Source of the DNA: an uncultured Planctomycetota bacterium
GTDB taxonomy: Bacteria; Planctomycetota; Phycisphaerae; Tepidisphaerales; Tepidisphaeraceae
Assembly: GCA_963841915.1 (NCBI GenBank)
Contig: CAWJEN010000005.1
Span: 1,024,001-1,088,000, forward strand
DNA: 64,000 nt
Direction: 5' to 3'
Positions 1 to 64,000 of this stretch are shown piece by piece. The position numbers and the translations under genes are program-made. Within the stretch, counting starts at the first letter, position 1, and the number at the start of each line of letters is the position of its first letter. A model generated the notes under the pieces. It saw only the letters and a list, made by a program, of their open reading frames with translations, did not search any database and was not told the origin of the DNA.

Positions 1-1575
1 GCGTGACGAGATGCGGGGCGGCGGTTTCAGGTCGTTCGTCCAAGAGAATCCACCGTCGAAGCTCTCGTGCACGCAATTGTCAGCTACCGAATTGATGACG
101 TACTCGCCCCACGCGGCACCATCGAAGACGAATTCGCTGTTCTGTCCACGCGTGCGATAGAAGGGGACGCTGTCGCCACCACCGGGCGCGTTCTTCATCG
201 GAACTTGTCGAACAAGTCGCGTGTAGCGCGGCTGCCAATCGCTGCCCTGGGGGTCCTGCGACGGGTCGGTGACGTGCAGCGTCTGGCTGCTGGTCGCAAA
301 GACGTGACCGCCCGCTTCACCCCACGCTTTGGGGGCGACGATGACGTTGTGGCTCATCACGCCCCATTTTTCCCAGCCGAGGTCGAAGCTCTCGTTGCTC
401 CGGTCGACACCTTCTTCGAAGTCGTACCACATGACGCGCTGCCAGTCTGCCGACGGTGTGTCGCCGCTGAGGTCGACGACGAGACGCCAAAGCCCTTGCT
501 GGGGCCGCCAGAAGCTGGCGAGCAGTTCGTGCCGATCCGTCGTGCTGCGGACGGCATCAAGCGTCGGCTTCATGAGGATGAGCTTGTCGATCTGCTGGAG
601 CTCGTCAGGAAGCCCGCCACCCGATTGGTTGAGGTCGGTCCACGACACGGAGCCATCAAGCCGCGTGGCAAAGATGTGCGTCACGCCTTCGCCTCCGACG
701 CTGCCGTCACGACCTGTCGTTACCGCCGCCGAGTTAGATCCGTGCGGGACGGTGTAGGTCGCGTACAGCCAGTCACCCGCCGGGCCGAGGGTCGCACCGA
801 CGCAGTCACCGGCATCTTTCGGTGCTGCAATGTGCTTGAAGGTCTCGCCGCCGTCGCGTGTGACGAAGACGCCGGTTGCCGTCCCCAGCACGAAGGTGTC
901 GGCATCGGTCGGATGGACATCGACGCTGAATCCGTCACGTCTACCTTCGCCCTCGGCGTAGCGGACACGCTCCCAATTGTCGCCGCCGTCTCGCGACAGA
1001 TAGAAGTCACGCTCGCCGAAGTTGCCGGGATACAACCCGTCGGCGACGAGCTGTTTCTTGTAACCGTGGCTGTCGCTCCAGCGGTGACCTTCGCCGGGTA
1101 GCGCGATGACTAGGTTCGCATCGAGCGGCGTGACGCCGATGACGCCGATGCTGTCCATCTTCCAGTCGGGCAGATCGATCCGACGGTGAGAACGGCCGGC
1201 ATTGTCGCTGACTTCGAGCGACGCGTCGGTCCCGACGAACAGGCGGTCCGGGTTCGTCGCGTGCGCGACGGCCGTGTTGACATAGCTGCTAGCCACGTCG
1301 CTGCCGATGTAGTGCCAGCTTTTGCCGTAGTCGTCGCTGCGATAGTGACCCTCCATGTCGCTCGAGAGGTAGAGCCTGCCGGGCAGGTTCGGGTCGAGCG
1401 TGATGTCCTGGATCGCACCGCCGGCTCCGGCATTAAGGTTCTGCCAGACGACGTCGTCCCAGCCGTCGTAGTCGCCGGAAGCTTGTTGGACTTGGGAACT
1501 TGGTTGGGCATGCGTGCAAGCGCTGGCACAAGCGACCACCAAGGCGGCCGCAACGCGGGGGAGCAGTTCTGTCAT
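1..1575 (-). CDS. Secreted BNR/Asp-box repeat beta-propeller protein (GH74/xyloglucanase-like or related); 3' end runs off the window
   Basis: Not in the ORF track because it has no stop in the window. Hand translation from ATG 1575 (GAGGAGG RBS upstream) gives the signal peptide MTELLPRVAAALVVACASAC, then GAGGAIQDITLDP and Asp-boxes RSDDYGKSW, VSDNAGRSH, LSRDGGDNW, VTRDGGETF. Confidence 0.8.
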   Translation of the reverse strand, partial: MTELLPRVAAALVVACASACTHAQPSSQVQQASGDYDGWDDVVWQNLNAGAGGAIQDITLDPNLPGRLYLSSDMEGHYRSDDYGKSWHYIGSDVASSYVNTAVAHATNPDRLFVGTDASLEVSDNAGRSHRRIDLPDWKMDSIGVIGVTPLDANLVIALPGEGHRWSDSHGYKKQLVADGLYPGNFGERDFYLSRDGGDNWERVRYAEGEGRRDGFSVDVHPTDADTFVLGTATGVFVTRDGGETFKHIAAPKDAGDCVGATLGPAGDWLYATYTVPHGSNSAAVTTGRDGSVGGEGVTHIFATRLDGSVSWTDLNQSGGGLPDELQQIDKLILMKPTLDAVRSTTDRHELLASFWRPQQGLWRLVVDLSGDTPSADWQRVMWYDFEEGVDRSNESFDLGWEKWGVMSHNVIVAPKAWGEAGGHVFATSSQTLHVTDPSQDPQGSDWQPRYTRLVRQVPMKNAPGGGDSVPFYRTRGQNSEFVFDGAAWGEYVINSVADNCVHESFDGGFSWTNDLKPPPRISSR

Positions 1576-1680
1576 AAGGCCTCCTCAGGCAAGGGCCCGT
1601 TCGTGGGCCAGGCGTCGCCCTTCCAAGGGCAGAGAAACAAGAGCCGTCAGCCTTCGCTGTCGGCTCCCGGAAAGGGTCGA

Positions 1681-2214
1681 TCAGTCGATCAGTTTGACCT
1701 CGAAGTTGCGATACTTGTAAAGCGCGCCGTACTGCTTTTGGCCGTAGAAGAATTGGATTCGGCCGTCGTTCACCTCCGGATCAAAGATGAACTCGGCCTT
1801 GATCTTGTTCCAGCCGCCCGGGGTGTTCTGCCAGACACCTGTGGCAACCTTCTCATCGTCCGTACTCTTCTCGTTGTCAGCCTCCGGCACCGTGATAATG
1901 GTGCTCGCGCCGGGACCGCCTTGAGCCTCGACGGCGAAGACGTAACGCTTGCCAGCCTCCAGCTCAGGGAACATATCGGCAGGCAGCTTCATGACTGCCA
2001 TCGTCCACTCGTCGACGACAGTCGAGTCAAAGATGATGGTGTCGCTGTCGATCTTGAGCGCGTCGTCGCCGGCCTTAAGTGTCTTGCCATAACCGGGCAG
2101 GTTCGGGCCCTTCATCCAGACGGTGGTTTCTCCCAGATCTACAGCCGAAGCCGGAGCGGCGAGGAAGGCGGCCATCAGAACGGCGGCTGTCGCTATAAGT
2201 GTTTTGATCTTCAT
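1681..2214 (-). CDS. Secreted hypothetical protein, possible carbohydrate-binding beta-sandwich
   Basis: Signal peptide MKIKTLIATAAVLMAAFLAAPASA; beta-rich, aromatic mature part; start placed at ATG 2214. Confidence 0.65.
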   Translation of the reverse strand: MKIKTLIATAAVLMAAFLAAPASAVDLGETTVWMKGPNLPGYGKTLKAGDDALKIDSDTIIFDSTVVDEWTMAVMKLPADMFPELEAGKRYVFAVEAQGGPGASTIITVPEADNEKSTDDEKVATGVWQNTPGGWNKIKAEFIFDPEVNDGRIQFFYGQKQYGALYKYRNFEVKLID

Positions 2215-2248
2215 GTTTTGTGGTGGTACGAGCTTGAGGCGGTTCGGC

Positions 2249-2944
2249 CTAGCGGCGGCGGCGCAGCACGAGCGCCCCGATGCCAAGGACGCCTGCGACG
2301 GCCGACGGTTCCGGAACTGGTGTGACGGAAAGGCCCAGGTCGCGGACGCGAACCGAGCCGCCATCGGTGGCGACAATGCTCAGCGTCTGACCGGCAGCGA
2401 TTGTGAAGCCGATGTTCTGGAACGTGGGCGTGGACGAGCCACCCGTAAAGTCGCCGTAGGTGGCGCGTGACAGCGTCAGCATGTCGGTTCCGTTGCTGAT
2501 GACGATGCCCTCGGCGTCGGAGTTCACGTTCTGGACACGGACGATGTCGAGCACGATATCGACATCGCCTGGCGTCGAACCAGCACCGTTGAAGTCGTAC
2601 AACAGCGTCTCGAGGACGCCGTTGTTCATACTTGCTGTAGTCGTGTTGTCGAGATCCTGACCACCATCAATGAGGCTTTGCCCGACGGAGTCGACACCGA
2701 GCCCGCCACCCGAGCTGGCGACGGTTGCAGGCAGGCCGAGCGGAACCGGCAAGGTCAGGGCACTCGTTGCCGAGACGCCGACAGTGAAGTCGGTCATGGA
2801 TGTCGGATCGGTCAGAACTGTGGTCTGGCCGGAACCGTCAAGCATGCCGTTGCCAGACGAACTGAAGTTGACGAGTAGCGCTCCGTGGACCGAAGCGGCG
2901 GCGGCGAATGACGCTGTGGTAGCGATAGATGTGATCAGACGCAT
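2249..2944 (-). CDS. PEP-CTERM sorting domain protein
   Basis: Signal peptide, low-complexity S/T/G/D body, C-terminus VPEPSAVAGVLGIGALVLRRRR. Confidence 0.9.
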   Translation of the reverse strand: MRLITSIATTASFAAAASVHGALLVNFSSSGNGMLDGSGQTTVLTDPTSMTDFTVGVSATSALTLPVPLGLPATVASSGGGLGVDSVGQSLIDGGQDLDNTTTASMNNGVLETLLYDFNGAGSTPGDVDIVLDIVRVQNVNSDAEGIVISNGTDMLTLSRATYGDFTGGSSTPTFQNIGFTIAAGQTLSIVATDGGSVRVRDLGLSVTPVPEPSAVAGVLGIGALVLRRRR

Positions 2945-3046
2945 GATTCCTCCTACAAGACAGTGAGTGCAGCCCATCGACGGCAGCCGCGGAAAGCCGC
3001 TTGGCCGGTTGTTCACCGGCCGGTTGGTATGTTCTGCTGGTTCACC

Positions 3047-3694
3047 TCAACGGCGGCGACGCAGGCCGAGCAGGCCCATGCCAAGCAGGCTGGCGATCGA
3101 GGTCGGCTCTGGAATCGCGTTGACGGTAAAGTCGAGCGTGCGGATGCGATAGCTCTCGCCCTCGCCAACTCCGAGGACGACTGAGCCGCCATCGACGCTG
3201 AAGTTCGTCGCGACTGTGTCGTTCAGCGCGGAGAAGCTGCTGGTATCGCCGCCCACGGTGAGCGTGAGGGTTTCGCCATCGTCGCCGTTGAACAACGTGA
3301 AGCTGTTGAGCGTGACGTCGATGGGATTCATCATCGCGTCAGTGAAATCGAATCGAAGCATCTCTGTGTAGCTTCCACCTGACCCGACGACCGCCGGGTC
3401 ATTCTCGATCTCGCCGCCGTTGTCACCACCGGCTGAGTCGACACCGAGGCCGAAGTTGTTGTTGCCCAGGGCGGTGTTGTTATCAGGGTTGATAACGTTG
3501 CCACCGCGGCTGCCCGAGGACGTCAGCGTAACGAAGGTGCCATCGACACTCGCCGTAGCGACATTTGAACCTGCCCCATTATCGCTTACGAGTGCGCCGA
3601 ACTGGCCGTTCTGGGAGAAGTCGATAAGGGCGGCGTTAGCACCTGTCACGAGGGCGGTGGAAGCGATGACTGCGGCGATGGTCTTGATTTGCAT
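3047..3694 (-). CDS. PEP-CTERM sorting domain protein
   Basis: Signal peptide; C-terminus IPEPTSIASLLGMGLLGLRRRR. Confidence 0.9.
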   Translation of the reverse strand: MQIKTIAAVIASTALVTGANAALIDFSQNGQFGALVSDNGAGSNVATASVDGTFVTLTSSGSRGGNVINPDNNTALGNNNFGLGVDSAGGDNGGEIENDPAVVGSGGSYTEMLRFDFTDAMMNPIDVTLNSFTLFNGDDGETLTLTVGGDTSSFSALNDTVATNFSVDGGSVVLGVGEGESYRIRTLDFTVNAIPEPTSIASLLGMGLLGLRRRR

Positions 3695-3814
3695 TGCGGT
3701 ACTCCCCGATAAATCGCACGCTGCCGGCTGGCGAGCGAGCGTGATTAAGAGTGGCGGGGCACAACGTCACGCCGTCCTCCAAGAGTCAGGCTCGGCGGAT
3801 GCCGGCCAGAGGTA

Positions 3815-3846
3815 AGAATAACACAGCAATGCCCTGTGTCAACACT
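3815..3846 (-). promoter_or_regulatory. Sigma70-type promoter for the PEP-CTERM genes, overlapped by a candidate GTGTnnACAC operator
   Basis: Minus strand reads AGTG-TTGACA-16 nt-TATTCT with TG upstream of the -10; 13 bp are identical to 9860-9872. Confidence 0.55.
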
Positions 3847-3850
3847 AACG

Positions 3851-5461
3851 CTAGTTGTTACTGTGGAAGGCCTTCGGCAGCCACTGCTTCGACTTCGGGT
3901 TGCCCAAGCCGATTACCCAGGTCGCATCACCGGACGTCGGGCGCGACAGGGCGACCACGACTTCATGCTCGCCGGCGAGGAGGTCGACCATCGCCCACTG
4001 ATTCAGCGGCGTGCGGTGGAAACTCGGGGCCATGCGGCCCTCTTCCCGGCCGAGCAGGAGCTCGCCGTCGAGCCATACGCGGTGCGGCTGCGGGCTGTTG
4101 AACATGAACTGCTGACGCCCGGTTTCGTCGGCAGAGATGTGAAAACGCATCCGCATCAACAAGGTGGGCGCCTCAAAGGCGTCACTCGCGAGGCTGCCAG
4201 AGGTCCCGGTGAATCGCACGCTCTTGGCCGACGCGGGAAGCGTTGGGCATGGCGTCGGCATGCCAGGCGCACCAGGAAGGCCAAAGTGCTCCCTATAGCC
4301 TGGGCGGGTCCGCCAATCTTCAAAAGCAATCTCAGCCTCTAGGCCGAATGGTTTTGTATCCGTGGTCGGTTCGGCTGCCGGGCTTGGTCGACGGCCGCCG
4401 AGCTTCTCCCGAAGCATCAGCACCTGATCTGTAAAGTCGTCGAGCGTTTCCGGGTACTTCACGCCCGTCGGCGGCTTGACCTCTGGCGTGACGACAAGTT
4501 GACGACCAATGGGCTTGAGCCATTTTTCCCCGATGCAGTCGGGGTCGAGGATGCCCAACAATGCGCCGGCCGTCGCTCCGGTGCAGTCGGTGTCGCAGCC
4601 ACAATTGACTGCCGTGCAGATGGTTCGGCCGAAGTCGCCGTTGCCTTCGAGCCAACCGAGCATGGTGAAGCAGAGGTTCTGCGTCGTGTCGGTCATGTTG
4701 TCGCTGCCGTGGTGCTTGATGACGAGGCTGCGCACCTGTTGCCAGTCACCCGATTCGTCCCACCACGTGATGGTGTCCTGGATCGCCCGTGCCGTCCTGC
4801 CGTCTTGGGTGATGTGTTGCAACGCTGCTCGGATCATCGGTCGCGGGTCGTCAGCCGTCGTGTGGTTAAAGGCATCCGCCTGCAACGCGGCCAGAAACAC
4901 TTCTGCATCAACACCATCGCCGGCGTGGTCCAGCACGGCATCTTCCTTGGCATACAGCGCTGCAAGCTCCGGATCACCCGCGGCAAGACACGCCCAGATC
5001 TCGCTGCGGATCGCCGCGCCCATGCCGTTGGAGAACCAGTTGTCAAAGCTCCCCGACAGCGGCGGACGCAGGCCCAGCTTCAGGTTGCGGATCGCCACGC
5101 CGTACTCGTCGAATGGAAAGTCGACGTTCTCCAGGAACGCGTCTGCAATGACGTCGCGGTCGACCCGCAACGTCTCGCCGCGATTAAGCTGACCTTGTAG
5201 AACAGCGGCCCAAAGCACCTGCAGGTCGAGGTCGTCGTTCGGCAGCATCTCCTGCGGAATCGGGTCATAATAGGTCAGATCCAGCACCGTCGGCACCCCC
5301 TCGAAGGGCATACCCAGTGTGCCACCCACGGCCTTGCCGAGCCAACAGGCCATCACGCGGTCGCGGAAGCGAGACGGCTCCGTCGACCGCTTGGCTGACG
5401 CGGCTGGCTGCGGAGCAAGCCGGCTAAGGCCGGCGGGGCGATCTTTCTGGAGGAGCGTCAT
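3851..5461 (-). CDS. ADP-ribosylglycohydrolase-family protein with a C-terminal beta-sandwich extension
   Basis: Motifs GKAVGGTLGMPFEG, NDDLD, GMGAAIRSEIW, GCDTDCTGATAGALLG; about 150 extra C-terminal residues. Confidence 0.85.
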   Translation of the reverse strand: MTLLQKDRPAGLSRLAPQPAASAKRSTEPSRFRDRVMACWLGKAVGGTLGMPFEGVPTVLDLTYYDPIPQEMLPNDDLDLQVLWAAVLQGQLNRGETLRVDRDVIADAFLENVDFPFDEYGVAIRNLKLGLRPPLSGSFDNWFSNGMGAAIRSEIWACLAAGDPELAALYAKEDAVLDHAGDGVDAEVFLAALQADAFNHTTADDPRPMIRAALQHITQDGRTARAIQDTITWWDESGDWQQVRSLVIKHHGSDNMTDTTQNLCFTMLGWLEGNGDFGRTICTAVNCGCDTDCTGATAGALLGILDPDCIGEKWLKPIGRQLVVTPEVKPPTGVKYPETLDDFTDQVLMLREKLGGRRPSPAAEPTTDTKPFGLEAEIAFEDWRTRPGYREHFGLPGAPGMPTPCPTLPASAKSVRFTGTSGSLASDAFEAPTLLMRMRFHISADETGRQQFMFNSPQPHRVWLDGELLLGREEGRMAPSFHRTPLNQWAMVDLLAGEHEVVVALSRPTSGDATWVIGLGNPKSKQWLPKAFHSNN

Positions 5462-5599
5462 GAGCGTGGGTCTTGGGCGGAGCGGCGGAAGCGGTCAACC
5501 TGTATTGTTACACGCACGGCGGCCTTGAGCAAGCGCTTGTTTGGCGGGCGTGGCAGGTTGGCGTGTACAGTGGTGGACCGGAACGCCCGGCCCACCTTC

Positions 5600-6778
5600 A
5601 TGAGCGGCAAATACTCCGACCTCCTGCAAATTGAGCCTGACAGCGGTGAGCCGCTTGTCAGGCAGATCCAACGCATGCTCCGCCGCGAGATCGGCGAGGG
5701 AAGATTACCCGCCGGGGAGCAGCTTCCGTCCATGCGACAGATCGCCGACGACCTGGGCGTCTCGCTCGGCATCGTCAAGCAGGCACTCAACACCCTCACC
5801 AGCGAAGGCTACCTCAAAAGCAGCCCGCGGCGGGGCGTCTTCGTCAGTCGGCCACGTTCCAGCGTCCGTGACGTCGCACTCGTCCTGCCGATGCTCACGA
5901 ACGAGCAGATGGTCCGCGTCATTGCCGGCGTGCGTAAGGGACTGGCCGGCACGAACCTGCGCCTCGTCATCCAGGCGGCCGACGCTGATTACGAGACAGA
6001 GCTGCACCTGCTGGAATACCTGGACCCGGCCCTTGTCGCTGGTGCCATCATCTACCCGCCGGGCGTTGCACAGAATGCCGAGCCGCTCGCCCGGCTGCGG
6101 GATCGTGGCATTCCCGTCGTCCAGGTCGTCCAGGCAATGGACTATTCATCCACCGATGCCGTCGTCGTTGACGGCTTCCAGCAGGGCCGCACGGCCATGA
6201 AGTACTTGCTGGACAAGGGCCACCGCCGCATCGGCTTCGTCGACACCACTGCCGATGCGGCGACGTTCGACGAAATTCGCGAAGGCATGCAGGCCGCGCT
6301 CGAAGCGACCGAGCTGTCGTGGGAAGACCTCCGCCGGGTCGCCCTCAGCGAGGCCGATCTCGACGCCGACACGCCTTGGGCCAACGGCGAGCGGGCGGCC
6401 AATCTGTTGCTGGGCAACGACCAACGGGCGAACCAACGGGACGATCAAGCCGACGACGGCGACGAAGACGACGACGGTCAGCTCACCGCGCTCATCGGCA
6501 TCAACCCGCATATCACGCTCGGCTGCTACCGTGCCGCTCGCGCTGCCGGTCGTAAGATCGGCATCGACATCAGCGTGCTGGCAATGGGGTCCGACCTGCC
6601 GACGTTTGCCCTGCTGCAGCCGTCGATCAGCGTCGTCGACTCACCCATGGAAGCCATCGGCGAGCGGGCGGCGAGGCGCCTCGTGAAGCTCATGGACGGA
6701 GAGAGCGACAGCAGCCGCGTCATCGAATTACCGCCCAAACTCGTCGAGCGAGAGAGCGTCCACTCCGTCGGCGGGTAG
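5600..6778 (+). CDS. GntR-HTH / LacI-type sugar-binding domain transcriptional regulator (AraR-like architecture)
   Basis: N-terminal GntR wHTH (GEQLPSMRQIADDLGVS...L..EGYL...RRGVFV) followed by a periplasmic-binding-protein-like domain (GHRRIGF, IG.DISV); divergent from the ADP-ribosylglycohydrolase. Confidence 0.88.
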   Translation: MSGKYSDLLQIEPDSGEPLVRQIQRMLRREIGEGRLPAGEQLPSMRQIADDLGVSLGIVKQALNTLTSEGYLKSSPRRGVFVSRPRSSVRDVALVLPMLTNEQMVRVIAGVRKGLAGTNLRLVIQAADADYETELHLLEYLDPALVAGAIIYPPGVAQNAEPLARLRDRGIPVVQVVQAMDYSSTDAVVVDGFQQGRTAMKYLLDKGHRRIGFVDTTADAATFDEIREGMQAALEATELSWEDLRRVALSEADLDADTPWANGERAANLLLGNDQRANQRDDQADDGDEDDDGQLTALIGINPHITLGCYRAARAAGRKIGIDISVLAMGSDLPTFALLQPSISVVDSPMEAIGERAARRLVKLMDGESDSSRVIELPPKLVERESVHSVGG

Positions 6779-6973
6779 TCGGCCGTCGCGCATTTCCAGC
6801 CTCACGCGGACAACCTTCTGGAGTACCGTTACAGCTTTTTCTGGCCGCGGTGCGTGCTGTTGCGCACAATATTGGTCCAGCTGACAGTTTCGGTTCTCGC
6901 GATTGGATGACACAGCGAGGCAGTGTATTGACGCAGTCGTGACTTCTTCGCGACCATGCTCTACAAGAGTGTC

Positions 6974-8410
6974 ATGCCGCCGAACATTGTCTTTGTGTGC
7001 ACGGATGAAATGCGGGCCTCGGCGCTCGGTCGGCACGGCAACGTCTTCGACCCGACGCCTCACCTCGACAGCATCGCCGCCCGCGGCGCTGCCTTCTCGC
7101 GCTGTCATTGTGTTCACCCCAAGTGCACGCCCGAGCCGCACGAGCGTCCTCACCGGGCAGTACCCGCACGTCGGCGGGCACCGCACGCTCGACCTGCCGG
7201 CCCGCCTGAACGAACCCAATTGCGTCCGCGCACTCAAGGACGCCGGCTACGAAACCTGCCTCGTCGGGCGAAATCACGTCGTTGACGACGAGACGATGCC
7301 GATGACGTTCGACCACTGGCTTCGACCGAAGGCCGGGGTGCGACTCGATCCGCCGACGTGGTCGTGCGGCGTCGAGGGCAGCTACCTCTACGGTCGCGAC
7401 GACCGCCGGCTCGAGGAGACCAGCGACTACGTCCGCACCGCGGCGGCGTGTGATTGGATCGAACGACGCGACAAGAGCAAACCGTTCTTTATCTGGCTAA
7501 ACCTCGAGTTTCCGCACCCACCCTACGCCGTGACGGCGCCGAACTACGGGCGTATCGACCGGGCGACGATCGAGCTGCCGCCGCTGCACGCCGGGACGGA
7601 CAAGCCGCCCGCATTCGAGGTGCTCCGCAACGCCTACGGCACCGACGCCATGACCGAAGCCGATTGGCGTGAACTCGTCGCCGTCTACCACGAGATGTGC
7701 ATGGACTGCGACGATCGGGCGAAGGACCTCACCGACACGCTTGAACGTCTGGGGCTGACAGATGACACCATCTTCGTCCATTGGGCCGATCACGGCGACT
7801 TTGCCGGCACGTACGGGCTTCCGGAAAAGTGGGACACGGTTTTTGCCGATTGTCTGACGCGAGTGCCCTTGTCGATGACGGGCCCCGGCGTGCCGAAGGT
7901 CGAGTGTGATGCGCTCGTCGAGCTGATCGACGTCATGCCGACGTTGCTGGAACTCTGCGACGTCGACGGGTCCGGTCGGCATGCACGGCACGTCGCTGGT
8001 CGGCCTGATGAACGGCAAGGTCGACGCCGTCCGCGACGTCGCCTTCTGCCAAGGCGGGCAGGAAAAGTCGCTGCTTGATCGGACGGTCCCGCACCGCCAG
8101 AATCCGCGGCCGGCCCCGGCGTACTACCTCAAGCAGCTCGCCCTCGAGCGTGACCCGCACATCAACGCACGGGCCAAGAGCCTTGTTCGACGGCCGCTGG
8201 CGGTACGTCTGGCACCTGCCTCGCGAGACGGGTGGGCAAGCCTTCGAGGAGCTGTACGACACGGCGACCGATCCGGATGAGCTGACGAACCTCGCCCCGG
8301 CCGCCGCGGGCGAGTCTGCCGTGGCATTGCAACGGCTGCGAGTCCGGCTGATCGAGAAACTGGTCGAGACGGAGACGACGCTGCCTCTACAGGACCATCT
8401 CGAGGCGTAG
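6974..8410 (+). pseudogene. Formylglycine-dependent (S1) sulfatase with three +1 frameshifts (pseudogene or assembly error)
   Basis: PNIVFVCTDE, TPHLD, C-T-P-[frameshift at 7130-7132]-S-R, LTGQYPH, PHPPY, ADHGD, ELYD...DPDEL.NL. Further shifts at about 7968-7970 and about 8180. Confidence 0.85.
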
Positions 8411-8572
8411 AGCACGTCTGGGGTTGCGCGTTTCTCGCTCACAACGCTGTCGTAGCTGCGGTCCGCCGGACCCGACGTCTGCTAGCCTTGCAGGCGGCAT
8501 CGCTGCCACTGCTTTGTTCGGTGCCCCTGCTTGCCTCGGTGGAACTGTCTGGTCCGGTGAATCTGTCAGCTT

Positions 8573-8691
8573 CGGTGCCACTGCTTGACCACCTTCTGAG
8601 GTGGGCAACCAGTGTCTGCGACGGGTCGCAGTCATGCGCCCGTCGCAGACACTGGTTGCCCACCTCAGAAGGTGGTCAAGCAGTGGCACCG
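8573..8691. repeat. Perfect 53-bp inverted repeat, REPIN/BIME-like doublet
   Basis: 8573-8625 is the exact reverse complement of 8639-8691; each arm is itself an imperfect hairpin (CACTG..CCACCT-TCTG-AGGTGG..CAGTG). Confidence 0.9.
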
Positions 8692-8730
8692 GGCACTTGA
8701 CGGGCAGTCTTCTTCAGCACAAGGCGTAAG

Positions 8731-8799
8731 CAGCCGCGGCTCTACGAGCCGCAGGTCCGACTCTGAGACTCAGATTGTCGGCTCGTAGAGCCGCGGCTG
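8731..8799. repeat. 21-bp inverted repeat, second REP-like doublet
   Basis: CAGCCGCGGCTCTACGAGCCG (8731-8751) and its reverse complement (8779-8799); internal palindrome GCGGCTC-TAC-GAGCCGC. Confidence 0.8.
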
Positions 8800-8832
8800 G
8801 TCGGGAGATGTCGGCGTCGCAGCAGAACAAGA

Positions 8833-8862
8833 AACCGGCCGACCCTCGCGGGTCGGCCGGTT
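8833..8862 (-). terminator. Intrinsic terminator of the prepilin-type gene
   Basis: AACCGGCCGACCC-TCGC-GGGTCGGCCGGTT stem followed on the minus strand by a T-rich tract, about 30 nt past the stop. Confidence 0.75.
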
Positions 8863-8889
8863 AAAACTTGACAGCATGCGGCGAACGGA

Positions 8890-9768
8890 TCAGTTCGAGA
8901 AGGGCCAGGTCGACATCCCAACGTTGCCGTACCAGAAGGTGGTCTTGTGGGGGTCAGGCGTGCCACCCGGCGTGCCGTCGGCGGTGAAGCCGAAGGCGTC
9001 GTCGTTGTTGGGAACCTGATCCTTCTCCATGGCGGTGACGTGACCGTCAGCCCAGACAATATTGAGCTTCTCTCCAGCCTGGTAGTGCGGGGCCAACGCG
9101 CCGGGGAAGCGGACGTCGGATGGCGTGAAGTGCTCCGGCCAGACCGTGCGGGCGGGTCCGGTGATCTCGCCGGTCGCGTTGTTGACACCGAACACTGCAT
9201 CGAGGAGCAGGGCGACTTCGGTGCTGTTGCGGATCTGGCTGAACTTCTTCGGCTTCCACTTGTACTGGGTCGGGAACGCAGGGAAGGAGCTGAAGATGTC
9301 CGTGCCCCGCAGGTTCATGTTCAACGCCCACATGGAGTGATCGTGATTTGTCTGCTTGAACGGATCGACGTCAGGAACTGCCGGGCAGATCAGGAACTCG
9401 TTGACATCGGTGCTCGTCGCGTCCTCGATTTCCGTGCCGAGGTATGGGCGGATCAGGTACGACCACGACCCTTGCGTGGAAGCACCCCACTGGAGCCAGC
9501 TCGGCTGGCCAAGGTTGGTCGGGATGCTCTCGACGATGAGCGAGCCGTTGTACTCGTTGGCGTACATCTGCCAACCCGTGCTGATTTCCCGGCCGCGGGC
9601 CTGGCAAGTCACCTGCAAGGCAGATCCGCGGGCGCGGTTGAGCGTCGGCAGGAGAATCGAGATCAGCAACGCGATGATGCCGATGACGACGAGCAACTCG
9701 ACCAGCGTAAAGCCGCGACGAGTAACGGGGGCGGACGCTTTGGAAGGCGTAGTTCCGGCGTAAGTCAT
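8890..9768 (-). CDS. Prepilin-type N-terminal cleavage/methylation protein with H-X9-DG-type C-terminus (DUF1559-like family)
   Basis: RRG|FTLVELLVVIGIIALLISILLPTL; C-terminal H...NIVWADGHV. Confidence 0.9.
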   Translation of the reverse strand: MTYAGTTPSKASAPVTRRGFTLVELLVVIGIIALLISILLPTLNRARGSALQVTCQARGREISTGWQMYANEYNGSLIVESIPTNLGQPSWLQWGASTQGSWSYLIRPYLGTEIEDATSTDVNEFLICPAVPDVDPFKQTNHDHSMWALNMNLRGTDIFSSFPAFPTQYKWKPKKFSQIRNSTEVALLLDAVFGVNNATGEITGPARTVWPEHFTPSDVRFPGALAPHYQAGEKLNIVWADGHVTAMEKDQVPNNDDAFGFTADGTPGGTPDPHKTTFWYGNVGMSTWPFSN

Positions 9769-9840
9769 GATGAACCTCCTCAGGTTGCGCCCCGGCCCGC
9801 CGAACAGTCGACGGTCCTCCAGGCGGCGTGTTCAAACGAA

Positions 9841-9872
9841 AGGCTACCACAATTCGGCGCTGTGTCAACACT
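9841..9872 (-). promoter_or_regulatory. Sigma70-type promoter for the prepilin-type gene with the same candidate operator
   Basis: Minus strand reads AGTG-TTGACA-16 nt-TAGCCT with an extended TG; shares CTGTGTCAACACT with 3834-3846. Confidence 0.55.
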
Positions 9873-9988
9873 GACGATCCACAGTCCTGCAAAAGATTCG
9901 ATTTTCTTCGCCGGCCACTGATTTACTTGCTGTTTAGGCGACGCATTGTCATGATACAGGACGCGACCAGCCGGTCGTTTCCTCCGTT

Positions 9989-12900
9989 ATGGCCGACACC
10001 GCACCCTCCGATTTTGCCTTTCTTCAGTTCGCCGCCCCAAGGATTGCAGAGGCTCATCGGCGGGTCGGTCAGGCCATCTGGGTCGATGTCGCCGCCGATC
10101 TTCGTCTCCAGGCGGCGGCAGCGACGCACGAGCATCGGACGGCCGTCGAGGCCGACAAGCTCGCGTACGAGGCCATCGATGTCCAGACGCTTCCGCTGAC
10201 GTGGGGCCGAAAATGGCAGCAAAAGTGGTGGCGACTGACTCTGACGGAACCGACGGCGACAGACCTTTACCTGCGGTGGCACGATCAGGCCGAGGCGACG
10301 ATCTATGACGGGCAGTTACCCTTTTACGGCTTCGACGCAGGTCATCATCACGCGCCGCTTCCTGCTGGTAAGACGACGTTCGGCATCGAAAGCACCTGCC
10401 AGAACGCAGCGATCTGGGTGCCGAATGCCAAGTACGGCTTGAGCGAGTCCGGTAGCGTGTTTCGCGGCGTGTCGTTGTGCCGTCGCGACGAGGCGGCGTG
10501 GCAATTGTGGCACGACCTCGACGTGCTGATCGACCTGTGCCGCATCCTGCATCGGCAGACGGAGCCGAAGTACGAGCAGCGGACGCACGGCGCGGGCGAC
10601 TTGTTCGACCCGGTCGGGTTCAGGCCGCCGATCGAGTCGTGCCACCCGATGCTGCGGATCGTGCTGCGTCGGCTCGCTACGGCAGTTGATGTGCTGGATC
10701 GGGATGGTGCCGAAGCGGCAACCGTGGTGACGGGCGACCTGTTCGCCTCGCTGCCAGCCTCGTCGTGGGCGCCCGACGCGGTGTTGACGGGACACGCGCA
10801 CATCGATTTGATCTGGAAGTGGCCCGAGCGAACGGGCGAGGCCAAGGCCGTCCACACCTTTGCCAATGCGTTGTCGATGTTGGAGCAGTACCCGGAGATG
10901 ACGTTCGGCTACAGCCAACCGGCCAGCTACGAGGCCGTGCTTCGGCGGTCACCCGAGGTGATGGCCAAAGTGGACGAGCAGATCGAAGCAAGCCGCTGGG
11001 AAGTGGCCGGTGGGATGTACGTCGAGAGCGACACGGAGATCGCCTGCGGCGAGGCGTTGCTGCGGAGCGTCGAGATCGGCTGCGACGAGGTCGAGCGCCT
11101 GAGTGGTGAAGCGGCCGACCTTCGTGTGGCTGCCGGACGTGTTCGGGTACAGCGGCGTGTTGCCGACGATTCTGGAGGGGTTTGGCATCACGAGCTTCTT
11201 CACGACGAAGCTGCACTGGAGTCGTTGGACGCGGTTCCCGTACACGAGCTTCAATTGGCTCGGCAACGACGGCAGTTCGGTGACGACGCACATTGCACGG
11301 CAGCACTACAACCTCGAGTCGCGGCCGGGCGATCTGGATTTGGCGCAGCGGGATCATCTGCAGGTGGCCGACCACGGGGCGATGCTTTTGCCGACGGGCT
11401 TTGGTGACGGCGGCGGTGGGCCGACGCCGTCGATGGCCGAGCGGGCGCGGCGACTGGCGAACCTCGCCGAGATGCCTCGAACGAGGTGGGGCCGGATCGA
11501 CGACTTTTTCGCGGATTTGCAGAAACGACGTGACGTGCTGCCGACGTGGCGTGGCGAGATGTACGTCGAAGGACACAAGGCAACGCTGACAACGAACGGC
11601 CGTCTGAAGGCGACGTACCGGGCGGCAGAGCGGGCGCTGCAGGCGTGGGAGGCGGTGCGTTGTGCCAAGGGCGGTGGGCCGATTCCAATCGAACCTTGGA
11701 AGCGGGTCGTCTTCACGCAGTTTCACGACGTCATCACCGGCACGAGCGTGCAGGAGGCGTACGAGGAGTTGCTGCCCGAGCTGGAGCAACTCGCAGCAGA
11801 CGCGCTGGCCGCGGCGAGGCACGAGCTGACAGACGACAGCGGCCAAAGCGACTGCGTGTTCAATCCGCTGCCAATGTCGCGACTGGCGGAGGTCGATGGA
11901 AAGCTGGTGACGCTGCCGGCCCTGGCGGGCGTAGCGGTAAGCGAGCTGAAGGCGCTCCACGCACAGCCGACGCGGCAAGCCGGGTTGCGGCTGACCAACG
12001 AGCGGGTCGACGTTTCTTTTACAGAAGACGGCACGATCGCGTCGCTCGAGATCGACGGCGAATCAGTGGCAACCCGTGGCGAGTGCGGCAGGTTGACGGT
12101 GGCGCCGGATCATCCGCCGGCGCACGACGCGTGGGACACAGAAGCTTCGAGCTTTGCTGCGGCGGTGCCGTTGACGGCACTCAGGCAGGTTGATGGCGAC
12201 CGTGACGAAATCGCGTTCGCTGGCCAAACCCCCGGCGGAAGTGACGTGACGGTCCGCTACCGGTTGTCGCCCATGAGCCCGGTCGTGGAGGTCTGTTGGG
12301 AGCTGGATTGGAAGGAGACACAACGCATTGTGCGGGCGAGCTTTGCGACCGGCTACGACGGCGAGAGTGCCCGGTATGGCGCGCCGTTCGGAAGCTGCCT
12401 GCGGTCGCAGCGCGGCGGCACGTTGGCGGAGGCGGCGCAATACGAGAATCCGATGAGTCGTTGGTCGATCGCCCTCGATGGCGGTCAGCGACGCGGGCTG
12501 TTCCTGGTGACGAAAGACAAGTATGCTGGTGGCTGCCGGGACGGGACGCTGTCGCTGACGTTGCTCCGTTCGCCGCTTTACAACGACACGCACGACGAGC
12601 GTCAGCTTCGCGACCTCGACGCCTATGGCGGGACGGCATGGCAGACGCACACGGACTTGTGCCGCCACGAGATCCACGCGGCCATCGGGCTGTTCAACTG
12701 CGACGCACCGGCGGATGAGCAGCCGGCGACGCTGGCCGACACGCTCTACACGCCGCCGATCCGATATCGGGGTCGACCGTGCGATGCGGGTCTGGGCGAT
12801 GTCGCCTGGCCGACTGGTGTGACAGCCGCCTGGGCTAAGCCGGTCGATGCGGCTTCGTGGTTGCTCCGATGTCACGACACGCTCGGCACCGGCGGGACGC

Positions 12901-13001
12901 TCGACGTGCCGAACGCGGTCGCCTGCCGAGCCGACGGCCAAGCTACCGACGCGTCGCCGCTCAAACCGTACGGGATCGCGACGTTGAAGCTCACGCGGTG
13001 A
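9989..13001 (+). CDS. GH38 alpha-mannosidase, interrupted by one +1 frameshift at about 11107
   Basis: GHAHID..W.W and GGMYVE.D in the first frame; WLPDVFGYS, GDGGGGP, W.GEMY.E.H, QFHDVI.G, FNPL, LSLTLLRSP in the second frame. Confidence 0.88.
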
Positions 13002-13854
13002 TCCGCTCGATCCGCACGATGCGATCGAGCTTGAACGTCCGCCGATCGTCACGCATGCGGCAGTAGGCGATGAGCGTGCCCGTTCCGCGGAAGCGACGAA
13101 TCTCCAGCGGCTCGATCTCGCGGCACGTCTCTTTGCGGCGGGCGTCGAGGTAGGTCATCCGCACCATCTGCCGGGATTCGAGGGCTTCGATCAGCTCCGG
13201 TGGCAAGTCAGGCCCGACCTCGTCGACCGACGAGTCGATCGGCATCGGGCCGCCTTGCGATTGGATTGCGTTCAAGAGCGAACAGCCGAAGCCGCCTTGC
13301 GGTTCGAGCAGCTTTTTCAGCGTTTCACCCGTCGTCACGGCATCGGCGAGTGCGCGGTGGGCGTCGGTTGGCATGACGCCCAATCGCCGGCTCAGCTTCT
13401 GCAGGCCGTTGCCCCCGCGGCCGAAGCGACGGCGGGCGATCTTGACCGTGTCGAGCACGTGCGGGTTACCAAGCTCGGCCGTCAGCGACGTGCCGCCACG
13501 CCGAAACTCTGCCGACAGGAAGCCGAGGTCGAATCGCACATTGTGCCCGACGACGATCGCGTCGGCCATGAAGTCGACTACTTCGTCAAGCCGTTCTTCG
13601 AAGGTCGGCTGGCCGTCGACCATGTCCTGCGAGATGCCGGTGAGCGTGACGATGCTTCCAGGAATCCGCCGATGCGGGTCGATAAGACGGCTCAGATCGC
13701 GTCGGCTGCCGTCGGGCTCATAGCGGGCCACGCCCACTTCGGTCACGCGGTCGCCGAAGCGTGGGCTCGAGCCGGTCGTCTCGACGTCGACCACGGCAAC
13801 GGGCACGTCGCAGAGTCGGCTCAGCAGGGACAGCGTCGAAGGCACAACATCCAC
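12991..13854 (-). CDS. DEDDh 3'-5' exonuclease (DnaQ-like) fused to a C-terminal WYL domain
   Basis: ExoI VVDVETTG, ExoII GHNVRFDLGFL, ExoIII HRALADA; C-terminus Y.D.....T.R.IEP...LIAYC..R...RTFKLDRI. Start is GTG 13854 or 13845. Confidence 0.85.
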   Translation of the reverse strand: MDVVPSTLSLLSRLCDVPVAVVDVETTGSSPRFGDRVTEVGVARYEPDGSRRDLSRLIDPHRRIPGSIVTLTGISQDMVDGQPTFEERLDEVVDFMADAIVVGHNVRFDLGFLSAEFRRGGTSLTAELGNPHVLDTVKIARRRFGRGGNGLQKLSRRLGVMPTDAHRALADAVTTGETLKKLLEPQGGFGCSLLNAIQSQGGPMPIDSSVDEVGPDLPPELIEALESRQMVRMTYLDARRKETCREIEPLEIRRFRGTGTLIAYCRMRDDRRTFKLDRIVRIERITA

Positions 13855-13882
13855 CGTACGCCGCGTCGGCCCGGCAGGATCG

Positions 13883-15159
13883 CTACCGCGGCGCGTCGAT
13901 CGGCAGGCCAGGGGTCGGCGTGCTGGTGGCGTCCCGTTCGTCGGCGCGTGGCGTGCGGATCCAATCCCGTTGCCGCTTGAACACAAAGGCCGCTTGGTTC
14001 GGGATGCGACGCAACAGATACGACGGCAGCCCCAGCAGCACCGACGGCGGCACGTCGCGTCGCAGGTGCACCAGCCACGTCAACGCCAATGCCAACGACA
14101 GCAGCACGAGGCAGCCAAGCGCTATTCCCGTCGCCGTCGCGGCCAGGGGTCCGACGCCGCCCAGCAGCAGCACCCGCAGACTCGTCAGCAACACGATGAG
14201 CGTCAGCCCGCCGCACAGCACTGTTAGCGGCTGCACCGCGTGATCGAGCGCAGCGGCGATGAGCTTCAGGTCGCCCTTCGCGATGCCGCGAATCAACATG
14301 CCCGGCGTTGCCAACAGCACGGCCATGTGGCCGTGTTCCCAACGACGTCGCTGCGTCGCGGCGTCGTCATCGTCGCCAGGCAGTTCGCCGTTGAAGCGGG
14401 CGGCGGGGCAATAGAGCGGGTGTTCGCCGCGGTCGCACAGGTTCAGACCCAGCCGCATGTCCTCGACAAGGTCACCTGTCGCCAGCGGCATCTCGCGGGC
14501 GAGCCCGCCGCTGAATGCCATGCCGCTCCCGAGCAGCGGGCAGGGCAACCCTGCCTGCCACAGACCCAGCGGCCTGACGTGGTTCTTGAGGACAAGGGCG
14601 AAACGACTGACGTGATCCCGCCGCGACGGATCGGGTGGCAGCGACATGAGATACCGGCCCTGCGCCGGTCGTTTCGTCGACAGGCACTGCCTGGCCAAGG
14701 CTGCCACCGCGCCGGGCTCGGCCGTCACGTCGGCATCGTTGAAGATGACGACCGGCGGCACGTCGCCCGTCGCCGCCAGCTCCCTCATGCCAGCGTCGAG
14801 GGCATACCCCTTGCCGCGACAATCATCATTGCGACGCTCGAGGCACTGGGCCCCTGCCTGCCTCGCGACGGCGGCAGTGGCGTCGTTGCAGTTGTCGGCC
14901 ACGACGAGCAACCGGTCGCCGTGCTCAAAATCAAGCTGCGCCGCCAGCGAGGCCAACGTTGCCGGCAACAGCGCTTCCTCGTTGTGGGCCGGCACGATGA
15001 CGGCCACACCCGGCTTGGCACCGGGCTCGGTTGGAGCGTTGCGACGCAACGCGATCGTCGATGCCAGGACCTCGGCAGCAAGCACGAAGACCGGCACCGC
15101 AAGCACGGCGGCAACGACCAGGAGGATGACGTCGAGGGCGATCAGGGGGTGGTGGTCAA
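13883..15159 (-). CDS. GT2 family glycosyltransferase with C-terminal transmembrane helices
   Basis: VIVPAHNEE, ADNCND.T, GKG.AL, DAD, L.ED, QRRRW. The likely TTG start (15159) is one base out of frame across a G5 run at 15145-15149; the track ORF starts at 15106. Confidence 0.85.
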
Positions 15160-15385
15160 GCTACGTATCTCTATATCGGCGGCTCGGGTCCGCGGCTGTG
15201 CCGCTGAGACCCACCGGGGGCCACGAAGTGTACCACTCATGTGCGGGATCGCAGCGTGAGGCGTTCCGGCAGGATCGGCAGCGGGTTGCAGGCAATATGA
15301 CGCGCAGTAGGCCGCCACGCCACCCACCGAACCGCGCCGCGTCTGTGGGCAGCGTCCGGTAACCAGTCTCAGCCGTCGCGCAACG

Positions 15386-16603
15386 TTATTGCCCGAAGAG
15401 CTGCACCAGTTTCGCAGCCTCCAGCGTCGCATCGTGCCGCTGCCGAACGGCCGCCCGGCCGTCGTCGCCCATCTGCCTGAGCCGCTTCACAGGGGTCGCA
15501 AGGATCTGCTCCATCGCCCCTGCCAGCCGCTCAGGGTCACCCGGAGGGACGAGCAGGCTGTTGTCAGCCGTCGCCAGCTCCGGCATGCCTGCCACCGTCG
15601 TCGCCACGCAAGGCCGCGCAAGCGCCAGCGACTCCATCAGCACGACCGGCAATCCCTCGGCGAAGCTCGGCAGCAGCGTCGCCCGACAATCGAGCATGTG
15701 TTGTCGCACCTCGTCCCCACCCGCCAGCCCGTGCAGGATGACGTGTCGCTGCAACTCGCCGGCAGCAATCTCCTGCTCCAGTGGGCCTCGCAATGGTCCT
15801 TCGCCCACAAGGTCGACGCGGAAGTCGATCCCGCGATCGCGTAACAACTTTGCCGCCCGGACCAGCATGAGCTGTCCCTTCTGCTCCGCCAGTCGGCCGA
15901 CGCATGTGAACGACCGGCTGTTCTCATCGATCGGTGGCGGGGCGTCGTCGCTCAGGAACTTGTCGTCGACGCCGCAGTGGACGACCTCGACTTTGTCCCA
16001 GTCGCCGAAGTCGGTCCACCGCCAGAGCTGGCTTCTGCCGAACGAGCTGATAGCGACGGCAAACTTGCTGTGCCGCACCTTGCCACCGAGGTCGAGTCCG
16101 ACGGGATTGTCGAACTCTTCGGGGCCGTGGCAGGTGAAGCTAAAGGGCGGCCCGCCGAGCAGATGGCAAAGGCGAGCAACTTCGGTCGAGTTCGTGCCGA
16201 AGTGGGCGTGAACGTGCGTCGCCCCGCAGTTGTCGAGCATGCGGACGAGTGAGCAGGCCTCTGCAAGGTAGATCGAGTAGGCGTGCCGACGACTGGCGGC
16301 GAAGCGGGACGCCTTCCACGCCATCGCGGCGGCACGGGCGAATCTGCCGGGCCGCGTCAGGGCGATCTTGTTCACGTCAGCCGCAAGGCCGGCAGCGCCG
16401 CGTCCCAAAACGGCAGTCGTCTTGCCTCGCTCGGCCTCGTCGCGAGGGTCGGCCAGCTTGCCGTCGAATCGACGCAGCGTGAAGCGGCTGACGGTGTGCC
16501 CATCGGCCTCAATGGCGGCAATCTCACGTCGGATAAATGACTGGCTCGGCTGCGGGTACTGATTGACGAGATAAGCAACGTGCACGCCCCGTGTATCGAC
16601 CAA
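15386..16603 (-). CDS. GT4 glycosyltransferase (WcaL-like)
   Basis: YLVNQYP..SQSFI.RE, HVHAHFG, VGRL..QKG, EGLPVVLMESLA; alternative GTG start about 16585. Confidence 0.88.
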   Translation of the reverse strand: MVDTRGVHVAYLVNQYPQPSQSFIRREIAAIEADGHTVSRFTLRRFDGKLADPRDEAERGKTTAVLGRGAAGLAADVNKIALTRPGRFARAAAMAWKASRFAASRRHAYSIYLAEACSLVRMLDNCGATHVHAHFGTNSTEVARLCHLLGGPPFSFTCHGPEEFDNPVGLDLGGKVRHSKFAVAISSFGRSQLWRWTDFGDWDKVEVVHCGVDDKFLSDDAPPPIDENSRSFTCVGRLAEQKGQLMLVRAAKLLRDRGIDFRVDLVGEGPLRGPLEQEIAAGELQRHVILHGLAGGDEVRQHMLDCRATLLPSFAEGLPVVLMESLALARPCVATTVAGMPELATADNSLLVPPGDPERLAGAMEQILATPVKRLRQMGDDGRAAVRQRHDATLEAAKLVQLFGQ

Positions 16604-16665
16604 GTGAGGAGCGCTTCACCCAAAACAGGGTCATGATCGCCTGCCGCAGGGCATCGGAACGAGCT

Positions 16666-17148
16666 TTACGTCAGCTCGACACGATCAAAGGTGATGCCAC
16701 CAGGGTCGGGTCGGGCGAAGTAGCCGTCGATCCCGACGGTGCCGATGGCATGGCGAATGGTGTAGGCGGCGCGGACGAGGTCGGCCCGTTGGAGCTGTTC
16801 GGCGCTTTCGATCCGAACGCCCAGACGGTTGCCGTAAAACGCGCAGCCGCCGTGCTGGATGAGGACGACGCGTTCGAGCTTGTGGGCATCGACGAGGAAC
16901 TTCAGCTCGTCGAGCACGCCTTGTTCGGCGACGCGGGCCTGTGCGTAACCGGCCAGTGTCGCGGGTCCGCCGGGCAGGGCGACGCGGTCGTACTTGGGCA
17001 GCTTCAGGCCGCGATAGATGAAGTCGTCAAAGGCTTCACCGAATCGGCCGTCAGAGCAGTAAATGGCGGCGGCGTGGATGCGGTCGGCGTCGAAGCCGAT
17101 CGTCGACACGAACGGCAGAGAAACGTCGCTGGAAGCAAGCTGACACAT
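16666..17148 (-). CDS. Beta-carbonic-anhydrase-like protein
   Basis: Zn-ligand motifs C-S-D-G-R and H-G-G-C, plus PGG. Confidence 0.7.
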   Translation of the reverse strand: MCQLASSDVSLPFVSTIGFDADRIHAAAIYCSDGRFGEAFDDFIYRGLKLPKYDRVALPGGPATLAGYAQARVAEQGVLDELKFLVDAHKLERVVLIQHGGCAFYGNRLGVRIESAEQLQRADLVRAAYTIRHAIGTVGIDGYFARPDPGGITFDRVELT

Positions 17149-17207
17149 GAGCAGCGGCAGCCTATTACGGCTACCGCTGCCATTGAGTCAGGAGTCGGTC
17201 GACAGGC

Positions 17208-17417
17208 TCAGCTGGCCATGCGGGCCGGCTCTTCAGTCGGCTGACGCAGGGCCGGCCGGAATGCGTCTGTCGGCGGGGCCAGCGACTCGCGACGCGCCGG
17301 TGGCACGCGGAGCATCGTCTGGCAGTACTGGCAACGCACGACCTTGCCACGCACCTCGTCGGGCACCTTGAGAATCTTGCGGCAGCGGAGGTTCGGGCAG
17401 ATCAGTTGGCAGGACAT
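17208..17417 (-). CDS. Small zinc-ribbon protein
   Basis: CPNLRC...GKVVRCQYC. Confidence 0.75.
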   Translation of the reverse strand: MSCQLICPNLRCRKILKVPDEVRGKVVRCQYCQTMLRVPPARRESLAPPTDAFRPALRQPTEEPARMAS

Positions 17418-17728
17418 GATGCGTGAGTTCGTACAGGGGGCAATGCGGCGAAGGTGCCACGGCTGGTCGCGTCACCGCCTCGCGGGCGATCGGCCTAGCC
17501 ATGTATCGACCGGCAGCCGTTGAGACTTTGGCCGATGTGTCGGCCGACACACCGAAAAGTCACATCCACCCATGCGTCGGGCAAATGGGCAGGGCGGTTT
17601 TCTCCTTCAGAAGCAGGCACGATGGTGGTGATGCACGGGCGCTGCAGACGCCGGACACGCGTTCTGATAGCGCGACTGCGGGTCGCAGAGCCTGACCAAG
17701 TCTCGCCTGACGCATAACGACGTGTGGC

Positions 17729-19288
17729 TTACTGCTTCAGGCCCGATTTTGCGGCGAACGGGCGGTAGAGCGGGTCGCCGACGAGCACCATCTTCCAGCT
17801 GACGTGCGGGACCGTGGCCCAGTACGCTTCGGCCAAGGTCGCATCGCCTTTGAGCACGATCGGCAGGAACGCCCAAGGTGGTGGGAACGCGTTGAGGAAG
17901 GGCTCACTCACCGGGCCGACCGTCGCCGCTGCGCCGTCCATGAGCAGGCCGCGCGCCCAACCCTTTTCGCCTGCGTTGTGCAGACTGACCATTTCGTACG
18001 AAGCGACGTGGTACGCGACGGCCCCGCGGGCAAGGTCGAATGGGCGGTTGTAGTCGCGGAGCTGGTACCAGCCGACGTACATGGCGACGTTTTCGACGGC
18101 CGGCTCGTCATTCGCGCCGCGGGCAAAGACGGCGGGCTTGTCGTCGTGCACAACGGGCAGCGTTGCCGCCTGCTCTAACGCAGCAGCGAGGCGGCGGAGT
18201 TGTTCGTCGAACGGCGCGTAGCCGTCGGGCTTGCCGTTGGCGCCGGGCATGCGGAGGCCGCGCGAGTCGACGACGATGTTGCCGTCGAGGCCCTCGCGTT
18301 CGACAAGCAGGCTGTTGGCGATGAGGTCGCGGACGTGCTGTGGGGTGGGGCCGTCAAGGCGGGCGACCATGATGGCGTTGCCGTCGAGGCCGCTTTTGCC
18401 GCGTCCTCCTTGCAGCGGGTTGGGCAACCACAACGCCGCCGCCGGTGCCAGATCCGGCAGCGTTGCCAGTTCACTGTCGAACGAGCCGTCGGACTTGTCC
18501 TGCGTGAGGTGGCGAAGCTGCACGTTGATCAGTCCCGCGTACTGCACGAACGCCATCTGGCGACCGAGGGTGCGGGATATGTCTCGTTGTTCCGGCAGAT
18601 CGAGCCGCGTCACGGCCTCTTGAAGCTGTGCCGACTCGGCTTCGGTCAGCGGCCCGGCCCCGGCTTGCATCGGCTGAGCCATGCTTTGGCGAATGGAGCC
18701 GAGCGTCTGAATCAAGCTCGCTTTTTCGCCTTCGGTCAAGTCGTTCGCACCGGCCTGGATGAGCTGCTCGGCCACGGCCAGGCGGTTGAGCTCGAGCTGT
18801 AGAGGGCCGCTCAGATCGGGCAACTGCGGGACCGGCCGCCCGACTGCCTCGGCAGTGGTAGCCAACCGGTCGACCATCGGTCGCAACCGGGTCACGGCTT
18901 CGTCTGCTAATTGCTCGACCATCTGCCGTTCGGCCTGCTCGTCGGCGGTGAGCTTGATGCCGTCGACGCGCAGCGGCACGCCGAAGGTTGTGACGAGGCA
19001 AGACACGTCGGCCGTCAGACCGCGATCGGCAATGGCAGCCCGGAGCGGGCCGCGGACGCTGTGTTCAAATGCCTCACGCGACATCGCGTCGCCGGTCGGC
19101 AGGTCAAGCTCGACGACGCGACCGTCCGGCACGCCGCGTGTGCTGATATAGAAGTCGGCGATCTGGCGCGACTCCGGGACGTTCTTGTTGACGATCACTA
19201 GCAGATCGTCGGCCTCCAGCTTCGCACCTGCCTGCCGGCCGGTCAAAACGGTTACGATCAGGAACGACGCCAGGACGCGATGCAGCAC
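17729..19288 (-). CDS. TIGR03790-family protein (associated with PEP-CTERM/exosortase genomes)
   Basis: VNKNVPES..IADFY...R, DSEL, MVARLDGP, YVGWY, GAVAYHVASYE, GAAATVGPVSEPFL, W....VGDPLYRPF. Confidence 0.8.
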   Translation of the reverse strand: MLHRVLASFLIVTVLTGRQAGAKLEADDLLVIVNKNVPESRQIADFYISTRGVPDGRVVELDLPTGDAMSREAFEHSVRGPLRAAIADRGLTADVSCLVTTFGVPLRVDGIKLTADEQAERQMVEQLADEAVTRLRPMVDRLATTAEAVGRPVPQLPDLSGPLQLELNRLAVAEQLIQAGANDLTEGEKASLIQTLGSIRQSMAQPMQAGAGPLTEAESAQLQEAVTRLDLPEQRDISRTLGRQMAFVQYAGLINVQLRHLTQDKSDGSFDSELATLPDLAPAAALWLPNPLQGGRGKSGLDGNAIMVARLDGPTPQHVRDLIANSLLVEREGLDGNIVVDSRGLRMPGANGKPDGYAPFDEQLRRLAAALEQAATLPVVHDDKPAVFARGANDEPAVENVAMYVGWYQLRDYNRPFDLARGAVAYHVASYEMVSLHNAGEKGWARGLLMDGAAATVGPVSEPFLNAFPPPWAFLPIVLKGDATLAEAYWATVPHVSWKMVLVGDPLYRPFAAKSGLKQ

Positions 19289-19349
19289 GCCGAATCGTGC
19301 GGCAGTCCCGACGGCGAATCAACCCAACCCTCATTAAGCCATTCACGTC

Positions 19350-20300
19350 ATGAAACGCCCCGTCAAGATCGGCCTCGGCATCGTCGCGGCTGTCGTCGTC
19401 CTGCTGTTCGTTGCCGTCTTCGTCGTCCTGTCGCGGATCGACGGCATCGTGGAGCAAACCGTCGAGTCGCAAGGCACGTCGCAGCTCAATCTGCAGACGC
19501 TGCTGAGCGATGCCGACGTGTCGCTGTTCGGCGGCAGCGTCGCGCTCAACGGTTTGACCATCGCCAACCCGGAGGGTTACTCGGCAGAGCACCTCTTCGA
19601 GATGGGCCAGGTTCGCGTGGGCGTCGGCCTGACCGGGCTGACCGGCGACCCGCTGCGGATCGGCGAAATCGACATCAATTCGCCGGCGCTGACGATCGAA
19701 CGCGGCAGTGTCGGCGGCATGGCGGAGCAGCTACGGCTCAACCTGCAGGAGCTCATGGAACGGCTGGCCACTGATCCTGACGCAGAGACGACGATGCTGC
19801 TCATCGACCGCCTGACGGTGACGAACGCCCGCGTCGCCATTCGGCCGAACATCGAGGGGCTCGACGAGGAGTACGCCCTGACGTTGCCGGACATCACGCT
19901 GCGGGAGATCGGCACGGCTGAAGGTGCGCAAAATGGTGCTGAGATTGGTCGTGTCGTTGCCGACGTGGCGATGGCGCTGGCCAAGAAGGCGGCCGAGAGC
20001 GAGGACTTGCCACCGGAGGTGCGGGCAGTGCTGTCGGGCGACTTGTCGGCTATCTTGAGCAAGTACGGCGACGAGCTGTCGAACAAGGTGCGGGAAGAAC
20101 TTAACGATCAGCTCGACGGCTTGGGTGACAAGGTCGGCGGCGAAGCGGGCAAGGCGATCGACGACGTGCTCCAAGGTGCCGCCGGTGACGGGGCGAACGT
20201 GCGGGACAAGGCCGAAGACGCCGCCCGCGACGGCATCAAGAAGGGCATCGGTGGCCTGTTCGGCGGCGATAAAAAAGAGAACGACAAGAAGGACCAATAG
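19350..20300 (+). CDS. AsmA-like/DUF748 membrane-anchored protein
   Basis: Single N-terminal TM, then VSLFGG...LNGLTIANPEGYS, beta-rich domain and helical tail. Confidence 0.7.
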   Translation: MKRPVKIGLGIVAAVVVLLFVAVFVVLSRIDGIVEQTVESQGTSQLNLQTLLSDADVSLFGGSVALNGLTIANPEGYSAEHLFEMGQVRVGVGLTGLTGDPLRIGEIDINSPALTIERGSVGGMAEQLRLNLQELMERLATDPDAETTMLLIDRLTVTNARVAIRPNIEGLDEEYALTLPDITLREIGTAEGAQNGAEIGRVVADVAMALAKKAAESEDLPPEVRAVLSGDLSAILSKYGDELSNKVREELNDQLDGLGDKVGGEAGKAIDDVLQGAAGDGANVRDKAEDAARDGIKKGIGGLFGGDKKENDKKDQ

Positions 20301-20348
20301 CGAGCAGACGCGGGTGCTCGACTTCCACCTGCTGCTGCTGGTGGCAAG

Positions 20349-20384
20349 ACAAGCACCTCAGACCCGAGGGTCTGAGGTGCTTGT
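20349..20384 (+). terminator. Strong hairpin terminator, possibly bidirectional
   Basis: 16-bp perfect stem ACAAGCACCTCAGACC/GGTCTGAGGTGCTTGT followed by a T-rich tract. Confidence 0.8.
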
Positions 20385-20391
20385 TTGGTTC

Positions 20392-21460
20392 AAAAACCGC
20401 CCGGCATCCGTGCCAGATCCGCCGCCTGCTCGTGCCGGCGGGATCGACGGCATCCTTGGCGTCGGCGGTTGAGTTGTTCCGGCACACCTGAAGGCGGCGT
20501 GCCGGGAAAATCCGCCGGCCCGGGATCAGCGGGCGAGCGGAGGAAGTCGCGACCGGCAAAGCAACGTGGCGATCAGGCCGATGTTGCGGGCCGGCGGGTG
20601 CACCGGTGACGCCGCTGCGAGCTGACGCGGGAATCGTCTGCTCGCCCGTGCGTTCTACCCGGCGGCCGATGCGGTCGCGGGCCGCGCGGCTGGCGGGCAC
20701 GTCTGCGGGTGCCTGCCGTCGCGCGGTAAGGGGTGGCAAGACATCAAATCGGCAAGAGCAGCTCCGCTGCTGTTGTCAATTCGATGTCCTGCCCGGCATT
20801 CGCCGGGGGCGGCCGCTGCACAATCCCTGTGGGTCGGACGGCCTCGCGTGTCGCGGGCGACGTCCCCTCGGAATTGATTGACGCCACCGGCAACTGCCGC
20901 GTCTTTGTCTCTGCCCGACTCGCCCTCCGTGGAGGAGTCGCCGCTGGCTCCAAACCCGCTTCGCCCGTCGCAGATGCCCTGTGCCGGGGCGGCTGCGACG
21001 ATCGATGGGCCCGCAATCGACGGCTGGAACAAGTCCCGGCACGGCGAATTGCGGCGGCGTCTTCCCGTCCGTGGGAAGAGGCCGATAGAGCCTGAGGTGG
21101 CCAACATCCGTGTCGGCCCGGCTCGTTCAAAGACGCATGGGTGTGTCTGGTGTGACTCCTGGCCGGAGATCAGTGGGTGACGGCTGCGGCCACGGTGGCA
21201 CAGCTGCGTCGTGTTCCTTGCCCCCATCGCCTTGGCTGCGGAGGTGCCTGCCGGTGAAGGCAGTGGCACATCCTCGCGTCATGATCAAGCCCTTGGGCTG
21301 ACCGATGACGGGCGCTCGCGGCGGGGGCTGGCGGTGACACCAGCCTTGGTGTCGTTGCCGTTGTCTGGTTGTCGGGAAGACGGGCCATCCGTGCCGCGTC
21401 CTTAGTCTCTCCCGGTGCGGCAGTGCCGCTTCTCTCCGTGGGGCGATCCGTGCCCGTTCT
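20392..21460 (-). ncRNA. Putative structured GGA-rich RNA (CsrB/RsmZ-like) in the mraZ 3' region
   Basis: No credible ORF; about 11 ANGGA motifs on the minus strand (7 are CACGGA), many in hairpin loops; ends in a closing stem plus U5. Confidence 0.55.
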
Positions 21461-21463
21461 GTC

Positions 21464-21985
21464 TCAAACTGCCTTCGCGGCGGCGGCCTTGTAGCGGTCT
21501 GCCAGCTGCGGGCGTTGCTTGTTCTTCAGGTCGAGGTAAGCTCGCCATTCGGCCCGGGGCCAAAGCTGCAAGTGGTTCTGGACACCGACCAGAACAACGT
21601 CGCGGCCGAGCCGCTCGCGGTCGACACTCGACTCGGACAAGACGACCCGGCCCGCCTTGTCCGGCGTGAGGCGAAGCGCCTGGCCGAAGAGGACGAGCAT
21701 GTAGTCGAGCTGGTCGGGATCGGGCACCGGGTCGGTCGTGCTGGGTGCGACGTTGCGGCGGTAGTAGTGTTCCGGATACAGCCACAGTTGATCGTTAGGC
21801 CCCGTGATGAGAATGAAGCTCGAACCATCCCGTGTCTCGTCGAGCGCCTTTCGGACGTCGGCAGGAATGAGGAGGCGGCCTTTTTCATCAATGGTGAGAT
21901 CGTGGTTGCCGATAAAGAACGGGCCGGGTGCCGGCTGTTCCAAAGCGGGTGGTTGTTCGGTCGGGCTCGTCGCTGACGTGGTCAC
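21464..21985 (-). CDS. mraZ: Division/cell wall cluster transcriptional repressor MraZ
   Basis: Two AbrB-like repeats: IDEKGRLLIPA..R and DKAGRVVL...VLVGV.NHLQLW...W. Confidence 0.92.
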   Translation of the reverse strand: MTTSATSPTEQPPALEQPAPGPFFIGNHDLTIDEKGRLLIPADVRKALDETRDGSSFILITGPNDQLWLYPEHYYRRNVAPSTTDPVPDPDQLDYMLVLFGQALRLTPDKAGRVVLSESSVDRERLGRDVVLVGVQNHLQLWPRAEWRAYLDLKNKQRPQLADRYKAAAAKAV

Positions 21986-22063
21986 CTCGAGCTGGTCATC
22001 CCCGCGCTGCGTGGAAAGCCGCCGATGCGGCTTCGAGATCCACTGGCTGGGCTGACGTGGGAG

Positions 22064-22092
22064 AGCTTACCACTCTGCCCCACTGATGCCAA
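22064..22092 (-). promoter_or_regulatory. mraZ promoter with MraZ boxes
   Basis: Minus strand TTGGCA-17 nt-TAAGCT with an extended TG; GTGG-N6-GTGG (22083-22070) lies in the spacer. Confidence 0.75.
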
Positions 22093-22287
22093 GGTCGGCT
22101 CTTTTTTCGTGACGTGTGGCTGCAACGTGCCGCAAACTTAGTAAGATCGCCCGCCCGCCCGTCATCCTAATCGCCTAACGAATAACGGTTTGCGAACTTA
22201 TCTACGACCCATCAAGAATGAATGCGGGGAGCCGTCGCTTTTCGCGGGGCCTGCCATTCCTTCTAACGAGGGATGACCAACGACCTG

Positions 22288-22780
22288 CTAGAGCAGCGTC
22301 GAACCCATCCGGTGGGGCGTCGGCCCACACGCCTCCAGCCGCCGTGGTGTGGTTCTGTCGGCACGAAACGACATGCGTGTCAGCAAAGACCAGTCGGCGT
22401 CAGAACACGAAGTGGGTCGCCATCCCACCGGCAGCCAACGCAAGAACAAGCAGCGACAGGCGACGAAGCGGGCGATGAAGCCGCACCACAAGCGGAGACA
22501 AAGCGTTCACCAGCAACGTGGTCATGAGGACCGGAATCGACGGGACAACGGGCCGAGCCAGCGACAGCGCCTCTGCTGTCAACAGGCAGCACACCAATAC
22601 GAACAGCACGGCCGCTGATCGCGGGGTGCTTGCCGCCTGTGTCGCAAGCAGCAGCACACTCACGACAAGCGTTGCCGAGACGGCCCCACCTGCGTCCTCA
22701 GGCCACGCGGCCACGCACAGCAATGCTGCCAGGCCCAGGCCCGCCAACAGCGCGAGCGCGGTTCGCTCACCGCTTGAAGA
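22288..22780 (-). CDS. Hypothetical multi-TM membrane protein, probably frameshifted; boundaries uncertain
   Basis: Several hydrophobic segments in the 22400-22801 frame; possible continuation in another frame to 22288. Confidence 0.35.
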
Positions 22781-24237
22781 AGCTCTTGCCGTCGCCGTCA
22801 TACTTGCTCAAGCGGTTGTGAACGTACAGCCCTTCGAGGAGCAACTCTCCGCACCCGGCGAGTACTTGCGGATCGTCGGGGTCCATCTGCAGTGCCCGGC
22901 AGATCGTCCGCGCACCGTCTTTCAGGCCGTCTACAAGGCCCATGTTGTCGACGAACTCCTTCGCCGGCAGCTCATCGTCGGCCGGAAAGCTGAGGTTGCC
23001 CTCGAACTGTTCGCTGATGCCGTCAAAATCGTCGGGCGTGGCGACGGTGTCAAAGACGTTCTTGATCGCCTCGCCGATGAGACTCTTGATGAGCTTGTCC
23101 TCGCTGGCGTCGTCCTCGGCGAGCGTCATCTCGACCTTGCCGCGGGAGCTGGCGACAAGGTGCTGCAGATCGCACGGCCGAACGGCGACACGCTCTTCAC
23201 CGGTGAGAATGCCGCGACGCTCGGCGTTGCTGACAGCAGCTTCAAGGTTGGCGATGCTCGTCCGCACAGATACACCCGACGCCTGGACTGACGTGCGGAC
23301 TGGTGCGGGCGAGGCGGACGACTTCCTCGATAATGAGCTGCATGAACGGCGGCACCACCACCCCGACACCGCTGCCCGAGACGCCCTCGTTGCGGTCGAG
23401 CCACGCATTCTCCCGGGCGATCTCGATGCCTTCCTGGGCGGTGCTGGGGTAGTGCGTCCGAATGACGGTGCCGATGCGGTCCTTGAGCGGCGTGACGATG
23501 CGGCCTCGGTTGGTGTAATCCTCCGGGTTGGCGCTGAACGTCAGGAAAACGTCGAGCTCGAGGCGGATCGGATAGCCGCGGATCTGCACGTCGCGCTCTT
23601 CGAGCACATTGAACAGACCGACCTGGATGCGTGGCGAGAGGTCAGGCAACTCGTTGATGGCAAAGATGCCACGGTTGGCCCGCGGGATCAGGCCGAAGTG
23701 CATCGTCGTCTCGTCGCTGAGGTAGCGGCCCTCTGCGTGCTTGACGAGGTCGATTTCGCCGATGAGGTCGGCGATGGTGACATCTGGTGTGGCGAGCTTC
23801 TCCTGATACCGCTCGCGGCGGTGGACCCACTCGATGGGCGTGTCATCGCCATGCTCGGTGATCTTGCGGCGGCCGACCTGCGTGGCCGGATGGATCGGGT
23901 CGTCGTTGAGTTCGAGCCCGCCGATGACGGGAATCCACTCATCGAGCAGGCCCGGCAGCATGCGGAGGATGCGTGTCTTGGCCTGGCCGCGAAGGCCCAG
24001 GAACAGCAAGTCGTGCTTGGCGAGCAGACCGTTAACGATCTGCGGGACGACGCTGTCGCGGTACCCGCGGATGCCGGGGAACAGGTCGCTGCCGTCGCGA
24101 AGCCGCTGGATGAGATTCTTGCGCAGCTCGTCCTTTACGGGAAGGAACTGATAGTCCGTCTCCTTCAGCTGGCCCAGAGTGGCCGCGGCAGGGTGGTGGC
24201 TGGTGGTCTGGTTGATGGGGTTGCTGGTGGCGGGCAT
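22767..24237 (-). CDS. Mg-chelatase-subunit-I-like AAA+ ATPase, one +1 frameshift at about 23285
   Basis: GLRGQAKT Walker A variant, EKLATPD, INELPDL, NPEDYTNRGRIVTPLKDR; the C-terminal part (ASGVSVR...LEGLY) is in a second frame. Confidence 0.85.
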
Positions 24238-24342
24238 GGTTGCGTCGCTTTGATACGTCGGCCGACACAGGATGGTACGACGGCGGACTCTACTGAGCGG
24301 GGCGAGACGGATGGAACTCGTGAAAGTACAAGCGAATGAACG

Positions 24343-24373
24343 CAAGCGGCACGGCCGATGGCCGTGCCGCTTG
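24343..24373. terminator. Hairpin downstream of the PEP-CTERM gene
   Basis: 14-bp stem CAAGCGGCACGGCC-GAT-GGCCGTGCCGCTTG; no clear U tract. Confidence 0.55.
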
Positions 24374-24393
24374 CTGATTCAGATGGCGTTGGT

Positions 24394-25080
24394 TCAGCGC
24401 CTGCGACGCAGGGCGACGAGGCCCATCAGGCCGGCCGCACCGGCGGCCAGCGGCTCGGGGACCGGGATGGCGGTGGCACTGCCGGAGATATTCGCCGCCG
24501 CACCGCCGCCGACAGTGATCGTCAGGACGTTCGTGAGCGAATAACTGCCTACGACCGTCGTGTTGACGTCGCCGCTACCGGTCACCGTCGACTGGGGTGC
24601 CGACCCTGTGGCCGTTGCGGTCAGCAGGCCGGGCGTCGGGCCGACACCGAACGCAGTGTTGGAGTCGTCGATGAAGCTCTGGAACGTCACCGTCCTCGTC
24701 GGGATCGGGTTCGACCCACGATTGAGCGTGCCACCGAAGTCGCTGCTGAGGTGCACTGCACCGCTCGGGGCAGTGAAGTCGGTGTCCGTCACGCGGACGG
24801 TCAGCGTCGACTCGCCGGCAAAGAAGTTCGTGATCGAGATGTTGGTGACCTGCAAGGTCGCCTCGTTCGCGACGCCCGGGCTGTTCGACACAGCGGCTGT
24901 GACGTTGGCAATGTTGAAGTTGCCGACGGACCCGACTCCCGTGATGACTCCGTCGTTGTCGCCGTCCATGTAGACGGCCGTGTCGCCGCCGCTGGACACT
25001 TCGACGATGAACGCACCGCTTGCAATCGCAGGCACAGCGGCCATGGCAAGCAGGGTGGTGGTGATCAGTTTTGTGTGCAT
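24394..25080 (-). CDS. PEP-CTERM sorting domain protein
   Basis: Signal peptide, T/S/G-rich body, VPEPLAAGAAGLMGLVALRRRR. Confidence 0.9.
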   Translation of the reverse strand: MHTKLITTTLLAMAAVPAIASGAFIVEVSSGGDTAVYMDGDNDGVITGVGSVGNFNIANVTAAVSNSPGVANEATLQVTNISITNFFAGESTLTVRVTDTDFTAPSGAVHLSSDFGGTLNRGSNPIPTRTVTFQSFIDDSNTAFGVGPTPGLLTATATGSAPQSTVTGSGDVNTTVVGSYSLTNVLTITVGGGAAANISGSATAIPVPEPLAAGAAGLMGLVALRRRR

Positions 25081-25256
25081 TATCTCCCGTTTCCCCAGAA
25101 TAATCGGTGCAATCACCAATCGAGCTACATTCAGTGTCGGCCAAGTGCCGGCTGCCGCTTCATACGACAGTCACCACAGCATAGTCGGGCTCGGGCCTCT
25201 CGTGCAACCGGCAAACGCGTTGCGCGACATATTCATCGCACGCTCACATAGGCCGC

Positions 25257-26288
25257 CTAGCTGGTTGTGCCGGTTGTTTCGACTGGCACACTGTCACGCA
25301 GCTGCTCTATGGCTGCCTTTTGTTCGTCGTTGAGCAGGGTTGGCATGACGACCTTCAGGACAACGAACTGGTCGCCACGTTCGTCACCCTTTTGCATGCC
25401 TCGGCCCTTGATCCGAAGCTTGCGGCCGCTGCTGCTGCCGGGTGGGACGGTCAGCGTGATGTTGCCGTCGAGCGTCGGGACCTCGACCTTTCCACCCAGC
25501 AGGGCGTCCCAGACGCTGATCGACGCGTCACAGAGCACGTCGAGCCCATCCCGCCGAAAACGCGGGTGGTCGCGGACGGTGACGATTAAGATGAGATCAC
25601 CCGTCGTGCCGCCAGCTTTCTGGCCACGGCCACGCAGGCGGACACGCTGGCCGTCCTTGACACCTGCCGGGATCTTGGCCTCGACCTTCTCGCGCTCGCC
25701 TTGCGTCTTGAGCTGCACGGTTGTGCCGAAGGCGGCGTCGGTGAAGTCGATGGTGACCGGCACTTCGATGCTCAGATCCTGCGCCCGCGGCCTAGAGCGT
25801 GCGCCAGTCGCGTAGTCACCCGGGCCGGGCCTTGGGCGTTGCCCGCGTCGGCCGAACGGACCTGCCGAGCCGAAGAGGCCTTCGAAGACGTCACCGAAGC
25901 CGCTGTTCTTGAGATCTTCGAGGTCCTCAGGGTCGATGGTGCGTCCGCCGAACCCGCCCGGTGCTTGCCCGCCACCACCACCGCTGCGTCGGTAGGCCTC
26001 GAAGGGGTCAAAGCCCGGTCCGGCACCCGGCCTGCCGCCACCCATGCCACCGGGGCCACCCGCGCCGACGCCGGCGTGCCCGAACTGGTCATACATCTTG
26101 CGTTTGTCGGTGTCGCTGAGGACGTCGTAGGCCTCCTGGACTTCCTGAAACTTTCGGGCGGCGTCGGGGTCGTCCTTGTTGACGTCGGGGTGCAGTTTGC
26201 GGGCGAGCTTGCGGTGGGCCTTCTTGATCGCCGCGGCATCGGCAGATCGCGGGACTTCCAGAACGTCGTAGTAGTCGCGTGTGGCCAT
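25257..26288 (-). CDS. DnaJ-class chaperone without zinc finger (CbpA-like)
   Basis: J domain with HPD, G/F-rich linker, DnaJ C-terminal domains, no CxxCxGxG repeats. Confidence 0.9.
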
Positions 26289-26373
26289 CGGGGACGTTCT
26301 TTATAGTGCCGTCCATGCCGGGCCGCCTATGCCCGTTGTGTCAAGCAGGTGCAACGCCTACGTTTGTGCGCAT

Positions 26374-27906
26374 ATGAGCGACTCCGCCAAAGGCACGCAG
26401 AAATTCGGCATCGTCGGCCTCGAAGTGATGGGCCGGAACATCGCCCTGAACATCGAGCGCAACGGCTACCCGATCGCCGTCTACAACCGAACGACAAGCA
26501 AGTCCGAGGAGTTCGTCGCCGACAATCCCGGCAAGAACATCGTCATGGGCAAGACCTACGAGGAGTTCGTCGACTCTCTCGAAAAGCCCCGTCGCATCCT
26601 CGTCATGGTCAAGGCCGGCAAGCCCGTCGACTACGTGCTCAATGACCTTAAGCCTTTGCTCGACAAGGACGACATGGTCATCGACGGCGGCAACTCACTC
26701 TTTACTGATACCGAACGTCGGGCCAAGGACATGGAAGCGGCAGGCTTCGGCTTCTTCGGTTGCGGCGTGTCAGGTGGCGAAGAAGGTGCACTCTGGGGCC
26801 CGTCGATGATGCCCGGTGGCACCGAGAAGCTCTACGACGAGGTCGACGAAATCCTCAAGAAGATCTCCGCCAAAGCTGAAGAAGACGGCGCGCCCTGCGT
26901 CACCTACCTCGGTAACGGTGGGGCGGGTCACTTCGTCAAGATGGTCCACAACGGCATCGAGTACGGCGACATGCAGCTCATCGCCGAGAGCTACGACCTG
27001 CTCAAGCGGGTCGGCGGGCTATCCAACACCGAGTTGGCCGACGTCTTCCGCGATTGGAACAAGGGCCAGGACCTGCAGTCGTTCCTGATCGACATCACCA
27101 TCGACATCTTCGCCTACGGCCAGGCCGCGGGCGACAAGGAAGATCTGATCGACCTCATCCGTGATGCCGCCAAGGCCAAGGGCACAGGTGCGTGGACGGT
27201 CCAGGCGGCGATGGATCTTGGCGTCAGCATCCCGACGATCGCCGAGGCCGTCATGGCCCGCAGCATCAGCGACCGCAAGGCCGAACGCGTCAAGGCCGAG
27301 GACGTGCTGAAGGGCCCCAAGCCCTCGACCGGCACCGGCATCGACAAGCAGCAGCTCATCAGCGACGTCCGGGCGGCGTTATACTGTTCGAAGATCTGCT
27401 CGTACGCCCAGGGCTTTACGCTCCTGCAGGCGGCCGACAAGGAGTACAACTTCGGCCTGCGGATCAAGGAAGTGGCCGGCATCTGGCGGGCGGGTTGCAT
27501 CATCCGGGCGGCCTTCCTGAACGACATCACCGCCGCGTTCGGCAAGCAGGAGGACTTGGCGAACCTGCTCATGACTGACCAGTTCGCCGGCGAGATCGCC
27601 GAACGGCAGGACGCGTGGCGTCGCATCGTCAAGCTCTCGGCCGAGCAGGGCGTGCCGACGCCGGGCTTCTCGACCAGCCTGGCCTACTACGACAGCTACC
27701 GCACCGCCCGGCTGCCGGCCAACCTCATTCAGGCCCAACGCGATTTCTTTGGCGCTCACACCTACGAACGGCTCGACAAGCCGGTCGGTGAGACATTCCA
27801 CACGCAGTGGAGCGACAAGCAACCGGCCCCGACCGAGGGCGGCGCAAGCACCAAGAGCAATGCAGCCGAAGAAGGCACGATGGCCGCCAATTGTGATGGC
27901 GACTGA
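26374..27906 (+). CDS. gndA: NADP-dependent 6-phosphogluconate dehydrogenase
   Basis: YNRT, IDGGNS, GVSGGEEGA, VKMVHNGIEYGDMQ, KGTG.W, QAQRDFFGAHTY. Confidence 0.96.
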   Translation: MSDSAKGTQKFGIVGLEVMGRNIALNIERNGYPIAVYNRTTSKSEEFVADNPGKNIVMGKTYEEFVDSLEKPRRILVMVKAGKPVDYVLNDLKPLLDKDDMVIDGGNSLFTDTERRAKDMEAAGFGFFGCGVSGGEEGALWGPSMMPGGTEKLYDEVDEILKKISAKAEEDGAPCVTYLGNGGAGHFVKMVHNGIEYGDMQLIAESYDLLKRVGGLSNTELADVFRDWNKGQDLQSFLIDITIDIFAYGQAAGDKEDLIDLIRDAAKAKGTGAWTVQAAMDLGVSIPTIAEAVMARSISDRKAERVKAEDVLKGPKPSTGTGIDKQQLISDVRAALYCSKICSYAQGFTLLQAADKEYNFGLRIKEVAGIWRAGCIIRAAFLNDITAAFGKQEDLANLLMTDQFAGEIAERQDAWRRIVKLSAEQGVPTPGFSTSLAYYDSYRTARLPANLIQAQRDFFGAHTYERLDKPVGETFHTQWSDKQPAPTEGGASTKSNAAEEGTMAANCDGD

Positions 27907-27915
27907 GTGAAAACT

Positions 27916-28371
27916 CTATTCGGCAGCGGCGTCGCGTTTCATCTGCTCGATGGATGGAAACGCCAAGGCGTCAGCCTGCGTGATCCACGTCATCACCTTC
28001 ACCTCGAGTCGACCCGCCTGAACAGACGGGTCGGCAGAGGCCAGTTCTGTGACAGTCTCGAGCGAGAGCGAGCCGTCGTACAGGCACATGCCACGCCAGC
28101 GATCGTCAAACTGATCGGCGAAGGGACCGGCAGCGAGGAGGTGCCCGGCCTCGGCCATCGCACGAAGATGGCCAAGGTGCGCTCGCTGCATGGCCATCGC
28201 CTCGGCAGGCGTGGCGGCAGGTGCATCTTCGGCCGCGGCAAGTAGGACAAAACGGTAGGTGTCGAAGGTCACCGGCGCGACCGTCGGTGCCGTCGTCGGC
28301 TGACCGAACGACATCGCCGCTGCGATAACGACGGCCATGAGAGACGCCGCGGCAAAGAGCTTTTGAGACAT
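27916..28371 (-). CDS. YciI/YCII-domain protein with signal peptide
   Basis: H..HL.....G.L..AGPF, DP.V.AG.L. Confidence 0.8.
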   Translation of the reverse strand: MSQKLFAAASLMAVVIAAAMSFGQPTTAPTVAPVTFDTYRFVLLAAAEDAPAATPAEAMAMQRAHLGHLRAMAEAGHLLAAGPFADQFDDRWRGMCLYDGSLSLETVTELASADPSVQAGRLEVKVMTWITQADALAFPSIEQMKRDAAAE

Positions 28372-28675
28372 CCCTCCAAGGTACCTGCCGCGGCAGAGCC
28401 GGTGCAAGCCATGCGAAGCGAACGTGTCTACTGGCTGTTCCTCGCGAGTTCCGCTCGGATCTCGTCCTGCCGCTGGCGTCTCAGGGCCGCTAGGACAATG
28501 GGTACCCACAGCTGATTTTCAACAGATTCTCCCGCATCTGCCTGACATCACCGCCGCCAAGAAGAAGCTCAACGAGCATGAAGCCGCGGGAGTGAATCGT
28601 TGTCTATCACGCCAAAGTTGTAAAATGACAGCGTGTCCTGCGGCCGCGAGTCGGTGGTGGCACAAGATGGTCCGG

Positions 28676-29101
28676 CTAACGGAAGATGATCTGCAACTGT
28701 CCGTCGATTTCCGCCAGTCCGCCGGTCAATCCGGCGTCGGCCATCGCCTTCAGCAGCGCGTCTTCTCCCTCAATCATTTCAACATGCCGCAGCGTCGGAG
28801 GCGTATCGATCATTGCCACATGCTCGAACGTTGCGGGGGCAGGCGGTAGAGCGTTGACGTGTGACGGCTCGACGACCGCACGCGGAGCCGGTGCCTGGGC
28901 AATCGGGTGAGGCGCTCGAGACGATGGCATGATCGACCACACTAGTGCTGCCGTCGCTGCTGCCGCCGAGACGCTTAGCAGTGCAACGCCGGCCCTTCGC
29001 TTCCGCTGCCGCGTTCGGGCAGCAGACTGAGCGAGTTTCAGGATTTTGTCCCGACGCAAGGCACCATCGGCTGACAAAGTGGTGGTGTCGTTCATAGTCA
29101 T
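28676..29101 (-). CDS. Putative single-TM anti-sigma factor
   Basis: Overlaps the ECF sigma stop codon; short basic N-terminus, one TM, Pro-rich linker. Confidence 0.55.
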   Translation of the reverse strand: MTMNDTTTLSADGALRRDKILKLAQSAARTRQRKRRAGVALLSVSAAAATAALVWSIMPSSRAPHPIAQAPAPRAVVEPSHVNALPPAPATFEHVAMIDTPPTLRHVEMIEGEDALLKAMADAGLTGGLAEIDGQLQIIFR

Positions 29102-29673
29102 CTCACTCCCATCGCGTTGGCCAGCCTCCGGAGAAGGCGTCGCAGCCGGCCGTCGACGGCTCCGGGACCCATTCCCGACGCATTTCCGACCTCGGTCAGA
29201 GTCTTTCCGTCTCCATAGCGGAGCGTCAGTAGGTTCCGCTCTGTGGCCGACAGCGTCGCCAGGGCGGCCGTCAGCTGTTCGATATCCTCGGGCGTTGCTC
29301 CTTCGTCTTTTGGTGCAAAAGCCGAGGCTTGATGACGTTGCTGCGTTTCATGCCGCGTCCGCCGTCGATCGCCGCGAAGGTGATCAAGGGCCGTGTTGAG
29401 CACAACACGTCGCACCCACCGGTCCCAATCTTCGACCGTCTGCATCGGCTTGCCATTGCGGACGATCTTGAGCGTGGCATCCTGGACGACGTCGAGTGCG
29501 CGCTGCTCGTCAAGGCCAGTGTGCTGTCGAACATCGGCGAGCATGCTGTCGAAACTCCGACGGTAGAACGCGTCGACCGCCCACGCCTCGCCGCGGCTCA
29601 GGGCAGCGGTGAGGCGGGGCGTGTCGTCGACACGATGGTTCGTCGGATCGGCCACGGCGGGTGCGGATGCCAC
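29098..29673 (-). CDS. ECF RNA polymerase sigma factor
   Basis: Region 2 DVVQDATL...W..RVVLN.ALD.LR; region 4 L..L...ER.LL.LRY..G.T..EVG. Confidence 0.88.
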   Translation of the reverse strand: MASAPAVADPTNHRVDDTPRLTAALSRGEAWAVDAFYRRSFDSMLADVRQHTGLDEQRALDVVQDATLKIVRNGKPMQTVEDWDRWVRRVVLNTALDHLRGDRRRTRHETQQRHQASAFAPKDEGATPEDIEQLTAALATLSATERNLLTLRYGDGKTLTEVGNASGMGPGAVDGRLRRLLRRLANAMGVR

Positions 29674-29676
29674 CGT

Positions 29677-30624
29677 TCAGGCGATCGGGCCGACGTCGCG
29701 GCTGGAATCGCGCGACTGCTGTTGCTGCCGCTCTCGCTTAAGCGTGTCCATCTCCTTCCGCAAGACCTCGATCTGTTCGCTGAGTTGACGGACGGCTTTG
29801 AGCGTCTCGGTGAGCTCCGCCTGAACCGCCCGCATTTGTTCCTGCGCCTGCCCTTGCGCCGCCTTCCGCTCTTCAAGAAACGCCTCTGCGGTCACGACCT
29901 GGCCCTTCGCCTTAGCGACCTGGTCCTTTGCCGCCTCGATCTGGTACGTGATCCTTTTGCGCGCCTCGGACGGGTCGGATGGTTGTGCTTTTGACCAGCT
30001 TTCAATGAGTTCGGTCACGGTGCCGAGCTGGTCCGCCTCACCGGTGACGAAAACCGCCCTTGCACCAGGATTGATTTTAACCGAAGGCGGTTCGCTGTCG
30101 CTGCCCATGGTCTCGGCGGCCATGTCCAGCAGACTCGCCAGGCTGGCGGCGGAATCGCCGTCATGGAGGCCCGGCACCACGCGAGCGAACACCCGTCGCG
30201 GCGGCTGCGACGCGTTCCAATCTTTCAGCATCAGCGCCCGAACCTTGATGATCGGCACGCTCACCATCGGAGGCTTTTCGATGATGAGCTTCGCCTCGCC
30301 GTCGCCGATCGTCTCTCCGTTGAGCAGCCAAAGGACTTCGGCGGCCGGAAGGCCACGCAGCTTCAACGCCGGAACCTTTAACGCCCCCGCCTCAGGCGTC
30401 ATCAGCAACGTCTGGAACTTGGGGTCCTTCGTCTCGAGTTCCTCGATGAGCTCATCCAGCGAGCCGCCTTCGAAGTTCAGCGACTCGATGATGTACTGCC
30501 GCCCCTGCTCGACAACCGGGGCCGGTGCAGACTGCGGCGTCTGGGCGAACGTGCTCGTCGCCAGTCCGCAGGCGGCGGCAATTGAAAAGAGTGTCGGCAG
30601 CTTGATGAGTTGCTTGTGCGTCAT
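29677..30624 (-). CDS. Secreted protein with secretin-N/NolW-like segments and a C-terminal coiled coil
   Basis: Signal peptide; SLNFEGGSLDELIEEL; VKINPGARAVFVTG...LGTVTELIE; heptad-rich tail. Confidence 0.55.
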   Translation of the reverse strand: MTHKQLIKLPTLFSIAAACGLATSTFAQTPQSAPAPVVEQGRQYIIESLNFEGGSLDELIEELETKDPKFQTLLMTPEAGALKVPALKLRGLPAAEVLWLLNGETIGDGEAKLIIEKPPMVSVPIIKVRALMLKDWNASQPPRRVFARVVPGLHDGDSAASLASLLDMAAETMGSDSEPPSVKINPGARAVFVTGEADQLGTVTELIESWSKAQPSDPSEARKRITYQIEAAKDQVAKAKGQVVTAEAFLEERKAAQGQAQEQMRAVQAELTETLKAVRQLSEQIEVLRKEMDTLKRERQQQQSRDSSRDVGPIA

Positions 30625-30882
30625 GAGAGTGCTCCTGGCAGAGTTCGGGTCGTGGCGAAGCTCGCGTCTTCGTCTGACCTGCTAACGCCGGCCGACGGAG
30701 AGTTTCGCGTGATCGGCCGGATTTACTTCCACTATCTTCTGCTCTCGGTGGAAGAACGGTGCAGCAATCGGCTTGCATGTTGACCGACGTCCGATATGCT
30801 CGTCGCCACGGCGGACACGAGGTCCGTCGTTTCATCCGACCATTCCGCCCTCACGGGCACCCGCTACACGGAGGTAGCCGCC

Positions 30883-31680
30883 ATGGCCGCACACACGACA
30901 TTCGCTTTCTACTCCCTGGCCGCGACCGCGCTACTCGCGGTCGGATGTGCCGACGCGATCACGTTCACCAAGAGCGACCGCGCCCGCGCCCGCATCGCCT
31001 TGACCGATGGTGATCATGAAACGGCCTCGGAAGTCTTCCAGCGGCAGGTTCAGAACAACCCGCGTGACTACCGCGCTCACGTCCACCTCGGTCAGGCTCG
31101 TTTGGCCGCCGGTAACGAGACAGCCGCCCTGCGGAGCTTCCGCACGGCGCTCGACGTCCTGCCGCTGACGCCGATTGGTCGCACCGACACCGAGTACCGC
31201 CAGCTCATCATCAACGAGTACGCCCGCACGCTGGCCGACGTCGACACGGACGGCACGATGACCGACGAGCTCGATCGTCGGGCCAAGGGCGATGTGACGA
31301 TGAAGTTGCTCGTCGCCCGCACGCACGGCGAAGCAGGCCGCCCCGACGCGGCCATCGCCAGCTTCCAGGAAGCCCGTCGCCTGGATCGTGAAGATCAGAT
31401 CGTCGCCAAGCAGTACGGCCTGTACCTCGAAAGCATTCGCCAGGACGCCGCCGCTGAAGAGGTGCTGCGTCGGGCCTACGCCCTCGACTCGCGAGACACC
31501 GAAGTCGCCGCCGCGCTGCGTCGACTGGGCATTGTTCCCGGCCCGGCGATCCTGAGTCGCAACGACCTGGCCAAGCCCAAGATTCCGCTGGGCCCGCTGC
31601 CCGAGGTCAAGCTCCACGACCCTGACGGAGAAGCCGACGAAGGCCGGCCGATGTCAGCATTCGACGACGAACTGAATTAG
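30883..31680 (+). CDS. TPR-repeat lipoprotein
   Basis: Lipobox LAVGC, TPR-like helices; GGAGG RBS upstream. Confidence 0.75.
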   Translation: MAAHTTFAFYSLAATALLAVGCADAITFTKSDRARARIALTDGDHETASEVFQRQVQNNPRDYRAHVHLGQARLAAGNETAALRSFRTALDVLPLTPIGRTDTEYRQLIINEYARTLADVDTDGTMTDELDRRAKGDVTMKLLVARTHGEAGRPDAAIASFQEARRLDREDQIVAKQYGLYLESIRQDAAAEEVLRRAYALDSRDTEVAAALRRLGIVPGPAILSRNDLAKPKIPLGPLPEVKLHDPDGEADEGRPMSAFDDELN

Positions 31681-31698
31681 AAGCTCTCCGCACAGTCA

Positions 31699-31731
31699 AG
31701 GAAGCTGTCGCACTCGGTGCGACAGCTTCCT
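31699..31731 (+). terminator. Terminator-like hairpin
   Basis: 15-bp stem AGGAAGCTGTCGCAC-TCG-GTGCGACAGCTTCCT just after the stop. Confidence 0.7.
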
Positions 31732-31798
31732 CTGCATTGGGCCCAGGGCCTGGTCCTTTGACCGAAGCGCCACCGGTCGCCCGGTTCTACGCTCTGGC

Positions 31799-32623
31799 AT
31801 GACGGTCGCCCCGACAGAAACCTTTACCACGCCAGTGCTCGAGAGGGTGCGGCTGCGCGACCTCCGGGCGGCCAGTGAGCAGGGGCGACGCGTCGCGATG
31901 CTTACCTGCTACGACTACACGACAGCCGTCCACCTGCAGCAGGCAGGCGTCGAGATGCTCCTCGTCGGTGACACCGCAGGCAGCGTCATCCTCGGTCACG
32001 ATCGCACGACGGGTGTTGACCTGTCATTCCTGATCGAATTGACGGCAGCCGTGCGGCGCGGGGCACACAACAGCTTCGTCATGGCCGACATGCCGTTCGG
32101 CAGCTATCACGGCGATCGTGGCCGGGCGGTCGCCAACGTCTGCGACATGGTTCGCCGCACCGGCTGCGACGCGGTGAAGCTCGAGGTCACGCAACGACAG
32201 CTCCCGCTCGTGGAAGAACTCGCCGATGCGGGCGTTGCCGTTTGTGCACACATCGGCCTTCGTCCGCAAAGCGTGCAGACGGTCGGGTACGCCGTGCAAG
32301 CCAGGACCGACGAAGCCGCCGACGCGCTGGTCGACGACGCGACCAAGTTCGAGGCCGCCGGTGCTGCGATGCTGCTCATCGAGGCCGTTCCGCCCCTGGC
32401 GGCGACGCGAGCGGTCGAGGCTGTGAACATTCCGATCATCGGCTGCGGTGCGGGTGGATCACCGTTTGCTCACGTCGTGGTCCTGCACGATCTGCTCGGC
32501 CTGACGCCTCGCAAGCCCAAGTTCGTGCCTGAGCTGGGCCAGCCGTCGCTGCGACAGGCGGGCGAGTCGTGGGTGACGATGGTGCGTGACGGCTCGTACC
32601 CTTTGCCCGAGCACACGTACTAG
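31799..32623 (+). CDS. panB: 3-methyl-2-oxobutanoate hydroxymethyltransferase
   Basis: MLTCYDY, LLVGD, ADMPFGSY, AVKLE, HIGLRPQS, IGCGAG, VLHDLLG. Confidence 0.95.
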   Translation: MTVAPTETFTTPVLERVRLRDLRAASEQGRRVAMLTCYDYTTAVHLQQAGVEMLLVGDTAGSVILGHDRTTGVDLSFLIELTAAVRRGAHNSFVMADMPFGSYHGDRGRAVANVCDMVRRTGCDAVKLEVTQRQLPLVEELADAGVAVCAHIGLRPQSVQTVGYAVQARTDEAADALVDDATKFEAAGAAMLLIEAVPPLAATRAVEAVNIPIIGCGAGGSPFAHVVVLHDLLGLTPRKPKFVPELGQPSLRQAGESWVTMVRDGSYPLPEHTY

Positions 32624-32641
32624 CGACCGCCGGCCCGCCTG

Positions 32642-34132
<1,491 letters not shown>

Positions 34133-34174
34133 CTGTCGCGGGTGAAGCGTGCTCGGTGTCGATACCATGGGTTC

Positions 34175-34780
34175 GTGAGCGCCACCCCACCACCCGCCGC
34201 CGATGCCCGCGACGCGTCTGACCGTGTCCGGGTGTTGGTGGTCGACGACGACGAGATGTTCCGTACACGTCTGTGTCGAGCCCTGGCCAACCGCGGGCTC
34301 GAGCCGATCGCCGCCGCCAACGCCGACGAGGGCGAACAGCAGGCCCGCCAGCATCGTCCAGACTGGGCGACGATCGACCTGCGCATGCCCGGTCGCGGCG
34401 GGCTCGAGCTCGTTCGCTCGCTCCACAAGTTCGACGGCAACATGCAGATCGTCGTCCTCACGGGCTACGGCACCATTGCGACGGCCGTCGAGGCGGTGCG
34501 GCTTGGTGCAGCTGACTATCTGACGAAGCCGGTCGACGCCGACCAGATTCTGGCGGCCTTCGAGGTCGCCGAGGCCAAAGCCGCGGATCGCCCGCTGCCG
34601 GAGATGCCGCGGATCAAGGCCGCCGAGGCGCAGACGCCGTCACTGGCGCGGGTCGAGTGGGACTACATCCACCGCGTGCTGGCCGACTGCGGCAACAACA
34701 TCTCCCAAGCCGCCCGCAAACTCGGCATCCACCGCCGCAGCCTTCAACGCAAGCTGCAGAAGCTGCCGCCGTTGGAGTGA
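34175..34780 (+). CDS. regA: RegA/PrrA/ActR-type response regulator
   Basis: Receiver domain (VVDDD, DLRMP, LTGYG.IATAVEA, YLTKP) plus SLARVEWDYIHRVL..C..NIS.AAR.LG.HRRSLQRKL. Confidence 0.88.
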   Translation: MSATPPPAADARDASDRVRVLVVDDDEMFRTRLCRALANRGLEPIAAANADEGEQQARQHRPDWATIDLRMPGRGGLELVRSLHKFDGNMQIVVLTGYGTIATAVEAVRLGAADYLTKPVDADQILAAFEVAEAKAADRPLPEMPRIKAAEAQTPSLARVEWDYIHRVLADCGNNISQAARKLGIHRRSLQRKLQKLPPLE

Positions 34781-34986
34781 CGGCAGTCGTCATTCAATTG
34801 TAAAAGCCGCTTGATCTGAGGCAAAGCGTCAAGTTCTGGTGCGTCATGGTTAAAACCGCCGTCTTCGGCGGGCAAACCGTGTCCGGACGCTCGTCCTGCC
34901 AACCGCGCCGCCGACACGGTTTGCCCCGCGTCAGACCGCGGTTCAAACCGTGGCACCGTGGCTAGATCGCGACATCGACTGACGCC

Positions 34987-36279
34987 TCACGCCAGGGGCA
35001 GATCGAGGGTCGCCGTCGTGCCGACGCCGGGGGCGGAGTCGAGATCGAATCGGCCGCCGTTGTGTTCGGCGACGAGGCGGACGAGGAACAGCCCCAGCCC
35101 CATGCCGCGACCGGGGTCTTTGGTTGTGTAGAACGGCTCGATCGCCCGGCGGAGCGTTGCGTCGTCCATGCCCGGCCCGCGGTCGACCACGGTGAAGGTC
35201 ACGAACTTTTTGCCGCGTGTGACGTCGAGCGACACACGCCGCCGATCGGCCGGCAACTCGGACGCGGCATCGATGGCGTCAAATGCGTTGTTCACCAGCA
35301 AGTCCAACGCCTGATGCACCGCGCGATCCGCAGCGGCAATCGGTGGCAACGTTGCCTGCAGCTTCAGGTCCAGCCGGTGACGGCGGTCCGGCGCCAGCCG
35401 CTTGCGGATCGTTTCTGCCGCCTCGTCGGGCCGAGCGGTGCCACGTTCGTCGGTCGTGCGACCGGCCACGTCGCCGCGAAGCCGCTCGAGAATGTCTCGG
35501 CAGCGGTCGACCTGTTGGCGGACGAGTGAGGCGTCTTCTGCCACGTCGGGCGCTTCGAGCTTCGTCGCCGCCAGCTCCATCTCCTTGGCGACGACGGCAA
35601 TGGTCGCCAGCGGCGTACCGAGTTCGTGGGCGGCACCGGCGGCGAGCGTGGTCAACGCGGCGAGTCGTTCGCTGACCTGCGCCTGCTCCCGCGTGGCGGC
35701 CAGTTCTTTGTCGCGGGCGGCGAGCGCGCCGACGACGCGGGTGACGAAGTAGGCGATGAGGGCGACGACCAGCAAGAGCGCCGCCGCCCGACCGAAGGCA
35801 AGTGTGCCGGACGTGATGTTGCCGTCGGGGTCGAGGGGCCAGTGCTCGTAGGCGATCGCGCCGTAGCAGGCGGCTACGACACCGACGATGGCCCACGTCC
35901 ACCAGTTGCCCAGCACGCTGGCAGCGAGTGCGACGTGCAGGACGTAGAGGATGGCAAAGGGGTTGTCGCTGCCGCCCGTGACGTAGAGCATCACGGTGAG
36001 CAGGACGATGTCGAGGACGACGACACCCGCCGCCGCGGCCGTGCCTCGGCGCTTCATCCAGGCGGCCACGGGTCGCCAAGTGAGCATTGCGTTCGTTGCG
36101 AGGGTGATCGCGATGACACCGACGAGCGGGACCCAGGTGTAGGCGATGCCGAGCCCGAGTGCGGCGGCGACGATCGTGACGAGCTGCCCCGTCGCCGCCA
36201 GCCACCGCAAGCGGACGAGCCACAGCAGCACGATGCCGTCGTTCATCGGGCCAACGGCAGGGGCGGGCGTCTCGGTCAC
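34987..36279 (-). CDS. regB: RegB/PrrB/ActS-type sensor histidine kinase
   Basis: LVRLRWLA, quinone-binding GGSDNPF, H-box AAHELGTPL, RCRDIL cysteine, G-box GMGLGLF. Confidence 0.88.
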   Translation of the reverse strand: MTETPAPAVGPMNDGIVLLWLVRLRWLAATGQLVTIVAAALGLGIAYTWVPLVGVIAITLATNAMLTWRPVAAWMKRRGTAAAAGVVVLDIVLLTVMLYVTGGSDNPFAILYVLHVALAASVLGNWWTWAIVGVVAACYGAIAYEHWPLDPDGNITSGTLAFGRAAALLLVVALIAYFVTRVVGALAARDKELAATREQAQVSERLAALTTLAAGAAHELGTPLATIAVVAKEMELAATKLEAPDVAEDASLVRQQVDRCRDILERLRGDVAGRTTDERGTARPDEAAETIRKRLAPDRRHRLDLKLQATLPPIAAADRAVHQALDLLVNNAFDAIDAASELPADRRRVSLDVTRGKKFVTFTVVDRGPGMDDATLRRAIEPFYTTKDPGRGMGLGLFLVRLVAEHNGGRFDLDSAPGVGTTATLDLPLA

Positions 36280-36442
36280 GCCAGCAGTGTTGCAAGGCGG
36301 CCGCGGCGGCGCACGCGCAGCGGCCGCTTTCTGGCGACGACCCCACCCGCCGCCGCATCGCACTGGCGACGCGGTACGACGACGGCCACGTTCGCATCAT
36401 GCCTGACTGGCGACGACCCGCCGACGCAGGTGCGGAGCAAAA

Positions 36443-36458
36443 TGTTCCACGTGGAACA
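36443..36458. promoter_or_regulatory. parS centromere-like site
   Basis: TGTTCCACGTGGAACA, a perfect palindrome matching the bacterial parS consensus. Confidence 0.9.
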
Positions 36459-36509
36459 TTTCCCGGCGTCTGCCAACCCCGCTGGCGACCGGCAAAACGT
36501 GTCGGCCGA

Positions 36510-36525
36510 TGTTCCACGTGGAACA
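36510..36525. promoter_or_regulatory. parS centromere-like site, second copy
   Basis: Identical TGTTCCACGTGGAACA 67 bp downstream of the first. Confidence 0.9.
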
Positions 36526-36602
36526 TCGGCTGTAACCAAGCCCGCCAAACCCCCGGCGGCCGCCGCGGCGCACCAAAAAAAGCTTCAATTGAAAAAACAG
36601 CT

Positions 36603-37484
36603 TCAATCGGCCGTCTGCTCCTGTACTTCAGCCGCCCGGACGGTGTTGGCCAGCAGCATCGCGACGGTCATCGGCCCGACGCCGCCGGGCACGGGAGTGA
36701 TGAAGCCGGCGATCGGGCGAACGCGGTCGAAGTCGACGTCGCCGACCGTCGAGCGTTTGCCGTCGAGGCTTGTAACGCGGTTGATGCCGATGTCGATGAC
36801 GCATGCGCCGGGCTTGACGTGATCGGGCCCGATGAGGTTGGGCCTGCCGACGGCAACGACGAGCACGTCGGCCCGCTTCGTGTGGCTCGTCAGGTCGACC
36901 GTCTCCTTCTGACACACGGTCACGGTCGCCTTGCGTTGCGTCAGCAGCAGGGCAACGGGTTTCCCCGCGATTTCACTGGCACCGACGACGCAGGCTTCTG
37001 CGCCTTCGAGCTGCAGGCCGGTCGACTCGATGAGTTCGATGGCCGCCCGTGCGGTGCAGGGGGCGATGAGCGTTCTGCCGTAGACGACGCGTCCGATGTT
37101 GGCCGGCCCGACGCCTTCGACGTCTTTCTCGCTGGCAATGAGCCCCTGGAGCGGCGTCGGATCGATGCCGCCGGGCAAGGGCAGGTGAAGCATGATACCG
37201 GTGACGCCCGGGTTGTTGTTGAGCCGGACGATCTCAATGGCGATCCGATCGGCCGACGCGTCGACGGGTAGGCGACGCAGGTCGTACTCGATGCCGACGT
37301 CACGGCAGGACTGAGCCTGTCGCTCTGCGTAGACGGCTGCGCCGCCCGGGTCACCGCAGAGGATGGCCGCGAGCTTGACCGCCTTGCCGTTGGTAGCCAG
37401 TCGTGCAACGCGGTTGGCAGTCCTGGCTCGCGAGTCGTCGGCCAGCCGCTTGCCGTCGATGATGTTCGCACCTGACTGGGCCAT
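36603..37484 (-). CDS. folD: Methylene-THF dehydrogenase/methenyl-THF cyclohydrolase
   Basis: IIDGK, KDVEG, PCT, G.S.I.GKP, IDIGINR, GDVDF, ITPVPGGVGPMTVAML. Confidence 0.95.
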   Translation of the reverse strand: MAQSGANIIDGKRLADDSRARTANRVARLATNGKAVKLAAILCGDPGGAAVYAERQAQSCRDVGIEYDLRRLPVDASADRIAIEIVRLNNNPGVTGIMLHLPLPGGIDPTPLQGLIASEKDVEGVGPANIGRVVYGRTLIAPCTARAAIELIESTGLQLEGAEACVVGASEIAGKPVALLLTQRKATVTVCQKETVDLTSHTKRADVLVVAVGRPNLIGPDHVKPGACVIDIGINRVTSLDGKRSTVGDVDFDRVRPIAGFITPVPGGVGPMTVAMLLANTVRAAEVQEQTAD

Positions 37485-37508
37485 GCGCGGGCAGTCTAGA
37501 CGGCAAGC

Positions 37509-38771
37509 CTAGTGCTGCGCCTCGCGTGGCGGCATGTGAGCTCGTTGCAGCACGCTGACGCTTCTCCGAAACCTCTTTGTCTCCTGAAGTGGCTGCTCTA
37601 CGTCACACAGAAAGTCGACAGGCCTGCGTCGCCACCAGCGGTAGGGCTTGCCCCGTCGGTCGCAGCGGACACGCACCCCGCCCGGCCAATGTTGGACACG
37701 GACCGTCTGAACCTCGTCCCAAGGCACCACGTCGGGCAAAGGCACGCCCAGCAGTGACTGGCCGATACCTTTATTCGTGATGTGCAATCGGCCCTGACCG
37801 GCGGGCGCGGTGGCGACGTCGCCGAGCCGTTGTGCCTTCTCCCGGGCGGCCTCGCCGACGAGTGACAGCCGCATGAACAACCAGACCAAGCCACCGGCGA
37901 AGGCCATGACGATGCTCGCGACAGCCGCAACGCTGTACCCGGGCGGCAGGTTTCGCCACGCCCACAGCACCGCCATCATCGGCGCGAGCACCAGCGTCGC
38001 CCCTAGCAGGCCACCGCCCAGACTGGCAGCCGACACCAGGAGCAGCGACTTGAGCACGCCACCGCGACTGCTGCCGCCTGCCGTCGGGCCACGTCTTCCG
38101 TAGATCAGCAGGTCATCCTTTGCCCAGGCCCAGCCGCACTCAGGGCAGACGCGACCCGGCACGCCTCGAAGCACATAACCGCAGTCACCGCAGTGCGTGA
38201 TCGTGTCGATGCGGCTGAAGCTTGGGTTGGCAGCCCCGGTCGGCAGCACGTCTCGCCCAGCCCGCATGTCTTCGTACAACGGGCGCATGACCCGCCGGAA
38301 GAGGACAGCCGTCAGCACGTTCGGCGGCGTCGCAGAAAGCGGCCGACCCAGCACGACCAGCGTCCGCGGCGGGCGAACGCGGTGCATCAGCTTCAGCTGT
38401 CCGGTTCCGCTGACCGAGTCGAAGCGCAGAAACGGATGGTCATCGTAGTCGCGACGCTTGGTCGAAGGCGGCGTCTTCTTTTGCCACCGCCTTAGCCAGT
38501 AGAGGTTCCGCCGACACCAACTGCTCTCACCGAGCAGCATCGCCCCGAGCCACCTTCTGCGCGGCAGCACGAGAGCGGCCAGAATCGTCAGGAACAGGAA
38601 CACGCTCGATGCACCCACGAGCGCGCGGACGAATGTGCTGTCGGTAAGAACGAACCACAGCACGTTGAACGCGAGGCTCAACGTCGCGACCAGCATGCCG
38701 ATCAGCTTTTGCCGTCGTGACGGTTCGTCGGCTACCAGAATGACGTCTTCCTGAGCAGCCGCGTCGCTCAT
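37509..38771 (-). CDS. Hypothetical membrane protein with central zinc ribbon
   Basis: Four TM segments; HCGDCGYVLRG....CPECG; paralogous to the adjacent gene. Confidence 0.7.
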   Translation of the reverse strand: MSDAAAQEDVILVADEPSRRQKLIGMLVATLSLAFNVLWFVLTDSTFVRALVGASSVFLFLTILAALVLPRRRWLGAMLLGESSWCRRNLYWLRRWQKKTPPSTKRRDYDDHPFLRFDSVSGTGQLKLMHRVRPPRTLVVLGRPLSATPPNVLTAVLFRRVMRPLYEDMRAGRDVLPTGAANPSFSRIDTITHCGDCGYVLRGVPGRVCPECGWAWAKDDLLIYGRRGPTAGGSSRGGVLKSLLLVSAASLGGGLLGATLVLAPMMAVLWAWRNLPPGYSVAAVASIVMAFAGGLVWLFMRLSLVGEAAREKAQRLGDVATAPAGQGRLHITNKGIGQSLLGVPLPDVVPWDEVQTVRVQHWPGGVRVRCDRRGKPYRWWRRRPVDFLCDVEQPLQETKRFRRSVSVLQRAHMPPREAQH

Positions 38772-40015
38772 GCCGGCACGCTACGACCGTCGCCTTCGTC
38801 TGCCGGATGGTTCCACGTGACACGGTTGAGCGATCGAACCCGCTGACGCAGATCACGCACCTCCTCACCAGGCTGGTTCAGGTCGCAGATGAAGTCGACG
38901 GGTCGCCTGCGTCCCGGCCACCGCCAGCTGCCATGCCAGTCGGCCCGCACCCGCACGCCGCCCGGCCAGCGTTGGATGCGAATTCGGTCGAAGGCGTTCC
39001 ACGATTCGATGCGGATGCCGTTTTGACCAAGGTTGCCTTGCGCGATCCCGTCGCGATTGAGCAGGAGCCATTCACGTCCGGCCGGAACGAGCGAGGCTTC
39101 TGCCAGCCGATCTTCGCGCTCCCGCTCCGACTCGCTGCCGCTGACAAGCTTCCACACGAACAGCATCGCCAAGAAGCCAATGACGAGCACCGGGATCGCC
39201 GCCGATGACAACCGTGCAATCGGCCTGAGCCCGCCAAAAACGACGATGAACACGGCAATAGTGACCGTCACGCCTTTCAGGTCGGCAAAATTGAAGAAGT
39301 GCACCATCTTGCCCCGCATACCGGCTCGACGCGTGAAGAAGTGCCGCACCAGCGTCGGTCCTGGGCGACCGAATAGGACGATCCCGCCCTCACCGCAAGA
39401 CCAGCCGCATTCCGGGCACGTCGTCAGCCCTGCACTCGCTGGCGTCTCGGGGTGGTGCAGGAGGTAATGGCACTCAAGGCAGTGCGTGGGCGTCGCAGGT
39501 CGAGCAAAGGCTTCGGGATCTCTCGCTTCGGCAACGAGGTCCCGCAGTCGCTCGATGTCGCGGTGCAGTCTCGGCGAAAGGCTTCGATGCACGCTCGGCG
39601 CTTCGCCTTGCTTCCGATTCGTCTCGGTTCGCGACGTGACTGCCAGCTCCACACGCCTTCGGTAGGCGGCCCAAAGGGTTTGTACCGCCGGTTTCTCGTC
39701 ATAGGCCTTGAGCTTTGACGACCAGAAGTTCACCCGCAGCGAGTTGCCCCAGTAGCCCTCGCGCCCGAATCGGATTCGCGTCCAATCCCGGAACGGCCCA
39801 ATGTCGTAGAACAACCCCACGGCCGCGACGGCAGATAGGACAGCCGAGAGCAACAGCAACAGCTGAACGTACCATGCTGCTCCATTGACGTACGAGGCCA
39901 GCGTGATGAGGCCAAAGATGAATGCGAGTACGCCCAAGAGGATTGTGGAATGGACCCGCTCGACCGTCGACCTCGGGTCGGCTCTGAGCTCGATCTGGTC
40001 GACGTCCTCGCTCAC
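38768..40015 (-). CDS. Hypothetical membrane protein with central zinc ribbon (paralogue)
   Basis: Four TM segments; HCLECHYLL...CPECGW; shares WPGGVRVR and RRRPVDF.CD. Confidence 0.7.
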   Translation of the reverse strand: MSEDVDQIELRADPRSTVERVHSTILLGVLAFIFGLITLASYVNGAAWYVQLLLLLSAVLSAVAAVGLFYDIGPFRDWTRIRFGREGYWGNSLRVNFWSSKLKAYDEKPAVQTLWAAYRRRVELAVTSRTETNRKQGEAPSVHRSLSPRLHRDIERLRDLVAEARDPEAFARPATPTHCLECHYLLHHPETPASAGLTTCPECGWSCGEGGIVLFGRPGPTLVRHFFTRRAGMRGKMVHFFNFADLKGVTVTIAVFIVVFGGLRPIARLSSAAIPVLVIGFLAMLFVWKLVSGSESEREREDRLAEASLVPAGREWLLLNRDGIAQGNLGQNGIRIESWNAFDRIRIQRWPGGVRVRADWHGSWRWPGRRRPVDFICDLNQPGEEVRDLRQRVRSLNRVTWNHPADEGDGRSVPA

Positions 40016-40593
40016 GCCCGGTTCAACTCGTCTTTCAGCGTCTGCCAGAGCGTCTCAGGCATCTCCGGGACGATGCGGACGTTGCCGACGACACTCATGA
40101 AGTTCGTGTCGCCCGACCACCTCGGGACGATGTGCCGATGCAGATGCCCCGGCACGCCCGCGCCGGCGGCGGTACCGAGGTTGATGCCGACGTTGAAGCC
40201 TTGCGGGTTCATGACGTCGCGAAGGAGCCGAATCGCTTTCGTCGTCGCCTCATGCATCTCTATGGCTTCGTCGCGATCGAGCAGGTCGAGATCGGCCACG
40301 TGCCGTCGTGGGGCGATCATGACGTGGCCACTCGTATAGGGAAACCGGTTGATGACGCAGACGACCTTGTCGCTCTGCCAGACGACGAGGCGACGCTGAT
40401 GCGCCTGCTCCTGCGTCTCGCCGAGGTCGGTCACGGCTGTTTCAACGTTGCCTGCGGCACATAAGAAACACCCGCCGTACCGCTTGGCCAGCGGGTCGGT
40501 GAGTGAAGGATCCTTTTCGAGCGACTTGATGTACTCCATCCGCCACGGCGCGTGCAGCTGCGCGGGACGGTTCTGCTGGGCGTCGACAGGCAC
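40012..40593 (-). CDS. HIT-family hydrolase (Ap4A phosphorylase/hydrolase type)
   Basis: APWRMEYI, C.LC, NRFPYTSGH, GFNVGINLG.AAGAG...HLHRHIVPRW.GD.NFM. Confidence 0.9.
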   Translation of the reverse strand: MPVDAQQNRPAQLHAPWRMEYIKSLEKDPSLTDPLAKRYGGCFLCAAGNVETAVTDLGETQEQAHQRRLVVWQSDKVVCVINRFPYTSGHVMIAPRRHVADLDLLDRDEAIEMHEATTKAIRLLRDVMNPQGFNVGINLGTAAGAGVPGHLHRHIVPRWSGDTNFMSVVGNVRIVPEMPETLWQTLKDELNRA

Positions 40594-40602
40594 GCCCGGA
40601 GC

Positions 40603-41034
40603 CTAGTTCAGTTCACCAGCCGGTCGGACGCGATCGAAGGTGCTCAGGACACGTTGGCGGACCGAGACATCGTCGTAGCTGCGTCCGATGCCGATGCTGC
40701 TGCCACCAAAGCCGAACCCGCGAAACCCGCCGCCCCATCCGCCGATGCCACCGATGACGCGTTGGCGGTCGTCGATGTCGAGCAGGTAGGTCGAGATACG
40801 GGCCGAGTCGTAGCCGAGCAGGGCGGTCTCGCCGCGACCCGCTCGTGCGAGCCGGGCGTCGAGCGCGTCGCTGAGGTCGGCCGGGAACCGCTGTACCATC
40901 GGTGGTGCGTAGGCCAGGGCCGAGGCAGCGACGGGCTGTGCGACGGCCTGTTCCTGCTTATCGCTGCCGGCACAACCGACGCCCAAGAGGGTGACGAGGC
41001 AGCACGAGACGAGACTGAATGCATTCTTCCGCAT
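40603..41034 (-). CDS. Hypothetical lipoprotein
   Basis: Lipobox LGVGC; Gly-rich C-terminal part. Confidence 0.55.
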   Translation of the reverse strand: MRKNAFSLVSCCLVTLLGVGCAGSDKQEQAVAQPVAASALAYAPPMVQRFPADLSDALDARLARAGRGETALLGYDSARISTYLLDIDDRQRVIGGIGGWGGGFRGFGFGGSSIGIGRSYDDVSVRQRVLSTFDRVRPAGELN

Positions 41035-41264
41035 GGCAAGGCAAGGGCAACGACGGTGCCGCAGTGCCAAAGCTACCACACGATGGCCTCGTCGGCCGCA
41101 GGTCGTGCCGGATGATGCCAGGCGGCGGCGCGGCGAGGTGGATACGGTGCGACAAGACAACATCCGGATCGCGGGTTCCCGTCACACCCGTTCTCGATTA
41201 AACCCTTGCAGCGGCCTTTGTTAGCTGTCAACCACTGCCGCCCTCGCAACGTCACCCGCACGCC

Positions 41265-41675
41265 ATGGACACCATTACCAAGAAAGAGCTGATCGAACGC
41301 ATCGCCGACGAGACCGACGAGAAGCGGACGACGGTCAAAAAGGTCGTCCAGATGTTCCTCGATGAAGTCGTCGATGAGTTGGCCAAGGGCAATCGGCTCG
41401 AGTTCCGCGACTTCGGCGTGTTCGAGACCAAGGTTCGCCAAGCCCGCCGGGCCCAAAACCCGCGGAAGCGGCAAGCTGTCTGGGTGCCCCAGCGGACGAC
41501 GGTCAAGTTCAAGCTCGGTCGACTGCTGAAGCTCAAGCTCGAGGCGCTCGACGAGGACCGCAACACCGCCGCCGATGGCACGCCCGCACCGGCCGACCTG
41601 CCGGTGGCGACGCCCAAGAGTCAGATTGTCCGCAACAAGCCCAAGTCCGCAACACCGCCACCGGCAGGTGGCTGA
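41265..41675 (+). CDS. HU/IHF-family DNA-binding protein with Pro/Lys-rich tail
   Basis: TKKELI, LEFRDFGVF, R.A.NPR, VKFK.G. Confidence 0.92.
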   Translation: MDTITKKELIERIADETDEKRTTVKKVVQMFLDEVVDELAKGNRLEFRDFGVFETKVRQARRAQNPRKRQAVWVPQRTTVKFKLGRLLKLKLEALDEDRNTAADGTPAPADLPVATPKSQIVRNKPKSATPPPAGG

Positions 41676-41773
41676 GCAGTCGCGTGCGGGGCTGGTTGTG
41701 TATCGTGCCGAAGGACGGCTACGCTCGTCGCCCGCACCAGCCGGTGCGTCACGATCACGGAAGGACGTAGCGC

Positions 41774-44236
41774 GTGCGCCGGGTTCAAGGTCAACGACAA
41801 ACGACAACCTCGCGACTTCTCCAGGCTGCCGTTGTCGCGGGCCTGCTCGCGACCGCATCTACCGATGCCCAGGAGCCGGCCACGCAACCCGCCGGGCAAG
41901 GGCTCGTCACCGCTCGTGACGCCGCTGGTAAGACCGTGACCGACGTCCGGGTCGTCGGAAACGAGACCATCGGCGACACGCTCATTCTCAACACGGTCCG
42001 CACGCGACGGGGCGAACCCTTCGACGCCGAAACAGCCGAGAGCGACGTCCGACGCATCTTTGACCTACGTCGCTTCAGGCGCGTCGACGCCCGCTTCGCC
42101 CCGACGGCAGGAGGCGTGGAAGTCGTCTTCGAAGTGGTCGAACTCGCCCCGGTCGAGCAGATCGCGTTCACCGGCAACCGCGCCATTCCTGCAGAAAAGC
42201 TTCGACGCTTCATCGCCTATGAGGTCGGCTTCCGGGCGGGTCAGCGGGGCGACGACGTGCTCCTGTCGCTGGCGGCTGAGGCGATCGAGCGGCGTTATCG
42301 CGACCTGAACTACGCCCTGGTCCGCGTCGACGGCACCCGCGATCCTGCGACGGGCGTGGCGACATTTGCCATCACGGAGGGCCCGCTCGTCAACGTCCGC
42401 AACATCGACTTCCTCGGGGCAGACAGCTTCGGCGAGACGGAACTGAAGAAGCAAATCGGCACCCGCATCCGTTGGCCGCTGAAACTGTTCGGCCGCGACG
42501 GCACGCTTGACGAGCGACAGCTCGAAGCCGACGTCGCCTCGCTCCAGCAGTTCTACCGCCAGGAAAAGGGTTACTTCGACGCCCGTGTAGGGCGGCGGAT
42601 TGTCTGGTCGCCCGACCTCAAGGAAGTCCAAATCGAGTTCCTCGTCGACGAGGGCCCGCGATACGCGCTGGGCGACATCGAGTTCACCGGCCTTGATGTG
42701 GTCGAAGAAGCGGCACTTCGTGCGGCCATTGCGGCGGTCGATGTCGCGCCAGGTCAGCCGTTCGATGCCGAGAAGATTCGTCGGGCTACACGCGAAATTG
42801 TCAAGGCGTATGTCCCGTTCGGCCGCGTCTACCAGTCGCCAGGCTCTGGTGGCACGTCAGATCCCGACGACCTGCGCATTCGGCCGGTCACTGACTTTCG
42901 CCTCGAGCCGGGCATCGTTGATCTGACGTTTGCCATCGATGAGGGCAAACCCTTTGAGGTCGGCCGCATCCGCGTGCGTGGCAACGACAAGACGCAAGAC
43001 AAGGTGCTGCTCCGCCAGTTCGACCTCGCCCCCGGACAGGTCTACGACAGCGAGGCCGTCGAACGCGGCCTGCGGCGGCTATACGGGCTCGACTACTTCC
43101 AGCAGGTCCGTGTCTCTCCGCTGGCACCGCAAGCCGGGTTCGCCGACGAAGAGTTCGGCCGCCGCGACCTGCTCATTGAGGTCGAGGAAAAGAGCACCGC
43201 GCTCCTGAGCTTCGGCGGCTCGGTCAGCTCCAACGGTGGCGTGTTCGGTCAAATCAAGTACGACCAACGCAACTTCGACATCTTCGATTTTCCCGAGTCG
43301 GCGGGCGATATCTTCGGCGAAGCATTTCAAGGCGGTGGTCAGCGGTTGACGATTTCGCTCGAGCCGGGCACGGTTCGCACCAACGCGAGCATCAACTTTT
43401 TCGAGCCGTACTTCTTCGACCAGAACCTCGGCTTCGGCGCGACCGGTTACTACCGCACGACCCGCCGCCGCGAGTATCGCGACACGCGCGGCGGCGGTTC
43501 GATCCGGCTCGTACCACGCATCGGCCGAAACCTCAGCACGTCCATCAGCCTCCGCGGCGAAGACGTTCGCATCTTTGACCTTGACCAGCCGCTTGCCGAC
43601 CGTGCCCCCGAAATCGTCGCCGCCCGCGGTCACACGACGCTTACCAGCGTCGGCCTCAGCGTCGGGTACCAGGACGTCGACAGCCGTGTCGAAACCAGCC
43701 GCGGTTACGGCGTCGACCTCGGCTTCGAGGGCTTTGGTCCGCTTGGCGGACCGACTTTCCAGCGCCTGACCGCCAGCGGCAACGTCTTCGTGCCCGTTTA
43801 CGAAGATGATCGCGAACGCAAAACCGTTCTGGAGTTCCGGGCTGACGGTGGGGCGATCTACAACGACGCACCATTTTTCGAACGTTTCTATGCTGGCGGC
43901 ATCGGATCGATTCGCGGCTTCCGGTTCCGCGGCGTCAGCCCGCGAAGCGGCATCGACGATGACCCGGTTGGCGGTGACTACTCGGTCACCGGCACGGCGG
44001 CGGTCGGCTTCCCGCTCGTCGGGGAAGGGCTTCGCGGCGTCGTCTTCAGCGACTTCGGCAGCGTGGACGACGATGCGAGCCTCACTACGATCCGCGTGTC
44101 GGCCGGTGCCGGCATCCGCCTCAAGCTCGAGGCCGTCGGCAACGTGCCGCTCGCCTTCGACCTCGCCTGGCCCGTCAACAAACGTCCCGAGGACGAAGAG
44201 CAGGTCTTCAGCTTCTCGCTCGGCATTCTTCAGTAA
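41774..44236 (+). CDS. bamA: Outer membrane protein assembly factor BamA
   Basis: POTRA repeats (I.F.GN, GNDKT.DKVLLR), FFEPY, ERFYAGG..SIRGF; located in a bamA-skp-lpxD cluster. Start uncertain. Confidence 0.9.
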   Translation: MRRVQGQRQTTTSRLLQAAVVAGLLATASTDAQEPATQPAGQGLVTARDAAGKTVTDVRVVGNETIGDTLILNTVRTRRGEPFDAETAESDVRRIFDLRRFRRVDARFAPTAGGVEVVFEVVELAPVEQIAFTGNRAIPAEKLRRFIAYEVGFRAGQRGDDVLLSLAAEAIERRYRDLNYALVRVDGTRDPATGVATFAITEGPLVNVRNIDFLGADSFGETELKKQIGTRIRWPLKLFGRDGTLDERQLEADVASLQQFYRQEKGYFDARVGRRIVWSPDLKEVQIEFLVDEGPRYALGDIEFTGLDVVEEAALRAAIAAVDVAPGQPFDAEKIRRATREIVKAYVPFGRVYQSPGSGGTSDPDDLRIRPVTDFRLEPGIVDLTFAIDEGKPFEVGRIRVRGNDKTQDKVLLRQFDLAPGQVYDSEAVERGLRRLYGLDYFQQVRVSPLAPQAGFADEEFGRRDLLIEVEEKSTALLSFGGSVSSNGGVFGQIKYDQRNFDIFDFPESAGDIFGEAFQGGGQRLTISLEPGTVRTNASINFFEPYFFDQNLGFGATGYYRTTRRREYRDTRGGGSIRLVPRIGRNLSTSISLRGEDVRIFDLDQPLADRAPEIVAARGHTTLTSVGLSVGYQDVDSRVETSRGYGVDLGFEGFGPLGGPTFQRLTASGNVFVPVYEDDRERKTVLEFRADGGAIYNDAPFFERFYAGGIGSIRGFRFRGVSPRSGIDDDPVGGDYSVTGTAAVGFPLVGEGLRGVVFSDFGSVDDDASLTTIRVSAGAGIRLKLEAVGNVPLAFDLAWPVNKRPEDEEQVFSFSLGILQ

Positions 44237-44257
44237 ATCCTCCCAAGAGACTCCGCT

Positions 44258-44902
44258 ATGCACCACGCCCTCAAGCGCCCGCTCACCGTCGCAACGGCCG
44301 CCGCCCTGGCGATCACCGTCTCCATGCTCGCCTTCCAGCAGCCGGCGGCCACCGCCCAGGACGATGCCGTCAACGCTCCGGCCGATGGAGTAGGCGTGAT
44401 CGACTTCGGCAAGCTGCAGAGCGAGTCTGCGTTCGTCAAGGCACTGCAGGCAGAGCTGCAGGCGGCCGGCGAGGCAGCGGGGCAGGAGTTGCAACAAGCC
44501 CAGGCAACGTTTCAGGAAGACGTCAAAAACCTGCAGCTTTTGGCGGATGGCAGCGAGCAACGCCTGGAGAGAGAGCGCGAGCTCGGCGAGCGGCGGGCAT
44601 TGCTCGAGTATCGACAACAAGCGCTTCAGCAAGAGGTCGGTCTGCGTCAGAACGATGCGAACCTGAAGTTCTTCGACTTGGCCGAACAGGCCATCGCCGA
44701 AGTGGCCGAAGCTCGCGGTTTGGCCGTTGTCATCCGTAAGAACATTCAGGAGCTTCCCGATGACCGGGCCCGCTTGCGTCGCGTGGCGCCGAACGAGTTG
44801 GTGAACCTATTCCAGGGTCAGACGACGCTGTACGTCGCGTCGAATGTTGACATCACAAGCGAGGTCGTCGAGAAGCTCGACGCCGCCGCCGGTGGTGAAT
44901 GA
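44258..44902 (+). CDS. skp: Skp/OmpH periplasmic chaperone
   Basis: Signal peptide, VGVID, long coiled coil, VAE.RGL.VV, DITSEV; synteny. Confidence 0.85.
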   Translation: MHHALKRPLTVATAAALAITVSMLAFQQPAATAQDDAVNAPADGVGVIDFGKLQSESAFVKALQAELQAAGEAAGQELQQAQATFQEDVKNLQLLADGSEQRLERERELGERRALLEYRQQALQQEVGLRQNDANLKFFDLAEQAIAEVAEARGLAVVIRKNIQELPDDRARLRRVAPNELVNLFQGQTTLYVASNVDITSEVVEKLDAAAGGE

Positions 44903-44929
44903 AGCCCTAAATGAGCCGACGAGTCGGCC

Positions 44930-46003
44930 GTGATGCAGACGCCCGTGAACTCCCCCGCCCCCGCCCAGTTGACGCTCGCTGATGTCGCCGCCCATTTGGG
45001 TGTCGCCGCCCCTGACGGTGCTGCCGAGGTGAAGATTGACGGCGTCAACACGCTCGACGATGCCGAGGCGGGCGACCTGACGTTCCTGGCCTCGCCGCTC
45101 TTTGCCGCCGCTGCGTCGCGAAATCAGGCGGCGGCGGTGCTGGTCGCTGAAGAGCTTGCCGACGCCGACACAAACGGGCGCCCGCGTCTGATCGTCACCG
45201 ACGCCGCCGCTGCGACCGATCGGGCGCTCGACTTGTTCGCCTTCGAACCGACGCGGCCGCCTGTCGGTGTTGATGCAACAGCCGACGTCGCCGAAAACGT
45301 GTCGATCGGGCGCGACGTCCGCATCGGGGCGGGCGTCTCTGTCGGGCCCGGCTGTGTCCTCGGGCACGGCACCACCCTGCACAGCGGCGTCAGCCTCGGC
45401 CACAACGTCGTCCTCGGCGACAACTGCGAACTGTTTCAGCACGTCGTCATTCGAGAACGCTGCACGATCGGCGACCGCGTCATCATTCACGCTAGTGCCG
45501 TCATCGGCACTGACGGCTTTGGCTACCGCTTCGACGGCCGAAGTCACCGCAAGATCGCTCACGTCGGTCGCGTCGTCATCGAGAACGACGTCGAGATCGG
45601 CTCGCTCACCGCCATTGATCGTGGCAAGTTTGCAGAGACTCGTATCGGGGCAGGAACGAAGATCGACAATCTTGTTCAGATCGGCCACAACGTGCGAGTC
45701 GGCCGACTGTGCATCATCTGCGGCGCAGTCGGCATTGCCGGGAGCACAACGGTCGGTGACGGCGTCATTCTCGCAGGCGGATCGGGTCTCAAAGACCACA
45801 TCAAGGTCGGCGACGGAGCACGCGTTGCCGGCTACACCGGCGTGGGTGGAGACGTCGAGGCCGGCGCCACGGTCATGGGCGCGCTCTACGCGATGCCGCA
45901 GAAGCAGTTCCTCCGCGAGCAGGCAGCCATGAGGCGACTGCCCGACGTGCTGAAGCAGCTCAAGGTACTGCAAGCGAAGGTCGACGCCATGCAGCGGGAT
46001 TGA
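44930..46003 (+). CDS. lpxD: UDP-3-O-acylglucosamine N-acyltransferase
   Basis: Hexapeptide repeats, IGTDGFGY, IDRG, KIDNLVQIGHNV. Confidence 0.95.
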   Translation: MMQTPVNSPAPAQLTLADVAAHLGVAAPDGAAEVKIDGVNTLDDAEAGDLTFLASPLFAAAASRNQAAAVLVAEELADADTNGRPRLIVTDAAAATDRALDLFAFEPTRPPVGVDATADVAENVSIGRDVRIGAGVSVGPGCVLGHGTTLHSGVSLGHNVVLGDNCELFQHVVIRERCTIGDRVIIHASAVIGTDGFGYRFDGRSHRKIAHVGRVVIENDVEIGSLTAIDRGKFAETRIGAGTKIDNLVQIGHNVRVGRLCIICGAVGIAGSTTVGDGVILAGGSGLKDHIKVGDGARVAGYTGVGGDVEAGATVMGALYAMPQKQFLREQAAMRRLPDVLKQLKVLQAKVDAMQRD

Positions 46004-46034
46004 GTCTTCGTCGGCAGCGCGGCGACGGTCACTG

Positions 46035-47201
46035 CTACGCGATAAACGTCTTCTTCTTCCGACCGCTGAGGTAGCTTTCCATCACGCAGTTGCTGAGCTC
46101 GCCGCTGGCGGTGTAGAAGCTCACGCCCTTGGTGAGCTTCGTGAGCTGATCGACGAAGCCAACCCAGTCCATGCCGTAGTAGTCCTCGACGAGGGCAAAT
46201 GTGGCGAATCGGCAGCCCTCTTTGCGGGCGAGTAATGCTTCCTTCAGCGTCGCAGCCGTGCTGCGAGGGTCTGGCGGGTAGAGCAGAAACACGTCCTTGC
46301 CCTCGACGTGTGCCGTGGGCTGACCATCGGTAATGATGAACAGTTGCTTCGTCTCGGCGGCCTTCCGCTTGAGGATGCGGCGGGCGATCTGCAGGCCCAT
46401 GTGCAGATTTGTAAAGTGCTGTGGAGCCCGCTCAATCTTGTCGATGGGCACGCGCAGTCGCACCTCGTAGTCGTAGATCGTCACAGGCTTTGGCGTGGCC
46501 AGCGGCAGCTCGCGTTCGCTGATCGGGTTGGCCCCGCTGTAGAAGCCGACGAAGTCGATCGTGTCCATCGGGAACTTGGACCGGATCATCGCCGCCATCG
46601 CCATCGCAACCTTCTTGGCGTTGTGCCAGCGGCCATACCGCATCATCGAGCCGCTCATGTCGAGCAAGACGACAGTGCTACACGAGCTGGTGCCCTCGTG
46701 CTGGTGCAACTCCATGTCCCGCTCGTCGAACGCGAGCTTGCCGCCGGCTTTGAAGTCGGGCAAACCGTGGCGATGGAGGCTGTTGTGCAGCGTCTTGTGG
46801 AGGTCGAGGTCGCTGACGGGGTCGCCGAACTGATAGGGCTTGGTGCCGTCGACGCGTTCGCCACCGGTGCCGGGGGTGGTCTTGCGGTGACCGTCTCGGC
46901 GGCCTTGCTGCATGTTCTCGAAGACCTCGAGCAGGGCCTTTTGCTGCATGCCCGTGACGGCCTTGGGCGTCAGACGCAGCTTACCGCTCTCGTCCTTCTC
47001 GAGCTGACCCTCCTTAAGCATCTTCTCGATGAACTCAGTAATATCCGGGTCTGCCTGATCCGGATTCTCCATCATCTGCTGGAGCGCATTCATGGCGTCG
47101 TCGCCATGACGCATCATGAGGTTCATGAGCTGGTCGCTGCCGAACAGGCCGTCCTGAGACGGAAACTCTTCACCGTCGAATTCGCCGTATGAGAACTTCA
47201 C
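46035..47201 (-). CDS. VWA-domain protein, likely partner of a Mg-chelatase-like AAA+ ATPase
   Basis: MIDAS DMSGS, TN...GL, ITDGQPTA, Y.FGD...DLD. Confidence 0.85.
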   Translation of the reverse strand: MKFSYGEFDGEEFPSQDGLFGSDQLMNLMMRHGDDAMNALQQMMENPDQADPDITEFIEKMLKEGQLEKDESGKLRLTPKAVTGMQQKALLEVFENMQQGRRDGHRKTTPGTGGERVDGTKPYQFGDPVSDLDLHKTLHNSLHRHGLPDFKAGGKLAFDERDMELHQHEGTSSCSTVVLLDMSGSMMRYGRWHNAKKVAMAMAAMIRSKFPMDTIDFVGFYSGANPISERELPLATPKPVTIYDYEVRLRVPIDKIERAPQHFTNLHMGLQIARRILKRKAAETKQLFIITDGQPTAHVEGKDVFLLYPPDPRSTAATLKEALLARKEGCRFATFALVEDYYGMDWVGFVDQLTKLTKGVSFYTASGELSNCVMESYLSGRKKKTFIA

Positions 47202-47219
47202 GTCTTATTCTACGAACGG

Positions 47220-47864
47220 TCAGACGCCGACGTTCCTGCGTGGGCTGGCGCTGCCGCTGAGGGTAAAAGTTTCCGCGGTGGCGGCTTCGGGGTTGACGCC
47301 TGGGCCAGCCGAGACACCGACCGTCAGGACCATCGTCGCCCGTCGCAACTGGTCATGATCCAGGATGCCGCGTCGCGTGTTGCCGCTGCTCCGCATGGGC
47401 TGAAATGCACAGCGGAAGTCGACGACGTTGCGCAGCACCACCCAGGCGGGGCCGCCGTCGATTGTTTGTCGAAGCTCGCCTGAGTCGTCATCAAATTCCC
47501 AGGCGATTGTGCGGAAGGCGACGGTGCCGTCCGCCAGGGTGTACGGCTCGTAGACGACAAACCCGACGTCTTCGACGGTCTCGCCTCTGGCGAAGTCTGC
47601 ACGGACCGACGGCGTGAGTGGGCCTGGGTCGTGTGCGGTGCCGGCACCGTTGTCCATGTCGTCGGTCGATCGCAGCAGCGCCAGCCCGCGATCAAGCGTC
47701 AGCCGGACCCGCTGCGACGTGTCACCGGCGGCGGCGTTGGCTTGGTACGACGCGAAACCCGCATCGGCCGAGACAGCTACCGCCGTCAGGACAGCCGCAC
47801 TGATGCTGACGGCGATGAGTAGTTCGGCAAGCCCGAGACCACGACGTTTGTTGAAGTTCTTCAT
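47220..47864 (-). CDS. Minor pilin/pseudopilin (PilW-like)
   Basis: RRG|LGLAELLIAVSISAAVL class III signal. Confidence 0.75.
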   Translation of the reverse strand: MKNFNKRRGLGLAELLIAVSISAAVLTAVAVSADAGFASYQANAAAGDTSQRVRLTLDRGLALLRSTDDMDNGAGTAHDPGPLTPSVRADFARGETVEDVGFVVYEPYTLADGTVAFRTIAWEFDDDSGELRQTIDGGPAWVVLRNVVDFRCAFQPMRSSGNTRRGILDHDQLRRATMVLTVGVSAGPGVNPEAATAETFTLSGSASPRRNVGV

Positions 47865-47868
47865 GGCG

Positions 47869-50166
47869 TTAATCCTCGCGGTACGAGTCGGGAACGGCCT
47901 CAACGAGGACGTGGATGTTGATGCCGTCCGGCAGGGCGCGGTACGGGTTGTAGCGGATGTTGAGCCGCCCGTAGCCACCGGTTTCTGGAAGGGCGTCAGT
48001 GCTCGTGTTGGAGTCGCTCGAGCCGAAGTAGCCGAGCGTCGTGTTGCCGGCTCCGTCGCCGGTGACGATGATGGAGCCATCCACCACACCGACGCCGCGG
48101 ATGTCGATGTTACCGGCCACGACAACGCCCTTCATGGTGCTGGGCGCTTCACCGGGCCGCTCGAAGCTGCCCATCTCGATGTTCGTCTGCGGAGCGATGA
48201 TGGTCGCCGTCTCGTCGGCGAGATTCTCGAACTTGGTGTCGCCGGTGAACTCCCAAGAGTTGCTGAAGTGCGTGTACGCCGTCGAAAAGCCGTTGGCGAT
48301 GGGGCCCTTAAAGGTGCAGCTGTCAAAGCGAAGGTTGTTGCCCTCGTTGAACGCATGAGAATTGTCAGTCGTCAACGTCTTGGAGTTGCTGAACGAGCCG
48401 CTTTTCATCCGCTTGGCCCACCAGGATCCGTCACCGCTGCTGGTGCGGACGGTGCCATTGCGCTCGATGTCTCGCTCTACATCGACAAAGGTGACGCCTT
48501 CGAAGGTGACGTTCTTGAAGACGGCGTTCATGCCGCGTGGGATCGTGACGTTGCGGAGCGTCACATTTTCGAAAACCGGCCGCTCGTAGGTCGCCTGGAA
48601 GCTGCCTGAGCCGTAAGGCGTCTGCTCGACTGCCTTCTCGAACTCGACGCCGTCCGTCGTGACAGTGCGTTTTGCGTCGCTTGGTTGGAGCGTCGCGTTC
48701 TCGATAACGGTTGGCTGTAGCTCGACGCCCCAGTCGCCGTAGATGCTGCCGAAGGTGGCAAACGAGCCGGCGTCGGCCCAGAAGGTGGAGCCGATGTTGC
48801 TCCCGGTCCGCTTAATCCACAGCTCCTTGCCGTCACTGTTGGTGACTGGTGCCATCTGACGGTTTGGCGTGCCGGCATTCTCACCACTGCGGGCGGCGAA
48901 CGCTTCGGTCGCTCCCTCAAAATTCAATGGGTTGAGGTCGAGCATTTCCTCCGGCGGGGCACCAAATCGCACGGGGGCTGCGTCGGGTGAATCGGAGACG
49001 AGCGGGCCACGCATGAGGTCGCGAATCGTCTCGCCCTTGCCCCGGTTGTCGAGCCAGTTCTGCCAGGACTCGGCGCTGTCTCGCATGGAGACGGTGCCAC
49101 GGACCTTGGCGTAGAGGTCGCTCTTGTCGAGATACCCGTCGTTCCAACCGACACGAGCCGTGTCGCCGTCGAACATGGGGCCACCCGCTGCGTCGACAGC
49201 CGCCCAAAGGTCGGGCTCGTAGAGGCCGTCGGGGCCGGTGAACTCCAGCTTGCTGATCGACAGGTCGCCGTCGCTATCGAAACGCTCCAGCAATAGATCG
49301 AACTCGTCGATCCAGCCGTCGCCGTCGTAGTCGCTGAAACCTGCATCCTCGGCGACGGCGGCGACTGGTGAGTTGGTCTTGATGCGGTTGCCCCAGTCGG
49401 CACTCTCGCCGACGAGCAACTCGTGCCAATCGTCGAGCCGGCCCTCGAGCCAGGAGTCGAAGTGGGCAAAGTCGCTGAGAATGAGGTACGGGCTGAACTT
49501 GTTGGCCGTGCCCATGGCGACGGGGCCGTCAACGAGCGTGTTGCGGCCGAGTTGAATGCGTGTCTTGCCGACGACGGCAAAGTCGATTCGCTTGTCGAGG
49601 CTGAACCGCATACGGCTGGTCCGCGAGACTTCGCGGCTCGTGCCGACGTCGGTGGTTGCGGTCGCGGCGACTTCGATGAAGTGGCGGTAGTTACGACTGC
49701 CGGCCGTTGTCTCGTATGCGGCTGCGGGCAGCCGTTCGATGCGGACGGACAGCTCGCCACCGTTGAGTTGCATGCCGCTCATGGAGACGGAGTCGGGCTC
49801 GCTGACGACGGTCACGAAGTCGATGGCCGCCCAGTCGTCGGCGATGCGGTCGCGCATGCCGACGTGCGTTCCGTCGCCGTCGCTCCAGCCGAGCCAGACG
49901 TCGTCGGCGTCACCGCTGTCGAGTCGGCCTTTGGTGCTTCGTGGGCGAAGCGACGGGTCGGCGAGACGCGCCGCTTGCCAACGCAAACCCGACTCGGCCA
50001 ACGACCGGGCGCGGAGCGTGTCGGAGACGATGGCTGCACCGCGTCCGTTGAGCGTTGCGACGTGGAACATCGCCGTCGCCAGACCGCTGAGCAGAACGAG
50101 GTAGAGCATGGCCAAAACGGCCGCCGCCCCACGCCGCTTCCGATGGATGATTGGCTGCGTCTTCAT
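47869..50166 (-). CDS. Large PilX-like pilus protein with EF-hand-like motifs
   Basis: RRG|AAAVLAMLYLVLL (no E5), A..LAESGL; DYDGDGWIDEFD and DSDGDLSISKLEF. Confidence 0.7.
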   Translation of the reverse strand: MKTQPIIHRKRRGAAAVLAMLYLVLLSGLATAMFHVATLNGRGAAIVSDTLRARSLAESGLRWQAARLADPSLRPRSTKGRLDSGDADDVWLGWSDGDGTHVGMRDRIADDWAAIDFVTVVSEPDSVSMSGMQLNGGELSVRIERLPAAAYETTAGSRNYRHFIEVAATATTDVGTSREVSRTSRMRFSLDKRIDFAVVGKTRIQLGRNTLVDGPVAMGTANKFSPYLILSDFAHFDSWLEGRLDDWHELLVGESADWGNRIKTNSPVAAVAEDAGFSDYDGDGWIDEFDLLLERFDSDGDLSISKLEFTGPDGLYEPDLWAAVDAAGGPMFDGDTARVGWNDGYLDKSDLYAKVRGTVSMRDSAESWQNWLDNRGKGETIRDLMRGPLVSDSPDAAPVRFGAPPEEMLDLNPLNFEGATEAFAARSGENAGTPNRQMAPVTNSDGKELWIKRTGSNIGSTFWADAGSFATFGSIYGDWGVELQPTVIENATLQPSDAKRTVTTDGVEFEKAVEQTPYGSGSFQATYERPVFENVTLRNVTIPRGMNAVFKNVTFEGVTFVDVERDIERNGTVRTSSGDGSWWAKRMKSGSFSNSKTLTTDNSHAFNEGNNLRFDSCTFKGPIANGFSTAYTHFSNSWEFTGDTKFENLADETATIIAPQTNIEMGSFERPGEAPSTMKGVVVAGNIDIRGVGVVDGSIIVTGDGAGNTTLGYFGSSDSNTSTDALPETGGYGRLNIRYNPYRALPDGINIHVLVEAVPDSYRED

Positions 50167-50176
50167 GGTGTCTCCG

Positions 50177-50689
50177 TCAGGGCGTGCGGTACCAACTTGT
50201 GCGGGTGACTTCTCGTTGTGGCGATGCGGGTGTCCGCTGCCAGAGCACCACGACGTCCACGCGCATCGCGCCGGTGCCGGGCTCGGACAACGAAAGGCCG
50301 TCGACGGACGTGACCGTCACCTGCTGGGCGTACTGGTCGAGTTCCGGTATGGCAATTCTCAACGCGTCGATCGGGCCGGCGAGTCCGGTTGAATCAAAGT
50401 TGTGGAAGTCGTCGAGGTCGTTAAACGTGGGCAGAGTCTCGCCCGGTTCAAATCCGAACGTGCTGTCGCGGGTGATCGGGTCGTTGTAAGGCAGGTGGGC
50501 CATCGCCTCTTCGAGATGGCGGGCCAGGCTGCTGGCGACGGTGAGGCGACGAGCCTCACGATTGCTTTGCGTCACAGCGGCGAACAGCTCGGCGGCGGCA
50601 ACGCAGCCGGTCCCGACAATTACGATCGCCAGCGCTGCCTCGATCAGCGTAAAGCCGCGGCGGGATGTTCGTGGTCGTAGAGGCATCAC
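50177..50689 (-). CDS. Minor pilin (PilV-like)
   Basis: RRG|FTLIEAALAIVIVG. Confidence 0.8.
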   Translation of the reverse strand: MMPLRPRTSRRGFTLIEAALAIVIVGTGCVAAAELFAAVTQSNREARRLTVASSLARHLEEAMAHLPYNDPITRDSTFGFEPGETLPTFNDLDDFHNFDSTGLAGPIDALRIAIPELDQYAQQVTVTSVDGLSLSEPGTGAMRVDVVVLWQRTPASPQREVTRTSWYRTP

Positions 50690-50761
50690 TTCTATAGATC
50701 GGATTCAGCCTGTGCTCAGTCAAGATGGGCAAGCTCGAATACGTTCGTCCGCATAAGAAGA

Positions 50762-50788
50762 ACGCCCACAGGCAGGACCTGTGGGCGT
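50762..50788 (-). terminator. Intrinsic terminator after pilC
   Basis: ACGCCCACAGG/CCTGTGGGCGT stem followed by TCTTCTT on the minus strand. Confidence 0.65.
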
Positions 50789-50810
50789 CGAGGTTTCGGC
50801 TTGACCTGGT

Positions 50811-52028
50811 TCAATCGACCAGCGAGCTCATCTTGAAGATCGGCAGGATAATGGACATCGCGATGAAGCCGACGAGGCCACCCATGACGACGATCATGAG
50901 CGGTTCAATCATGGCTGTGCAGTTCTTGATAACGGCCTTAAGCTCACGGTTGTAGAACTCGCTGACCTCGTCGAGCACTTCGCCGAGTCGGCCAGATTCT
51001 TCGCCGGCACCGATCATCTGCACCGTCGCCCGCGGCAGCAGCGGCGAAGCGCTGAGCGGCTGACTGATCTTCTTGCCTTGTTTGACGCTGACGTACACGC
51101 TCCGCCACATCTTCTTGAAGTGGACATTGCCACTGATCTCGGCGGTGATGGCGATCGTGTCGAGCATTGGGACGCCCGCATTGATGAGCTGGCCCATCGC
51201 GTGCAGCGACCGCGTGATGTAGAGCGCACGAAACATCTTCTTGAACAGCGGCACCTTGAGCTTGATGTGGTCGAAAATGCTTCGGCCTTTGTCTGTCTTG
51301 AGGCCGATCATCGTGCCCCAGACTCCGACGACAAGAGCGCCGACCAGGATGTACCACTGGTTGATCATGAAGTCGCTCAGCGCCAGCAGGAACTTCGTCG
51401 GTAGCGGCAACACGGCCTCTTTGCCCTCGAACATCACCGTGAAACGCGGCAGGACGAACGTGAGCAGAAAGATTGTCACGCTGCACGCCAAGCCGCCGAT
51501 GATGCCTGGATAGATCATCGCACCGCGGACCTGTTGAACGGTCTCGATCTGCTGCGTGAGGTAACCGGCGATGCGGTCGAGCATCTTGCTGAAGCCACCG
51601 GACAGTTCCGACGCCCGCACCATGTTGACGTAGAGCGGGCCAAACTTCTTTGGATAACGCTGCAGTGCCTGGCTGAACGGCTTTCCGCTTTCGACATCCG
51701 CCTGAATCTGGCGGAGCATTTTCTGAAACTTGGGATTCTCCTGCTGGTCGGCAATGCCTTCGAGCGCAGCCCGCAGGCTGATGCCGGCCCGGACCATTAC
51801 GCTCAGCTGAGCCGTAAAGGCTTGTATGTCCTTGGATGACGGCCCGAGGGACAGACTGATGTCGGCAAGCGACTTCTTGGCCTTGGCCGACGCGGCGGGC
51901 GTGAGGCGGAGCACGTACTGCCCGCCTTGACGCAGTTGCTGCGAGGCCGCCTGGAGCGACGCGGCGGCGAGGGTTCCAGTGGAGACGGTGCCCGCACTGG
52001 TTCGAACTTCGTACTGGAAATGCGGCAT
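50811..52028 (-). CDS. pilC: Type IV pilus platform protein (PilC/GspF)
   Basis: Two T2SSF domains; MIGAGEESGRL; IEP. Confidence 0.9.
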   Translation of the reverse strand: MPHFQYEVRTSAGTVSTGTLAAASLQAASQQLRQGGQYVLRLTPAASAKAKKSLADISLSLGPSSKDIQAFTAQLSVMVRAGISLRAALEGIADQQENPKFQKMLRQIQADVESGKPFSQALQRYPKKFGPLYVNMVRASELSGGFSKMLDRIAGYLTQQIETVQQVRGAMIYPGIIGGLACSVTIFLLTFVLPRFTVMFEGKEAVLPLPTKFLLALSDFMINQWYILVGALVVGVWGTMIGLKTDKGRSIFDHIKLKVPLFKKMFRALYITRSLHAMGQLINAGVPMLDTIAITAEISGNVHFKKMWRSVYVSVKQGKKISQPLSASPLLPRATVQMIGAGEESGRLGEVLDEVSEFYNRELKAVIKNCTAMIEPLMIVVMGGLVGFIAMSIILPIFKMSSLVD

Positions 52029-52077
52029 CGTTTAGCCTCCTTGCAGGGTCACGGACGTCCCACCAACACGACACAAC

Positions 52078-53130
52078 TCAGGCGGCTAGGGCCCGCTCGA
52101 CCTTCTCCGGGTGCGCCGCCTGGCTCACCGCGTCTTCGGCACTGATGCGGCCGTTGGCGTAGAGCTCCATGATCGAGTCATCGAGCGTCTGCATGCCGAG
52201 CTGGCGAGACGTCGAGATGATGTTGGGAATCTCGAAGATGCGGTTTTCGCGGATGCAGTTGCGAACAGCAGGCGTGCAAAGCATGACCTCGATGCCTGGG
52301 ACCATGCCCGGGCCGTCTTGCCTCTTGAAGAGTGTCTGGCTCACGACAGCTTGAAGCGTGTTGGCCAGCATCGAGCGAATCTGGTTCTGCTCGTCAGAGG
52401 GGTAGATGTCGATGATCCGCTCAATCGTCTGCGGCGCGTTGACGGTGTGCAGCGTGCTGAGCACAAGGTGACCCGTCTCTGCGGCGGTAATGGCGGCGCT
52501 GGTTGTTTCGAGGTCACGCATTTCACCGACCAGAATGACGTCGGGATCTTGACGCAGCACGTGGCGAAGGCCGCTGGCAAAAGTCGGGCAATCTTCGCCG
52601 ATCTCGCGTTGCTCGATGGCTGACTTCTCGCTGGTAAAGGTGTACTCGATCGGGTCTTCGATCGTGATGATGTGCCCTTGGTCGCGCTTGTTGATCGCGT
52701 CGATCATGCCGGCCAGCGTCGTGCTTTTTCCAGAGCCCGTGCCACCGGTGACGAGAATGAGGCCGCGTGGCAGGTGCGTGAGCTTGCTGACGACCTCAGG
52801 GAGACCGAGCATGTCAAGCGGGCGAATCTCGTCGTTGACGGTGCGGAAGGCCAAAGCGACCGTGCCACGCTGGTAGTGGGCGTTGACGCGGAAGCGGCTG
52901 CAGTCCTCGACCGCATACGAAAAGTCGGCGTCGCGAAGCTGCTGGAACTTCGACCACCGGTCGTCGTCCATCATGTGCTTGCACAGCTCGACGCACGACT
53001 CTGGCGTCATCACCGGGAAATCGGTTCTTTCGACCACGGTCGTGACGCGGAACATGGGTGGCTGGCCACAGTTGATGTGGATGTCAGACGCCCCGGCGGC
53101 AACAGCTTTTCTTAGAATGTCGTCGAGCAT
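52078..53130 (-). CDS. pilT: Type IV pilus retraction ATPase
   Basis: ASDIH, GGTGSGKSTT, TIEDPIE, LRQDPDVILVGEMRD, AETGHLV.STLHT, AVRNCIRE, GMQT. Confidence 0.92.
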   Translation of the reverse strand: MLDDILRKAVAAGASDIHINCGQPPMFRVTTVVERTDFPVMTPESCVELCKHMMDDDRWSKFQQLRDADFSYAVEDCSRFRVNAHYQRGTVALAFRTVNDEIRPLDMLGLPEVVSKLTHLPRGLILVTGGTGSGKSTTLAGMIDAINKRDQGHIITIEDPIEYTFTSEKSAIEQREIGEDCPTFASGLRHVLRQDPDVILVGEMRDLETTSAAITAAETGHLVLSTLHTVNAPQTIERIIDIYPSDEQNQIRSMLANTLQAVVSQTLFKRQDGPGMVPGIEVMLCTPAVRNCIRENRIFEIPNIISTSRQLGMQTLDDSIMELYANGRISAEDAVSQAAHPEKVERALAA

Positions 53131-53230
53131 AATGATCCCTTCTACTTCGTATCCAAGATGTGTCCGGTGAAGCCGCAGGCGGCTTATCGGACACAAGCTG
53201 GGTAAAGCTGGAAGACTGATGCGACGCGAT

Positions 53231-54469
53231 CTACACGAGCGAGTGCAACCGCGACCACGCCTCATCGGCAAGCTCGATCTGCGCCTCGGCCCGCGCAAGC
53301 GTCGGGCCTCGAAGTACCTCGGCGGCAGACCACAGCCGCAACGCCTCGGCCGAAAGGTTTTCGCTCAGCTTCTCGTCTGCCAGCGGAACCACCGAGCAAG
53401 CTTCGCCGAACTGGACCGCCAGTCCGTCGAACTTCTGCTTGTAGTACGGCGACTTGTACAACCCGATCACCGGCACGCCCTGCGATAATGCAAAGACGCC
53501 GGCGTGGTAACTGCCCGTAATGACCACACGGCAGCGACCGGCGAGCTGCACGATGTCCTCTGGAGACGATGCAGCAGCGCTGGCGGCATCGACGGATACG
53601 CCATCGGGAAGCAACCTGGCTGTGTTGAGACGGTCTTCGTCCTCGCGCAGCGAGATCGGCACGATCGTCGGCTCGGCACCCGTCGCGTCAAGCACCCGAC
53701 CGATGCCGTCTTTGAGGCGGCGGACATCGTCATCACCGGCGGCCGAGTAATCGGTGACGCGCAAGTTCAAGCCAAGGCGGTCACCGAGCGTCTCACGACG
53801 CTGCGCGTGGGCCGTCTTGATGGCGTCGTCGCCAGTGATGATGACATGCTCGTCAGGCACACCCAGATCGCGGGCCAGTGGGGGGCCGTCGAGGCCCTCG
53901 CGTAGGGTCAGCAGATCGAGGCCGCACAGCATGTCGCCGACGCGCTTGCGGAGCCAGGGCAGCTGGAGCGGGCCTAGTCCCTGACCGAACATGGCCGTCG
54001 GGATGCCGCGAAGTTGAGCGGATTGCAACACCGGCGGCACACCCATCGCCATATAGACGAACACGTCGGTGAGGTAACCGCCGCCCGAGGCGATGACCAG
54101 ATCGGCCTTGGAAAGTGCATCGACGAAGAGGTCGAGATCGGCCGTCTCTTTGCCGGCGAGGCGTCGCTTGACGCGAACAAGCTTGGCGGCAATCTGCGGC
54201 GACCGCATGGCCGTGCGGCGGTCAAGGCCGCGGGCAAAACGTGAGAAGCCACCGAGCAGCGCGTTGTTGCCTAGCAACCGGTCGCGGCCGCTTGTCGGGA
54301 TCGGACGAACGGTGTCGCCGAAGTGTCGCCGAAGCGGCTCGGTGTCTCCCATGACGTCGAGCCTGGCGTGAGGGAACAGCGCGCGACACCGCTCGATGGC
54401 GACGGCAAGCATTGCCCAGTCGCCCATGTTGTGCAGGCCGTAGCCGCTCTGCTCGATCAGAATGCGCAT
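53231..54469 (-). CDS. Polysaccharide pyruvyl transferase family protein
   Basis: N.GD.AM, GGGY..D, GQGLGP, LRE, YHA.VFAL..GVP. Confidence 0.85.
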   Translation of the reverse strand: MRILIEQSGYGLHNMGDWAMLAVAIERCRALFPHARLDVMGDTEPLRRHFGDTVRPIPTSGRDRLLGNNALLGGFSRFARGLDRRTAMRSPQIAAKLVRVKRRLAGKETADLDLFVDALSKADLVIASGGGYLTDVFVYMAMGVPPVLQSAQLRGIPTAMFGQGLGPLQLPWLRKRVGDMLCGLDLLTLREGLDGPPLARDLGVPDEHVIITGDDAIKTAHAQRRETLGDRLGLNLRVTDYSAAGDDDVRRLKDGIGRVLDATGAEPTIVPISLREDEDRLNTARLLPDGVSVDAASAAASSPEDIVQLAGRCRVVITGSYHAGVFALSQGVPVIGLYKSPYYKQKFDGLAVQFGEACSVVPLADEKLSENLSAEALRLWSAAEVLRGPTLARAEAQIELADEAWSRLHSLV

Positions 54470-54498
54470 GGGGTTGGGCGGGTTCGGCGAGTCGATGC

Positions 54499-55857
54499 TC
54501 AGGCGGCAACACCGGGCCGTTGATCGCCCGCGTCGGGCGTGTGCGTCGCGTCAGCCTTGGTGGGCTCAAAGTTCCAGCGGTGTGGAAGCGTGACCGATCC
54601 ATAGGCCGATCCGGGCAGAACGGGTCGGCCTTCGACCGCACCGGGATGCACTTCGAACTCGATCGCACCTTCGACGTGATCCTGCACTTCGTTGGCCGAA
54701 CTGATGGCGGCGTTGAGCCGGTAGTGGCCGGGCACGAGCAGGCATTGGTCGCTCCGCCACGTCAGGGTGTACGGGTTGCCTTCTCGACCTTCGGATGCCG
54801 TGTCGGCAGGCGAGGCCGTTCCAGAATCGGAGTTGAAGACCGGCTGTCCCTGGGCGTCATACACCGTGAAGCGGCAACTCAGGCCCGGCAACCAGGTCGA
54901 AAGGTCGAAGCTGATCTCGAAGGGTTCACCCGTCGAGATGCCGACAGTGCCGTCGCCCCGTGCCAGGCCGCGGGTGCGGACGTCGAGCATCTTCGTGCCA
55001 CCTTTGCCGGCCCGATCAGTGCGGTCGGCAAGTCGCGTGCGACTCTTGTCGACCATCATCTGCAAGTAGACATCGATAGCTGATTCGGCGTCGCCCGAGT
55101 ACTCGACTTCGCCGGCGCCCAGCACGATGCCCGATGTGCACAGCGTGCGAATCGCGCCCATGTTGTGACTGACGAAGAGCACCGTGCGGCCTTCGCCGAC
55201 GACGTTCTTCATCTTCCCGAGGCACTTGCGCTGAAACGCTGCATCACCGACCGCAAGCACTTCGTCGACCACGAGCACTTCGGGCTCCAGGTGGGCGGCG
55301 ACGGCAAAGGCCAGCCGCGTGTACATGCCGCTGGAGTACTGCTTGACGGGCGTGTCGAGGAACCGCTCGACCTCGCTGAAGTCGACGATTTCATCGAACT
55401 TTGACTTCACCTGCTGGCGCGTCATGCCGAGGATCGCACCGTTGAGGAAGATGTTCTCGCGGCCGCTGAGCTCGGGGTGGAAGCCGGTACCGACTTCTAG
55501 GAGTGAGCCGACGCGGCCGTTGATCTCGATCCGGCCGCGGGTCGGCTTGGTGATCTGCGACAGAACCTTGAGCAGCGTGCTCTTGCCCGCGCCGTTGCGG
55601 CCGATGATGCCGACCGCTTCGCCGCGTTTGATTTCGAAGGAAACGTCCTTGAGTGCCCAGAACGTGGTCGGATCGGCATCGTCTCCGTCGCCGCGCAGGG
55701 TAGAGCCGGCGGGACGCAACCGATTGGCCAATGCAGCGGGGCTTCGGGCGATATTGCCCAGCACGTCGCGGAAGGTCTTGTACGACGCGCTACCGGGCGC
55801 GTTGATGCGGTAGCGTTTGCCAACGTGCTGGCAGCGGATGGCAATGTCGTCAGGCAT
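54499..55857 (-). CDS. wzt: Wzt polysaccharide ABC exporter ATPase with C-terminal carbohydrate-binding domain
   Basis: FWALKDVSF, GRNGAGKSTLLK, YSSGM..RLAF, VDEVLAVGD, plus a Wzt-C extension. Confidence 0.92.
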   Translation of the reverse strand: MPDDIAIRCQHVGKRYRINAPGSASYKTFRDVLGNIARSPAALANRLRPAGSTLRGDGDDADPTTFWALKDVSFEIKRGEAVGIIGRNGAGKSTLLKVLSQITKPTRGRIEINGRVGSLLEVGTGFHPELSGRENIFLNGAILGMTRQQVKSKFDEIVDFSEVERFLDTPVKQYSSGMYTRLAFAVAAHLEPEVLVVDEVLAVGDAAFQRKCLGKMKNVVGEGRTVLFVSHNMGAIRTLCTSGIVLGAGEVEYSGDAESAIDVYLQMMVDKSRTRLADRTDRAGKGGTKMLDVRTRGLARGDGTVGISTGEPFEISFDLSTWLPGLSCRFTVYDAQGQPVFNSDSGTASPADTASEGREGNPYTLTWRSDQCLLVPGHYRLNAAISSANEVQDHVEGAIEFEVHPGAVEGRPVLPGSAYGSVTLPHRWNFEPTKADATHTPDAGDQRPGVAA

Positions 55858-55914
55858 GAGCGATGGGTTCGGAGCAGAACAGTCAGCGGGCAGGGCAGGC
55901 GGCGGTCGGTCAGA

Positions 55915-56793
55915 TCAGACGACGTCGGCAAAGGTGTCTTCGACGCGGCGGAAGTAGAGCAGGCCACCGATGAGGCAGACAGCCGTGGACACCGCACCGA
56001 CGGCCCACATGGCCGGGTGGGCGGGCGTGCCCAAAGCTGCCCAGCGGAAGAACTCGATCGGTGCCGCCCCCGGCAACAGGCCGTACAGAGGCCGCCATGT
56101 GTCGCTGATCTGCGACGCCGGCCAGAAGACCGGGGCGGCGAAGATCATCGACTGCGTCACGAACGGGATCACGTACCGCACGTCGCGATACTCGACATTC
56201 AATGCCGACAGCGGCAGCCCGATGGCGATGGCCGACAGGAACGCCCACAGCACGGCGACCGGAATCAGCAACGCCTGGATCGGCGGGACGAAGCTGTCGA
56301 CGCCCGGAATCAGCGGCAGGGCCGCAACGACCAGCACGAGCACCGTAAACTGAATGAGCGCGTCGACGAGCGACACCATGGCCGCCGAGGTCGGCAGGAC
56401 CAGGCGTGGGAAGTAGACCTTCTTGAGCATGTTCTGGGCCGCAACCAGCGACATGCAGCTCGTTTGAAATCCGGTGTTGAACAGCATCCAAGGCAGCTGG
56501 CTGACCAGGTAGAACAGGAATGCCGGCTTAACGCCATCTGTGCCCGCACCGGCAACCCCGCCGAAGATGACGGTGCCGATAACCGTGAAGACGATCGGCT
56601 GGATCAGCGCCCACAGCACGCCAAGGGCGGTTTGCTTGTAACGGACTTTGATGTCTCGGAGGGCGAAGATCGCGAACAGTTCGCGGTAATGCCACAGCTC
56701 GCGGAGGTCGAGCGACTGCCAGCCACCACCGGGTTCGACGACTTTCGAGATCGGCGAGCTGGCGGCGGTGGGTTCCGTGGAGAGCGTGGTCAT
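55915..56793 (-). CDS. wzm: Wzm polysaccharide ABC exporter permease
   Basis: RDIKVRYKQT.LG..W...QP, KVYFPR, YRD, FADVV. Confidence 0.92.
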   Translation of the reverse strand: MTTLSTEPTAASSPISKVVEPGGGWQSLDLRELWHYRELFAIFALRDIKVRYKQTALGVLWALIQPIVFTVIGTVIFGGVAGAGTDGVKPAFLFYLVSQLPWMLFNTGFQTSCMSLVAAQNMLKKVYFPRLVLPTSAAMVSLVDALIQFTVLVLVVAALPLIPGVDSFVPPIQALLIPVAVLWAFLSAIAIGLPLSALNVEYRDVRYVIPFVTQSMIFAAPVFWPASQISDTWRPLYGLLPGAAPIEFFRWAALGTPAHPAMWAVGAVSTAVCLIGGLLYFRRVEDTFADVV

Positions 56794-57052
56794 GTGCCGT
56801 CAGCAGGTCGGTGTCAGAAGAGTTCCGTCGGGGCGACCGTCACACCTGCAACGATGCCCCAGGCAAGGCCGGCGGAGGCCGGGCACTGCCCGTTTCATCG
56901 GTCCGTCCCCGCCCGGGCACCCTGGCCGATGCTGTGTCGCCAGTTATAGGAACTAAGACCGGCGTCACCCGCTGCACGAACCAGCTTGACGCAGCAAATC
57001 CAGCCACGAACTCAAAGGCCGCGGCTGAACGCTGATCTTGCTGCGTCAGATA

Positions 57053-58831
57053 CTAACCGCCCTCGGTCACACGCAGCACCTCATCGACTGTGGTCATGCC
57101 CGCGTCGACCTTCTGCCAGCCGTCCTCACGAAGCACGACCAGTCCCGCCTCACGGCACATACGACGCAGGGCGTTGACTTCCGGATTCGTCGTCACCGCA
57201 TCACGCAGCGCGTCGTCCATCTTCAGCAGCTCGTATAAGCCGAGCCGGCCGGTGTAGCCGGTTTGACGGCACTTGTCGCAACCGCCGCCGTGGAACATCG
57301 GGCGAGACGGGTCAAAGCCGTTGCGCTCGTAGACCTTCTTGGTCTCGTCGCTGGGATTGAACGCTTGCTTGCAGTTCGGGCAGATCTTTCGGATAAGCCG
57401 TTGAGCAAGGATGCCGTTGACCGCCGCCGAGATCAGGTACGGCTCGACGCCGATGTTGATGAGTCGGGTGATGCTTGCCGGTGCGTCGTTGGTGTGGAGC
57501 GTCGACAGCACGAGGTGACCCGTGAGCGACGCCTGGACGGCGATGCGGGCTGTTTCGCCGTCGCGAATTTCACCGAGCATGACGACGTCCGGGTCCTGAC
57601 GCAGCAGGCTGCGAAGGGCCGCCGAGAAGGTCATGCCGATCTTGTCCGTCACCTGAACCTGGTTAGCCGCCTGCAGGTGGTACTCGACTGGGTCTTCGAC
57701 GGTCGAGATGTTGAGCTTGCCGCCGTCCATGCAGCGGAGCGACGAGTAGAGCGTGGTGGTCTTACCCGAACCCGTCGGGCCTGTGACGAGCAGGATGCCG
57801 TGCGGCTGATCAATCATGTCACGCCACGTCGACAAGTGCGCGTCGCTGAAGCCAAGCGCCTCGAGCGGCACGTTGATCGAGCGATTGTCGAGGATTCGGA
57901 TGACGATCTTCTCACCTGCCACCGTTGGCAGCGTGCTCATGCGAAGGTCGATTTTGCGGCCTTGCACGACGGCTCGAATGCGGCCGTCCTGGGGAAGGCG
58001 TCGCTCGGCGATGTCGAGGTTCGCCATGATCTTCAGACGCGAGCTAATCGCCGGGGCCATCGCGTAGGGCGGGCTCATCGCACTGAACAAGATGCCGTCG
58101 ATGCGATAGCGGACGGTGAGCTGCTTCTCCTTGGGCTCGATGTGGATGTCGCTTGCGCCTTGTTTGATCGCGTCGGCGATGAGGTAGTTGACGAAGCGGA
58201 TGACCGGCGACTCGCTGCCGGCCTTTTCCAGATCGTCGGCATCCTCGGTCTTCTCTTCGACGACGCTCACGTCGTCTTCGGCAGCATCACCGATGATGTC
58301 GTTGAGGTTGCCAAGGTCGTTGCCACCATCCCCGGCAAGCTCTTCGCACACCTTGGCCACGAGCGACGGTGGCACGACGACAAGATCGACCGTCCGCCCG
58401 CCGAGTCGACGCGCTACTTCATCGACAACGAATATGTCTGCCGGATCGCAGACGCCGATCCGCGTCTGTTGATCGTCGACGATCGGCATGACGCCGGTCT
58501 CTCGGCAGTAGTCGAGGCCGATCTTGTCGATTGTTGAGCGGACACGTTCTGGCTCGCCGTCAAGCTCGGCCAAGAACGGCACGCCGTGCAGTTCGGCCAG
58601 AGCGGCGTAGACCTCCGCCTCTTCCGCGCCATTTTCTACAAGCACGCGCTGCAGCGGCTGGCCCGGCGTTTTGTCGATGACGGCTCTAGCTTGCTCAACG
58701 GCCTCGGCCGCGATCCTGCCGCGCCGGATCAAGACGTCTTCCAGCGTCAGCCGCTGGGCCATGTCCTCATCGGGCGACCAGAGGCCGCCGTGCATGGGCT
58801 CGGGCGTGGGATCGAAGCGGATCGTGTTCAT
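57053..58831 (-). CDS. pilB: Type IV pilus assembly ATPase (PilB/GspE)
   Basis: ASDIHIEP, ERRLPQDGR, GPTGSGKTTT, CPNC...CDKC zinc motif, N-terminal MshEN-like region. Confidence 0.92.
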   Translation of the reverse strand: MNTIRFDPTPEPMHGGLWSPDEDMAQRLTLEDVLIRRGRIAAEAVEQARAVIDKTPGQPLQRVLVENGAEEAEVYAALAELHGVPFLAELDGEPERVRSTIDKIGLDYCRETGVMPIVDDQQTRIGVCDPADIFVVDEVARRLGGRTVDLVVVPPSLVAKVCEELAGDGGNDLGNLNDIIGDAAEDDVSVVEEKTEDADDLEKAGSESPVIRFVNYLIADAIKQGASDIHIEPKEKQLTVRYRIDGILFSAMSPPYAMAPAISSRLKIMANLDIAERRLPQDGRIRAVVQGRKIDLRMSTLPTVAGEKIVIRILDNRSINVPLEALGFSDAHLSTWRDMIDQPHGILLVTGPTGSGKTTTLYSSLRCMDGGKLNISTVEDPVEYHLQAANQVQVTDKIGMTFSAALRSLLRQDPDVVMLGEIRDGETARIAVQASLTGHLVLSTLHTNDAPASITRLINIGVEPYLISAAVNGILAQRLIRKICPNCKQAFNPSDETKKVYERNGFDPSRPMFHGGGCDKCRQTGYTGRLGLYELLKMDDALRDAVTTNPEVNALRRMCREAGLVVLREDGWQKVDAGMTTVDEVLRVTEGG

Positions 58832-58860
58832 CGGTGCGTTCTTCCTTGAGCGTGGTCCAA

Positions 58861-59565
58861 TCAGCGGTTCATCGTCGCCAGCGCTTCGTGCCCTTCGCGG
58901 CTGACGCGAATGCCTTCGCGGGTGATGGCGATGATCTTCATGTCCTCGCCGACGGTGTCACCGACACGCACGAAAGCGCCTTCGACTTGTGCCGTCGGTC
59001 GGCTGCCGAGCAGGACGCTGCCGACATCAAGTTTCGATGCGTCGGCGATCAGTCGCTGGCCCGCTTCCTTGCGAAGGCGGTCTCTTTCGGCTGCGAGTCG
59101 GCGGGCGTAGGCCTCGTTGACTTCGGCTGATTCTTCAAGCACGTCGGCCGCGACTTCTTCACGCCAGAACGGATTGGTCTTGAGCTTGTCGAGCGGGATC
59201 TGACTGTCGCGGCTGAGCTCGCCGAACTTGTCGCGAATCGCCTCGGTGTCGGCCAGCAGGTCACGTACCTCGTTGACCTCCGACGCACCACCGGCGAGGA
59301 ACTTTTGAATGCTCTGTCGAGCGGCCGAGACGGCCGGGTCAACGGTGACCGCCGCAGCGCCGGCCGAGGCGGGACCGGCCCGCATCTTCATCATGTAGAG
59401 CCCACCCGCGGCCAGGACGGCCATGCCGCAGAACGCCAGCGTCGTGCGACTGACCTTCTGCTTCTCTTCGGGCACGACATATCCGTCTTCGCCTCCACCG
59501 GATAGGGCGGCCGAGAAGTTTCGCTCCTCGTCGGGGAGCTGCGTGGTTCGTTGTTGGTCTTCCAT
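58861..59565 (-). CDS. Single-TM pilus accessory protein in the PilP position
   Basis: One TM, NPF motif, C-terminal beta domain (A.V.G...RVGD.V). Confidence 0.6.
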   Translation of the reverse strand: MEDQQRTTQLPDEERNFSAALSGGGEDGYVVPEEKQKVSRTTLAFCGMAVLAAGGLYMMKMRAGPASAGAAAVTVDPAVSAARQSIQKFLAGGASEVNEVRDLLADTEAIRDKFGELSRDSQIPLDKLKTNPFWREEVAADVLEESAEVNEAYARRLAAERDRLRKEAGQRLIADASKLDVGSVLLGSRPTAQVEGAFVRVGDTVGEDMKIIAITREGIRVSREGHEALATMNR

Positions 59566-59590
59566 GTCAAGTCCTTTCGAAGAAGGGGCC

Positions 59591-60148
59591 TTAGCCCGAG
59601 ATGACCTCGCCCGCCGTACCGGCCGGTTCGAAGAAGATGCAGAGTGTCATCTCTGCCTGCGTCTGTCCGTCCTGATCGTCAATGCGACTGAGCTTCAGCA
59701 TCGGCACCCGCGTGATGCGGTCCATCCGCTCGAGCTCGAGCTGATAGGCGTAGAAGCCTTCGAAATCGCCCGAAAGCTGTAGCGAAATCGGCTTCTCGCT
59801 GTAGTGGCTGTCACGACGCACGTTGCCGGGCTTGAACTCCTTGATCGACAGGCCGTTCTTCTGAGCGGCTTGCCAGACGTCGGTAAGGGTGCCTTGCACG
59901 TTCTCTTCACGAGGCAGTTTCGACTCGAAGAACTCGACGGCCTGGCGAAGCTCGTCGACGTGCCGCTCGAGGTCATCGATGTCGGCCGTTGCCATTTGCA
60001 GGTCGATGAGCTCGCGTCGCTTGTCGGCCTCGTCGGCGCGGTACTGCTCCTTGCGTTCGGCAACGCGTTTGAAGCCGAACCACCAGCTGCAACCGAGCAG
60101 CGCGAGCATGAGCGTGAGCAGAATGAGTTCGCGTAGTTGCAGTTTCAT
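59591..60148 (-). CDS. pilO: Type IV pilus protein PilO
   Basis: TM plus coiled coil, LP.E, Y.EKPI.LQLSGDF, LERMDRI. Confidence 0.85.
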   Translation of the reverse strand: MKLQLRELILLTLMLALLGCSWWFGFKRVAERKEQYRADEADKRRELIDLQMATADIDDLERHVDELRQAVEFFESKLPREENVQGTLTDVWQAAQKNGLSIKEFKPGNVRRDSHYSEKPISLQLSGDFEGFYAYQLELERMDRITRVPMLKLSRIDDQDGQTQAEMTLCIFFEPAGTAGEVISG

Positions 60149-60945
60149 GGTTGGCCTCCGAGCGGCGTTGTCATGTCGTCACCGCCTGCGACGGCAGTCG
60201 GTTGAACCGGTCGCGCCTCGACATCTGCATCGAGCTTCAGTGCGATGAGGAACCGGCGGACTTCGAGATCCTGGTCACGGCTTTCCTTCTCTCGCCGAAC
60301 CCACTTGAGGTCGACGCTGGTGAAGTACGAGCCGGATTTGAGCGCGTTGATGTAGTCGCTGACTTGACCCTCGCTGAGGGCCGTTCCTTCGAGGCCAAGC
60401 GTCGTGTCGTACGCGAGTGGCGCGGGCGGCTGAGCGACCACCTTGGTCTTGGTGCCAGGGGCAGGCTTAGGCGGCGCGGGCGGGGCAAGTCGCTTGGCGT
60501 CGAGGGACAGGTTGCTGAGCGTCACGCCGTGCGGCAGGGTGTTGGTCACCTCTGCCAGAAGGTTGCTCCTCGGCATGCGTTCGACGAGCGACGCGCTGAG
60601 TTCCCAGCGATCGGCGACGCTCTTTTGTCGGGTCTGCATCTGGCGGAACTGCTCGATGCGGCGGGCGGCGTGCGTGTACTCGGCATCGACTTCGGCAAAG
60701 CCTGCTTCGGCGGCGGCGAGTGACTGCTCGCTGAGGTGCCACGTCACGCCAATCGCACCGACGACGACGCCGAACAGCGACAAAAGGATGACGTCTGCGC
60801 GACGCTTGGCACGTCGCTCGGCATAGCCCTCGGGCAGGAAGTCCATGCCGTCCGTCGCCGTTGCCGGTCGACCGGCTCGTGCGAGCTTGGCGTAAAGCTT
60901 CTTGAACGTGGCGAGGCTGCCGCCGTCGGTGGTTTGGTCTTGCAT
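60145..60945 (-). CDS. pilN: Type IV pilus protein PilN
   Basis: DFLP, TM, coiled coil, LP.GV.L, LEG.A, YF..V.L. Confidence 0.8.
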   Translation of the reverse strand: MQDQTTDGGSLATFKKLYAKLARAGRPATATDGMDFLPEGYAERRAKRRADVILLSLFGVVVGAIGVTWHLSEQSLAAAEAGFAEVDAEYTHAARRIEQFRQMQTRQKSVADRWELSASLVERMPRSNLLAEVTNTLPHGVTLSNLSLDAKRLAPPAPPKPAPGTKTKVVAQPPAPLAYDTTLGLEGTALSEGQVSDYINALKSGSYFTSVDLKWVRREKESRDQDLEVRRFLIALKLDADVEARPVQPTAVAGGDDMTTPLGGQP

Positions 60946-60972
60946 CGGGTCGGTCCTTCGGTTCGACGTGGT

Positions 60973-62145
60973 TCAGCGCAGGGCAGGGACGCCGGCGGCA
61001 AGGCCGAGCGCTTGCGACCACGCGGTCGCGTTGCATCCGTCAGGCAGCGTGTTGTCTCCGGTGAGGCGGCAGGCGAAGTCGCCGACCTGCGCCGCTACGC
61101 CAACGCGTTTGGCTACTTCGCGACACAGGCCCTGGTCGGCCGCACCACCGCCGAAGAAGACGAGCCGTTCGATCGGCTTGCTCGCAAACGTCGCGTCGTG
61201 ATACTGCCGGCAACGGGTCAGCTCACCGGCCAACTGCGTTGCAAAGCGGGCGATAGTCGCGTCGCCTTGGTCAGCCTCTGGACGTTCCTCGTGCCGACGC
61301 ATTGCAGCGCCGAGCATTGCAAAGCCTTCACCTTCAGGCGCTTTGGGCTCAGCAGGTCGCGGATCGGCCACCACGCTCCGGCGACGCTTGACCTCGTGCA
61401 GGTCGCACAATTCGGCCTCGGCCATGGCGGCGTAGATGGATTCGATGCCGATGTCGATCGGCCGGGCAAACGTCATCTCGTTGCCACGCGTCACAAAGAC
61501 ACGGGACGATCGGCGGCCAAGGTCGACACACGCAAAGGTCGTCGTTTGATCGTTTGCGCGGTTGTAGAACCGCTCGAAGCCGGCACGCATTGCCAGCGGC
61601 GCGGCGCGAAGGCCGGTCGGCTCGAGCTTGACCTTCTCCACAGCCGCCAGCACCGCCTCTACATCGCCGCGACGAGCGGCAGAGACGAGCACTTCTAACC
61701 GCGGGCCATCCTTCGTGTGAACTTCACCGGCGACCTCGTGGCGAAGTAGCGCCCGCGACGTATCGATCGGAAGCTTGTCGGCGGCCTCGAACTTGACAGC
61801 GTCGCTCAGGTGCTCGGTGTCGAGCTTCGGGAGCCGAAGCGTCGCCCAGTACACCCGCGAAGACGGCAGCGACAGCACGACCTGCTTCCCGGAGAACGGA
61901 CCGGCCGTCGCTTCACGCAGCAGATCGGGAAGTTGCCGAATGTACGCGTCGAAGTCGTCGGCGGCATGCGGGGCGACCTCTGCCGACCCACAGGCGACGA
62001 GCGCTGAGCCGTTAGGTGTTCCAACCACCTGGGCGGCGCGGACGGCATCACTGCCGAGGTCAATCGCGATGGGTCCAGCATTGCTGCCGCGTGAGCGGGC
62101 AAAGGCGGGTCGAGCCGATTTGAAGGTGCTGAGCAGGCCGAGCAT
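60973..62145 (-). CDS. pilM: Type IV pilus protein PilM
   Basis: IAIDLG...VR, VDLG, FAR.I.IG, GGGA, ALGLA actin-like motifs. Confidence 0.85.
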   Translation of the reverse strand: MLGLLSTFKSARPAFARSRGSNAGPIAIDLGSDAVRAAQVVGTPNGSALVACGSAEVAPHAADDFDAYIRQLPDLLREATAGPFSGKQVVLSLPSSRVYWATLRLPKLDTEHLSDAVKFEAADKLPIDTSRALLRHEVAGEVHTKDGPRLEVLVSAARRGDVEAVLAAVEKVKLEPTGLRAAPLAMRAGFERFYNRANDQTTTFACVDLGRRSSRVFVTRGNEMTFARPIDIGIESIYAAMAEAELCDLHEVKRRRSVVADPRPAEPKAPEGEGFAMLGAAMRRHEERPEADQGDATIARFATQLAGELTRCRQYHDATFASKPIERLVFFGGGAADQGLCREVAKRVGVAAQVGDFACRLTGDNTLPDGCNATAWSQALGLAAGVPALR

Positions 62146-62253
62146 GATGCGTGTTCCTCTGGTGCGTGCCGAACATGGCACGCCACCACTGGGAACTACG
62201 TTTCATCGGCAGTTGAGGCAAGCCTGTAAAGCTGGATAAGCTCGCACTTCACC

Positions 62254-63486
62254 TCAGTCGTCATCGTGCACGCCCAAGCCAACGGTTTCGCCCGCACTCA
62301 TCAGCTCAGATGCGACTGCGTCGGCAACGATAAGTCCCATATTCGAGAGGCAGATGAACACTTCGTCCCTCTCCAAGAGTCCCTGTGACACCAGATCGCC
62401 CAACCGGCTCCCGAATGCCTCCAACGGGGAGCATCCGATCCGACGCTGGAAGTCTGCCACGTCGATGCCGCGCGTCGTCCGTAAGTTGAGCCAGGCAAGC
62501 TCTGCCGCCCGCTCAGGCATTGTCAGCCGCTCGACATCGATCGCTGCATGACCGGCGACTTCGACGGCCCGCTCCCACTTGCCCAGATGCGGCGTGTTTC
62601 GCCACCGGGTCCCGGCAAGATGACTGGCTGCCGACGGACCCAGGCCCAGGTAGTTGTCGCCGTGCCAGTAGGCGAGGTTGTGCCGGCTCTCACAGCCGGG
62701 GCGGGCGAAGTTGCTGATCTCGTACGCCGGCATTCCGGCCGTTGCGAGTCGGTCCCGTATGTGCCTGAACATCGCCACCTCGTCGTCTTCGGGTGTGGCG
62801 ACAACGCGACCTAGCCGCCTCCGCACCGCCAGCGGCGTGTTGGGCTCGTACGTCAGGCCGTAGCAACTCAGGTGCTCCACGTCGAGCGACAGGGCGGCGT
62901 CGAGGCTGCGGTCGAGGGACGCAAGCGTCTGCCCGGGGATCGCATAGATCAGGTCAAGACTTTGTCGTGGGATGCCCGCCCGTCGCGCCGCCTCAACAGC
63001 CGCCGGTACATCGACGCCGCGGTGGTCGCGTTCCAGTGCATTCAGCTCGGCGGCGTCGAAAGACTGGGCGCCGAAGCTCACGCGATGCATGCTGTGCTTC
63101 GCGAGCGTGTCGAAGTAGGCGTCGCTGGCGCTGCCCGGGTTGGTTTCGATTGTCCATTCGATCACGCCCGAAAGATCGAGGCGATCCCGCAGGCCGCTCA
63201 GCAGTCGATCCATCTCGATCGGCGGTAGCAGGCTCGGCGTTCCACCGCCGAAGAAGACGGTGGTGAATCGAGCCTCGCTGTCTACCCAGCAATCGGCCTC
63301 GGCAAGAACGAGGTCGACAAACCGTCGCATGCGGTCTTCGGTCTGCCGCGTGATGCTGTAGAAGTCGCAGTAGTGGCATTTGTGCGAGCAGAACGGCACA
63401 TGCACGTACAACGCCTCGAACGGTTCGTTCGGCAGATCGCCTAGGTCGAAATCTTGGGCCGTCTCACGGACCGGCAGGGCAGGCAC
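62254..63486 (-). CDS. hemW: Radical SAM heme chaperone HemW (HemN-like)
   Basis: LYVHVPFC..KC.YCDF, GGGTPS, YEISNFA, HN..YW...YLGLGPSA.S. Confidence 0.9.
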   Translation of the reverse strand: MPALPVRETAQDFDLGDLPNEPFEALYVHVPFCSHKCHYCDFYSITRQTEDRMRRFVDLVLAEADCWVDSEARFTTVFFGGGTPSLLPPIEMDRLLSGLRDRLDLSGVIEWTIETNPGSASDAYFDTLAKHSMHRVSFGAQSFDAAELNALERDHRGVDVPAAVEAARRAGIPRQSLDLIYAIPGQTLASLDRSLDAALSLDVEHLSCYGLTYEPNTPLAVRRRLGRVVATPEDDEVAMFRHIRDRLATAGMPAYEISNFARPGCESRHNLAYWHGDNYLGLGPSAASHLAGTRWRNTPHLGKWERAVEVAGHAAIDVERLTMPERAAELAWLNLRTTRGIDVADFQRRIGCSPLEAFGSRLGDLVSQGLLERDEVFICLSNMGLIVADAVASELMSAGETVGLGVHDDD

Positions 63487-63494
63487 GCGACAGC

Positions 63495-64000
63495 TTACGT
63501 AGAAGGATTGCCGCCGAAGACGGTCGGCTTGAGCACGACGATGTCGGGCAGGTTGCGGTACAGGCTGTCGTAGTCGAGGCCATACCCGACGACGAACTCG
63601 TCGGGCACTTCAAAACCGACGTAATCGGCCTCGATGGCGGGTGCGTCGGGCAACTGCTTCTTGAGCAGCACGCAGGTCCGCACGCTTGCCGCGCCAAGGT
63701 CACGCACGATCGGCACGACCGCAGCCAGCGTGCGCCCACTGTCGAGAATGTCATCGACCAGAACGACGTGACGCCCTTCGACGTGCCCGAGTTGACGGCC
63801 CAACACGTCGACGCCCTGACTGCGGATGCTCGTGCCGGGATAGCTGCTGACAGCGAGCAGATTGATCTTGATCGGCAGTGGAATTGCCCGGATCAGATCG
63901 GCGGCGAAGACCAGTGCGCCGGTCAGGATGGGAACAATGGTCACCTCGGCCTCGTCGCCCAGCACGTCGGGCGCGTGATCCTTTGTTACCGCGGCTGCAA
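63495..64000 (-). CDS. hpt: Hypoxanthine phosphoribosyltransferase (5' end outside the window)
   Basis: IL.GA..F.ADL, VSSY, LVDDILDSG.TL, FVVGYGLDY...YRNLP; the frame stays open to the window edge. Confidence 0.93.
   Translation of the reverse strand, partial: AAAVTKDHAPDVLGDEAEVTIVPILTGALVFAADLIRAIPLPIKINLLAVSSYPGTSIRSQGVDVLGRQLGHVEGRHVVLVDDILDSGRTLAAVVPIVRDLGAASVRTCVLLKKQLPDAPAIEADYVGFEVPDEFVVGYGLDYDSLYRNLPDIVVLKPTVFGGNPST

Follow-up and report, generated by a model that had tools for sequence, protein, structure and literature searches.

A putative CsrA-binding decoy RNA encoded behind mraZ in a planctomycete and its relatives

CsrA decoy RNAs have been documented mainly in Gammaproteobacteria, according to the sections of the two sources drawn on here (PMC7652899, PMC4894983). 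CsrB and CsrC, as well as RsmX, RsmY and RsmZ, are described in the first of these, in the portion cited, as short, independently transcribed and site-dense RNAs of Gammaproteobacteria under the control of BarA-UvrY or GacS-GacA (PMC7652899). RsmW of Pseudomonas aeruginosa is, in the excerpt of its description used here, an RsmA-binding RNA derived from a 3' UTR and carrying 7 GGA motifs; it was bound by RsmA in vitro, was not activated by GacA, and appeared as bands of 120 and 400 nt (PMC4950607). Systems of the FliW type are described in the passages cited as being without CsrA decoy RNAs, FliW and Csr sRNAs being anti-correlated, and CsrA of C. jejuni is titrated there by the flaA leader as well as by FliW (PMC4894983). 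CsrA itself is common in Planctomycetota (PMC13443453).

Here we analyze a window of 64,000 nt from an uncultured planctomycete, in which an earlier note had proposed a CsrB/RsmZ-like sponge RNA for CsrA behind an orphan mraZ. On the basis of motif enrichment, presentation in loops, non-coding character, conservation, the match to sites in mRNA leaders and co-occurrence with csrA, the most likely product of the region is a folded RNA with the CsrA binding site exposed in many copies. That this RNA is CsrA-binding, probably titrating, and made as the 3' UTR of mraZ is the reading we favor, with a probability of roughly 0.55 as judged from sequence.

The locus behind mraZ

The features of the locus are collected in Table 1. 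In this genome mraZ is present in one copy, both repeats being matched at that place only in a genome search, and rsmH is located on contig C6, away from mraZ. The orphan state of mraZ in this genome is a local rearrangement: most relatives have the order mraZ-RNA-rsmH, and in the window's family most loci have a co-oriented rsmH as the next gene (strand was assigned from ORFs and an RsmH motif, the GC phases being ambiguous). The ancestral place of the RNA is thus between mraZ and rsmH, and rsmH has moved away here. This genome and the same-genus loci L010 and L013 have no co-directional gene downstream of the RNA; since rsmH is no longer downstream in this genus and the GGA sites have been kept, a role independent of the downstream gene can be argued for. 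A sigma-70-like promoter was not found at 20200-22300, and a search for related loci with the MraZ protein as query returned no relative. At the far end of the region, the U-rich tail of the large hairpin lies on the plus strand, so the hairpin is probably the terminator of the convergent DUF748 gene. A match to RF02634 at 20291-20400 (24.8 bits, where the gathering score is 100) covers this terminator hairpin and was rejected.

Table 1. Features of the mraZ locus in window coordinates; hairpin and linker entries are predictions.
Feature	Position	Strand	Basis and remarks
mraZ (173 aa as called from GTG)	21464..21985	-	Pfam PF02381, 78 bits, two MraZ repeats; codon periodicity present
GGA-rich non-coding RNA region, presumed mraZ 3' UTR or processed RNA	20392..21463	-	Motif counts, no codon periodicity, fold
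Hairpin GGGC-ACGGAUC-GCCC	21441..21455	-	Loop in minimum-energy fold; GGA unpaired probability 0.62-0.66
ACGGA (CACGGA), open linker, no hairpin loop	21435..21439	-	Unpaired probability 0.46-0.65
Hairpin GGACGCGGC-ACGGAUG-GCCCGUCU	21378..21401	-	GGA unpaired probability 0.96-1.00; AAGGA at 21399 within stem
AAGGA (CAAGGA), partly open	21215..21219	-	Unpaired probability G 0.34, G 0.72, A 0.95
Hairpin GGCCGACA-CGGA-UGUUGGCC	21099..21118	-	GGA unpaired probability 1.00
Hairpin UCUUCCC-ACGGAC-GGGAAGA	21060..21079	-	GGA unpaired probability 1.00
Hairpin CGACUCCUCC-ACGGA-GGGCGAGUCG	20916..20940	-	GGA unpaired probability 0.79-0.92
CACAGGGAUUGUG, motif present, loop not predicted	20819..20831	-	GGA unpaired probability 0.00-0.01
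3'-terminal four-way junction	20397..20468	-	Closing stem, CAAGGAU-loop hairpin (20446-20463), plain hairpin, CUGGC-ACGGAU-GCCGG (20401-20416)
U5 tract after junction, likely 3' end of the RNA	20392..20396	-	Terminator-like site 20417-20400, then CGGUUUUUGA
Perfect large hairpin between convergent units	20351..20382	.	U-rich tail on plus strand
DUF748/AsmA-like gene, convergent; lower limit of unit	19350..20300	+	Pfam PF05359, 59.2 bits; periodicity present

In the window the region adjoins mraZ on its 3' side, shares its strand and is non-coding. The earlier statement that no credible ORF follows mraZ is borne out by codon-phase GC, by Pfam and by comparison of ORFs with relatives. First, the GC difference between codon phases stays at or below 0.2 across the region (150-nt windows starting from 21500 down to 20360), whereas in the two flanking genes most windows show 0.4-0.5. 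Secondly, six ORFs inside the region gave no match in Pfam, and a relative of the longest of the internal ORFs (204 aa) was absent from all 25 related genomes compared. Consequently, neither a conserved protein nor a pseudogene is encoded here.

Motif enrichment and predicted fold

The minus strand of 20392-21460 carries 11 ANGGA motifs against none on the plus strand, as had been counted by hand, and all 11 were recovered exactly at the plus-strand starts listed for them; CANGGA occurs 10 times and CACGGA 7 times on this strand. Fewer than one CACGGA had been expected, in agreement with a mean of 0.78 in dinucleotide shuffles, none of which reached 7 or more copies (0 of 5000). For CANGGA the mean was 1.82 and 10 copies were reached in 0 of 5000 shuffles, and for ANGGA the mean was 3.96, with 11 copies in 6 of 5000; a plus strand free of ANGGA is only slightly out of the ordinary (171 of 2000 shuffles). 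The sense bias is bounded: as far as the U tract ANGGA stands at 11 against 0, and the 250 nt that follow contain no further sense copy. Over the genome as a whole, the mean for CACGGA is 0.19 per 1069-nt window and strand (145,146 windows), so that the motif density of the region is far above both the genome background and the shuffles. Of 2,112 non-periodic region-strands it comes second in CANGGA and likewise in CACGGA, with a tandem repeat ahead of it; the only place exceeding it in CACGGA is this repeat, (GGCACGGA)x13, on another contig. C6:380156-380290, considered as a second sponge, was discarded as a plain 8-nt tandem repeat. A shorter copy of the GGCACGGA repeat lies near C6:1648010-1648040. 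Decoys of ribosome-binding sites were likewise ruled out, since GGA is followed mostly by U or C (GGAUG, GGAC) and not by the GG of GGAGG, and a likeness of UGGCACGG to a sigma-54 -24 box was dismissed by eye, there being no rightly spaced TTGC -12 in two GGCACGGAUGCC hairpins.

In the minimum-energy fold, six of the seven CACGGA motifs are placed in hairpin loops and the seventh in an open linker. A count of GGA in 4-bp hairpins of any kind lacked discriminating power, and unpaired probabilities were used instead: across the window RNA their mean is 0.60 for GGA within ANGGA and 0.18 for other GGA, with 3 or 4 of the 11 ANGGA predicted to be paired. The list of hairpins in the earlier note survived in part. 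UCUUCCC-ACGGAC-GGGAAGA and GGGC-ACGGAUC-GCCC, for example, are present in the fold; CAC-AGGGAT-TGTG is not, its GGA being paired elsewhere (unpaired probability 0.00). The first GGA hairpin starts 9 nt past the mraZ stop codon, and at the other end the predicted four-way junction is reproduced when 20393-20478 is folded alone (-37.6 kcal/mol, z -1.6 against shuffles). 

It could be supposed that the region has no function, being a decayed remnant of the dcw cluster, an effect of chance composition or a DNA repeat related to the GGCACGGA microsatellites. The loss of rsmH from this locus fits such a view, as do the GGCACGGA tandem repeats at two other sites of the genome and the fact that the region is unalignable even within the genus (BLASTN against 40 relatives gave two short matches at chance level only, and 0 of 4 same-genus genomes). 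However, an effect of composition is excluded by the shuffles, a protein remnant is absent, and the copies in the window are dispersed, each in its own hairpin, rather than in tandem. Moreover, the feature is strand-specific, loop-presented, bounded and kept across 37 loci, and we consider its lack of function highly improbable.

Conservation and the terminal domain in relatives

GGA hairpins after mraZ are conserved in relatives. In 37 relatives' loci we counted 320 sense against 67 antisense ANGGA after mraZ, and the probability that GGA is unpaired was 0.46 for sense ANGGA, compared with 0.17 in antisense copies and 0.11 in other GG triplets. These counts should be read with the caution that control transcribed regions already show an approximately 2- to 3-fold excess of sense over antisense ANGGA. 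An unbiased ranking of 6-mers over 28 loci, with the window's own locus left out, gave as the most strand-biased (sense:antisense) CACGGA 46:6, CAAGGA 32:3, AGGATG 30:3, AAGGAT 30:3 and CATGGA 22:0, which combine into CANGGAUG, unlike the GGAGG of ribosome-binding sites. Among 22 relatives, ANGGA density from the mraZ stop to the end of the conserved domain is 14.2 sense versus 2.0 antisense per kb and drops to 3.7 versus 2.4 in the 250 nt beyond; in the mraZ coding sequence it is 4.4 versus 1.3. The predicted RNA is ∼1.07 kb long here and about 350-1240 nt in relatives.

In relatives the predicted RNA ends in a terminator-like four-way junction with GGA loops. Fourteen sequences aligned with MAFFT show pairing in 90.9% of cells and two-sided changes at 8 of the 22 pairs (0 of 500 shuffles), and a model-fitted alignment of 20 sequences shows such changes at 15 of the 22. 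Of 20 genomes sampled from the window's family, the domain was detected in 14, almost always as a single copy, and with the domain models R1 and R2 the same-genus loci L010, L011 and L012 score 29.5, 31.1 and 24.8 bits. The junction in the window has the same layout and its best match to the models sits at the expected 3' end, with weak scores, 6.6 bits in one case and 10.5 bits with E 0.19 in the other; the best local match to hairpin P3 of the domain is the hairpin at 21060..21079, with 6.7 bits. Run against the window's own genome, model R1 gave no match at E up to 1. That the copy of the terminal domain in the window is not statistically detectable was counted against a decoy.

The position of the RNA within the division cluster raises the question of whether its sites act in cis, as a CsrA-responsive element of the dcw transcript that sets the stability of mraZ mRNA or termination and read-through into rsmH and the division genes, titration being a side effect. 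With rsmH following on the same strand in most relatives' loci, the RNA is inside the dcw operon there and a cis role is allowed. As judged by eye, a U run follows the terminal domain in four loci and weaker U-rich tails follow it in others, and E. coli offers a known case of termination controlled by CsrA. Against this, the sites persist where there is no co-directional downstream gene (this genome, L010 and L013), and 8 of 11 relatives have no ANGGA in the 90 nt before the rsmH start, the spacer being lower in GC and resembling a separate promoter region. The 5' side of mraZ is not enriched either (2.4 versus 2.8 ANGGA per kb). We regard a cis-acting element of this kind as somewhat unlikely but as a serious rival.

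CsrA and the comparison with known systems

As had been claimed, csrA is not in the window; it is present elsewhere in the genome, at C5:766261-766416 (PF02599, 88.8 bits; 87.2 bits on the ORF), in the gene order flgL-fliW-csrA-flagellin. The csrA and flagellin leaders each contain paired ACGGA sites, the second of which lies over the ribosome-binding site: CACGGA-n7-CACGGAAGGA-n10-ATG in front of the flagellin gene, and GCACGGA, 14 nt, CACGGAAGG, 10 nt and ATG in front of csrA. A second ANGGA at most 80 nt upstream of the csrA start is present in 16 of 30 relatives' csrA loci and, to the eye, mostly stands between inverted repeats. While csrA is present in 40 of 41 relatives, in the sister family f3 it was found in 1 of 21 genomes (mraZ in 20 of 21), and the f3 mraZ-rsmH spacer contains just 3.9 sense ANGGA per kb. 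As f3 is a single clade, this contrast counts as one evolutionary event. The similar ACGGA loops in the leaders and the lack of enrichment in the csrA-poor f3 make the suggested link to CsrA firmer than it would be from the window alone. All the refuting conditions in the earlier note that can be checked by computation were examined, and none of them applied.

Both observations also speak to the alternative of a conserved structured RNA unrelated to CsrA, whose GGA loops have a different use, for example in loop-loop contacts or as the site of some other RNA-binding protein. The junction domain does covary as a structure in its own right, and no Rfam family matches it. Nevertheless, the loops fit CANGGAUG and the hairpins in the csrA and flagellin leaders of the same genomes, and the enrichment is missing where csrA is mostly missing, which renders a partner other than CsrA unlikely.

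If the RNA is indeed a CsrA decoy, transcription from the mraZ promoter would read into the 1.07 kb as a long structured 3' UTR, possibly followed by cleavage, and would end at the four-way-junction hairpin cluster and the U tract behind it. Some 8 to 11 A(N)GGA sites would be exposed on the RNA, for the most part in C-ACGGAU-G hairpin loops that would correspond to the recognition element of the host's CsrA. Dimers of CsrA could occupy these ACGGA loops and would thereby be kept off mRNA targets such as flagellin, csrA itself and others. Acting next to the protein antagonist FliW, the RNA would make the level of free CsrA depend on how active the mraZ/dcw promoter is, and a link to MraZ autoregulation may be envisaged. 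The host already has FliW, which is reported as anti-correlated with Csr sRNAs in the part of the source cited, and this was counted against a decoy (PMC4894983).

For the Phycisphaerae as a whole, an old, class-wide RNA antagonist of CsrA in the 3' end of the mraZ transcript, beside FliW, is a tentative proposal to which we give slightly less than even odds. If true, it would take Csr-type decoy RNAs beyond Proteobacteria for the first time, it would break the reported anti-correlation of FliW and sRNAs, and it would couple a cell-division promoter to flagellar and global translational control. A full-text literature search returned no paper describing a conserved mraZ-linked multi-GGA RNA. 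The locus offers a candidate that could explain the control of CsrA in a non-proteobacterial phylum with FliW, by one RNA and one protein with defined loops, and points to an unexpected link of CsrA with the dcw/MraZ promoter.

With respect to known RNAs, Rfam searches gave no Csr/Rsm or mraW match in the window at 19800-22400 (E up to 10) or in five relatives' loci (E up to 0.1). The RNA is consequently not filed in the CsrB, CsrC, RsmX, RsmY, RsmZ or RsmW families, and the label CsrB/RsmZ-like has to be given up in the sense of homology to CsrB, RsmY or RsmZ. The mraW RNA motif (RF01746) belongs to Actinomycetales. It is similar in that it is structured and lies where the dcw cluster begins, adjoining rsmH/mraW, but differs in phylum, size and loop motif, as well as in the absence of an Rfam match from the window and the five loci. 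The flaA and hag leaders of Campylobacter jejuni and Bacillus subtilis resemble the present system in the order fliW-csrA-flagellin and in a flagellin leader with two GGA sites, one over the ribosome-binding site; there, however, the titrating RNA is the target mRNA and has two sites, whereas here it is a separate putative RNA with ∼11 sites, linked to a cell-division gene.

The features of a Csr/Rsm-type class are present, namely several A(N)GGA on one strand in predicted loops and linkers, and a cognate csrA in the genome. For a discrete transcript the signs are indirect, being the missing coding signal and the terminator-like 3' end. With CsrB and CsrC of Enterobacteria and RsmX, RsmY and RsmZ of Pseudomonas the RNA shares an array of hairpins with A(N)GGA loops, a terminator end, csrA in the genome and, as its proposed mode, the sequestration of CsrA dimers. 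It differs from these RNAs in being sparse in sites, probably co-transcribed with mraZ and coexistent with FliW, and its relatives have a covarying four-way-junction end domain. At 10 sites per kb it is about five times sparser in GGA than CsrB, and this density, far below that of CsrB or RsmZ, implies a modest titration capacity per nucleotide. RsmW, as far as the cited part of its description goes, is gammaproteobacterial and 120 or 400 nt long, whereas the window RNA is a predicted CsrA ligand of ∼1.07 kb, located behind mraZ in Planctomycetota, without similarity to RsmW in sequence or model; the likeness, within the same excerpt, is that of a multi-GGA RNA which follows a small gene immediately, no terminator intervening, and is apparently processed from a 3' UTR (PMC4950607).

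The mraZ-linked stretch and its GGA motifs

The genome to which the window belongs (G000:C5:1024001-1088000) comprises 3.63 Mb in 6 contigs, with 64% G+C. The earlier note had described mraZ as an orphan followed by a stretch without a credible ORF, and both statements hold. There is a single copy of mraZ in the genome, and rsmH, its customary neighbour, lies on another contig (C6:1063873-1064748). Behind mraZ codon periodicity is absent, with a GC difference between codon phases of at most 0.2 versus 0.4-0.5 in the flanking genes. None of the six ORFs inside the stretch had a Pfam match, and the longest (204 aa) had no relatives in 25 related genomes, 4 same-genus genomes included.

Features of the mraZ locus, in window coordinates
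Feature	Position	Strand	Remarks
mraZ	21464-21985	minus	Pfam MraZ, 78 bits
Non-coding stretch after mraZ	20392-21460	minus	1,069 nt
GGCACGGAUGCC hairpins	stretch after mraZ	minus	
Large hairpin	20351-20382		beyond 3' end of the stretch
DUF748/AsmA-like gene	19350-20300		convergent to mraZ unit

A hand count in the earlier note had given 11 ANGGA motifs on the mraZ strand and none on the other, and our search returned the same numbers at exactly the same positions; 10 of the 11 are CANGGA and 7 are CACGGA. In 5000 dinucleotide shuffles the mean number of ANGGA was 3.96, with 11 or more in 6 shuffles, whereas the 10 CANGGA (shuffle mean 1.82) and 7 CACGGA (0.78) were never reached. The motif enrichment after mraZ is not due to chance. 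The density also exceeds the genome background, as a rough estimate from base composition had suggested: the genome mean is 0.19 CACGGA per 1069-nt window (145,146 windows, both strands), and the stretch ranks second for both CANGGA and CACGGA among 2,112 non-periodic region-strands.

Only one place contains more CACGGA (C6:380156-380290, plus strand, outside the window), where an 8-nt unit is repeated perfectly in tandem, (GGCACGGA)x13, before degenerate GGTGCGGA units. This repeat is upstream of, and divergent from, a gene that by eye could be ParA-like, and a shorter, three-unit copy lies near C6:1648010-1648040 (minus). Another small CACGGA cluster arises because an 18-nt unit (ACGGA CGCGCAAGCTCGC) is repeated about three times at C6:998760-998810 (plus), inside an apparent IS3-type transposase region.

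Predicted fold and conservation in relatives

When the minus strand of 20340-21470 was folded, 6 of the 7 CACGGA fell in hairpin loops and one in an open linker, and the mean unpaired probability was 0.60 for GGA within ANGGA, versus 0.18 for other GGA and 0.18 for G overall. Four of the five hairpins written out in the earlier note were recovered; the fifth, CAC-AGGGAT-TGTG, was absent from the fold. The first GGA hairpin lies 9 nt from the mraZ stop, and therefore a terminator and a promoter cannot fit between them; a scan for sigma-70-like promoters at the locus returned none, such scans being little informative in Planctomycetota. At the 3' end, the hairpin CUGGC-ACGGAU-GCCGG followed by CGGUUUUUGA is terminator-like. 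Taken by itself, the segment 20393-20478 folds into a four-way junction followed by a U tract (z only -1.6), in which a closing stem joins three hairpins, one with a CAAGGAU loop, one plain and one with an ACGGAU loop.

Of 41 related genomes, 40 encode MraZ, with an identity of just 47-60% inside the “genus”, and BLASTN of 20392-21460 gave no matches in the 4 same-genus genomes, the stretch being unalignable. Despite this the GGA feature after mraZ is kept, and the GGA loops proposed from the window alone recur in relatives: in the non-periodic stretch of 37 loci, delimited by our own GC-phase rule, ANGGA occurs 320 times sense versus 67 antisense and its GGA is unpaired with a probability of 0.46, compared with 0.11 in the remaining GG triplets and 0.17 in antisense ANGGA, pooled statistics that overstate significance because kin are not independent. 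In a strand-bias ranking of 6-mers across 28 loci that excluded the window's genome, the highest-ranked were CACGGA (46:6), CAAGGA (32:3) and AGGATG (30:3), along with AAGGAT (30:3), CATGGA (22:0) and ACGGAT (36:7). Combined, they spell CANGGAUG, which is the loop consensus of CsrA/RsmE-type sites. The pooled 6-mer, 37-locus, csrA-leader, model-search and density counts include loci L026 and L051 (unpublished genome G006), which were kept out of alignments A1-A3 and on which alone no claim rests. The phrase “CANGGANG hexaloops” also appears in PMC4894983.

A further conserved RNA module was seen by eye in 13 of the 23 relatives' loci inspected (L013-L015, L018, L020, L022-L025, L027, L031, L035, L069; two are shorter or extended variants). 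It is a hairpin with the loop CC-AGGGAAGGAU-GG and two overlapping GGA sites, located between 14 and 150 nt downstream of the mraZ stop; the window lacks it in that form.

Pairwise BLASTN revealed a block of about 80 nt common to many window-family loci (85-91% identity in the best pairs, 79-91% among the 40 matches listed). It folds as a linkerless four-way junction with a 9-bp closing stem (P2), a P3 hairpin with the loop ACGGAU, a plain P4 and a P5 with the loop A(N)GGAUG. In a 14-sequence MAFFT alignment 90.9% of cells are paired, and both sides change in 8 of 22 pairs, a level reached by 0 of 500 shuffles (slid controls, 37-60% paired); a 20-sequence model-fitted alignment has both-side changes in 15 of 22. 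Covariation downstream of mraZ is present in relatives. RNAalifold gives a partly different P3 with the GGA paired, so P3 may alternate between two forms. A model of the domain, R1, matches 5 additional family loci outside its training set at 48-56 bits and the same-genus loci L010, L012 and L011 at 29.5, 24.8 and 18.5 bits. Among 151 class-wide sampled genomes the domain was matched in 15, namely 14 of 20 in the window's family and 1 of 4 in family f14, and was not found in the other sampled families. With few exceptions a genome has one copy, which in the cases checked lies on the mraZ strand, downstream of the gene; by eye, a U run follows the closing stem in L022, L035, L016 and L070.

The conserved terminal domain defines the boundary of the RNA unit. 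In 22 relatives ANGGA density from the mraZ stop to the domain end is 14.2 sense versus 2.0 antisense per kb, and 3.7 versus 2.4 in the 250 nt beyond; control values are 4.4 versus 1.3 in the mraZ coding sequence and 2.4 versus 2.8 in the 200 nt upstream. The window's own copy does not reach significance with the models (6.6 bits; 10.5 bits, E 0.19), but the match coincides exactly with the 3'-terminal junction, whose homology to the relatives' domain is therefore no more than plausible. Non-functional sequence might be suspected from the unalignable stretch; set beside the enrichment and the retained loops, we regard it as highly improbable.

The CsrA system and gene order

The earlier note had found no csrA in the window; the gene is present elsewhere in the genome, at C5:766261-766416 (88.8 bits), about 258 kb from mraZ. 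Nor are the two genes neighbours in those relatives for which coordinates were compared. One more CsrA-like match in the genome is weak, its 29.3 bits only just exceeding the Pfam cut-off; it lies in a 161-aa open frame at C5:213172-213342 (plus). The gene order at csrA is flgL - fliW - csrA - flagellin (L001, G000:C5:764761-767916, minus), and the CsrA system of this genome is of the FliW-partnered flagellar type. The flagellin leader reads CACGGA-n7-CACGGAAGGA-n10-ATG and the csrA leader GCACGGA, 14 nt, CACGGAAGG, 10 nt, ATG. Both look like CsrA operators of the classic two-site kind, in which the second site covers the ribosome-binding site, and the csrA pair suggests autoregulation. The hexamer CACGGA is common to these leaders and the stretch behind mraZ. 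In relatives' csrA loci (n=30) the ribosome-binding site is mostly AAGGAG, and 16 of the 30 have another ANGGA at most 80 nt upstream, usually flanked by short inverted repeats (by eye).

GGA loops could also serve a partner other than CsrA, a reading that we consider decidedly unlikely. Of the 41 genomes in the first set of relatives, 40 have csrA; in the sister family f3 the gene was detected in only 1 of the 21 genomes sampled (PF02599; this one with 7% contamination), and MraZ in 20 of 21. Over 8,391 nt of f3 mraZ-rsmH spacer (350-480 nt each), ANGGA occurs 33 times sense and 14 times antisense, corresponding to 3.9 and 1.7 per kb. GGA enrichment thus goes with csrA, the f3 contrast amounting to one clade and one event. 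In f3 (G026, G055, G063 and others) the spacer persists, GGA-poor, and locus L068 has coding-like periodicity there. Outside the class (29 phylum-level loci) coding periodicity mostly starts right after mraZ, and sense ANGGA number 0-9 in the first 600 nt, hardly biased towards either strand.

In most window-family loci mraZ is followed by a co-directional rsmH that starts 500-830 nt after the mraZ stop, behind a spacer of lower GC whose last 90 nt lack ANGGA in 8 of 11. The ancestral order was therefore mraZ - GGA RNA - junction/terminator - spacer - rsmH. With such an arrangement the sites might act in cis, as an element that makes the dcw transcript responsive to CsrA. However, a convergent gene takes the place of rsmH in the window's genome and in the same-genus loci L010 and L013, and the GGA RNA has persisted without its former downstream gene, which speaks against an action confined to rsmH in cis; we consider a cis element unlikely. 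The leader of the relocated rsmH (C6:1064750-1064980, minus; about 200 nt, non-periodic) has 4 ANGGA (ATGGA, ATGGA, ACGGACGGA), which may be a CsrA site or chance.

Proposed role and known systems

We favor, with a probability of roughly 0.55, a predicted CsrA-binding mraZ 3' UTR that lowers free CsrA in parallel with FliW. According to this proposal, the simplest one, the stretch would be a long mraZ 3' UTR, possibly processed, displaying about 8-11 putative CsrA sites and ending at the junction and U tract; CsrA dimers would bind to it, so that alongside FliW it would leave less CsrA free.

The mraZ-linked RNA matches none of the Rfam Csr/Rsm families (window region and relatives' loci scanned), in which sites are much denser. 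Full-text searches of the openly available literature returned no description of a mraZ-linked GGA RNA. Unlike known Csr/Rsm RNAs it occurs in a FliW-bearing non-proteobacterium, a group in which two reports describe Csr-type RNAs as lacking (PMC4894983, PMC7652899). By analogy its proposed action would be like that of the Csr/Rsm decoys, of which RsmW, 3'-UTR-derived and with 7 GGA motifs (PMC4950607), is closest in gene context.
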